Shown here in pieces: positions 1 to 40,507 of a DNA stretch of 40,507 nucleotides (within the stretch, counting starts at the first letter, position 1; the number at the start of each line of letters is the position of its first letter). The notes under the pieces were generated by a model that saw only the letters and a program-made list of their open reading frames with translations, had not been told where the DNA came from and made no database searches. The stretch is from the UHGV virus genome UHGV-0094371, one strand, 5' to 3'. The DNA is from a virus. The position numbers and the translations under genes are program-made.

Positions 1-3000
1 GTTCTGGATCACAAACGGTAAAGCCACGCTGTTACCTGCTGCCGTGGTGACGGCGAAGCGGTCAGCCAGGAAGATAACCTGCGACTGCATGCCTGACGGC
101 GTGTTCCCAACGCCAATCCCCATGCCCGCGGCGTAATACTGACCGTTGCTGGAAACGCCAACCTTGATGTTATACATCGCGCTGAGGTCGCCATTAACGT
201 TGGCTATCGCCTGAGCATTAGTGGTGATGGCTGAGGTATGCCCGTTCACCGTCGCCGTGATGCTGTTTACCTGCGTGGCCATAGCCTGCTGGTAATCGGA
301 GAACGTCTGGTTCAGGCTGTTGATGGATGCCTTGTTGCCGTTAACGTCCGTCTGCAGGCTCAGCAGCGAGCGCGCCGTTGCCTCCCTGTCGTTGACAATC
401 ACCTCATCAATACGGTCCAGATTCGCGCTGTTGCCGGCGACCGATGCAGAAAGGGTTTTACGCGTGGCCACCTGAGCGAGGTTGGCCTGGATTATCGCAA
501 TTGCAGAGTTCTTCACCCCGCCCGTCATGCCGTCCATCGACACAGAAATCTCGTCGATCTTCACTTCGGCCTGAGCCAGCCCGTCAGCGTTCTCCAGGAT
601 GTCTTTCGCCTGCTGCTCGAGTTCGTCGGCATGGTTTTTAATTTCGTCAGCCATGCCAGCAATTTTTTCATTGCTGTCCACCGCGTTCTCGATCAGGTCT
701 TTGAACGTCTCAGACCCTTTGATGTCTTCAAGGATCACATCTGTGATGTCAGAAACGTCGATACTGGCCTGCCCACGAACCCAGCCGGTATAACCTGACT
801 CGTTACCGCTGCGGTCAACCAGCTGCGCGCGGTACCAGAAAATCTGCCCCGCTTTAAGGCCCATCTGCTGATATTTACGCTGTGGGTATGGCACATCAGC
901 CAGCAACATCGCATCGTCCTCAGTACCGGTCAGGCTGTACTGAATTTCCGTCTTCAGTGTATCGTCCGTATTGGCCGGGAACCCCCAGTTCAGCTCGATA
1001 CCGAACACCACGTTTTCAGACGCGATGAAACCCACCGGCTTCGGCGGATTCCCGTCCTTGCCCGTCAGTGTTTTCTCTTCTGAATATCCCCATCCGGACG
1101 AAATTTCAGCGGCATTGATGGCACGCACGCGAACCAGGTAGCGTCCCGCATAAATACCCGGAACATCGAACGATGTGGTGGAGCTGCGCGGCACATTGAC
1201 CCAGTTCCCGTCATTGCGGCGCCATTGTGCTTCATAGGCGATAGCGTTCTGCGCCTGGTACCAGCTCACGCGCATTGTTTCGACGCTGATATTTTGCTGA
1301 ACCACGGAAAACGAGCTGATCACGATATTCGCAGGCGGCGACTGGTTGCCCGGCGGGATCACGCTCACCGGCCGTTGGTCAATGATGGCTCCGGTATCGA
1401 TACGGGCATATTTATCCGGGTCGTGCCATGCGCCGGTAATCGAGAAAGTGCCATCATTGTTATCGGAAACGCTGACAACTCGATACTGCTGCGCGTAGAG
1501 CTCGTCAGATTCAACCACCCAAACAGCTTCGGCCTGTGGCGTCTCACTGTATGCCGTGGTGACTGTGACTGATTCCCCGTTCACGGCCTGAATGGTCCTG
1601 CTCTGCGACGCTCCGGAGGGAAGGTTGAGAATAAGGCGATCACCTGGTGCTGCATCAGCTACGCGGTCAAGTTTGATAACGCGACCGTTAACGGCGCTGA
1701 TGCGGCCGCCCATAACCTTTCCGGAAAGCAGCTCGTCTGCCACGGCGATGATGTAGCCAGGCTGCGGAATGTTTCCGTCCAGCCCGACATCAAACGAAAC
1801 AACGCGATCCTTGTTGTTGGTGAGAATGCCCCAGCGCCCCTTTCGGTTCGCTTCTGACTGCCTGGTGCAGCCGATGGCTGTCATTTCCAGCTGATTGAAG
1901 CCGTATCGCGCTACCAGCGCCTGCTCAAATACCGGCTCCATCGCGTCGGCATAAGCGTTACCCGGGTCTGACCATGAAACCAGCGCTGTGGTGTAGCGGG
2001 TTTTCGTGGTGCTGCTTGAATAGGTGAAGCGACCGCCAACAACGTTGGCGCGCGTGTAGCTGTAATCAACATCTCGGGGCATATCGGCCAGAGCAACGAT
2101 CTGATCGCCTCCCCAGTACGTCATGCCACGGAATATGGCCGCAAAATCACGCAGGACTGTATAAGCGTCGTTTCGGTCCTGGATGTACACGTTGCAGGTA
2201 TAACGTGGTTCGGTACCGTTGCCCCCTTTGCCGTCTGGTACCATCTGATCACAATACTGGGCAACCTGATAAAGCGTCCATTTATCAATATTCGCAGCGG
2301 TCAAACGGTGCCCGAGGCCGAACCGGTCAGAAACAACCAGATCGTAAAAAATCCACGCAGGGTTATCCGTCCATGCCCACTTAAACGCACCGGTCCATGT
2401 ACCGCTATAAGTGCGGGTTTCAGGGTCGTAGGTATCTGGAACGCGGATAACACGGCCGCGGGGCTCGCAGGAGATCTGCGGGATAGAGCCGTTAAACTGA
2501 CTTGAATCGAATTCGATGTAGAGTAGCGCGGTGTTCGGGTAGCGCAGTTTGGCGTCAATCACCTCGGTGAAGCTCTGCAGCATCATCGTGTCGCCGATCT
2601 TCGCGCTGTTCGCATCAGCGGTGATTTTACGCAGACGAAGCGTCCAGGTGCTGCCGGCCTGCGGAAGATCAATACGGTGGCTGCGCTCATAACCGGATGT
2701 GGTCTTACCGGTGACGCTGGTATTCAGCACCGTCTGCCAGGTGCCGCCGTCGGTCTGCAGGTCAATCGCATATTTAATCGAATACCCGACCAGATCGCTG
2801 TCGTCTTCCTGCTGGAAAAGCGATGGCCACTTCAGGCGCAGACGAACAGCAGAAAGCTGGGTATTGGTAAAAGTGCGAGTCCAGGCTGTGGCGCTTGATA
2901 CTTCGGTACCCACGCTGATTTCGTTTTCGGTGCCGGGTATGCCCTGAATGTATTTCTGTGCCTGGGTGCCGGAGCGAAACTCCCAGGTGACGCCGCTGAA

Positions 3001-3204
3001 GTTCTGGGAGCCGTCAGCATTCTCAATAGCGGTACCATCAAGATAAATGTCTTTGCCGGTTAACTGACCTGAGAACTCACCTTCCCCCAGCGCGATTAAT
3101 AATTTTGCCTTCGCTATAGACTGGAGATCATCCGGCTGTTCGGTAGGCGTGCGGGATTTAGATCCTCCACCTTTACAGCCCTTAATTGCGGTTGCGTTTA
3201 CCAT
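1..3204 (-). CDS. J: tail tip / host-specificity protein J (central tail fibre); ORF runs off the window start, so the C-terminal end is missing
   Basis: ATG at 3204 on minus strand; the frame (plus codons 1-3, 4-6 ...) was open in every segment spot-checked (1-60, 601-660, 1201-1260, 1981-2040). N-terminal translation MVNATAIKGCKGGGSKSRTP...NFSGVTWEFRSGTQAQ resembles the lambda J N-terminus as recalled. Position after I in lambda tail order. Confidence 0.8.
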   Translation of the reverse strand, partial: MVNATAIKGCKGGGSKSRTPTEQPDDLQSIAKAKLLIALGEGEFSGQLTGKDIYLDGTAIENADGSQNFSGVTWEFRSGTQAQKYIQGIPGTENEISVGTEVSSATAWTRTFTNTQLSAVRLRLKWPSLFQQEDDSDLVGYSIKYAIDLQTDGGTWQTVLNTSVTGKTTSGYERSHRIDLPQAGSTWTLRLRKITADANSAKIGDTMMLQSFTEVIDAKLRYPNTALLYIEFDSSQFNGSIPQISCEPRGRVIRVPDTYDPETRTYSGTWTGAFKWAWTDNPAWIFYDLVVSDRFGLGHRLTAANIDKWTLYQVAQYCDQMVPDGKGGNGTEPRYTCNVYIQDRNDAYTVLRDFAAIFRGMTYWGGDQIVALADMPRDVDYSYTRANVVGGRFTYSSSTTKTRYTTALVSWSDPGNAYADAMEPVFEQALVARYGFNQLEMTAIGCTRQSEANRKGRWGILTNNKDRVVSFDVGLDGNIPQPGYIIAVADELLSGKVMGGRISAVNGRVIKLDRVADAAPGDRLILNLPSGASQSRTIQAVNGESVTVTTAYSETPQAEAVWVVESDELYAQQYRVVSVSDNNDGTFSITGAWHDPDKYARIDTGAIIDQRPVSVIPPGNQSPPANIVISSFSVVQQNISVETMRVSWYQAQNAIAYEAQWRRNDGNWVNVPRSSTTSFDVPGIYAGRYLVRVRAINAAEISSGWGYSEEKTLTGKDGNPPKPVGFIASENVVFGIELNWGFPANTDDTLKTEIQYSLTGTEDDAMLLADVPYPQRKYQQMGLKAGQIFWYRAQLVDRSGNESGYTGWVRGQASIDVSDITDVILEDIKGSETFKDLIENAVDSNEKIAGMADEIKNHADELEQQAKDILENADGLAQAEVKIDEISVSMDGMTGGVKNSAIAIIQANLAQVATRKTLSASVAGNSANLDRIDEVIVNDREATARSLLSLQTDVNGNKASINSLNQTFSDYQQAMATQVNSITATVNGHTSAITTNAQAIANVNGDLSAMYNIKVGVSSNGQYYAAGMGIGVGNTPSGMQSQVIFLADRFAVTTAAGNSVALPFVIQN

Positions 3205-3215
3205 ATTGCGCCCAT

Positions 3216-3238
3216 AAAAAAAGCCACCCTTAGGTGGC
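3216..3238 (-). terminator. intergenic hairpin (GCCACC/GGTGGC stem) followed by T7 on the minus strand, between I and J
   Basis: plus-strand aaaaaaagccacccttaggtggc; on minus strand this is a hairpin followed by a T-run. Confidence 0.45.
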
Positions 3239-3256
3239 TAAAGTGGAAAGGTTTAC

Positions 3257-3847
3257 TTATTGCTGATCTTCGACGTAAATGCCGGCTGAAATAATCGCGC
3301 CGCCGATGCGCCGGCGACCGTAAAGCAGCGGTACCGGATACCCTTGTGCAGCGGTATTGGTCACGCCACCGAACGCATAAGAGGCCCGGTTATCTGCATC
3401 CTGCTTGCTGGCCAGCCCCGCTGGTTGAGGGGAAAGCATCTGAACAACCCCGCCAATCATCATTGCGGCACCGAATTTGTATAAGAATGGTGATGCCGCA
3501 GCCCAGGGTGTGAAATTAAGCACCGCCCCAACGGCAACCAGAACTGCACCAAGTATTGTCTGGAGTAATCCGGCCTTTTTGCTCCCGATAATCACCGGGA
3601 CAATGCGAATGACATCGCCGGTGACCGGGTAACCCAGGTCATCAACACCAATATTCTTTTTCCCTTTGAATACTGAATAAGTGAGACCACGGCGTTGGCT
3701 GGAAATCATAAACTGCTCAAAGCCCGGTATAGTCTTTGCCAGCGCAACACTCGCTTCGTTCACGCGGGAAATCAGGCGATGGTGAACTTTACCGAATGTT
3801 TTCCCGAGCACGCCGCCAAGCTCAATGCGGGTCATTACTTCCTGCAT
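3257..3847 (-). CDS. I: tail assembly protein I
   Basis: 196 aa ORF; position and hydrophobic C-terminal half match lambda I. Confidence 0.8.
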   Translation of the reverse strand: MQEVMTRIELGGVLGKTFGKVHHRLISRVNEASVALAKTIPGFEQFMISSQRRGLTYSVFKGKKNIGVDDLGYPVTGDVIRIVPVIIGSKKAGLLQTILGAVLVAVGAVLNFTPWAAASPFLYKFGAAMMIGGVVQMLSPQPAGLASKQDADNRASYAFGGVTNTAAQGYPVPLLYGRRRIGGAIISAGIYVEDQQ

Positions 3848-4566
3848 GTTTCACCTGCCATTACATCTTTATAGCGAACGATCTTCATTGTGCGCTCCTG
3901 CCAGTATCCGCCATAAGGAACACGTTGACTCAGATGCCCGTAAAGATGGTGCAGCAGCATGTTACCCTCCAGTAAAATCCCGGCATGATTCCACTTATCG
4001 GCCTGCACCTGCATGATGACGAGGTCCCCTTCCTGAGGCGGACCATCAAACTCCCTGAATCCGCACTCGTACCAGCACTCCTGATAGAAATTGTCCGGGT
4101 AGTCGTTTTCCCACCAGGGATAATCCACCCGGTAATCGTGGAGCTCGATACAGTGGGTCTGCCGGAAATAGCTCATTACCAGCCCCCAGCAGTCGAAGTG
4201 TCCAAGCACAAACGGACGCTCCAGCAGTGGCAGTTCTCCGCGCGGCTGGATGGTGCGTAAATCCCCCTCCGGCCAGCTCACAATATGCCAGGGTAAAAGC
4301 GTTGCGTCGCATTGCGCTTTATCCAGTTCGCTCGGCTGCGTAGTGGCGTCAGGGTGACTGTGAACGATGGCGATCACCGTACCCCAGTCCTCAGCAGCTG
4401 CATAGTCTTCTGGCGACAGGTGAAAATGTTCTGTCGGCTCGGTAGCGAGGTTACTACATGGAAAATATTTCTCTACCCGGCTCTTTTGCGCCACCACGCC
4501 GCAACACTCACGAGGATATTCAGCTGCAGCATGCGCCATAATCGCATCGATGGTTTTCTGACGCAT
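3835..4566 (-). CDS. K: tail assembly protein K (JAMM/MPN plus NlpC/P60 domains)
   Basis: 243 aa; JAMM-type HSHPdattqpSelD motif visible; conserved position between L and I. Confidence 0.85.
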   Translation of the reverse strand: MRQKTIDAIMAHAAAEYPRECCGVVAQKSRVEKYFPCSNLATEPTEHFHLSPEDYAAAEDWGTVIAIVHSHPDATTQPSELDKAQCDATLLPWHIVSWPEGDLRTIQPRGELPLLERPFVLGHFDCWGLVMSYFRQTHCIELHDYRVDYPWWENDYPDNFYQECWYECGFREFDGPPQEGDLVIMQVQADKWNHAGILLEGNMLLHHLYGHLSQRVPYGGYWQERTMKIVRYKDVMAGETCRK

Positions 4567-4567
4567 A

Positions 4568-5323
4568 TCAACTCCTGATCAGCGACGTACCCTGGAACCC
4601 ACCAAACGAGAGTTCGTTGTTTTCACCGAACCGAAGTTTGCAGGCCGTCAGCGTTCCGTTGCATTCATCCAGTGACGGATCGCTTACCTGGTTGTTGTTT
4701 TTGTCGAAATAGCGCGTACCGGCATAGTCGCAGCCGTCGCCGGTTCGGTACTTGTTCCGGATGCACCATGTGCACAGAGAATGAAGCTGGCGGGTAGGTA
4801 TCATCAGCCCCTGCAGATCCATAGGGCTGGATAGTGTGAACTCAACAACTTCATTGGTTTCACTGCTCTTTGCATCGATGTAGAAAACCTTCAGCTTCTC
4901 CTGGGTCGGATCGGCTGTCGGATTGCCTCCGGTGAAGTTTCTCGCATCGAGATACTTACCAAGGGTGTCATGTATCGTCACCTTCGCCTGCAGCATATCG
5001 TCATACGCCAGACAGAGCGCTGAGATCGAGCTGTCCAGGTTCGCCACACTCAGTTTTGGCTGTGGACTGGTACCGTCCGTAGTCGCTTCAATACCCTCAA
5101 CCTGACACGGCCAGGCTTTATACTCCTCCCCCTGCCACCAGATGGACTTCGCCGGAAGTTTATTCTCATCCCCGCCTGCAGCCTCAATCTCTTCCGGGGT
5201 ATGCGCGATATTATGTGCGTGGAAGCGGAGTACATCTGACATACCGAACGCTGTGCCATCGACAGAAAAAAGCCGGACTTCATTGCCCGGCTCGAGTTTT
5301 TGATAATCAGCATTAAGACTCAT
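4568..5323 (-). CDS. L: minor tail protein L
   Basis: 251 aa; Cys-rich C-terminus (CTWCIR...DGCDYAG...CNGTLTAC) as in lambda L; synteny. Confidence 0.85.
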   Translation of the reverse strand: MSLNADYQKLEPGNEVRLFSVDGTAFGMSDVLRFHAHNIAHTPEEIEAAGGDENKLPAKSIWWQGEEYKAWPCQVEGIEATTDGTSPQPKLSVANLDSSISALCLAYDDMLQAKVTIHDTLGKYLDARNFTGGNPTADPTQEKLKVFYIDAKSSETNEVVEFTLSSPMDLQGLMIPTRQLHSLCTWCIRNKYRTGDGCDYAGTRYFDKNNNQVSDPSLDECNGTLTACKLRFGENNELSFGGFQGTSLIRS

Positions 5324-5667
5324 GGTGCAAATGCCTGTTCAAACGTTGCGGTTACGGTTATCACTTTTACGTTTTTAACCACCTTTTTGAGCGTGTCAGC
5401 CTCGACACGCCACAGCGCGGTATCGCCGAAAGGCGGTGTGAAAATAAACGACTTCACTTTATGCCGCCGAAGGAAAGCGTGAATTTCATTCGCTGTAGTC
5501 GGATCCCCTGAAAAGGAATATTCATAGGTACGAATCTCATCATTCAGGCCGGAGCCGCTCACCTGTGCGTACCCGTCGCCGAACTGGACCTTCCTGACTG
5601 TGTCTTTGCTTCCCTCGGTGGGCTGGCTGGAAACCTTAATGCCCCAGGGGAATGTTTCTATCGTCAT
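5320..5667 (-). CDS. M: minor tail protein M
   Basis: 115 aa; RKVQFGDGY motif resembles lambda M (VRKVRFGDGY); synteny. Confidence 0.85.
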   Translation of the reverse strand: MTIETFPWGIKVSSQPTEGSKDTVRKVQFGDGYAQVSGSGLNDEIRTYEYSFSGDPTTANEIHAFLRRHKVKSFIFTPPFGDTALWRVEADTLKKVVKNVKVITVTATFEQAFAP

Positions 5668-5672
5668 AACTG

Positions 5673-8189
5673 TTACCTGCGATTGGTCGCATTCCAGATA
5701 AGCCCACCGGGCTGGATTGCCCTGGCGATACCATCGTTGACAGATTTGTTAATCACCTGCTGATACGCCTTACCCAGCCTGTCTCCGTCGTTTTGCTGCT
5801 GTGCGTTACCGGAAGCATTCTCGACCGTCACCGGGGCATATACACTGACACCGAAAGGTGCTGCAGCCGGGCCTGTACCACCGCCCCCGACATACCCACC
5901 CGTGGCATACCCTTTCATCATCCGGTAAAGATTGCCGACGCCGATCCGGCTGGTAGCCTCTTTGGTGAAAACAAATTCACCACGGTGAACGACACCTGCA
6001 GGTTCATATTTCCCGCCTGAACCGGTATAACCGCCACCTGCAAATCCCAGCGCGGTTGTCGCTGAATCCACCAGGCCTACCATCGCCTGTTTCAGCAGGA
6101 TCTGTGTCAGCATGGAGAGCGTGGAGCGGGTGAAGTCAGCCCAGTCAGCCTTTCCGCGCGTCAGCATGTCAGCCATATTTTGCCCGATGCCATCAAACGC
6201 ACTGGTGGCAGCCGACTTCATCTGGCCATAAGCATCTGAAGCAGAATCAACATAATCTGCCCATGCGGATTTGGCTCCGGACTGCCAGTCGTCCCGCAGC
6301 TTATCCTGCTCGGCGTAATACGCCTGCAGCGCCTGCAGCTCATTCTGATAACCAGCATCGTTCTCCGAACCACCACCATTTTTCCAGCCCTGAAGAAGCT
6401 GGGCCTCTTCATTGCGACGTTGTGCTGCACGACTGCTCATACCAGCACTTTCCGCAAGGGCTCGGGTTTTCTCGCCGATCTGCGTGACGTATTTTTGGGA
6501 CGTATCCTGCAGGCGATTAAGCCGCTCCTGCGCCACTATCTGATCGCCGAGCTTCGCATTCAGCTCCGCACGGGAAAGCACCTCACTTTTACTGGCCAGC
6601 AGGGATTTTTCCTCAGCAGAAAGCGTTCGGGTCTTCGCGGCCTCTTCCAGAACCGTAAAGCGGGACTGCTGACGCCACAGCTCCTGACGCTGCTGGCTGA
6701 TGGTGTCATTGATGCTCTTATGCTCCTGCAGGGTGCGCAGCTGTGTCTGTAGCTCCAGCGTCTGGGCACTGGCCGTATCGGTGGCACGGGCACCTGCGGG
6801 GGTTCTGATTGCCGGGGTCTTCTTCGGCTTTTTAAGGGTGTCTTCGTACTCTTTTTTCGCGGCAGCCAGGTTGATGTTGTAGTCAGCCTGGAGGATCCGC
6901 CCCTCTTTCAGCGCCTTGTTGAGCTCGCTCTGCCTGGCCGTGTATTTCTCAAGGGCAGTTTGGGTTTTGGCATAGTTGGCCTGAGCCTGCGCGGCATATT
7001 TCTGACGATCGGACTCTGCGACCGCTTCACGGGAAGCATTCTCTTCGTTCGCTTTGGCAATACCAGCCTGCTGCTGCGCCATATCCAGTGCCAGTCTGGC
7101 CGTTTCACGATCATTCCAGAACCGGGCGCGGGCCTCATCATTCACATAATGATCGCCTTTACGCAGATTCCAGATTTCATCAGCCTTTTTAAACGCGGCC
7201 TGGGCTTTTGCCACCATCTCCTGGGCGGTGTCAGGTCTGCCAATATCAAGTGCAGCATCCCACATCGACTTGAAGGCACGCTTCAGGGAATCCGCTGAAG
7301 ACTCAATCGTCCCCATATTGTCGCGGATGGCTTTGGTCTGATCGTTGAATCCGGCTGTAGCCGCCTCGTTAGCCGCCTGCAGTGCGCCAGCCTCATCACC
7401 GGCACGCTGCAGCTGCGCCACATGGGCAATCTGTTCTGCGGTAACGTTATGGAACTGCTGGGCCATCGCGATCAGGCCCGATGTCGGGTCAGTTGCGAGC
7501 TTGCCGTAGGCTGCAGCGACTTTCTCCACCGGCACGCCGGAGGCATCAGTAAACCGCGCCACCGCCTGGCTCATTTCATCAAAGCGCGAGCCAGTACGCA
7601 CACCTGCATTGATAAGCTCGGTCAGGGCTTCACTGGTCTGGTTGAACGTTAGCCCCGCTGCCTGTCCGTTCCGCGCCAGTGCCAGCATGCGGTCAGCTGT
7701 CAGTCCGGCTGTGTTCCCCGACAGTACCAGCGTTTTGTTGAAATCAGACAGAGTGGAAGAGCCCTGGTACCAGGCATAGAACAACGCGCCCGTTGCAACG
7801 GACAATGCACCAATGCCGACCATCAACGGGGAAATCGTCCCCAGCAACGCCCGGAATGTCGGAATGATCCCGCCAAAGGAGTCCTTAACCTGACCGCCCT
7901 GCTGAAGCAGAATCAGCCATGGGTTCTGCCCGCCCGCTAGCTGCGTAGCTATATCGGTAAACTGCGCCGGAAGCATACGCATTGCTGCGTTATACTGGCC
8001 TATTGAAATACCCGCCTTGCGCGCGGCGTTCTCCTGGCGGCTAAAGGACTGCTGGATCCGTAGCGCTTCGTCGTTCGCCGCGCTGCCAGTCTGCTTTAAT
8101 TCTTTTTTGACGTAGTTAAGCTGCTCGTTAAATTTCGTCGAGTTAACGTCAAGGTTAACGACCAGATCACCCACTGCCGTCTGGGCCAT
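5673..8189 (-). CDS. H: tail tape measure protein H
   Basis: 838 aa Ala/Gln-rich coiled-coil protein with hydrophobic segment; position after G/T. Confidence 0.9.
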   Translation of the reverse strand: MAQTAVGDLVVNLDVNSTKFNEQLNYVKKELKQTGSAANDEALRIQQSFSRQENAARKAGISIGQYNAAMRMLPAQFTDIATQLAGGQNPWLILLQQGGQVKDSFGGIIPTFRALLGTISPLMVGIGALSVATGALFYAWYQGSSTLSDFNKTLVLSGNTAGLTADRMLALARNGQAAGLTFNQTSEALTELINAGVRTGSRFDEMSQAVARFTDASGVPVEKVAAAYGKLATDPTSGLIAMAQQFHNVTAEQIAHVAQLQRAGDEAGALQAANEAATAGFNDQTKAIRDNMGTIESSADSLKRAFKSMWDAALDIGRPDTAQEMVAKAQAAFKKADEIWNLRKGDHYVNDEARARFWNDRETARLALDMAQQQAGIAKANEENASREAVAESDRQKYAAQAQANYAKTQTALEKYTARQSELNKALKEGRILQADYNINLAAAKKEYEDTLKKPKKTPAIRTPAGARATDTASAQTLELQTQLRTLQEHKSINDTISQQRQELWRQQSRFTVLEEAAKTRTLSAEEKSLLASKSEVLSRAELNAKLGDQIVAQERLNRLQDTSQKYVTQIGEKTRALAESAGMSSRAAQRRNEEAQLLQGWKNGGGSENDAGYQNELQALQAYYAEQDKLRDDWQSGAKSAWADYVDSASDAYGQMKSAATSAFDGIGQNMADMLTRGKADWADFTRSTLSMLTQILLKQAMVGLVDSATTALGFAGGGYTGSGGKYEPAGVVHRGEFVFTKEATSRIGVGNLYRMMKGYATGGYVGGGGTGPAAAPFGVSVYAPVTVENASGNAQQQNDGDRLGKAYQQVINKSVNDGIARAIQPGGLIWNATNRR

Positions 8190-8487
8190 AGCGCACGCCT
8201 CCTGAAATACCTGCAGCCTTCGCCATCAGCGTATCGTCATCCGGCTCATCAACGTCGATGCTTTCCGATACAGGGGAAAGGATGCTGAAACTGTCCGGTG
8301 TTAATTCCGGATCAGCAAAAAACAGGGTTGAGATGGTGTAGAGCAAACCGGAGAAATGAGCATCCAGCTGCGCATCATGAAAGTAATTGTCCTGGTAGAA
8401 GATTTTCCAGTCGCCGTATTCCGTTGAGGACATGCCAGCAAGCATGGCACGCCAGTCCGGGCGACCGAACTCACGCGCCAGTTTCAT
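8167..8487 (-). CDS. T: tail assembly chaperone, T segment (expected to be made as a G-T fusion by -1 frameshift)
   Basis: ORF lies in the -1 frame relative to G, and that frame is open upstream of its ATG back into the 3' end of G. Confidence 0.65.
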   Translation of the reverse strand: MKLAREFGRPDWRAMLAGMSSTEYGDWKIFYQDNYFHDAQLDAHFSGLLYTISTLFFADPELTPDSFSILSPVSESIDVDEPDDDTLMAKAAGISGGVRYGPDGSG

Positions 8488-8495
8488 GGCAAACT

Positions 8496-8918
8496 TCAGC
8501 TCACTGGCGAGGGCTTTTCCGCAGTAACAGGTTCAGCGGGTTCATTACGTTCTTCACCGGGCTCAGCCTGGTCATCAGTGACCGGCGCAATCATCCCGGA
8601 CAGGAGTTTCACCTTATATTCGGCTTCGGCAACAAGTTCGGTCGGCCATGTCTGCATGACCTCATCCTGAATCTGCTCCACTTCCGCCGCCGCGTTTTCT
8701 CCCTGCGATCCTTTAAGCGCGTGGCCATGCCAGAGTGACATTGCCACCAGATATGCTCCACTCTTCACGGTAAGGGTAATGGCAGCCTGAAAATCACCAG
8801 CTTCAACCGCCTCAAGTTGTTTCAGGTATTCGAGGTATTCAATACGCTGCAGCGCCGACAGCTGGAACAATGTGACGCTGCTGCCGTTACTTTCAAGCAG
8901 CTCGCTCTTTAGAAACAT
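8496..8918 (-). CDS. G: tail assembly chaperone G
   Basis: 140 aa acidic protein immediately upstream of T and H; lambda order. Confidence 0.8.
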   Translation of the reverse strand: MFLKSELLESNGSSVTLFQLSALQRIEYLEYLKQLEAVEAGDFQAAITLTVKSGAYLVAMSLWHGHALKGSQGENAAAEVEQIQDEVMQTWPTELVAEAEYKVKLLSGMIAPVTDDQAEPGEERNEPAEPVTAEKPSPVS

Positions 8919-8954
8919 AATTACTCCGGGGGAACGGGGCTTTCGCCCCGGTTA

Positions 8955-9692
8955 TCAGGAAACAGTGACTTTGCAGATCGCCACAAAGTTACCGTCATTG
9001 CTCATTACGATGATCTCGACGGTGCCTGCCGCCACGCCGGTAACAGTCAGGGTATTGCCGCTGACGGTGACCGTTGCTTTTGACGGATCAGAACTGGCTA
9101 CGCGGAAAGACTTATCTGAAGCACTTGCTGGCAGGACAGAAACAACCAGTTGCGTCGTGGCCGCGACAGCCACAGCCGCCGTGGATTTATCCAGGCTGAT
9201 CCCCGTAACGGCAATCGGCGCGGTACCACTGTCTTCGGCCAGCGATGGTTTGCCATTGTTGGTGATTTTTGCCGTGCGGGTCATGACCTCTTTAGACGAG
9301 ATGGTCTTGCCGAGACTGCTCACCCAGCCCTTAAAGACATCGACAACACCATTCGGATATTTGATTTTATACCCCTTCACGGTGCCTTCATCGAACCAGT
9401 TCACCAGGTCCTGCTGACCGGAATCCTCCGGCATCCATGCGAGCGTCAGGTTTGTTTCACCGGCTGATTTCTGCCCCTGCATCGTTGATGTCCAGTCGGC
9501 ATTCTCATCATCGATGTAGGTGTCATCTTCCGATTCAGCTGTCAGTTCTCCGGGCTGCAGGTCTTTAATCTTTGCCAGGCGCAGCCAGTCAACGTCTGAA
9601 AGCGGATTGGCGTATGGATCACCAGTTCCGGTGTAAACCCAGAGGGTGGTACCAGCACCTTTTGTTGGTGCCAGCGGGTTTGGTATGGCCAT
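8955..9692 (-). CDS. V: major tail tube protein V with C-terminal Ig-like domain
   Basis: 245 aa; near-collinear with lambda V as recalled ([10 protein letters not shown]...[13 protein letters not shown]...); Thr/Val-rich C-terminal Ig-like segment. Confidence 0.9.
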
Positions 9693-9699
9693 AGGGTCC

Positions 9700-10098
9700 T
9701 CACATGTCGTAAGTAATGGAATATTTCAGGTCGGCAGAACTCCACAGCGCCATATCGTCATCGCGCTGGTAGTCATAGCCCTGCTGAACCATTGTGGTGA
9801 TAAGAGATTCAAGCCCCGGAACCTCTGCGAGAACCGGATACACTCTCGTCTCCATCCAGTCATCCAGATCAGAATCAGGTACCTGAGCCTCAAGAAAGAC
9901 TTCGATATGCAGAATGGCCTGCCAGCTATCGGCGTCCAGTTCTTCCCCTGTGTATTCCGCATCTGTCAGGTAGACGGCAACAGCGGGAAAATCACCCTCT
10001 TCGAGCACTGCAGGTCTGCCGTCAAAATAAATGACATCAGTACCAATCGCGCTTTCCAGCGCGTCAATAATCACCTTGCGAATATCGCTGTGTTTCAT
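9700..10098 (-). CDS. U: tail terminator protein U
   Basis: 132 aa; FDGRPAV...FPAVAVYLT...YTGEELD motif string resembles lambda U. Confidence 0.85.
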
Positions 10099-10649
10099 CG
10101 TGTCAGAATTAACCTGAGTTGGTTGGTAAGGGATGCCCGGAGCTCTTTGGGCATATCTGACTCCATGAGCTTCGGCAGTTCTTCTTTAAATGCCGTAGTT
10201 AATGGAGCTGCCAGCGGGATGCTGACCACTTCAATGGGGTAACGAGGTTTTGAAGTCCGCCTCATGACATGCCAGCGACCATTTTTAAGTTGCTGGATAA
10301 AGCCGCCCGGAAAACGAAATGGCCCTATGCGCAGAACGCTGTTGGCCCCTTTCTTGTCCCGTTTTCTGCGGGAAAGTCGCACGCTTGCGGTACCGAGTTT
10401 AATGGCCGGTAAATTTCCCCGGTTTACCCGGATAAGTGCACGAGGTCTATTGACCGTCGCACGCTTCACCCTGGCGCGTTGCTTTACCAGTTTTCGCGGT
10501 ACGCGCGTATCTTTTGATACGACTGCCACGCTGCGGCTGACGGCCCGGTTTGCCACGCGGTTAACGGCCTGCGCCGATGCCCGCGGAACAGCCGTTTTGC
10601 TGATGCTGTTAAGGTTTTCTATGGCCTGTTCAAGGCCTTTTATGGACAT
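10095..10649 (-). CDS. Z: tail completion protein Z
   Basis: 184 aa; MSIKGLEQA...LKNGRWHVM resembles lambda Z. Confidence 0.85.
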   Translation of the reverse strand: MSIKGLEQAIENLNSISKTAVPRASAQAVNRVANRAVSRSVAVVSKDTRVPRKLVKQRARVKRATVNRPRALIRVNRGNLPAIKLGTASVRLSRRKRDKKGANSVLRIGPFRFPGGFIQQLKNGRWHVMRRTSKPRYPIEVVSIPLAAPLTTAFKEELPKLMESDMPKELRASLTNQLRLILTR

Positions 10650-10658
10650 ATGCGCTCC

Positions 10659-11012
10659 TTAACGGCGACGCGAAGATGCAGGTGGAGAGCCGTTACCCAG
10701 ACAGATATGACAGGAGCCACAGTCATCCGGACCAATACGTTCAACCCAGAATTGCCGACCGTTAATCGTCAGCGTGTCCATACGCTGCAGCTGTCTGACA
10801 GTGGCGGTTTCCACAAACAGGGTCGGGCTGGTTCCTTCAACACGAATCCCGGCACCGGCATATCCGATATTTTCTGGATCATCGAATACACCGACCAGGG
10901 TGGCACCTGACAAAGCGCCTGACATCACCTTTGCCTCTGTGCCCATCACACCACGGATAGCGCTATCAGCTCGCGACATGGCCTCGTCAAAGAGATTATC
11001 GAAATCAGCCAT
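10659..11012 (-). CDS. FII: head-tail joining protein FII
   Basis: 117 aa; MADFDNLFD...VFDDPENI...GSCH resembles lambda FII. Confidence 0.85.
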   Translation of the reverse strand: MADFDNLFDEAMSRADSAIRGVMGTEAKVMSGALSGATLVGVFDDPENIGYAGAGIRVEGTSPTLFVETATVRQLQRMDTLTINGRQFWVERIGPDDCGSCHICLGNGSPPASSRRR

Positions 11013-11022
11013 GTGGCCCCCT

Positions 11023-11457
11023 TCAGACTTCGAAAGCCAGCCCCTTTGCGATCAAGTCGTCGGCATCCTGTTCAGATACGCGGATAATCACACCAGGCTC
11101 TACGATAGATACCGGCTCGTTACGCGTGGCATGCAGAGCGTCAATATGCAGGGTGGCCAGCGTTTCTACTGATACCAGGTCACCCGTTGTGGCCGATTCC
11201 GTTTTTACTTTTGCCACGTTAGCAACATTGTTGTCGGTGCTGTCGGTGCTGTCGGTGCTGTCGGTGCTGTCGGTGCTGTCGGAAGCATTCTGCACGCCGT
11301 TTTCACCGTCAACTGACCCGGCATTGCCATCCAGTTCCTCTTCAAGCTCAGCAATACGCATCGTCAGTTCCTGAATGGTGCCGCTGGTACTGACCTCGCG
11401 GTTAAGCTGGGTCCCAAGTTCATTCAGGCGGGCGACCAGCTTTTCTTTTTCTGTCAT
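11023..11457 (-). CDS. FI: DNA packaging protein FI (probable start at 11457; track start 11493 is upstream)
   Basis: MTEKEKLVARLNELGTQLNREV... resembles lambda FI N-terminus; GGAG RBS 9 nt upstream of the 11457 ATG. Confidence 0.75.
   Translation of the reverse strand: MTEKEKLVARLNELGTQLNREVSTSGTIQELTMRIAELEEELDGNAGSVDGENGVQNASDSTDSTDSTDSTDSTDNNVANVAKVKTESATTGDLVSVETLATLHIDALHATRNEPVSIVEPGVIIRVSEQDADDLIAKGLAFEV
11232..11282 (-). repeat. 9-bp tandem repeat (tgtcggtgc, 5 copies plus a partial) encoding (STD)5 inside FI
   Basis: direct reading of 11232-11282; the translation shows STDSTDSTDSTDSTD. Confidence 0.9.
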
Positions 11458-11475
11458 GGGAAATACTCCAGAAAG

Positions 11476-11493
11476 GTGGCCCGACAGGGCCAC
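11476..11493 (-). other. GC-rich hairpin (GTGGCCC/GGGCCAC, tetraloop) between E and FI
   Basis: plus 11476-11493 gtggcccgacagggccac. Confidence 0.4.
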
Positions 11494-11502
11494 TGGGGGA
11501 AG

Positions 11503-12528
11503 TTATGCCAGTTTGACGGAGACGAATGCGTCAGGGTCTGGCAGCAGCATCAGCGGAGCTGACTGAATCATGGTGAATTCGCGCGCCGGATCCCCCGACT
11601 GCACCCAGTTTTTCGGGTAGCGTGTCGAGGCATTGATACCTTCGCGCTGGGCATCAGCATCAAGAATGCAGCCATAGGTACGCAGGCCACGAGCCTGGGT
11701 ATTCCCCAGCACCATTGTCAGGTCCGGCAGATAATTCTTTTTGACGTCGTTTTCGACGTACTGGCCGGAGTACACCACGATGGCCACATCGCCAAACATC
11801 CCCTTGTATGAAACAGCCATACCCAGGTCTTTCACGGCAGTTTCCAGCTCAGAGTTAGAACCACGACGCGTATCCAGCTTCTTCTCAACAGCCTTGAAGG
11901 AACGGAACAGCGCCCAGCCTTTCGGATCGAACACAATGATGTTGACCACACCGCTGGCGTTGAGCGCGTAGGCTTCAATGTCATCGGTCGGGTCATACGT
12001 TTCTTTGTCGCGGGTTGACCATGCAGCCGCACCGGCCTGGACAATGTTGTTACCAGCGCTGCGGCCCATATCGACTTCAACAGGCTCGAACGCTTCCCCG
12101 GTCATGGTGTATTTACCGCTGAGCACCGCCGAAACAGCCTGTTTCTCTTCGACCTGAGCAATCGCCAGCTCTTCATCCTTCATGTTCTGAAGGATAATGC
12201 GGCGACGGCGATAGACCGGGTCAGCGAGATTCTGCGGATCCTCATCCGGCAGGCGGCGGAGAGTCATCAGTGGGTTAACTTCGTGTTTCGGCTTCACATA
12301 ACCCGGCGTGAATTCAGACGTGCTGCCGCCACGGGAGCGGATCACTTTGCCGGAGACAATCGGCGAGACGTAAAGCGCCATATTGACCAGGCCAGGAATT
12401 TGCGACAGGTAAACCTTCTCTGTACTGAAGGGATAGGTTTCGCGGAAAAAGATACGCAGGAAAAGCGGATCGAATTTGAATTTCTTCTCATTGACCGCCA
12501 GCAGTTGGGCAGTGGTGTAAACGGACAT
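11503..12528 (-). CDS. E: major capsid protein E
   Basis: 341 aa; near-identical along its length to lambda E as recalled (MSxYTTAQLLA...KFKFDPLFLR...). Confidence 0.95.
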   Translation of the reverse strand: MSVYTTAQLLAVNEKKFKFDPLFLRIFFRETYPFSTEKVYLSQIPGLVNMALYVSPIVSGKVIRSRGGSTSEFTPGYVKPKHEVNPLMTLRRLPDEDPQNLADPVYRRRRIILQNMKDEELAIAQVEEKQAVSAVLSGKYTMTGEAFEPVEVDMGRSAGNNIVQAGAAAWSTRDKETYDPTDDIEAYALNASGVVNIIVFDPKGWALFRSFKAVEKKLDTRRGSNSELETAVKDLGMAVSYKGMFGDVAIVVYSGQYVENDVKKNYLPDLTMVLGNTQARGLRTYGCILDADAQREGINASTRYPKNWVQSGDPAREFTMIQSAPLMLLPDPDAFVSVKLA

Positions 12529-12541
12529 AGATTTTTCCCGT

Positions 12542-12566
12542 AAAAAAAGCCGCGCAAGCGGCTTTT
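12542..12566 (-). terminator. intergenic hairpin (GCCGC/GCGGC stem, GCAA loop) with T7 on the minus strand, between D and E
   Basis: plus aaaaaaagccgcgcaagcggctttt; looks like an intrinsic terminator in the late-operon direction. Confidence 0.5.
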
Positions 12567-12595
12567 ATGAATGATGATGGTTGTAGAAATGCGGA

Positions 12596-12928
12596 TTAAA
12601 CGATGCTGATTGCAGTACCGGCGAACGCGTTACGTTTAATGTTGTCGTCGGTGACGGCAGATGGCCAGAGGACATCTTCAATACGGAAAGAGCCAGATTT
12701 GTAATATGCCAGTTCCGCGCTGTTCTGGTCTGCGGTTACAGCCAGGATGCCCATTGCCGCGCCAGCATGAGCACCATCCCAGACGGTCAGCTTGCCAGAA
12801 GTGGCATCCAGCATGAGCGGCGTCATGGCTGGAGTGGAAGCCGTCAGTTTGCCAGGACCATAAGATCGGAAGAGCGGGTCGCTGTTACCGAGCGGCTGGT
12901 TATGTGTGAAAACTTCAGTAATTGCCAT
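12596..12928 (-). CDS. D: head decoration protein D
   Basis: 110 aa; FTHxQPxGNSDP...AMTPLMLD...[10 protein letters not shown] resembles lambda D. Confidence 0.9.
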
Positions 12929-12937
12929 GATAGCCTC

Positions 12938-14281
12938 TTAAACGGGGGTGTTTAACAAATCGTCAGCGGCATCAGAAGATGCGCTACCTGCTGGGAGTGC
13001 ACCGGGTGCTGTTTCCATCAAACGATCCAGCGCCGTATCGGTACGCGCCTGGGCACTTTGCGGTGCAGCAGCCAGAATGCGCTGTGCGCTCTCTACCGTC
13101 ATACCCGGCGTTTCGGCCAGTGCTCGCGCCTGTGACTCACGCCCTTTAGCCTCATCGCAGTTCAGGATGCCCATGATGCGGCTATTCTCTGCAGCTACTG
13201 CTGCAGTAACCTGCGCACTGACATCTACAGGGGCCGCTACGGAAGCAATGGTCGTGTCAACGGTAGTGACCTGTTCAGCTGAGGCAGTTGTCTGAGTTGC
13301 TGCCTGGTCAACTGGCTTAGTGGTCACAGCTGAAGCAGAAGGTGATGGCATAGTTCCTCCAAGGGTTGTTTTTTTGCGTCTGTCGAGTGCTTCGCGCATC
13401 ACGCCGAGCGCATCGGTATTGTTAACAAGTTCATCCGCCAGTCCGTTATCCAAAGACTCCTGGCCGGAGAATACTGCCGCTTCGGTGTCCAGCACGTCCT
13501 GAACAGACATGCCGGTATAAGCGGAAACCTTTTCGGCAAACATCTGACGAGTGGCATCGATACGCGTCTGGAAATCAGCACGCACATCTTTCGGAAGCTT
13601 TTCGTAAGGGTTGCCGTCGACCTTGCGATCGCCGCTGTAAATCAGCGTGACCTCAACGCCGTTAGTTTTGAGCGCAGCGCCATAGTTGCTGTGCGCCATC
13701 ATGACCCCAATGGAGCCGGTTCTGGCCGTTTGTGTGACCAGCCGTCGCGATGCCGAACTGGCTATAAGCTGCCCTGCACTGCAGTTCATGTCATTGGCCA
13801 GCGCCCAGATGGGTTTGATATCGCGCATACGGGCTATAATGTCGGCGCAGTCAAACGCCCCGGACACCATTCCACCCGGCGTATCCATATCCAGAAGAAT
13901 GCCGTCAACGCCGGGGTCACTGATTGCCTGCTGCAGGCGAGCAATGATCCCGTTGTAACCCGTCATGCCGGAATAAGGCTGAAGCGCACGGGTTTTACTG
14001 ACCAGCGTGCCGGAAACCGGCAAGACCGCGATACCATTTGCCACCTGATAGCTGCGTGATGGACGGGGATCCATGTCATCATCCTCACCAAACAGCGCCA
14101 GCGGTTCGGCTATTTGTCCGGCATCAAGCGTGATGCCAGAGACGGTATCTGTCAGCCGGGTGATGCCCAACTGGCCAGCCAGCGCGCAAAAGAAAACCCG
14201 CGCATAGGCGGGTTCAAGCATCAGCGGCTCATTAAAGGCCATACTGGCAATATGCGGAAGATTACGCAGCTCGTGCGCCAT
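12938..14281 (-). CDS. C: head maturation protease / scaffold C (S49 peptidase family; Nu3-like scaffold probably nested in the 3' part)
   Basis: 447 aa; position between B and D; Ala/Thr/Gln-rich C-terminal scaffold-like tail. Confidence 0.85.
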   Translation of the reverse strand: MAHELRNLPHIASMAFNEPLMLEPAYARVFFCALAGQLGITRLTDTVSGITLDAGQIAEPLALFGEDDDMDPRPSRSYQVANGIAVLPVSGTLVSKTRALQPYSGMTGYNGIIARLQQAISDPGVDGILLDMDTPGGMVSGAFDCADIIARMRDIKPIWALANDMNCSAGQLIASSASRRLVTQTARTGSIGVMMAHSNYGAALKTNGVEVTLIYSGDRKVDGNPYEKLPKDVRADFQTRIDATRQMFAEKVSAYTGMSVQDVLDTEAAVFSGQESLDNGLADELVNNTDALGVMREALDRRKKTTLGGTMPSPSASAVTTKPVDQAATQTTASAEQVTTVDTTIASVAAPVDVSAQVTAAVAAENSRIMGILNCDEAKGRESQARALAETPGMTVESAQRILAAAPQSAQARTDTALDRLMETAPGALPAGSASSDAADDLLNTPV

Positions 14282-15854
14282 CTTGCTCCTCCTCGTTTGA
14301 TTTTTTCACTCCGGCCTCAAAAGCTGCAGCGGCCCATGCCGGTGGTTTCAGACCCGCAGCACGACGCTCCATGGTTTCCCGGACCTGCTGGGCAAAAATC
14401 TCCTGATAATCATCACCGCGTTTGGCGCACTCTTTTTCATACGTGCTGAGACCTGCCTCAATGAGCATGACGGCCTCCTGTACCTCTTTCAGCCCGTCAA
14501 TTGCCATTCGACCAGAGCCAATCCAGTTGGCATTCCCCCAGGCTGTTCTCGCCTCCTGGAAACTGAACCGGGCTTTCGAAGGAAGCGTGACCACGCGGCG
14601 GACAATCGCCTCTTCAAGCCAGCAAAGAAACATCTGACAGGCCTGTCGGGATGCCACAAACTTGCGACGCCCCATAAAGTACGCCCAGGACTCGTTAGCA
14701 CTTGCGCGTGCGGTCGAGTAGCTCATCTGCGAATAGTTTCGCGAAAGCTGCTCATACGACACACCAAGCCCAGCGGCAATATAACGCAGCAGGGACTGTT
14801 CAAAAGTCGAGTAGCCGTTATCGGTATCCTGCGCCGACTGAAGGTTGAGAGAATCACCCGGCAACAGGTGTGGAACCCTTGCCCCACCCAGGCGAACAGG
14901 CGCAGCTGAGTAATAGGACGCCATTTCACCGAGCCAGCCCGTAAGTTTGCTCTGCTGCTCTTTATTATCCGCGCCGAGAATAAAGTCCATCGCCGATTGG
15001 GTATCCAGTTCACTCTCGATGGTAGCGGCATACATAGCCTTCACTATCGCGCTCTGGAGCTGGGTATTTTGCAGGGTATCGAGCATTTTCATCTGCTCCA
15101 TCACGCTGTAAAACGCATTGGCCCCACGGGTCTGTCCATCCTCCATCGGTTCGAATACATGGATAAATGAAGGTCGACCGCCGGGTAGTTCGCGAGGAAT
15201 GTAGGTCCAGTTCTGCGCCATCCAGCCGGGATAACCATCGTCGCTGACGTAATATCCCAGCGCAGCACCGCTATCATTTATTTTCACACCGGCGCGACAG
15301 TTCCGGGTATCACCGATATTATTCGGATTGCTGACGCGCTTCGGACTGACCATTTTGAACTGAGTACGGAAAAGACGCGTTGAATCGCTGTCCCAGGTCG
15401 CCTGCGTGCATAATTCACCGTTAAACGCGTGCATGGCCACACCTTCTCGGATCATCATCGTAAACGTTCGCTTACGCTCGGCATCAATCCCGCAAAAGTC
15501 GTCCTCGGCATACTCATTCCATGCAGCTTCCACATCCCGCGAGAATGCCCGTGAATCCTCCTCATTTATTCCCAGATAACGCCAGCTTGGTCGATAACTG
15601 AGTCTGAAAAATGACCCGACGATGTGGTCCTGGTGGAGCTGCACGGCGTTTGCCGCGTAGCCATTATTTCGCACCAGATCGTCAGCGCGGGCATTTCCGC
15701 GAGAATAGTTGGGTAGGAGTGCGGCATCTGCACTTTCACTCGGCGGATTCCAGCCTCGCAGCTGCCCACCAAACCCGCCTCCACCGCCATGATATCCTGC
15801 GTATTCCCGAAGGGATGTTTTCCCGTCAGGTCCCACCAAAGATGGTATTTTCAT
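14262..15854 (-). CDS. B: portal protein B
   Basis: 530 aa; position between W and C, overlapping C by 20 nt. Confidence 0.9.
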
Positions 15855-16057
15855 ACGTAAAACCCTGCTGGCCCCCGGCGTCGTGATGTGGTGCCAACCT
15901 GAGATTCAAGGTCAGCAATATATTTTTTGAGATCGCTGACTGAAGTGGCTGTAAATTCCACTCTTCGACCGTCTTTCTGTACCGTCGCCACGCGCTTTCC
16001 CATCATCAGGTCATGTAACGCAGCGCGCGCGGCATCCAGTTCAGTCTGTGTTGCCAT
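15851..16057 (-). CDS. W: head-tail joining protein W
   Basis: 68 aa; [46 protein letters not shown] is near-identical to lambda W as recalled. Confidence 0.9.
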
Positions 16058-17979
16058 TATTCATCTCCAGATAATGCCCGCGCGTAATCCGCCAGGGTCT
16101 TGTTATTGTTACGGCTGCCTTCTTCCTCCAGCAGGCTGGCCAGAAGTGAATCAAGATTTAGCTGCCAGCGGGATATGCTTATACGCAGCGCCGCCAGTGC
16201 ATAAACAAAGCAATCGAGCGCCTCATTTCGTCGTTTTTTGCTGTCCCAGACGATCTTTTTCTTTCCGTCTACCCATTTTTCCACCTGCTCTTCAGCTGTT
16301 AGTTGTTGGGCCTCTGTTAGATCGTAGATTTCTGGGTTATTCGGGAAATGAACCGCTCCCGCCAGCGGCTCGTCTCTTTGCGCCACCAGCGTGAAACGGT
16401 TATAAATCTGCTCTTTTGCGGTGTCTGTTCCTACCTCTGTGAGGTAAACACCATTCTTGTTACGCTTGCGTGGCATGTTCGCCACTGGCTTTCCATAAAC
16501 CGACGCCCCCTTTATAGGGATCACACGAAACAGACCGTGTTTTTTTGAGCGGTTGTAGACGATGGTGGGATCAATGCCGCCAATATCCCAGCAAGTGCGG
16601 GATATAACCATTTCGAGACCGTTCTGGCGCTTATACGTCCTGTTGATCGCTTCATCAACTCGAGCGAGAGTCGACTCATCATCATGACGACCCATAATGA
16701 TAATTTTGTCGATAAGCCAGCTTTCCTCTCCCGGCCCCCATCCCCAAACACGCATTTCGTAACGGTCAAGCTGGGAGTCAATACCCGCTGTCAGATATGC
16801 CACTCGCTCCGGCACAGACGCTTCAAAGTGCTCTTTTCGTTCCGCTAAAACTTCAGCATCGGGTCGTTCACCTATTTTCGGTTCCCACGTTTCTCCCAGG
16901 GTCGTGTTAACGAAAGTTTTTCGCTTACCCGTATCACCTTTTGTTTTTATCCAGTCCTTGACGATCTGCACCCAGGTTGTGAACGGGCTATATGCGGTCC
17001 AGATGTGGAATGTAACGCTGTCAGGAGGTTCAATTTCGGTACCGGATGAAGAAAACCAGTTAAGGCCGTCTCGTGTCCAGATACCTGTTTCATCACAAAT
17101 ATACCTGGCCTCCAGAAATTCCAGCTCCTGTTGTTTAATCACACAGGCATTGTGTTCACAGAGGTAGTAAACGCTGGCAGGTTCTCCCGGAGACCATTTG
17201 AAGCCAAATGGTGTCTCTTTATCACCGAATTTCAGATACTGCTCTTCCCCACAGTGTGGGCATGGAACATGGAACCGAAGAAAATGTTCAGACTCCTTAG
17301 CAGCTCTTTCTATCTGGCACGTACCTTTGACTTTCGGTGTAGATCCGCGAATGGATTTCGGCCATACAGAACCCTCAATACGCTTATCACCCAGAAAGGT
17401 GGGAGAACCTTCTTTCTCGATGTCATCATCGAAAGCGGCGAGCTCGTCGTAGCCAGCCACATCAACTGATTTTTCACGGTAGTTTTTTGCAGCCTTACCG
17501 CCCAGGCACCAGAAACCACGACCATTCGAGAAACGCTTCATGCTCAGCGTATTGTCCCGGTGTTTTTTACCGTACCAGGGAGCAAGCGCCAGCAACGTCG
17601 GAATATCACGAATGGTCGGTTCTACATGAGACTTCATGAAGTTTTCAGCATCACCGTCGGTTGGTAACCATATTAGGGAGTTACGCTGTTTATGTTGGAT
17701 GAAATATGCGTAAACGCCGAGCAACATTTTTGAGTAGCCGACACGAGCCGATTTAACGACATTCACCTCGCGAATATAGTCATTACCCATCGCATTCATA
17801 ATTGCACGCTGAAATGGCAGTGTTTCCCAGCGCCCTTCCTGGTAGGCAGACTCTTTCGGGAGATAATAATTCTCATCTGCCCATTCAACTGCTGTTTGCG
17901 GTTGCGGCCGGTACAGCGAACGTAACCCCGCCCGCGCAGAGTGCTGCAGCCCCTTAACCTGACTGTTCGATATATTCAC
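16057..17979 (-). CDS. A: terminase large subunit A
   Basis: 640 aa; synteny and length match lambda gpA. Confidence 0.95.
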
Positions 17980-18499
17980 TCAGCAACCCCGGTATCATTT
18001 CATCCAGCGCAGCTGCCTTGTTCATGGCCTTAATGATGTCCTTCTTGAGGAAATCAATATGTCGGTTCTCCAGCTCCGGGAAGCGCCGCTGAACCGACAG
18101 AGGTATTCCATCGAGAATGCTGGCGATTTCTCCGGCTACCCGCGACAGCACGAACGTGCAGAATGCGGTCTCCACCACTTCAGCGGACTCTTTTGCATTT
18201 TTTAATTCCTGAGCGTCAGCCTGAGCTCGCGTAAGTCGGTGTCGCTCATATTCAATCGTGCCAGGTTGAAGATCGGACTCAGAAGCGATACGGAGATCTT
18301 CAACTTCCTTCCGCAACTTTTCATTTTCTATAGCTGCATCGCGCGCACTGTACCATTCGATTGCAGCAGCAGATTCAAAGAGAACCTCATTACCTTTGCC
18401 ACCACCGCGGACAACCGGCATACCTTGCTCCTGCCAGTTCTGAATCGTTCGGACGCTTACCCCGAAAATTTCGGATAAGCGTTTTTTGTTAACCTCCAT
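17954..18499 (-). CDS. Nu1: terminase small subunit Nu1
   Basis: 181 aa; MEVNKK...IRTIQNWQEQGMPV.RGGGKGNEVL matches lambda Nu1 almost residue for residue as recalled. Confidence 0.9.
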   Translation of the reverse strand: MEVNKKRLSEIFGVSVRTIQNWQEQGMPVVRGGGKGNEVLFESAAAIEWYSARDAAIENEKLRKEVEDLRIASESDLQPGTIEYERHRLTRAQADAQELKNAKESAEVVETAFCTFVLSRVAGEIASILDGIPLSVQRRFPELENRHIDFLKKDIIKAMNKAAALDEMIPGLLSEYIEQSG

Positions 18500-18599
18500 G
18501 GCTTACTCCTGGCAAAAAACAGAGAAAGGAAACAATCAACGGTAAACTTCCGTTTTCCTTGCTCAGCATTTCCTTTCTGGAGAGAGGACGTTTTTAACA

Positions 18600-18700
18600 A
18601 AAACAATGAGTAAACAAGAAGAAGAACGGAAATGGCATAAACCAGAAAATTTTCATAAATAGCGAGAATCTGCGCGGACGCCGCCCCGTAACAAGGCGGA
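18600..18700 (-). other. cos site (cosN/cosB), lambda-like; predicted 12-nt cohesive end GGGCGGCGTCCG (minus strand, plus coordinates 18675-18686)
   Basis: reverse complement of 18600-18700 aligns by eye to the lambda left end (lambda GGGCGGCGACCTCGCGGGTTTTCGCTATTTATGAAAATTTTCC...); sits about 187 bp upstream of the Nu1 ATG, as in lambda. Confidence 0.7.
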
Positions 18701-18787
18701 TCGCCGGAAAGGACCCGCAAATGATAATGATTATCATTTGCTGGAATGCGACTTGATTCGCACCCATTTGGACGTCTAAACGTCCAT

Positions 18788-19255
18788 TCATCGCGACAGC
18801 GCTGACCATATCGTGCCACCTGGCCGAAGACTCTTCTTCAGTTCCTCGGACACAACATCTGAGATCGCTTTTACCATTTCAGGGGATAGCTTCACGCCGG
18901 TCTTAATTTCGGGACAGATGCCAACATTGATGGCATAGCCTTTTCGTGGGTCGTTCTCTATCCGGCCAAACTGAATATTTACAGAGCCACCAATATAACC
19001 ACCAGCAGGAACACCAAAGCGCGTATTCACCAGGTGCTTAATGGCGAACTCCTGCCCTTCAGCGGTCAGGAAGGTGTAATAATTTTCCTTTTGATACTCC
19101 GTCGCGGTATGGCGTGTTTCAGCGAATCCCAGCTCTAGAAGCTCAGCAGCACCAGATTTGGCTGGCAGATCACCAGACTGAAGCGCGCCACGGAAAAACA
19201 GCGCATAAAGCACTTCATTAGCAGCGCCAGATAGCGTAATGATTTTGTTACTCAT
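18788..19255 (-). CDS. hypothetical protein (155 aa from the internal ATG at 19255)
   Basis: ORF with AAGGA RBS 8 nt upstream of the 19255 ATG; no family recognised. Confidence 0.5.
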   Translation of the reverse strand: MSNKIITLSGAANEVLYALFFRGALQSGDLPAKSGAAELLELGFAETRHTATEYQKENYYTFLTAEGQEFAIKHLVNTRFGVPAGGYIGGSVNIQFGRIENDPRKGYAINVGICPEIKTGVKLSPEMVKAISDVVSEELKKSLRPGGTIWSALSR

Positions 19256-19274
19256 GGAATATTTCCTTTTAGGC

Positions 19275-19341
19275 GTGAGCCTGTCGCACGGCAATGCCGC
19301 CCGAGAGGTAAACGCAACCTAACGGCATCACCCAGGCTCAC
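19275..19341 (-). promoter_or_regulatory. structured 5' leader (9-bp outer stem gtgagcctg/caggctcac around a nested 6-bp stem) directly upstream of the RBS of the 18788-19255 gene
   Basis: inverted repeats read directly; no T-run follows, so it is not an intrinsic terminator. Confidence 0.35.
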
Positions 19342-19640
19342 TACTGAAAGACTCTCTTTGATGTGCGCGTGCGATGCGCGTAGAAGACTGATTTATCAAC
19401 CTGTCTTTATATCAGGATTCATTACCTGACTATTTGTGGGTAAAGTTCGTAGTGCGCTGATCGTGCAAAATGATTTTAGTTGGGAACAGTTCGCAACTCT
19501 GTCCCATAAAAATCAGCATATTCCCATCTATCCCATATCCAGCGCATTGACCATCGGGATACTGAAGGGAGATTCCATCATCTCTTAGAAAGATCACCAT
19601 CTCTTTTGTTTCAATTTGCATATAGCTACCTGGAGGATTT

Positions 19641-20255
19641 ATGAATGCAAGGATTTTCATGGACTATTACCATGAGATTGATTTTCCATCTTTATTCGCG
19701 AGAGCAGTGGAAAGCGATGACGATGTGGGTACTACATTGCGCATTCACCTACTTTGTGAGCGCATGGTCGAAGCATGGATATGCGCATGCTGTGACTGCC
19801 AAGATCTCTTTGGAAGAGATAAAAACAAACTTTTAATCGAATGTAATACTAAAATATCCATGGCGGGAAACCTGGGAATCCCCCCGGAACTTATGAAATC
19901 ACTTAAAACCATCAACTCAATGCGTAATGACCTTGCACACAATCCATCAATACAAAGCATTGCTGATTCAAGGATCCAGAGCCTGAAGGATACTCTGACT
20001 GAATACTTTAAACAGCATCCAACGGAACCCAGCATGGAAGAATCAAAACTGGGTATTTTTAACGCCGAGAATCAATTAACCGAAGAAGTTTCCTTAGATA
20101 GTGACAGTTCAAAAAACAGACTTAAGTTAATCTTGCTGTTCAGCAAGTTAATGCAGGCGTTAATGCAATTAGTTGCAGCTAATCATAATGGGCGCTGGGA
20201 TAACCAATTTAGCCAATTCGTTTACCATGTGACCATGAACGCAACAAAGAGATAA
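19641..20255 (+). CDS. hypothetical protein with an R-x4-H (HEPN-like) motif; candidate lysogeny-expressed moron (alternative start 19659)
   Basis: 204 aa ORF antisense to the late operon in the lambda bor position; locally AT-rich by eye; motif SMRNDLAHN; GGAGG RBS. Confidence 0.5.
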   Translation: MNARIFMDYYHEIDFPSLFARAVESDDDVGTTLRIHLLCERMVEAWICACCDCQDLFGRDKNKLLIECNTKISMAGNLGIPPELMKSLKTINSMRNDLAHNPSIQSIADSRIQSLKDTLTEYFKQHPTEPSMEESKLGIFNAENQLTEEVSLDSDSSKNRLKLILLFSKLMQALMQLVAANHNGRWDNQFSQFVYHVTMNATKR

Positions 20256-20323
20256 ATCCAAGCCCGTTTTGTACGGACTGTTGCATTATCACAGGCACTC
20301 AGTGAATGCCTGCTGTAATGCCG

Positions 20324-20527
20324 CTAGTCGTCGAGTTGCAACACACCGTGATCCAGTGATTCTGAATAGGCGATAAGTCCGGTATAACCGGGGATAATCT
20401 CACCATTATCAGCTTCAAATTCAGGAATTGTGCCGGTGGTGATGGTGTATTGAGGCTGGCCATCTTCCTTCGCGAAGGCTGCCAGGTCTTCAATCTGCTT
20501 AGCTGTAAGAACTACTGTCATGCTCAT
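20324..20527 (-). CDS. hypothetical small acidic protein (67 aa)
   Basis: ORF with GAGGA RBS, downstream of the Rz terminator on the late strand. Confidence 0.4.
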   Translation of the reverse strand: MSMTVVLTAKQIEDLAAFAKEDGQPQYTITTGTIPEFEADNGEIIPGYTGLIAYSESLDHGVLQLDD

Positions 20528-20539
20528 TCCTCAGTTGTT

Positions 20540-20562
20540 AAAAAGCCCCGCGAGTGCGAGGC
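20540..20562 (-). terminator. intrinsic terminator downstream of Rz/Rz1 (7-bp GC stem with one G-U pair, then T5 on the minus strand)
   Basis: minus-strand gcctcgcactcgcggggcttttt. Confidence 0.5.
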
Positions 20563-20734
20563 GATTTGATTGAATTCTCGGCTCTTATCTCAGCGCAGCC
20601 CCTTACTGCGTGCCGGTTGCTCGGTGATGAGCATCAGCGATGAGACATTAAAGCCGACCGAAGGCCAGCGGCGTTCCTCATGTTGCCGACAGAGCCATAT
20701 CGACAAGAGGACGAAAACTAGCAGCATGAATCGC

Positions 20735-21256
20735 CTATTGGTTATTCGACAGTCGCACTGATTCGTAAATCCGCTCACACGTCATTCCTGCCCGGTAGCT
20801 TTCGTCAGATCGTCCAGCATAATATCGAGCTGCTTCTGCAAGGCTTCCGAGCATGTCGGCAAGCATTGCTGCGTTGGCTCCGGCTGTTTTGCTTCTGACG
20901 GAAGTGGCGAGATCTGCGGTGTGCTTTGCGGCGTCCATGTGGGTAGCGAGTTTTGTTGCTTCGGCGCGCAGCTGCTTAACAGTGGTAGCCAGGCCAGCAG
21001 AAGTAACGGCAGCGCTCGCTGCTTGAGCTTGAGCATCTTTAACGGCCTCATCCCGGGCGATTGTTCGCCCTTGTTCAATCATACGAGCTGCGGTCTGTGC
21101 ATTCGCTTCCTGTGAAGATTCCGCGCTATCCCGGTCAGCCCACTTTATTTTCCAGCTGCGGTTCGTCCACTCACTGCCAGCGAGAAACGAACTTACCAAC
21201 GCAACAATCACAATGATGCAGATGCCACCCGGCTTCACTGGTCTATCCCCCAGCAC
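20735..21256 (-). CDS. Rz: i-spanin Rz
   Basis: 173 aa; N-terminal TMD (ICIIVIVALVSSFLAG) then Ala/Gln-rich coiled coil; directly after the endolysin. Confidence 0.75.
   Translation of the reverse strand: MLGDRPVKPGGICIIVIVALVSSFLAGSEWTNRSWKIKWADRDSAESSQEANAQTAARMIEQGRTIARDEAVKDAQAQAASAAVTSAGLATTVKQLRAEATKLATHMDAAKHTADLATSVRSKTAGANAAMLADMLGSLAEAARYYAGRSDESYRAGMTCERIYESVRLSNNQ
20782..21036 (-). CDS. Rz1: o-spanin Rz1 (lipoprotein) embedded in Rz in another frame
   Basis: lipobox LLSSC after a hydrophobic signal (MLKLKQRALPLLLLAWLPLLSSC), proline-rich mature part; fully inside Rz. Confidence 0.6.
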   Translation of the reverse strand: MLKLKQRALPLLLLAWLPLLSSCAPKQQNSLPTWTPQSTPQISPLPSEAKQPEPTQQCLPTCSEALQKQLDIMLDDLTKATGQE

Positions 21257-21774
21257 GTCAGTGCGCTTTCCTGGTCCCGTCTCTCAACCTGACCATAGCA
21301 GCCATTCTTCTGGCCTTTGGTTAGACGGCAATCACGGCCACCGTCTTTAATCCACCAGCGGATTGCCTCGCATGCACCGATGCGGTCACCTGCGTTGATG
21401 CGCTTATAGAAGGTCGATGGGAAGCATTTACCGGGGCCGATGTTATACGGGCAGAAGGATGCGATACCCACCTTCTGTGGCTCTGTCAGAGGCACTTTGA
21501 TATTGCGATCAACCCAGGCTAATGCCTTATCGCGTTCAATAGCGTTAACCTTCCGGCATTGTTCCTCAGTGGCCGTCATGCCCTTAACAACACGCCTGCC
21601 ATCGATAACGGTCACGCCGTGACATAAAGACCAGACCCCACCCGGATCAACAACGGCCAACAGCGCATTGCCTTCTTTCTCGCTGATGAATTGGTCGAAA
21701 ATGAGTGGAGCAGATGCCCCTGACGCGATTAGCGCCAGCACTGCTGCGCTGAGCTTTGCTTTGTTCGACATCAT
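21235..21774 (-). CDS. R: SAR endolysin (GH24 phage lysozyme), phage 21 R-like
   Basis: 179 aa; weakly hydrophobic Gly/Ala/Ser-rich N-terminus ([19 protein letters not shown]) typical of a SAR domain; E-x8-D catalytic spacing; ATGA overlap with the holin. Confidence 0.8.
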
Positions 21775-21986
21775 TCACCCCGCGCAGCTTTGCGGCGATC
21801 CGCTTTGATTTGGAAGTACAGACTCGTTAACCACGTCAGCAAACCAAACATGAGGCTACCGAGCACACCAATGGCCGCCCATTGAGATGGGGAGACTTTA
21901 TCTAGGAGCTGGAGCAACCAGTATCCGGCCCCCCCTCCCGATGCGCCGTATGCAATACCCGTCGTGATTTTTTCCATTCGATACAT
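21771..21986 (-). CDS. S: class II holin / pinholin (S21-like)
   Basis: 71 aa, two TMDs; ITTGIAYG...[14 protein letters not shown]...RRKAARGE matches phage 21 S as recalled. Confidence 0.85.
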
Positions 21987-22027
21987 GCTCTCACCTCGCT
22001 ACGTTGCGGGTGTCCAGTTGAGGTAAT

Positions 22028-22050
22028 AAAAAGGGCCGCGATAGCGACCC
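22028..22050 (-). terminator. hairpin plus T5 on the minus strand between the methyltransferase stop and the holin start
   Basis: minus-strand gggtcgctatcgcggccctttttatt. Confidence 0.4.
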
Positions 22051-22056
22051 AAGCTT

Positions 22057-23109
22057 TTATTCCCATGCCAGCTGCCTTACCTCACTTACCGTCTGGTTGA
22101 AACGTTCCTCTTCCAGTTCTACGCCGATAGCCTGGCGGCCCAGTTCAATGGCTGCTTTAACAGTTGATCCCGAGCCCATAAAGAAATCAGCTACCACATC
22201 GCCGGGCCTGCTGCTGGCGTTGATGATTTGCCGCAACATATCAGCGGGCTTTTCGCACGGGTGTTTGCCTGGATAGAACTGGACGGGTTTATGTGTCCAG
22301 ACGTCTGTATAGGGCACGGCTACTGTCACAGAGAAATGCCGCCGAAGAGATTTGTACTCTTCCAGCAGATCAAGGTATTTCCGGTTCAACGAATGCCATG
22401 TGGCCACCAGCTGGTGATGCGGTGCTTTGAGTTCAGAGGCGCGGTGCTTCTCAATGGCGATCTGAGTGAACAATTCCTGCAGCTTTTCGTAATCCTGCTC
22501 GTTTGGTAGTTGCCACTGACTGGTACCGAACCAGTGAGACGCCATATTTTTCTTTCCGGTAGCGTCAGCTATTTGCCTGGACGTGACCCCCAGTTCGGCT
22601 CGTGCATCACGAAAGTAGGTGATTAACGGAGCCATGACGTGCTGTTTGACCTCGTTGCTTTTCTCAGCAAATCCGTCGCTTTTCGGCTTATATGGCCCCT
22701 GATAATGCTCAGCGAAAAGGATGCGTTCCGTCGCGGGGAAGTAAGAGCGCAGGCTTTCTTTATTACAACCGTTCCAACGCCCTGATGGCTTCGCCCAGAT
22801 AATGTGGTTCATGACGTTGAAGCGTTCACGCATCATGATCTCAATATCGGATGCAAGTCGGTGACCTGAAAACAAATACAGGCTGCCGGCAGGCTTAAGC
22901 ACTCGCCAGAACTGGGCAAGACACATATCAAGCCAGCGAAGATAGTCGGCGTCACCGTTCCACTGATTATCCCAGCCGTTCGGCTTCACCTTAAAATAAG
23001 GCGGATCCGTAACAATAAGGTCGATGGTGTTATCTGGGAGGGTTGCGAGGTATTGCAGGCAGTCAGCGTTGATAAGCTCAACACTGTTTATATTTACAGT
23101 ATTTTTCAT
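22057..23109 (-). CDS. orphan DNA methyltransferase (beta-class N6-adenine/N4-cytosine, PF01555-like)
   Basis: 350 aa; motif IV DPPY near the N-terminus (IVTDPPYF) and motif I FxGxG near the C-terminus (DFFMGSGST); no adjacent restriction gene. Confidence 0.85.
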   Translation of the reverse strand: MKNTVNINSVELINADCLQYLATLPDNTIDLIVTDPPYFKVKPNGWDNQWNGDADYLRWLDMCLAQFWRVLKPAGSLYLFSGHRLASDIEIMMRERFNVMNHIIWAKPSGRWNGCNKESLRSYFPATERILFAEHYQGPYKPKSDGFAEKSNEVKQHVMAPLITYFRDARAELGVTSRQIADATGKKNMASHWFGTSQWQLPNEQDYEKLQELFTQIAIEKHRASELKAPHHQLVATWHSLNRKYLDLLEEYKSLRRHFSVTVAVPYTDVWTHKPVQFYPGKHPCEKPADMLRQIINASSRPGDVVADFFMGSGSTVKAAIELGRQAIGVELEEERFNQTVSEVRQLAWE

Positions 23110-23259
23110 AGATCCGTAAGCGTAACTCTGATAGGCTCACTATGCTTTTGCGCTAAAGCAGTGGGCCTTGGTTAGCTTGTGACCTGAAAGCATGAGCTAA
23201 TGGCTGGTTGGGTGCTACAACACCCACCAGCCGCCCATTTTCACAGCAGGAAACCGCCA

Positions 23260-23487
23260 TTACTGGCAGCGTCTGAATTTATTCCCGTACCCGCCGTTAT
23301 CCTTCGCCAGACCCGCCAGAACTAACTGAGTCAGTATTAACTGGCACCGGGCTTCGCTTACTCCGGTAGTTCTCGTCATCATGCATGGCGTTACCCACTT
23401 GTCAGCAGGTAAGAAATGAAGGACTGCGGCGGCGGTTTCTGTAATATCTTGCTGTTTTAGCATGTCTTTTTCCCTTCTGGTTAACAT
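23260..23487 (-). CDS. hypothetical small protein (75 aa)
   Basis: ORF only; between tR' and the methyltransferase. Confidence 0.3.
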   Translation of the reverse strand: MLTRREKDMLKQQDITETAAAVLHFLPADKWVTPCMMTRTTGVSEARCQLILTQLVLAGLAKDNGGYGNKFRRCQ

Positions 23488-23583
23488 GACATACCAATAA
23501 CTCTTGTCTAAAAATCCAGCAAGATAAAAAGTCAGTATTCACGACCACCAGCGTGTTTACTGTACTGCACCAAGTTTACAGGT

Positions 23584-23611
23584 ACAAAAAACCCGCTCAG
23601 TGGCGGGTTCC
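23584..23611 (-). terminator. candidate tR'-like intrinsic terminator of the short pR' leader transcript
   Basis: minus-strand aacccgccactgagcgggttttttgt, about 60 nt downstream of the predicted pR' start. Confidence 0.6.
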
Positions 23612-23655
23612 TAAATCTTATCAACGGTAGACATACAAAACCCATCGTTGGAAAA

Positions 23656-23684
23656 ATCTTATCCATATTTTTTGAAAAATGCAA
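23656..23684 (-). promoter_or_regulatory. candidate late promoter pR' (TTGCAT-N17-TAAGAT), where Q would act
   Basis: hexamers read on the minus strand about 30 bp downstream of the Q stop codon. Confidence 0.45.
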
Positions 23685-23715
23685 GCATCATGTCGTCATC
23701 TTCGGCGAAAACCAT

Positions 23716-24474
23716 TTATCTTGTCACCTTTCTCAATTGTATCTCTGCATATGCTTCTTCCTGCCAGCACTTTGTAACCAGTTTATCAATGACATCTGCA
23801 TATCCTTTGTACCACTGATAATCCGTCAGGTCTGGTACCAGCTTCTGGACATGATGCCGCGCCAGTGTGGTTGGTAAACGGCTAAACCGGTTTCCATTGC
23901 AACGCCCACAAATCTTATAAACAGGCGTGCCATGAAGCCGGGTCCTTTTTTCATCCAGGACAATACCTTTACCCTTACACCCTCTGCACGCTGTGCTGAC
24001 TTCTCCCTTACCATGACAATGCTGACATAGTTCCTTCACCCACTCTTCCTTGATAACAGATTCCCCGCTTCTGGAGTGTTTTACCACTTCGCGCAATACA
24101 TTATGAAATCCAGTACCAGCACAATGCTCACAGCGAGCCTTACTTGCCGCAGACCTGGAATAATCAGCAAAGGCAAAATTCACAAGGTAAGGGATGATCT
24201 GTAACCGGGTTTCTTCACTCAATTTATTCAATGTCGGGTTATCCAGTGCCATCGCGTAATTGAGCAGACCTTCAATCGCAAACTGAGGATCCTGAACACC
24301 AACTTTTGCCAGGAATAAGGCAAAACCCAGTGGTGCTTTCGACTGCACCATCCCCTGCGCAGCCATCACATCCGTAATCGTTAAACCACCAGAGCCTGTC
24401 GCCGGTGCGTCATCGCTCAATTTTGGAGATTTTGGGGAGTAATATTTTGGTAAGGCTTCAAGGTTCATGCTCAT
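23716..24474 (-). CDS. Q: antitermination protein Q (Qin quuQ / YdfT-like family)
   Basis: 252 aa with four CxxCxGxG zinc-finger repeats; immediately upstream of pR'/tR'; DUF968 neighbour as in the E. coli Qin prophage. Confidence 0.7.
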   Translation of the reverse strand: MSMNLEALPKYYSPKSPKLSDDAPATGSGGLTITDVMAAQGMVQSKAPLGFALFLAKVGVQDPQFAIEGLLNYAMALDNPTLNKLSEETRLQIIPYLVNFAFADYSRSAASKARCEHCAGTGFHNVLREVVKHSRSGESVIKEEWVKELCQHCHGKGEVSTACRGCKGKGIVLDEKRTRLHGTPVYKICGRCNGNRFSRLPTTLARHHVQKLVPDLTDYQWYKGYADVIDKLVTKCWQEEAYAEIQLRKVTR

Positions 24475-24481
24475 TCTCCAC

Positions 24482-25477
24482 TTACGCCAGTACGCCTATT
24501 GCCAGCGCACGATCGATAAAACGAAATATCAGCTCCAGCTGGGAGCCATACTTCTCTTCAAATGCCACGGTATCCGCATGCAGCTCGTCGTGATGCTTTC
24601 TGCACAAAGGCAACACAAAGAGGTCATGCGCTTTTGTACCCATTCCCCCCTGACCGTGGCCTATCAGGTGGTGGGGATCATCAGCGGGCTTTCCACAACA
24701 TGCACACGGCTGTGTCTTAACCCAGCGCGTGTACTTTTCATTAACCCAGCGGCGACGTTTTGGGCGTAACATAAAAGACCCCGGCGACTCCGGATCCACT
24801 TTCAGCGCCAGCACCTTTTTTGCCTTATCCTGGATGATGCTGGTGGCAGGAACCGAAGGCACAAGGTCACTTTCCCGGGTGACAGACGGCACAACAGGCT
24901 TTGGTAATCTCAGTGCCTTACGGGCTGCACTTTCCGGTAAGGCATCCGCCAGGTCATTACGAATCAGCCACCAGCACAGTTCCGGCATTGTCACAACGTG
25001 ACTATCATCAAAACCGAGATCCCGACGCACAACAGACAACACCCAGCGGGCACAGTTATCCGTTGCCATTGATTCCAGCCGTTCCGTGAACTGATCGCGC
25101 AGCTGGTTATCACAGTGCCAGCACAGACGGATTGCGCCCGGAGCGTGTCGCATTGTGGTCATGTTCTCGCTGTGCCAGTCGGAATGAGGCCACTGGCAGC
25201 CTTTTTCACGAAGTAACCAGCTTTCAAGACATTCCACGCCACCAGCACGACGGATCACTGCCTCATTGCGGAACACGGCCCGAACAGCAGGATCATCCGC
25301 CAGCGGTTGTGATGCCGCCGGAACGGCACCACTGGCAAAAGATGAATAACGTTCCGGCTCAGGCTCCAGCAGGACACGCCCCTGCATAAACAGGGGCATC
25401 AGCTCTGAACCTGGCCTGAACAATACGATCCCCATACGCGGGGCAATTTCAGGGGTCAGTAATGCTCTCACGGTCAC
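24482..25477 (-). CDS. DUF968 (YdfU-like) protein with C-terminal HNH-type zinc-finger nuclease motif
   Basis: 331 aa; CACCGKP...HHLIGHG...CRKHHDELH motif. Confidence 0.7.
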   Translation of the reverse strand: MTVRALLTPEIAPRMGIVLFRPGSELMPLFMQGRVLLEPEPERYSSFASGAVPAASQPLADDPAVRAVFRNEAVIRRAGGVECLESWLLREKGCQWPHSDWHSENMTTMRHAPGAIRLCWHCDNQLRDQFTERLESMATDNCARWVLSVVRRDLGFDDSHVVTMPELCWWLIRNDLADALPESAARKALRLPKPVVPSVTRESDLVPSVPATSIIQDKAKKVLALKVDPESPGSFMLRPKRRRWVNEKYTRWVKTQPCACCGKPADDPHHLIGHGQGGMGTKAHDLFVLPLCRKHHDELHADTVAFEEKYGSQLELIFRFIDRALAIGVLA

Positions 25478-25478
25478 C

Positions 25479-26288
25479 TCAATGAACGGTATCGAGCAGC
25501 TTTAACAGCTCAGGGAATCGGGATTCGAAGAAATGCGGCTGCGTCTCGCGCGGATTTGCGGGACTGGTGATGTTCTTGCCGAACATGCAACCTTTCGCTG
25601 TCAGCGACCAGAATTTTTTGATGTTGTTAATCGCGGTACGGCTGTATCGTTCGCGCTGCTCGACGATCCCCAGTTTCACCATCTGGTGATATGCCTGATT
25701 AGCCGTCAGGCGTATACCATACTGTTTCAGCAGTGCACTCAGTGACAGTGTCGGGCGACTTGAGCCATCGTGTGCATCAGCAGGAGCATCAATGGCATAG
25801 CGCGGTGCCAGATTCGGTAAGCCAACAGCCTCCTGGAGTTTCTGACAGGCACCAAGCACTGAAGAGTTAGACAGGTTTAACTCCCGGCGCATAAAGTCCA
25901 GCAGGATCACGCCAGCCTGCATCTTGTCAGCAGCCTGCCCGGATAATTTTTCCGGTGCGCTGGTTACCATATCGAAAGTACGGATCACCTTCAGATGGAA
26001 TGACGGGCTGATCCACATTGCATAGGCATACACCAGTTCCTTGCAGACATACGTTCCCCGTTCATTTCCCCCATGAATCACACTCACCGGGTCAACACCC
26101 AAATTCTGGGTATTGGTCAATTCATGAACAAGCTCAACAGTTTGTTGGCTGGAAAGAAACTTTCCTGGCTCCTTGGTTCTGGCATTTGCACCAGATGCTA
26201 CTGCTGCGCGATGCAGATCGTTCAGGCTGTAACGCCCATAAGCATCACGACGAACTTCAATACCATCAATAACCATCAGATTATTCAT
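25479..26288 (-). CDS. KilA-N domain protein (antirepressor-like)
   Basis: 269 aa; N-terminal GRYSLNDLHRAA...GTYVCKELVYAYAMWISPSFHLKVIR. Confidence 0.7.
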   Translation of the reverse strand: MNNLMVIDGIEVRRDAYGRYSLNDLHRAAVASGANARTKEPGKFLSSQQTVELVHELTNTQNLGVDPVSVIHGGNERGTYVCKELVYAYAMWISPSFHLKVIRTFDMVTSAPEKLSGQAADKMQAGVILLDFMRRELNLSNSSVLGACQKLQEAVGLPNLAPRYAIDAPADAHDGSSRPTLSLSALLKQYGIRLTANQAYHQMVKLGIVEQRERYSRTAINNIKKFWSLTAKGCMFGKNITSPANPRETQPHFFESRFPELLKLLDTVH

Positions 26289-26307
26289 ACTTCGTTTCTC
26301 CTCTTAA

Positions 26308-26697
26308 TCAGGCGGCTGCACCCGCCGTTTTCTCGTACTTACTGATAGTGATCTCGACCTTCCCTTCCGGGATAACCGGCCCCCACTCCACCAGCATTCT
26401 TTTCACCTGGCTGTCGTCCACCCACACACCCGCGTGGGTCAGGGCGTCAAACAGCGCCTTGTTATAGTTGTCCAGATCGCGAAGCCGGTTATCCGGAGGA
26501 AACAACACGATCTCCACTGAAGCTGGTGCCGACGTTGGTTTCGGCAGACGACGTAACTGCTCAATGATGGCTGCACACGCTGCGCTCTGGAATTTTCGCC
26601 CCGCCGCGCTTATCAGGCTCTTACCTGCAAGCGCCCCTTTGTTGGGGTGTCGCCAGTACGTGTTCACGCTGGGCGGAAAAGGCAGTATTAGCTTCAT
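26308..26697 (-). CDS. rusA: Holliday junction resolvase RusA
   Basis: 129 aa; LPFPPSVNTYW...DLDNYNKALFDALTHAGVWVDDSQV. Confidence 0.85.
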   Translation of the reverse strand: MKLILPFPPSVNTYWRHPNKGALAGKSLISAAGRKFQSAACAAIIEQLRRLPKPTSAPASVEIVLFPPDNRLRDLDNYNKALFDALTHAGVWVDDSQVKRMLVEWGPVIPEGKVEITISKYEKTAGAAA

Positions 26698-27020
26698 ACT
26701 TTCAGGCCCCTCTCATGTAACCAGTGGGCTGCACGCAGCCTGGCGTTTGCCTCACCGGCAAGCAGTGCGCGGATAATCCCGACCGCCTCGCTGTCGTCGT
26801 CCTTCACCGCGGTATGAAGCGTGATGCCCCGGGCCACGCCACGCTTTATCGTGATGACGCCTTTTTTCTCCAGTGCGCGAAGATGCTCCACCGCTGCATT
26901 CACTGAACGGTATCCCAGCATGGTTGCCACCTCCTGATTGGTTGGCGGGAAGCCACGTTCTTTCTGATAAGAAATCAGCATATCCAGCACCTGCTGCTGG
27001 CATTGAGTTAACGTAGTCAT
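26694..27020 (-). CDS. LexA-type winged-helix DNA-binding protein lacking the S24 peptidase domain
   Basis: 108 aa from the ATG at 27020; MTTLTQCQQQVLDMLISYQKERGFPPTNQEVATMLGYRSVNAAVEHLRALEKKGVI resembles the LexA N-terminal domain as recalled; ATGA overlaps on both sides. Confidence 0.6.
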   Translation of the reverse strand: MTTLTQCQQQVLDMLISYQKERGFPPTNQEVATMLGYRSVNAAVEHLRALEKKGVITIKRGVARGITLHTAVKDDDSEAVGIIRALLAGEANARLRAAHWLHERGLKV

Positions 27021-27514
27021 TAAGCCCCCACGTAATTCCCTGACAGATACCACTCTTCACCCGATGCAGCGCGCTTGCTGCTTTTCCGTAAACACCGTTC
27101 ACGACGCGCCAGAAAATTGTTTCGTTCTGGCTGGGAGTGGCTTTCACGGAATGCCTCCATCCACACCGTTGCAGCACGACGGTATAAGCCCCTCGACTCC
27201 AGTTCTTCAGCCTGGCGGGTCAGGCACAAAATCACCCGGGGGGCGTTAGTGCCGACATAGAACTTGCGCACAGGTCTGGTTTCACAAACTGGTTGTGGTT
27301 CCGGCTCCTGCGCTCTCTCAGTCAGGCGCGAGAAATGTCTGCGTGTATCTCCTTCACAACGGTGAGCCACACGCCCACTCTGACGTAACTTGCTTGCTGA
27401 CTGCAGAACGCGCTGCCGTGAGTAACCTGCAAAAGCATCCGCAATGTCTCCGGAAGTACACCCCGGATGGGCTTCAATGAATTTCTGAACTTCATTCAAA
27501 AGACTCATGATCAC
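27020..27514 (-). CDS. putative PerC/Pch-family transcriptional regulator
   Basis: 164 aa; C-terminal LESRGLYRRAATVWMEAF...RRERCL resembles the PerC/Pch signature as recalled. Confidence 0.45.
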   Translation of the reverse strand: MIMSLLNEVQKFIEAHPGCTSGDIADAFAGYSRQRVLQSASKLRQSGRVAHRCEGDTRRHFSRLTERAQEPEPQPVCETRPVRKFYVGTNAPRVILCLTRQAEELESRGLYRRAATVWMEAFRESHSQPERNNFLARRERCLRKSSKRAASGEEWYLSGNYVGA

Positions 27515-28452
27515 CCCCTGAATCCTGCCGGGATCTGGCTGTAGTCCACGTTGTCGTAACTGGATTTGAAGTACGGATCTTCACGTTTTTCTGTGTATGT
27601 GCTGACGGACGGCGATAAGCGCAGGGAAAGCTCATCCCATTTTTCCCGCAGCTTCGACGGGCTGAGCACGTTACGGCACCAGAACGGATCGCGGCTGACG
27701 CGGCTGTACATCTCGCAGATTTGTTTGTGAGTACGACCATCCTGCACACACATCAGGCGAATTTCGTTTGCCCAGGCTGTCCAGTTCGGTTCTTTGGGAC
27801 GAACCACCTCGCCGTCACATTCGGCAGCCTGCTCGTACAGGGCGATGATTTTTTTCCAGAGCCACTGTGCGCAGGTCAAATCATCCTGCGTCCCCCACTG
27901 GCGTTTTTTAGGGCTGAATACAACCGCATCAGGATGGCGAGTTAAAAAATCCTGTTCAGCCGTCTGCGTGTCCGGTTGCGAAGCGTCCGGACGAGAAGGT
28001 TTTTTATCTGACGGATCATGTTTTGATTTTACTGACGGATCCCCGCCAGATTCTGACGGGTGAAAACCCGCTTTTTTGCCAGATTTCGACGCATCAAATT
28101 TTGACGGGTCAGATTTTGATGCGTCAGATTTTGACGGGTCAGAATCTGACAGTTGAGAAAATGCCGCTGCCTGAAGCTTCGCAACGTTAAGCTGATAAAC
28201 ATTCGACGCATTGCGGTTACCCTGGCGACGCGCCTTACGCGTTAACCAGCCTTCTGCTTCCAGCCGTGCGATAGCCGTTCTGACGGTACTCATCCCCGCG
28301 CCAATCTGGCGGGCAATGGTTTCAATTGATGGCCAGCACACACCTTCGTCATTACTGAAATCAGCCAGGCGGGCCATAATTGCCACGCTGGATAATTTCA
28401 TGCCTGACGCTGCGCAACCATCCCATACATAGCCGGTTAATTTAGTGCTCAT
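27511..28452 (-). CDS. replication initiator (lambda O-like); N-terminal HTH, repeat linker, C-terminal domain
   Basis: 313 aa; lambda O position after cro/CII-like; iteron array inside the gene; SKSD peptide repeats. Confidence 0.65.
   Translation of the reverse strand: MSTKLTGYVWDGCAASGMKLSSVAIMARLADFSNDEGVCWPSIETIARQIGAGMSTVRTAIARLEAEGWLTRKARRQGNRNASNVYQLNVAKLQAAAFSQLSDSDPSKSDASKSDPSKFDASKSGKKAGFHPSESGGDPSVKSKHDPSDKKPSRPDASQPDTQTAEQDFLTRHPDAVVFSPKKRQWGTQDDLTCAQWLWKKIIALYEQAAECDGEVVRPKEPNWTAWANEIRLMCVQDGRTHKQICEMYSRVSRDPFWCRNVLSPSKLREKWDELSLRLSPSVSTYTEKREDPYFKSSYDNVDYSQIPAGFRG
28006..28155 (-). repeat. ori-like iteron array: about 8 imperfect direct repeats of (A)GATTTTGACGGGTC, the last five spaced exactly 15 bp apart
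   Basis: repeat units at 28006, 28030, 28050, 28084, 28099, 28114, 28129 and 28144. Confidence 0.65.
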
Positions 28453-28461
28453 GACCGACCT

Positions 28462-28800
28462 CTATTTCCCTGAATTTACGACGAAACTGTTCGAGCGGAC
28501 TGAAGCACTCATACTCATAGCCTTCGCGGAGGTAGATAACCCGTTGTGTTTCCGGTTCCCAACGAATGACTCTGACGGGCACTCCGTAGTGATCTTTGAA
28601 CCAGCGGTTAACTTGTCGCAAAGGACTGTCTCCTTCTGCCGGTTGAAATCACCCACAGCCCACTCTGCAAAGCTGTGGGTTACAATTACCCTGTCACCTG
28701 GTACATTTACTGCATAGCAATACTCCACCTTCGCTTTTCCACCCGGTACAGGAAGCGCAATCAGTTGCGAGCGACGGTAGTGTGTTGTTAAACTGTTCAT
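28462..28800 (-). CDS. hypothetical protein (112 aa)
   Basis: ATGA start/stop overlap with the upstream CII-like gene; no family recognised. Confidence 0.4.
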
Positions 28801-29348
28801 GCGTTAGTTTCTCCACAGTCACGACACGCCACGGCGCCCGGAGCTGCACACTCGCGGGCGTCACTACTTTCTGAAACGCAAAAGATTTTGTAGACCAGTG
28901 CTGCATGCTCCTGCAGCTTCGAAATTGAGAGGTACAGCTCATCGTTAATTGCTGTCTTCTCATGCGGTTCCACTACACCGTCTTCAATTGCTGAACGAAT
29001 CTGTTTTGAATAACTGCCGATCTGTTCAATGACCTCCAGCAGGCGTTGGTTGATATCGGCGTTGTCCACATCCTCGATGTCAGGAAGAGACACAAATACG
29101 CCATTTGCAGACTGCGCCACAGCATCAGCAATGAAGTGAGTGCCACCAGCACGCTGTAAAACCATTGCCCATCCCAGCGGGAAAATCTGATCGCCATCTG
29201 CACGAAGGCGGTTGAATAAAGCGTTTTCTGTTACATCGAGCCAATCAGCCGCTTCAGCGTAACCACCCGGCAACGCCGCGATAGTTTTTCTGACAGCTTT
29301 CACGTACCACTCAGGCTGTTTTTCTATTTTCCAGTGATGCTTACCCAC
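28797..29348 (-). CDS. putative CII-like regulator (YdaT / CP76-like)
   Basis: 183 aa directly downstream of cro; family assignment from memory only. Confidence 0.4.
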
Positions 29349-29601
29349 GGTTCACCTCCTGTTCCTGTGGTTTAAACCCATTCTGGTTTTGGCTAGATTG
29401 AAAACGTGCCGGATAAAGAATCTGCATTTCGCTGATTTCACCCTTAAAAAAATTGGCTAAACGTTCTGCAAGCTCGATAGATGGAATCTGCTCCAGCCTC
29501 TCAATACGACTCAACGTCGCTGGATTGACTTGAACACCCGCAGCAACATGCTGCAAAGTGAAACCATGCGCCTTACGCACATTTCGTAATGGTGATTGCA
29601 T
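29341..29601 (-). CDS. cro: Cro-like HTH (XRE family) repressor
   Basis: 86 aa; HTH (FTLQHVAAGVQVNPATLSRIE); divergent from cI across a 97-bp operator region. Confidence 0.75.
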   Translation of the reverse strand: MQSPLRNVRKAHGFTLQHVAAGVQVNPATLSRIERLEQIPSIELAERLANFFKGEISEMQILYPARFQSSQNQNGFKPQEQEVNRG

Positions 29602-29698
29602 ATATCCTCCAAATATTGCGCGTTATGCATGTTATTTCACGCAAGTATTTTGCGCAAGTTGATTTGCTTATCACGCAATAAAGAAATGTAATAAACGC
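29602..29698. promoter_or_regulatory. cI-cro divergent promoter/operator region with two inverted-repeat sites (TTGCGYG-N15-CRCGCAA) and an 8-bp perfect palindrome TTGCGCAA
   Basis: half-sites at 29616-22 / 29638-44 and 29650-57 / 29672-78. Confidence 0.55.
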
Positions 29699-30391
29699 AT
29701 GAACATAGGAAAACGAGTCAGACAACTTCGCCAAGCGAAGAACATGAAAATCGCCGATCTCGCTGAAGCAATAGGAGTAGATGCGGCGAACATCTCGCGC
29801 TTAGAAACGGGTAAGCAGAAACAATTTACCGAACAAACACTGAGTAATATTGCCAAGAGCTTAGGTGTTGATATTGCTGATCTCTTTACCTCTGCCCTCA
29901 AAAGTAATACTGTATATAAAAACAGTAATGATGAGGATGTTGCGCAGGTGAAGGATGTGTTCCGTATTGAAATGTTGGATATCAGTGCCAGTGCGGGAAA
30001 TGGCCTTATCCAGGGCGGTGATGTCATTGATGTGATTCATGCCATCGAATACAGAACTGATAATGCTGTATCAATGTTCGGCGGACGACCAGCCAATCAC
30101 ATCAAAGTTATCAACGTTCGTGGGGACAGTATGTGTCCAACCATTGAGCCAGGAGATCTCATCTTCGTTGATGTCAGCATCAATCAGTTTGATGGTGATG
30201 GTATATATGTCTTTGGTTTTGATGACAAAATATACGTTAAAAGACTTCAAATGATTCCTGACAAACTGCTGGTGATTTCTGATAACCAGATTTACCGTGA
30301 ATGGGGAATTACTAGCGAAAACGAACACCGATTCATGGTCTTTGGAAAGGTCTTAATCAGTCAGTCGCAAACCCTTAAGAGACATAATTAA
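29699..30391 (+). CDS. cI: CI-type prophage repressor (N-terminal HTH plus C-terminal S24 LexA-like peptidase)
   Basis: 230 aa; HTH IADLAEAIGVDAANISRLE; S24 motifs RGDSMCPTIEPGDL and YVKRL. Confidence 0.9.
   Translation: MNIGKRVRQLRQAKNMKIADLAEAIGVDAANISRLETGKQKQFTEQTLSNIAKSLGVDIADLFTSALKSNTVYKNSNDEDVAQVKDVFRIEMLDISASAGNGLIQGGDVIDVIHAIEYRTDNAVSMFGGRPANHIKVINVRGDSMCPTIEPGDLIFVDVSINQFDGDGIYVFGFDDKIYVKRLQMIPDKLLVISDNQIYREWGITSENEHRFMVFGKVLISQSQTLKRHN
29908..29927. promoter_or_regulatory. near-consensus LexA (SOS) box TACTGTATATAAAAACAGTA inside the cI coding sequence
   Basis: CTGT-N8-ACAG with flanking TA/TA; 2 mismatches to TACTGTATATATATACAGTA, both in the AT spacer. Confidence 0.5.
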
Positions 30392-30410
30392 CTTCAATAT
30401 CCCATCCATC

Positions 30411-30433
30411 GGCCACCGAAAGGTGGCTTTTTA
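30411..30433 (+). terminator. intrinsic terminator after cI (GCCACC-GAAA-GGTGGC then T5)
   Basis: direct reading, 20 nt after the cI stop. Confidence 0.65.
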
Positions 30434-30683
30434 TCACCCATAATTTTGCACATCTCGCAAAATATTACTTGCGTATATCGCATTTTAATTTTATCTTTTG
30501 TTCCAGACCAACTACAGGATTACAACAAAATCTAGTTGCAACACGGTGCATGGTGCATGTGTCGTAAGCGGTCAGTAATTGTCAAAAACGAACAGTCAGG
30601 ACGACCACGAAGTAGCCGCCGGTGGCGTATGAATGACCGGATGATTCGCTGACAGAAAACTTAGGTTGGGGGTAGAGGTTTAC

Positions 30684-31049
30684 ATGAATCATTTATTCAC
30701 ATGCTCATTTTGCGGAGCAACCGAACTGGGAGCGATAAAGATCGTCGCAAAAGGTGGTAAGGACGAACCTGCCATCTGTTCGGAATGCGTAGTCACATGT
30801 GTAGAAAAAATGATCCTGACTAAAAAATCAGAGGCTGAAAAACCAACCTCTGATAACGAAATAATATCAGTCGATAAAAAACTATTTAAAGAGCTTCTTC
30901 AGCTTGTCCTCAACCATCCTGATTTCGGAAGTAAGCTGGCTGCTGTTGACATTGATAGTAGCTCCACATCGACAAGTGAAACTTTTGTTCGACTTGAGCC
31001 AAGCGATTTTCTTCTTCGTCTTAGTGCCGCACTTAGGGCATGCGGGTAA
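30684..31049 (+). CDS. stand-alone ClpX-type C4 zinc-finger (ZBD-like) protein
   Basis: 121 aa from the ATG at 30684 (GAGG RBS 6 nt upstream); CSFCG-x20-CSEC resembles the ClpX N-terminal zinc-binding domain as recalled. Confidence 0.55.
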   Translation: MNHLFTCSFCGATELGAIKIVAKGGKDEPAICSECVVTCVEKMILTKKSEAEKPTSDNEIISVDKKLFKELLQLVLNHPDFGSKLAAVDIDSSSTSTSETFVRLEPSDFLLRLSAALRACG

Positions 31050-31079
31050 CGTAATTTCCTGGTTATCAAAAGCGCCCAT
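30882..31079 (-). CDS. hypothetical zinc-ribbon protein (65 aa), antisense to the 3' end of the ClpX-ZBD ORF
   Basis: CPKCG...CRCG zinc ribbon; AGAGGG RBS 7 nt upstream of the 31079 ATG; one of the two overlapping ORFs may be spurious. Confidence 0.35.
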   Translation of the reverse strand: MGAFDNQEITLPACPKCGTKTKKKIAWLKSNKSFTCRCGATINVNSSQLTSEIRMVEDKLKKLFK

Positions 31080-31227
31080 AAACATCCCTCTTGGTTGTGT
31101 GAGAACACCAAGATACCACCGCGCCTGATGTGGTTAAAAGCAGGCTAAAGCAATAACAAGTAACTCCCTGTTCTGGCGGCCCGGTGTTTTCCCGTGTATT
31201 TCCGGTAACCGCCAGCCTTTTTCAGGG

Positions 31228-31339
31228 CACAACAGAAAAGGGCATCACCGGGCGACGGGCTCATAACCCAATCCACCCGGGCAAAAAGAAAGCGGTCTCT
31301 GCAAGCCGCCGACCAATGCAGGTGCCCTTCTCTGTTGTG
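31228..31339. repeat. 17-bp inverted repeat (cacaacagaaaagggca / tgcccttctctgttgtg, 1 mismatch) with a 78-nt spacer
   Basis: arms at 31228-31244 and 31323-31339. Confidence 0.5.
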
Positions 31340-31496
31340 TATGGAGAAACTAACTTTTTAGCGCCGGTGCAGAGGCGTTGAGGAACCGAGAATGAACAAT
31401 CCGTTTTTCAAAAATATGGGGTATTCGGGATAAGTAGTTGTTGAAGACCTTTTGCACAGATCTGCAATTCATTTTTATAGACGGTGAAAGTTGTTG

Positions 31497-31525
31497 TTGA
31501 CCTCCTGATCGGATTCCTATAGTGT
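31497..31525 (+). promoter_or_regulatory. candidate early-left promoter (TTGACC-N17-TAGTGT)
   Basis: hexamers read directly; a weak hairpin plus T6 lies at about 31569-31594. Confidence 0.3.
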
Positions 31526-31630
31526 TTGTCTCACGAGGCGTCGAAACCTCTTCTCAGTGCGGTCAGAACCAACCCCGACAGTGTTGGCTTTTTTATGTCT
31601 GTCATTCAGTGAACGCATAGCGCGGTCACA

Positions 31631-31734
31631 TCCCGATCAATGTCGGGAGGGCGACTAATACAACACCCTTACGGGGAATAAGTCCGCGGTCTCACTGAGC
31701 CGTTTCGAACCTCCCGGCACCACTCCGATAGTGG
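31631..31734 (+). promoter_or_regulatory. structured leader upstream of the KilA-N gene with mutually exclusive pairings
   Basis: segment tcgggagg (31643-50) can pair with tcccga (31631-36) or with cctcccggca (31710-19, 10 bp with one G-U); a further hairpin at 31720-34. Confidence 0.35.
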
Positions 31735-31761
31735 TAATTCGAAAAAATCAGTGAGGTCATT

Positions 31762-32622
31762 ATGACTACCCAAATCATCATCTCCGATATCTCTATCCAT
31801 CAGGATTCAAAAGGTCGTTATTCAATCAACGATCTGCATAAAGCTGCTGGCGCTGAACATCGCCACCTGCCTAACTACTGGCTTGAACTACAGCAGACCA
31901 AAGAGTTAATCGAAGAGATTCTAAATACCGGAATCCCGGTAATTAACCCTCCGGTAGCCAGCAGAAAGGGCCGTTACGGTGGCACCTACGTATGCAAAGA
32001 GTTGGTTTACTCCTACGCCATGTGGATCAGCGCCGCTTTTGCACTCAAGGTGATCCGGGCATATGACGCGCTGGTATCTGGCAATGTGGAAGTGAAGCCA
32101 AAGGTTCGCCAGTGTACGGCAACCCAACTCACCCCGCTGCGCCAAACAGCAGAACGGTTAATCACAACTGGCCTCGGCAAAATCTATCCCGACATCTGGA
32201 AGCTGGTTCATCAGCGCTTCGATGTTGAGCATATCCACCAGTTGCAGCCTGAGCAGGTCGGTGAAGCCATCGAGTACCTGAACGTGCTGGAAGGTGAGTA
32301 CCTGGGGCGCGAGACACTTCCGGCAACCCCATCAGTGCATTTCACCAACGAGGAGCTTTGCGCTCTCTGCTGGGTATGGAATGCCGCCGAATACATGCGG
32401 GAGAAGATAGAGCTGGCCTATCCCGCAATGAAAACTCTCAAGTCTGAATACGCACCGAGCTTCTACTCAATGGCATTTGAGTATCAGCGAACACTGGAAG
32501 CCGGTAGAAAGGTTCTCGAACGGGAAACAAAACACATCGTTCCTCATCCTCACAGCGTGTCAGATGAAAACTGGCGGCGAGTCCTGCCTCGTCTGCGCCA
32601 AAATAGCTTACCTCGCGGATAA
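31762..32622 (+). CDS. KilA-N domain protein (paralogue of 25479-26288)
   Basis: 286 aa; GRYSINDLHKAA...GTYVCKELVYSYAMWISAAFALKVIR. Confidence 0.7.
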   Translation: MTTQIIISDISIHQDSKGRYSINDLHKAAGAEHRHLPNYWLELQQTKELIEEILNTGIPVINPPVASRKGRYGGTYVCKELVYSYAMWISAAFALKVIRAYDALVSGNVEVKPKVRQCTATQLTPLRQTAERLITTGLGKIYPDIWKLVHQRFDVEHIHQLQPEQVGEAIEYLNVLEGEYLGRETLPATPSVHFTNEELCALCWVWNAAEYMREKIELAYPAMKTLKSEYAPSFYSMAFEYQRTLEAGRKVLERETKHIVPHPHSVSDENWRRVLPRLRQNSLPRG

Positions 32623-32636
32623 TAAGGGACAAAACG

Positions 32637-33959
32637 ATGAGCGAGATTGCACCAACGAGCCTGTTACACCCTCTGAAAGCTACCGTTCTGGATTTTCAGG
32701 AGGATGAGCACGACTATCAGTTCAAGGTTGAATACCCGGAGCCGACCTGCTGCCATGCCTGCGGTGCAGTGTCTGACATCATCCGCTTTAACAAAAAGCT
32801 GGTGAAGTACCGGGATGTTCCCATGCACGGGAAGCGCGTCACGCTCTGGGTCGTAACACGCCGTTATCAGTGCAAATCATGCAAAGGCACATTCACCCCG
32901 GCCATCCCCGAGATGGCCGAAGCCCACCGCATGACAAAGCGCTGCTATCAGTACATCATTAAACGTGCGCTGACCGGCACTAACGCCAGCGTCGCGCAAG
33001 ATGTTGGCTTTGATGAGTCCGTCACCCGTGGGGTCATCAAGTCCTACTGCGAGCAAAAGGCGAAGACCTATAAGCCTGTGCTGCCGCGAGTGCTGGGCAT
33101 TGATGAGCTGTACCTGAACAAAACCTTCCGCTGTGTCCTGACCAACATCGAGCAGGGAACCATTATTGACATACTGGAATCCCGGCAAAGTAACGTCATC
33201 TACAACCGTCTGGCGCATATGGAAGGCCGTGAGAACGTGCAGATCGTCTGTCAGGATATGTGGAAGCCATACCGTGACGTTGCCAGCCAGCTATTCCCTA
33301 AAGCCAGCATCGTCGTTGACCGCTTCCATATCCAGCGCATGGCTAACGAGGCGATGGAAACGCTGCGTAAGTCGCTCAAAAAGGATCTGACAGTACACCA
33401 CCGACGGCAGCTTAAAGGCGACCGTAAGATGATGTTGATGCGTAAGCGTGACCTTAACCCTATGCAGCAGATGATTATCGAAACGTGGCTGGATCACTAT
33501 CCTGAGTTGGGTCTGGCCTATCAGCTCAAGGAAGAGTTCTTTGATATCTGGCTGGCACAGACTGAACCTGAGGCCAGAATGCGCTATCAGAACTGGCTGG
33601 CAAAGATACCCGATCATCATAAAAAGCACTGGAAGCCGCTGATAACATCCATGACGAACTGGGAGAAAGAGATATTCGCCTACTTCGGCCCGGCCCAGCG
33701 GAAGACCAACGCCTTTACGGAATCCATCAACCGCAAGATGCGCGATCTGAACCGTGATTCGCGCGGAATGTCCTTTGAGATGTTCAGGGCTAAAACACTG
33801 TTCACTCTCAAGCATAAGTTCAGCAAGCCTAAACCAGTGAAAGAATCACCGTTCACGGTTGGCTATGTCACCGCTGGTTCGTGGGATCTGGATGATGAAA
33901 TCCGGGACGATTACGGCGTATCTATCGACGCTATTCTGGAATCCAAAATCGGCGAATAA
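32637..33959 (+). CDS. ISL3-family DDE transposase homologue (zinc ribbon plus DDE domain), with no terminal inverted repeats found
   Basis: 440 aa; N-terminal CCHACG...CKSCKG; LGIDE, VCQDMWKPY, DRFHI and TNAFTESINRKMRDLNR motifs resemble the ISL3 signature as recalled; starts 15 nt after the KilA-N stop. Confidence 0.6.
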   Translation: MSEIAPTSLLHPLKATVLDFQEDEHDYQFKVEYPEPTCCHACGAVSDIIRFNKKLVKYRDVPMHGKRVTLWVVTRRYQCKSCKGTFTPAIPEMAEAHRMTKRCYQYIIKRALTGTNASVAQDVGFDESVTRGVIKSYCEQKAKTYKPVLPRVLGIDELYLNKTFRCVLTNIEQGTIIDILESRQSNVIYNRLAHMEGRENVQIVCQDMWKPYRDVASQLFPKASIVVDRFHIQRMANEAMETLRKSLKKDLTVHHRRQLKGDRKMMLMRKRDLNPMQQMIIETWLDHYPELGLAYQLKEEFFDIWLAQTEPEARMRYQNWLAKIPDHHKKHWKPLITSMTNWEKEIFAYFGPAQRKTNAFTESINRKMRDLNRDSRGMSFEMFRAKTLFTLKHKFSKPKPVKESPFTVGYVTAGSWDLDDEIRDDYGVSIDAILESKIGE

Positions 33960-34043
33960 ATAGCCGCCAACAACACACCCATCATTTTCCATTCAACGGG
34001 GTTCGGGATGTCCTAACAACAGGATTTCCCGAATACCCAAAAT

Positions 34044-34937
34044 ATGTTGGTGTATCGCATTAGTCGCGATTTCACCATCAACCAGGAAGAGCTGGAACAG
34101 CAGCTTGAACTATTTCGCTTCACTCCATGCGGTAGCCAGGATATGGCAAAAACCGGTTGGGTATCACCACTTGGTCAGCTGTCAGATCGCTTGCATCACA
34201 CTGTCAATAATCAAGTGTTGTTGGTTATTCGCCGGGAAGAAAAAATACTGCCATCTCCTGTCATTGCTGAAGAACTGCGCAAGCGTGTGTCGCGTCTGGA
34301 ATCCGATCAGGGGCGTCGCCTCAAAAAAACTGAGAAAGATTCGCTGCGTGATGAAGTGTTGCACTCCCTGCTTCCTCGGGCGTTCTCCAAAAACTCGACT
34401 GTTAGTTTGTGGATCAACGTCACCGACGGTCTGATCATGGTTGATGCAGCCAGCGCTAAACGTGCCGAAGACTCACTGGCCCTGCTTCGTAAAACTCTCG
34501 GTTCTCTCCCGGTGGTACCGCTGACTATGGAAACGCCGATCGAACTAACTATGACCGAATGGGTTCGTTCCGGTAGTGCGCCTGCTGGCTTTGGGCTGGG
34601 TGATGAAGCCGAACTGAAAGCCATTCTTGAAAATGGCGGTATCGGACGCTTTAAAAAACAGGCTCTGGTCAGCGACGAAATTCATGTGCATCTGGAAGCT
34701 GGCAAAGTAGTTACAAAGCTGTCTATCGACTGGCAACAGCGCATTCAGTTCGTTCTTTGCGATGACGGCAGCATCAAGCGCCTTAAGTTCTCTGATGAGC
34801 TGACAGAACAAAACGACGATATCGACCGTGAGGATGCGGCTCAGCGGTTCGACGCTGACTTTGTTCTGATGACCGGCGAGCTTATCTCTCTCATTAACGG
34901 ATTAACAACCTCTCTCGGCGGCGAAGCCAAGCGATAA
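34044..34937 (+). CDS. rdgC: recombination-associated protein RdgC homologue
   Basis: 297 aa; collinear with E. coli RdgC as recalled ([47 protein letters not shown]...LGGEA). Confidence 0.85.
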
Positions 34938-35044
34938 ACACCAGGCAACAATTACCCCATAAGCATGGGTTGGGTTGCTGCACGCTAAATTCAGCAATTC
35001 ATTAATTTAATGGCGCGGTGCAGCGCGCCAATATGGAGAAAACC

Positions 35045-35581
35045 ATGAGTTACATTCAGACATTATCCGGCAAACACTTTAATTACCTCGATATCCAACA
35101 GGACGATATCGTGATCGAAGATATCGCTACCGCGTTGTCTCATATCTGCCGCTTTGCAGGGCATCTTCCTGAGTTTTACAGCGTCGGCCAACATAGCGTT
35201 TTAACCAGCCACCTCGTTCCGCAGGAATTTGCTTTTGAAGCTTTAATGCATGATGCAACAGAAGCATATTGCCAGGACATCCCCGCACCACTGAAACGAC
35301 TTCTTCCTGACTATAAACGGATGGAAGAAAAAATAGACGCCGTAATACGTGAGAAATACGGGTTACCTCCTGTTATGAGCACGCCAGTGAAATATGCCGA
35401 TCTCATTATGCTGGCAACCGAACGCCGCGATCTCGGGCTTGATGATGGCTCTTTCTGGCCTGTACTGGAAGGTATCCCGGCAACTGAGATGTTCAAAGTG
35501 ATTCCACAGGCACCGGGCCATGCCTACGGGATGTTTATGGAACGTTTTAACGAGTTATCGGAGTTACGCAAATGCGCATGA
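35045..35581 (+). CDS. HD-domain phosphohydrolase (YfbR-like 5'-deoxynucleotidase family)
   Basis: HD motif (LMHDATEAY); GGAG RBS 6 nt upstream of the 35045 ATG (track start 35018 is upstream). Confidence 0.65.
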   Translation: MSYIQTLSGKHFNYLDIQQDDIVIEDIATALSHICRFAGHLPEFYSVGQHSVLTSHLVPQEFAFEALMHDATEAYCQDIPAPLKRLLPDYKRMEEKIDAVIREKYGLPPVMSTPVKYADLIMLATERRDLGLDDGSFWPVLEGIPATEMFKVIPQAPGHAYGMFMERFNELSELRKCA

Positions 35582-35934
35582 ATGTTTTCGAAATGGAAGG
35601 GTTTCTTCGTGGGAGATGTGTACCGCGAGATCTGAAAGTGAATGAAACAGATGCTGAATACCTGGTGCGTAAATTCGATGCGCTTGAAGCTAAATGTGCA
35701 GCACAGGAAAACAAAGTAATACCAGTGTCAACTGAACTGCCACCAGCAAATGAAAGTGTTCTGTTATTTGATGCTAACGGAGAAGGCTGGCTAATTGGCT
35801 GGCGTTCTCTCTGGTACACCTGGGGACAAAAAGAAACCGGAGAATGGCAGTGGACATTTCAGGTCGGGGACCTTGAAAACGTCAATATCACTCACTGGGC
35901 AGTAATGCCGAAAGCACCGGAGAATAAGAAATGA
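35572..35934 (+). CDS. DUF551-like protein
   Basis: 120 aa; C-terminal ITHWAVMPKAPE resembles the DUF551 ending of 37112-37846 (THWMPLPEPP). Confidence 0.45.
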   Translation: MRMNVFEMEGFLRGRCVPRDLKVNETDAEYLVRKFDALEAKCAAQENKVIPVSTELPPANESVLLFDANGEGWLIGWRSLWYTWGQKETGEWQWTFQVGDLENVNITHWAVMPKAPENKK

Positions 35935-36134
35935 GCGTGATAAAAACTCATACAGGAATTGTTATCACCCGAGACGGTCCGCAGGTAAAAAAACTGCACC
36001 AGACAAAGCGGATGTGGGTGGTCGGAAAAAACGAGTTTTACCACAAAGAAACCGGACGCCGCCACTTTGCAGAAAATACACGCCGCCGACTGCTGATCGA
36101 CAGCATCAAACCTATTGAGGTGGAGCATGTTTAA
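35931..36134 (+). CDS. hypothetical small protein (67 aa)
   Basis: ORF; ATGA coupling with the upstream gene. Confidence 0.35.
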   Translation: MSVIKTHTGIVITRDGPQVKKLHQTKRMWVVGKNEFYHKETGRRHFAENTRRRLLIDSIKPIEVEHV

Positions 36135-36366
36135 ACAGAACGAAAAATCTATCGCTCAAATTGCTGAGTATATCCCACGTGCGTGCCGGGGTATGCAGTT
36201 GCAGGAAGCCAAAGCGCGCCTGGAGAAAAAAATTGCGCTCTATATCGATGACGGCTGTAATGCTGCCGTTCTTAACGCGGCGTTCGCGCCAGCTCTTAAC
36301 AGTCATACACGAGAGTCTTTTTTTTCGTGCATCGCAGCGCAGATCCGTAAAGGAGGCAGCCAGTGA
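36127..36366 (+). CDS. hypothetical protein (ATG at 36127; track start 36115 is TTG)
   Basis: ORF overlapping its neighbours. Confidence 0.3.
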   Translation: MFKQNEKSIAQIAEYIPRACRGMQLQEAKARLEKKIALYIDDGCNAAVLNAAFAPALNSHTRESFFSCIAAQIRKGGSQ

Positions 36367-36917
36367 GCGAGATTAGCTATCAGGCTCTGCGACTGGCGGC
36401 AGAAAATGCAACACCAGGCGAATGGTGTACTGATGACTACCATGGAGTAATTGCCGATGCCGGACTGAACGCCAATTACTACATAGCATCATGCTCAGGA
36501 CCAGATAATCGCGCCAATAAACGATTCATAGCCGCCGCCAATCCTGCCACCGTCTTGGCGCTGCTGGATGAGCTGGAAGCAGCAGAGAAGCGAAACGCTG
36601 AATTACAAAGCGAGAATGCATACATCCGCAACCGGTACAAAGAACTGGACCTATTAATCGGGAAAAACATTCTGGTCATGCAGGCTGCCATTATCGAATG
36701 GCAGGCAACTGGCGACGCTAAGAGCGGACTGGCATGGATTTATAACACACTGTTTGGCCCTGGCGAATTACCGGACGAATCTGAGAAAGATGCTCAGGCC
36801 TACTTTAATCGCAAATGTGCACCGATTGACGAAAAGCTTATGGCGCTTCACAAGTGGTTTTGGGAACAAAGTGAAGCCGAGCGCGCCGCCGCCAACATTG
36901 GTGTGAAGGGGAAGTGA
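36363..36917 (+). CDS. Ead/Ea22-like protein
   Basis: 184 aa; AAANPATVLALLDELEAAEKRNAEL motif. Confidence 0.6.
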   Translation: MSEISYQALRLAAENATPGEWCTDDYHGVIADAGLNANYYIASCSGPDNRANKRFIAAANPATVLALLDELEAAEKRNAELQSENAYIRNRYKELDLLIGKNILVMQAAIIEWQATGDAKSGLAWIYNTLFGPGELPDESEKDAQAYFNRKCAPIDEKLMALHKWFWEQSEAERAAANIGVKGK

Positions 36918-37111
36918 GATGAACGGACAAATCTCAATTGTTCGACCGGGAGCATGTGACGATTGCGAGATACGAATGATTATTCGTCTGGCGAGGGGGA
37001 AACAATAACTGCTCTCATTACTCCTGAAAATCTCGCATTAGCATTAACAGGAAAGTCAGACCTGCCAGTAGAGCTAAAGCTGCGAAATATTGAGATTAAA
37101 GTGAAATAGTT

Positions 37112-37846
37112 ATGAATACTCTTACCAAAGAATGGTTACAGAACACGATTACCAGCATTGAGTCAGCACGGGATGAAATACCGTTCGGACTCGATGAAGA
37201 TCAAAACAACATGCTTACCGCATTAAAAATTGCACTGGCATCACTGGCAGCAGTATCGGATGAACGAGCAGCCTATGAATTATTTATGGAGAAGCGTTTC
37301 AGGGAATCTGTAGATCGCCGTAGGGCAAAAAATGGCGATAGAGAATACATGGCATGGGATATGGCGCTTGGCTGGATTATCTGGTGTCACCGCGCCGCCA
37401 TGCTTCAGGGTAGCCAACCTGTAAGCCAAACTTACAACTTGCCAGAATTAATCGAAGGCATGGAAGTTTCCATTGATGTAAGCACTTGTGATGCTGATTT
37501 AGGTAATCGCTATTTCGGCACCGTCACCGAGGCGTTAGAACTTGATACAGCCAAGAATGGTTACATCCTCCTGGTTCAGGACGCAGAGCCAAACTTCGAT
37601 GTAAATGGCAACTCTCCGGGAACTCCGGATAGTTGGATAAGCTGTAGTGATCAAATGCCTGAAAAGGGCCAGAACGTGCTTATTTCGGTGAATTTCGATA
37701 GCTCTCTGGTTGAACCGCTAATATGCTCCGCACGCTATACCGGAAGCACCTTTCGGCGCGGAGATGCAACGATTAAGCCGGGTAATGGTATTGAGCAAGC
37801 AACTCACTGGATGCCGCTACCGGAACCGCCGCAGGAGGTGAAGTGA
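37112..37846 (+). CDS. DUF551 domain protein
   Basis: 244 aa; C-terminal WISCSDQMPEKGQNVLIS...ATHWMPLPEPP. Confidence 0.55.
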   Translation: MNTLTKEWLQNTITSIESARDEIPFGLDEDQNNMLTALKIALASLAAVSDERAAYELFMEKRFRESVDRRRAKNGDREYMAWDMALGWIIWCHRAAMLQGSQPVSQTYNLPELIEGMEVSIDVSTCDADLGNRYFGTVTEALELDTAKNGYILLVQDAEPNFDVNGNSPGTPDSWISCSDQMPEKGQNVLISVNFDSSLVEPLICSARYTGSTFRRGDATIKPGNGIEQATHWMPLPEPPQEVK

Positions 37847-38418
37847 TGAACAACTTAATGATCGACCTTGAGACGATGGGGAAAAATAAGGATGCACCGA
37901 TCGTTTCCATTGGCGCGGTGTTCTTCACTCCAGAAACCGGAGACATCGGACAAGAATTCTATACGGTTGTTAGCCTGGAAAGTGCTATGGAGCAAGGAGC
38001 TACACCTGACGGCGATACCATCCTGTGGTGGTTGAAACAAAGCCCTGAAGCACGAGCTGCAATCTGTATTGATGATACTTTGTCGATCAGCGATGCTCTC
38101 TCAGAACTAAATCATTTCATTAACCGGCACGCAGCCAATACGAAATATTTAAAAGTCTGGGGTAACGGAGCCACCTTCGACAACGTAATTTTACGTGGAG
38201 CTTATGAGCGAGCAGGACAAATCTGCCCGTGGGCATACTGGAATGACCACGATGTACGCACGATCGTTACGCTTGGGCGTTCCATCGGATTCGACCCCAA
38301 AATGGACATGCCTTTCGATGGCGAACGGCACAACGCCCTGGCCGATGCCCGTCATCAGGCAAAATATGTTTCCGCTATCTGGCAGAAATTAATTCCTGCC
38401 ACCAGCACAGAATTATGA
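37843..38418 (+). CDS. 3'-5' exonuclease (DnaQ-like DEDD fold)
   Basis: 191 aa; Exo I motif IDLETMG; C-terminal H-x4-D (HNALADARH). Confidence 0.6.
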   Translation: MMNNLMIDLETMGKNKDAPIVSIGAVFFTPETGDIGQEFYTVVSLESAMEQGATPDGDTILWWLKQSPEARAAICIDDTLSISDALSELNHFINRHAANTKYLKVWGNGATFDNVILRGAYERAGQICPWAYWNDHDVRTIVTLGRSIGFDPKMDMPFDGERHNALADARHQAKYVSAIWQKLIPATSTEL

Positions 38419-38454
38419 TTTTCCCGGGTGCAGCCGGTTTTGATGGAGAAAATT

Positions 38455-38736
38455 ATGAACACCTTGTTTTTACTGATGGCTGAATTCAATACCCCTAACA
38501 TTGAACTCTCAGCAGTTAGCCAAAAGTACTTTGGCATGAGTCCAGCCACGGCAGAAGCAAAAGCAAACGCTTGTAAGTTGCCCGTTCCAACATATCGCAT
38601 CGGCACATCACAAAAAGCAAAACGTTGCATCAATATTCAGGATCTTGCGGAATACATAGACAAAAGACGAGAAGAAGGACGTATCGAGTGGGAACAGGTC
38701 AGAACAAGCAAACAGAAGGGCAAAGAACATCACTAA
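38455..38736 (+). CDS. putative excisionase / PrtN-family DNA-binding protein
   Basis: 93 aa from the ATG at 38455 (GGAG RBS); last gene of the early-left operon; family recalled from memory. Confidence 0.45.
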   Translation: MNTLFLLMAEFNTPNIELSAVSQKYFGMSPATAEAKANACKLPVPTYRIGTSQKAKRCINIQDLAEYIDKRREEGRIEWEQVRTSKQKGKEHH

Positions 38737-38737
38737 A

Positions 38738-38765
38738 GAAAAAACCCGCCTAAAGGCGGGTTTTC
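38738..38765. terminator. bidirectional intrinsic terminator (A-run, CCCGCC-TAAA-GGCGGG, T4)
   Basis: direct reading immediately after the Xis-like gene. Confidence 0.6.
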
Positions 38766-38783
38766 AAAAAGCACCAGCTATGA

Positions 38784-38957
38784 TCATGCTGCTTTGCGAC
38801 GACGAAGCTTACCCTGCTGCTCTTTACCAGAGACAGTAGCGTGAGTGAACGCATTAGGAGCAGCCTTCATCAGAACTTCAACAGCAGCACCCATACCTGC
38901 GAATGCTTTCATTGTGTCGAACTTAACCTGTGGCTTGGTTGCTTTTTGATCTTTCAT
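38784..38957 (-). CDS. hypothetical small basic protein (57 aa; not in the ORF track)
   Basis: hand translation MKDQKATKPQVKFDTMKAFAGMGAAVEVLMKAAPNAFTHATVSGKEQQGKLRRRKAA; GGGAG RBS 6 nt upstream. Confidence 0.35.
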   Translation of the reverse strand: MKDQKATKPQVKFDTMKAFAGMGAAVEVLMKAAPNAFTHATVSGKEQQGKLRRRKAA

Positions 38958-39153
38958 AGAAAACTCCCGAGACAGTAAAGGCGTCTCTAACCCTCTCTTT
39001 AAAGCTAGCTTGTTTCGCTAACTTATGCCAATCGATCATGTCGATTGGTGACATCGTTTCTTAGTAGTTTAAGCACAAAACGACTGCCATAGATGTACCT
39101 TTAAGGTAATCTGGACGGGTATCCTACAATTTGTAGACCCTTCTCGTCTATAC

Positions 39154-39690
39154 CTACTGAGCAAATTTAAGAAAGATATCCTGCAGCTCATCAATGACTG
39201 CAGACATCACATAACCGCACTGTTCCATGCGGAAACCAAAAGACTCGTAATACTGCACCAGTTCTGGTACTGGCTCTACAATGTGGACAACTTTACATTC
39301 AACAGCTTTACAAAATATAAAAGCACTCATAAGAGTGAGTAAAACCATGCGCCCTTTCAATGGGTGAGATTCATCTTCTCTAGAAAACCTTTCGATCATA
39401 TGGATACGAAAGATGTTTTCTTCAACCCCATAAACACAAATTGCTGCTCCTGATGGTATTCCCTGAACCCGACCTTGCTGAACAAGTTTTATGCAGAACT
39501 CATACTTTTCTCTGGAGTTGCCATAGGTGCTTAACGCATAGTCCCATTCAAGCTCACCATAGCCACCACACAGAATCTTGTAATCATCATCACTGAGCGG
39601 ACCAACAGCAAGAGGTAAGCCGACATGATCAATAATCAACTGGATATTGTTACGTACAGATTGACCTATCTCGTCTAGGGTAAGCATCAT
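39154..39690 (-). CDS. putative GNAT-family acetyltransferase
   Basis: 178 aa; C-terminal YYESFGF motif typical of GNAT; TATAAT-like -10 upstream; AT-rich surroundings. Confidence 0.4.
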   Translation of the reverse strand: MMLTLDEIGQSVRNNIQLIIDHVGLPLAVGPLSDDDYKILCGGYGELEWDYALSTYGNSREKYEFCIKLVQQGRVQGIPSGAAICVYGVEENIFRIHMIERFSREDESHPLKGRMVLLTLMSAFIFCKAVECKVVHIVEPVPELVQYYESFGFRMEQCGYVMSAVIDELQDIFLKFAQ

Positions 39691-40231
39691 AGACTCTCAA
39701 GCGGAACACTAAAAATCTCATTATATCTCATTCTGATGCCCGGCATGGATTACACCTTGAAATGAAAACACCGGGTTCCCAATAGGCTCCCACAAAGTGT
39801 ATAACTACTTGTTTTTCAAAAACGGTACATCCTATCGAGCATTGGTGCAACGCTAAACCGACCACTCCAGTGAACGTCAGTTTTTTCAGGCATTGCGCTG
39901 GTTTGGTTGATTTTTTGCATTTCAGAATTACCGTGCATTTTCAAATGTAGAGATTATTTTATCGATATATCATGGGGTTATGTTATTCAGCATCACTGTT
40001 CAGGAGGCTCAATAGCGGGGTACTATACCATAACAACAGGAAGCGCCTGTCTCATTGCAAAAGAAAATTGAGATCCTCTCAAGGCATGAAGCTCTCACGA
40101 AGTGATGGAAATAATCTTATTAGCCGTTAACTTTATTAAGGCCAATGATAAACAATCCAGGTTCGACGATAAATAAAAAATCACACATTAAACTCTGGTG
40201 ATATATCTCCCTGCTAATAGCATTGATAGAG

Positions 40232-40264
40232 AAAAAAGAACCCAATAAATATTGGGTCCTTTTA
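40232..40264. terminator. bidirectional hairpin terminator (ACCCAAT-AAAT-ATTGGGT flanked by A6 and T4)
   Basis: direct reading; about 40 nt downstream of the partial minus-strand ORF. Confidence 0.5.
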
Positions 40265-40300
40265 TATAATGCCTTCCATACTATCGAAGAACTTCACATA

Positions 40301-40507
40301 TTATTTCTCCGATTTAACCCCGAACAAATCATAAATTAATTTAGAAGTGTCTGTAAGTATTTTAATCTCTTCCTTTGAGGTTGGGTCAAACGACTTCGCG
40401 AAGCTAATTAATTGTGGTGCAGCATCTCGCATTTTGCTTAAAATATCAGGATCGAGCGTTCCTTCATTCACCAGATGTGACATCTTATCCAGATAGCCAT
40501 CAAAATT
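40301..40507 (-). CDS. hypothetical protein, partial (frame stays open to the window end)
   Basis: no in-frame stop between 40483 and 40507. Confidence 0.35.
   Translation of the reverse strand, partial: NFDGYLDKMSHLVNEGTLDPDILSKMRDAAPQLISFAKSFDPTSKEEIKILTDTSKLIYDLFGVKSEK

Follow-up and report, generated by a model that had tools for sequence, protein, structure and literature searches.

The right-hand part of the window, by which we mean the whole 40,507-nt stretch of viral DNA analyzed here (UHGV-0094371), holds the end of an early-left operon, two genes on the opposite strand, an attachment-site arm, and a segment matching the Escherichia coli K-12 chromosome (Table 1). The penultimate gene of the operon encodes a 3'-5' exonuclease, which is also how its counterparts in the DEC9B genome and in phage mEp460 are annotated. 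The next gene had been described as Xis-like in a first-pass annotation made from the letters alone, and the description held. Its product is a member of the PrtN family by sequence (81.8 bits against a PF11112 cutoff of 24.2), and its mEp460 counterpart, gp25, carries the annotation "excisionase." By annotation we regard it as a candidate excisionase or recombination directionality factor (RDF). RefSeq places its start at the ATG at 38455.

A hairpin that would serve both the operon and the convergent cassette had been called a bidirectional terminator. The perfect stem and the minus-strand call were confirmed, but the consensus scan scored the hairpin as terminator-like on the minus strand only; on the plus strand the stem is followed by just TTTTC. 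In Citrobacter and in phage Lys8385Vzw, too, the small gene is followed by this conserved hairpin. The two cassette genes, reported earlier as a basic ORF of 57 aa and a GNAT-like gene, were both recovered, the second with a GNAT fold. The promoter assigned to the GNAT gene fared less well: a perfect TATAAT is present at 39720-39725 on the minus strand, but a usable -35 is absent and the scan reports no promoter there.

Table 1. Coordinates and supporting evidence for features at the right-hand end of the window
Feature	Position	Strand	Evidence or remark
3'-5' exonuclease gene, penultimate in early-left operon	37846..38418	+	PF16473, Rv2179c-like, E 8e-76
Candidate excisionase/RDF gene (PrtN family)	38428..38736	+	PF11112, E 4e-23; phrog_1300 "excisionase," E 8e-40
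Hairpin terminator common to convergent early-left operon and cassette	38741..38764		Perfect 11-bp stem AAAACCCGCCT/AGGCGGGTTTT
57-aa basic protein gene, second in cassette	38784..38957	-	phrog_2741 (function unknown); pI 10.5
Dyad element in spacer between cassette genes	39028..39048 (arms 39028-39035, 39041-39048)		CCAATCGA-N5-TCGATTGG; ~90 nt upstream of the small gene's ATG
178-aa GNAT-fold protein gene, first in cassette	39154..39690	-	ORF; GNAT fold
Phage arm of att site (P arm)	39691..39834		40 bases left of core: 38/40 identical to mEp460 attP, 14/40 to K-12
Candidate integrase arm-type site	39774-39780		GGTTCCC, in P arm
Putative crossover core, prophage/chromosome junction on xis side	39835..39842		TCGAGCAT; dusA codons 33-35; flanks switch from phage type to chromosome type exactly here
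Displaced native dusA 5' end (codons 1-35)	39834..39938	-	Identical to K-12 dusA codons 1-35, MHGNSEMQKINQTSAMPEKTDVHWSGRFSVAPMLD
E. coli chromosome, dusA upstream and dusA-yjbM intergenic region	39939..40300		670/673 identical to K-12 over 39835-40507
yjbM terminator hairpin	40234-40263		Within dusA-yjbM intergenic region; terminator-like site in consensus scan
Chromosomal yjbM 3' end (DUF2713), last 68 codons, running off the window	40301..40507	-	Translation equals K-12 YjbM C terminus

A prophage end within dusA

Two references meet in this region. Phage mEp460 is ~98% (97.8%) identical to the window over 37800-39941, where the megablast match stops, and the K-12 chromosome takes over from the core rightward; the chromosomal part of the window is matched in 4468 of 5426 E. 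coli genomes. For the comparison with an empty site, which had been proposed earlier, the K-12 dusA/yjbM region supplies attB and fixes the junction at 39835-39842. In an alignment of att sites, the 40 bases left of the core follow attP, as listed in Table 1, and the 125 bases to its right are K-12 attB without exception (125/125). The far junction of the DEC9B lysogen is the mirror image, with 40/40 bases of attB on the left and 116/125 of attP on the right. The 8-bp core itself is identical in attP, attB, the window junction, and the far junction of DEC9B, and on this alignment we place the crossover within it. To the right of the core, attP and attB form an imperfect direct repeat of ~105 nt with roughly 80% identity.

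The motif GGTTCCC, a candidate arm-type site, occurs four times in the mEp460 attP: one copy is in the xis-side arm, and the other three lie within ~60 nt upstream of int, in the int-side junction. Over 38300-40507 and 36000-40507, searches against Rfam and for tRNAs returned no tRNA and only subthreshold terminator look-alikes, so the att site is not a tRNA.

What remains of dusA next to the cassette appears in the annotations of DEC9B and O157:H7 493/89 as a truncated tRNA-dihydrouridine synthase. The attP of mEp460 brings its own version of the first 35 dusA codons, diverged in sequence. This phage substitute encodes MHDNPEIQKTNQTSVMPEKTGAYWSSRFSIAPMLD, where the native gene encodes MHGNSEMQKINQTSAMPEKTDVHWSGRFSVAPMLD, and the far end of the DEC9B prophage has an intact dusA of 1038 bp with the phage-type N terminus. 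Integration leaves the native codons 1-35 beside the cargo, as in the window, and in the relatives the diverged codons 1-35 on the int-side arm rebuild an intact dusA.

By its identity to K-12, we assign everything right of 39842 to the host chromosome. The final stretch of about 600 bp had been taken for ORF-free, AT-rich phage cargo. It is AT-rich (GC falls to 0.33-0.41 past 39900), but it is chromosomal DNA and holds the dusA remnant and the end of yjbM. In related genomes the chromosome continues beyond yjbM with zur, yjbJ, dinF, and lexA, without a recombinase.

These comparisons make us confident that the region is the xis-side (right-hand) end of an mEp460-like lambdoid prophage whose insertion site is the 5' end of E. 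coli dusA. The gp22-gp26 region of mEp460 (NC_019716 / JQ182728) presents the same order of exonuclease, PrtN-family excisionase, 57-aa gene, 178-aa gene, and attP arm. Unlike mEp460, which continues to int and dinI, the window is the integrated form and continues into the chromosome. DEC9B is 99.9% identical to the last 2.7 kb of the window, and xis-side ends of the same layout are also found in O157:H7 493/89 and in Salmonella. Other parts of the prophage are mosaic, and the tail tip gene J is only ~91% identical to E. coli genomes.

Position of the integrase

The observation that no integrase follows the Xis-like gene was correct. A tblastn search of the 40.5-kb window with the mEp460 Int gave no match better than E 0.4, and a DinI query likewise had no match. 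Two explanations had been offered for this, an int-deficient (cryptic) prophage or cargo inserted between xis and int/att. The slot between xis and att does hold exchangeable cargo, but neither explanation accounts for the missing gene, for which the position of attP between cargo and int suffices.

According to their annotations, the free phages mEp460, SKA5, and Lys8385Vzw share the order exonuclease, xis, cargo, attP with a dusA-like 5' segment, int (1098 bp), and dinI. In the DEC9B prophage, xis, the two cargo genes, truncated dusA, and DUF2713 lie at the near end; DinI, a tyrosine integrase, an intact dusA, and pspG lie at the far end. Int matches PF00589; int adjoins dusA in DEC9B and the dusA-like segment in the phage genomes. 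In the circular phage genome, as the relatives show it, the order is exonuclease, xis, terminator, reverse-oriented cargo cassette, attP, int, dinI, and tail fiber genes. Recombination at TCGAGCAT therefore leaves int at the far prophage end, away from xis and the cargo, because attP sits between xis/cargo and int.

An int-deficient prophage, locked in the chromosome of this strain, is a poor fit to these data, and we think it quite unlikely. The window indeed encodes no integrase, and the metagenome scaffold of origin (40,970 bp) breaks off within tail gene J, at window position 1, so that the int-side prophage end lies beyond it. Yet the absence of int from the xis-side end is normal for this type of phage (mEp460, SKA5, Lys8385Vzw, and DEC9B), and the xis-side att arm is nearly that of mEp460. 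Moreover, the head, tail, lysis, replication, and immunity ORFs in the window look complete, and a matching, mEp460-type integrase is common in E. coli (729 of 5426 complete genomes).

The second explanation, in which cargo separates xis from an int and att further to the right, draws on the exchangeable cargo in the slot; a search for a recombinase beyond 40507 had been suggested earlier. The prophage ends at the core, the 665 bases beyond it, which comprise the dusA remnant and yjbM, agree with K-12 at 99.6%, and the related genomes run on without a recombinase, as described above. Chromosome identity refutes an int to the right of the cargo, and we give this explanation practically no weight.

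With int at the far end, as attP-based excision and integration would have it, int would need a promoter of its own inside the int-side junction. Transcription of int and xis would be uncoupled because int would be read from this putative promoter, as in modules of the KplE1/HK620 type.

This arrangement has published precedents, and the prophage end as such is ordinary; its architecture is already known. Elements with dusA-specific integrases were described by Farrugia et al. (2015, NAR 43:4547; PMC4482086). As in those elements, insertion is within the 5' end of dusA, a replacement 5' end is supplied (in mEp460 and DEC9B), the native 5' remnant stays at the opposite junction, imperfect direct repeats form the two junctions, and a tyrosine integrase adjoins dusA (in DEC9B and the phage genomes). 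Unlike them, the present element looks like a complete lambdoid phage and has a PrtN-family RDF, and the likeness is one of site and layout.

The uncoupled organization of int and RDF, with an int promoter overlapping the int-side att, is that of the KplE1/HK620/Sf6 module (Panis et al. 2010, PLoS Genet; PMC2951348). In DEC9B, int and the candidate RDF lie at opposite ends, and by annotation the related prophage of DEC9B has early genes like yfdP, yfdQ, and yfdR of KplE1. An int promoter in the int-side att and autoregulation of int of the KplE1 type may be expected by analogy. Unlike the KplE1 module, the target is the protein-coding dusA and not a tRNA gene, and the RDF belongs to the PrtN family and not to TorI.

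The resemblance to lambda lies in an early-left operon that ends with exonuclease- and xis-type genes and in the tyrosine integrase and arm-type sites to be expected. The lambda int gene comes immediately after xis, the two share the pL transcript, and attP lies beyond int. Here the xis-like gene is followed by the terminator, a pair of genes on the reverse strand, and the att junction, so that attP and the reverse-oriented cassette separate xis from int.

Very little follows from the prophage end as such. It shows that, with attP between xis and int, one end of a prophage may give the impression of being "integrase-less," a caution for prophage callers and for anyone who infers a cryptic state from a single end or a broken contig. 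It further exemplifies how phages that target dusA restore this gene and orphan the host promoter, which then faces their cargo.

The cargo cassette

Only the cargo, a GNAT-fold protein with a linked small protein that is absent from current defense databases, has research potential. The slot between xis and att is variable among sibling phages, which may carry a Panacea-domain pair or a YafO pair instead. The cassette is widespread in Enterobacterales and occurs in 356 of 5426 complete E. coli genomes, O157:H7 included. In all 25 loci examined, from Escherichia to Shewanella, the 57-aa gene is the immediate downstream neighbor of the GNAT gene on the same strand, at unrelated prophage and island sites, and the divergence of the two proteins runs in parallel across loci. 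A gap of 77-196 nt separates the genes in the 24 intact pairs.

Neither protein had an informative match in Pfam, NCBIfam, PADLOC, or PDB, and the only hits were PHROGs of unknown function. For the 178-aa protein, no Pfam or NCBIfam family, and hence no curated GNAT sequence model, matched at E <= 1, and PDB searches with the single sequence and with a profile returned no GNAT among their matches. In PADLOC-DB v2, no defense family matched either protein at E <= 1. Literature searches by protein accession and PHROG id found no papers on the pair.

We compared the 178-aa protein with the canonical GNAT features, the Q/RxxGxG/A motif that binds the acetyl-CoA pyrophosphate and the catalytic Tyr in motif B. 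A YxxxGF motif is invariant (Y148, G152, and F153), and an equally invariant but noncanonical HPLxGxM occupies the motif A position in a by-eye alignment based on secondary-structure order. A comparison of the protein with GNAT toxins such as the TacT/AtaT family had been proposed earlier; there is no sequence similarity, and NatD, Ard1, and RimI score equally well as fold matches. For the 57-aa protein, AF2 predicts a helix at residues 15-41 between disordered basic tails, at low confidence (pLDDT 63). The protein is 96% identical in a Citrobacter phage, with most of the DNA differences synonymous. Its C terminus (...RRRKAA) resembles a protease-recognition tail.

The cargo is a mobile two-gene cassette, and our best guess, a reasonable one, is that it acts as toxin and antidote (toxin-antitoxin) or in phage exclusion or defense. 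In its specific form, this would be an undescribed mobile module in which the GNAT protein is the harmful or effector component and the small disordered protein a labile neutralizer, acting as toxin and antidote or in phage exclusion, with the dusA promoter possibly switching the pair on. We consider this form rather less likely than not. We see roughly an even chance that the GNAT-fold protein is no more than an enzyme of lysogenic conversion, with a host or phage molecule as its acetylation substrate, and that the 57-aa protein is an unrelated neighbor or accessory factor rather than an antidote. Such an enzyme would fit fold matches that do not distinguish N-terminal acetyltransferases, SpeG, and RimI, the lack of a PADLOC match, and an intergenic gap that exceeds that of typical toxin-antitoxin pairs. 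It would also fit the occurrence of the small gene without the GNAT gene, as in SKA5 and Lys8385Vzw, where the GNAT gene is replaced and the small gene stands beside the Panacea-domain pair. However, the constant adjacency and parallel divergence of the pair argue against unrelated neighbors, as does the asymmetry of their association. All 24 intact GNAT genes are accompanied by the small gene, and the reverse is untrue: besides SKA5 and Lys8385Vzw, locus L048 has a frameshifted GNAT gene next to an intact small gene. The cassette also occupies slots that elsewhere hold toxin-antitoxin or defense genes.

Integration in dusA bears on how the cassette might be expressed. In a lysogen, the orphaned host dusA promoter would point into the cassette and could be read through. 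The consensus scan within the window predicted no terminator between the region of that promoter and the cassette, and it found no promoter-like site upstream of dusA.

Described GNAT modules are organized differently. The toxins TacT, AtaT, and KacT, which are paired with RHH (DUF1778) antitoxins, have no sequence similarity to the 178-aa protein. Unlike TacAT, AtaRT, and KacAT, where the antitoxin gene lies upstream, the GNAT gene here is preceded by the 144-nt att arm without an ORF; its small partner lies downstream, across the gap given above, and has no Pfam, DUF1778, or RHH match. TopAI (YjhX)-YjhQ of E. coli K-12 is a two-gene module that likewise combines a small protein with a GNAT-family protein of ~180 aa; in that module the toxin is the small protein, whose gene comes first (Yamaguchi and Inouye 2015; PMC4666372). 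Homology of the cassette proteins to YjhX and YjhQ was rejected, with hhalign probabilities of 0.44% and 0.08%.

The spacer between the cassette genes contains an inverted repeat that had been noted as a perfect 8-bp repeat with a 5-bp spacer. The repeat is real, and its true site is ~9 nt to the left of the one first reported. Alone, it is not beyond chance: inverted repeats that are perfect over 8 bp and have spacers of 0-10 nt number 17 in the window. As a universal element of the cassette it was rejected, being present only in a subset of Enterobacteriaceae and absent in Edwardsiella, Photorhabdus, and Shewanella. Within that subset, Salmonella, Pseudescherichia, and Enterobacter retain the form CCAATCG-N7-CGATTGG, and in Salmonella the eighth pair is G-C in place of A-T.

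Integrase position and the chromosomal junction

The region has an ordinary prophage architecture that is already documented. As the first-pass annotation had observed, no int follows xis: a tblastn search of the whole window with the mEp460 integrase found none (best E 0.4). The free phage genomes mEp460, SKA5, and Lys8385Vzw share the annotated order exonuclease, PrtN-family excisionase, reverse-strand cargo, dusA-like segment, integrase (1098 bp, tyrosine type, PF00589), and dinI, which places attP between xis and int. The last 2.7 kb of the window are 99.9% identical in the lysogen E. coli DEC9B, where one prophage end carries xis, both cargo genes, a truncated dusA, and a DUF2713 gene, and the other, ∼40 kb off, carries DinI, a tyrosine integrase, full-length dusA, and pspG. 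The xis-side end is the same in O157:H7 493/89 and in Salmonella. The int-side phage arm encodes MHDNPEIQKTNQTSVMPEKTGAYWSSRFSIAPMLD, a diverged version of the native MHGNSEMQKINQTSAMPEKTDVHWSGRFSVAPMLD, and this phage-arm copy restores dusA upon integration. Such rebuilding, seen in mEp460/DEC9B, is the behavior of elements with dusA-specific integrases (Farrugia et al. 2015, PMC4482086). The separation of int from the recombination directionality factor (RDF) in these relatives is the organization that Panis et al. (2010, PMC2951348) described for KplE1/HK620, in which int lies apart from its RDF and has its promoter within the att region on the int side.

The suggestion that the prophage is int-deficient is unsupported, given the integrase at the opposite end in DEC9B. 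Int could nevertheless have been lost in the source strain, whose own far prophage end falls outside the source scaffold (40,970 bp, human gut metagenome); the scaffold stops inside tail tip gene J, at the point where the window starts. However, an mEp460-type integrase is present in 729 of the 5426 complete E. coli genomes, and nothing points to a loss. Identity of the J region to complete E. coli genomes is only ∼91%, which, together with the scaffold end in J, indicates a mosaic prophage whose assembly broke in the tail gene. In the related DEC9B prophage, the stretch between the tail fiber genes and dinI–int holds nleG7, which encodes a type III effector, along with further extra genes; this is a second region of cargo, close to the int-side end.

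Megablast against phage genomes gave 97.8% identity to mEp460 over window positions 37800–39941, where the match ends. In a four-way att alignment (window junction, mEp460 attP, K-12 empty site, and far junction of the DEC9B prophage), the switch point is an 8-bp core, TCGAGCAT. To its left, 38 of 40 bases agree with attP and 14 with K-12; to its right, all 125 bases agree with K-12 and 90 with attP. From the core to the window's edge (39835–40507), 670 of 673 positions are identical to K-12. Some of the query is matched in 4468 of the 5426 complete E. coli genomes and at least 80% of it is covered in 333, so the distal part is ordinary chromosome.

The last 800 bases of the window are AT-rich (GC 0.33–0.43). 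Given the core alignment and the K-12 identity, the ORF-free AT-rich DNA read earlier as cargo is host DNA in three chromosomal pieces, namely, the start of dusA, the intergenic region, and the end of yjbM (table). Cargo does lie between xis and att, as had been proposed; int does not lie beyond that cargo, and the AT-rich tail is no part of it. An ORF list, a repeat finder, and a terminator scan recovered the Xis-like gene, the hairpin, and the 57- and 178-aa ORFs mostly as first listed; the 8-bp inverted repeat also exists, although it had been placed ∼9 nt too far right.

Features of the window and of compared loci (L-numbers; L002, mEp460; L004, DEC9B; L007, Lys8385Vzw; L048, Photorhabdus temperata)
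Feature	Position	Strand	Remarks
Tail tip gene J	1-3204	-	window starts inside gene
Xis-like gene, 102 aa	ends at 38736		Pfam PF11112 (PrtN), E 4e-23; PHROG 1300 "excisionase"
Perfect 11-bp hairpin	38741-38764
57-aa basic ORF	38784-38957	-	pI 10.5
8-bp inverted repeat	39028-39035 and 39041-39048
178-aa ORF	39154-39690	-
Native dusA upstream region plus first 35 codons	39690-39944	-	remnant ORF stop at 39816
ATCTCATT direct repeat	39715-39732		10-nt spacing
Perfect TATAAT	39720-39725	-
GGTTCCC, xis-side copy	39774-39780
Displaced dusA codons 1-35	39834-39938	-	chromosomal
8-bp core	39835-39842
dusA–yjbM intergenic region			chromosomal; includes yjbM terminator at 40234-40263
yjbM, last 68 codons	40301-40507	-	chromosomal; ORF continues past window edge
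Cassette loci	window 38784-39690; L008-L013, L021-L024, L026, L031-L048	- (window)
Small gene, Lys8385Vzw	L007:3485-3658
Cassette with frameshifted GNAT gene, P. temperata	L048:5940-6640
Slot pairs	L007:3698-4686; L006:3667-4655; L005:3420-4410		Panacea or YafO type
mEp460 attP	L002:7973-8210		four GGTTCCC copies
nleG7 region, DEC9B	L004:15703-18050

The xis–att slot and the attachment-site arm

The slot from the xis terminator to attP differs among sibling dusA-integrating phages. The 57-aa and 178-aa genes occupy it in mEp460 and in the window; in SKA5 and Lys8385Vzw the 57-aa gene remains, but the 178-aa gene is replaced by genes for a Panacea-domain protein (PF13274, E 2e-19) and its 139-aa partner; PhiR40_1 and PhiR55_1 have a YafO/YafM pair by annotation, and in PhiR40_1 a 144-aa protein (partner 179 aa) matches the YafO toxin family (PF13957). 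Because siblings carry Panacea or YafO pairs at this position, we regard the slot as an exchange point for toxin–antitoxin-type cargo. The Panacea domain of the sibling phages is SocA-like.

Every cargo gene in the slot is encoded on the minus strand; these genes converge with the early-left operon and run in the direction in which the orphaned dusA promoter points. The upstream region of native dusA, together with the first 35 codons, is aimed into the cargo, and the terminator scan predicted no terminator from the dusA remnant up to the start of the 178-aa gene. Since the promoter points into the cargo with no predicted terminator, expression from it is possible; judging from sequence, the host dusA promoter could drive the cassette, and in lysogens only.

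Of the four GGTTCCC copies in mEp460 attP, one lies in the xis-side arm and is retained in the window; the other three lie within ∼60 nt upstream of int. The copies are plausible candidate arm-type sites for the integrase, and they overlap the position expected for the int promoter. The att arm also holds a direct repeat of ATCTCATT, one copy of which has diverged in mEp460, overlapping a perfect TATAAT; the repeat may serve as a binding site for the RDF or Int, or as the −10 element of the cassette.

A two-gene cassette at unrelated sites

Of the whole region, only the cargo cassette deserves follow-up. We compared 25 loci: the window, loci retrieved by exact-protein look-ups, and 18 species genomes identified by searching with a GNAT profile. 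At all 25, a 57-aa gene homologue comes after the GNAT gene on the same strand, and the spacer measures 77–196 nt at the 24 loci whose GNAT gene is intact. The sites are mutually unrelated: the xis–att slot (E. coli, Salmonella); the stretch from the Q antiterminator to the lysis genes in lambdoid prophages of Citrobacter and Edwardsiella; within a myovirus-type tail cluster in Photorhabdus; the gpA–portal region of an Edwardsiella P2-like prophage, an anti-phage hotspot of P2-like phages (Rousset et al. 2022, PMC9122126); an island, next to smpB and a GmrSD-like gene; the region downstream of a CI-like repressor; and plain chromosomal contexts. Divergence runs in parallel in the two proteins: identity is 28%–29% for the small one where it is 39%–46% for the GNAT protein.

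Loss looks one-sided: the GNAT gene goes and the small gene stays. The small gene is present beside all 24 intact GNAT genes, and no examined locus has a GNAT gene alone; in P. temperata the GNAT gene is frameshifted and the small gene intact, and SKA5 and Lys8385Vzw hold the small gene without a GNAT gene. The Lys8385Vzw small gene has three DNA differences from the window's, all non-synonymous; in Citrobacter most differences are synonymous, with only two residue changes.

The inverted repeat lies ∼90 nt upstream of the small gene's start codon. We compared this dyad across the window (39028–39048) and loci L026, L032, L039, and L008. The form CCAATCG-N7-CGATTGG is kept in Salmonella, Pseudescherichia, and Enterobacter; in Salmonella the eighth, innermost pair is G-C instead of A-T, and Citrobacter has weaker arms with one T-G position. 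The dyad is absent from more distant cassettes. Its probable role is local regulation of the small gene, either as an operator or as an RNA hairpin.

"GNAT-like" was right for the fold of the 178-aa protein; neither the TacT/AtaT toxins nor any other subfamily can be assigned. A YxxxGF motif is invariant, as is HPLxGxM, which replaces the usual acetyl-CoA loop motif. The pair shows no homology to TopAI–YjhQ, a defense database returned no match to the cassette proteins, and a literature search found no paper naming their accessions. A low-confidence prediction for the 57-aa protein gives a single helix with basic, disordered tails, and the protein has a conserved C-terminal ...KAA tail, which we take to resemble ClpX-type recognition tails. 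These features fit, but do not prove, a toxin–antidote or exclusion module.
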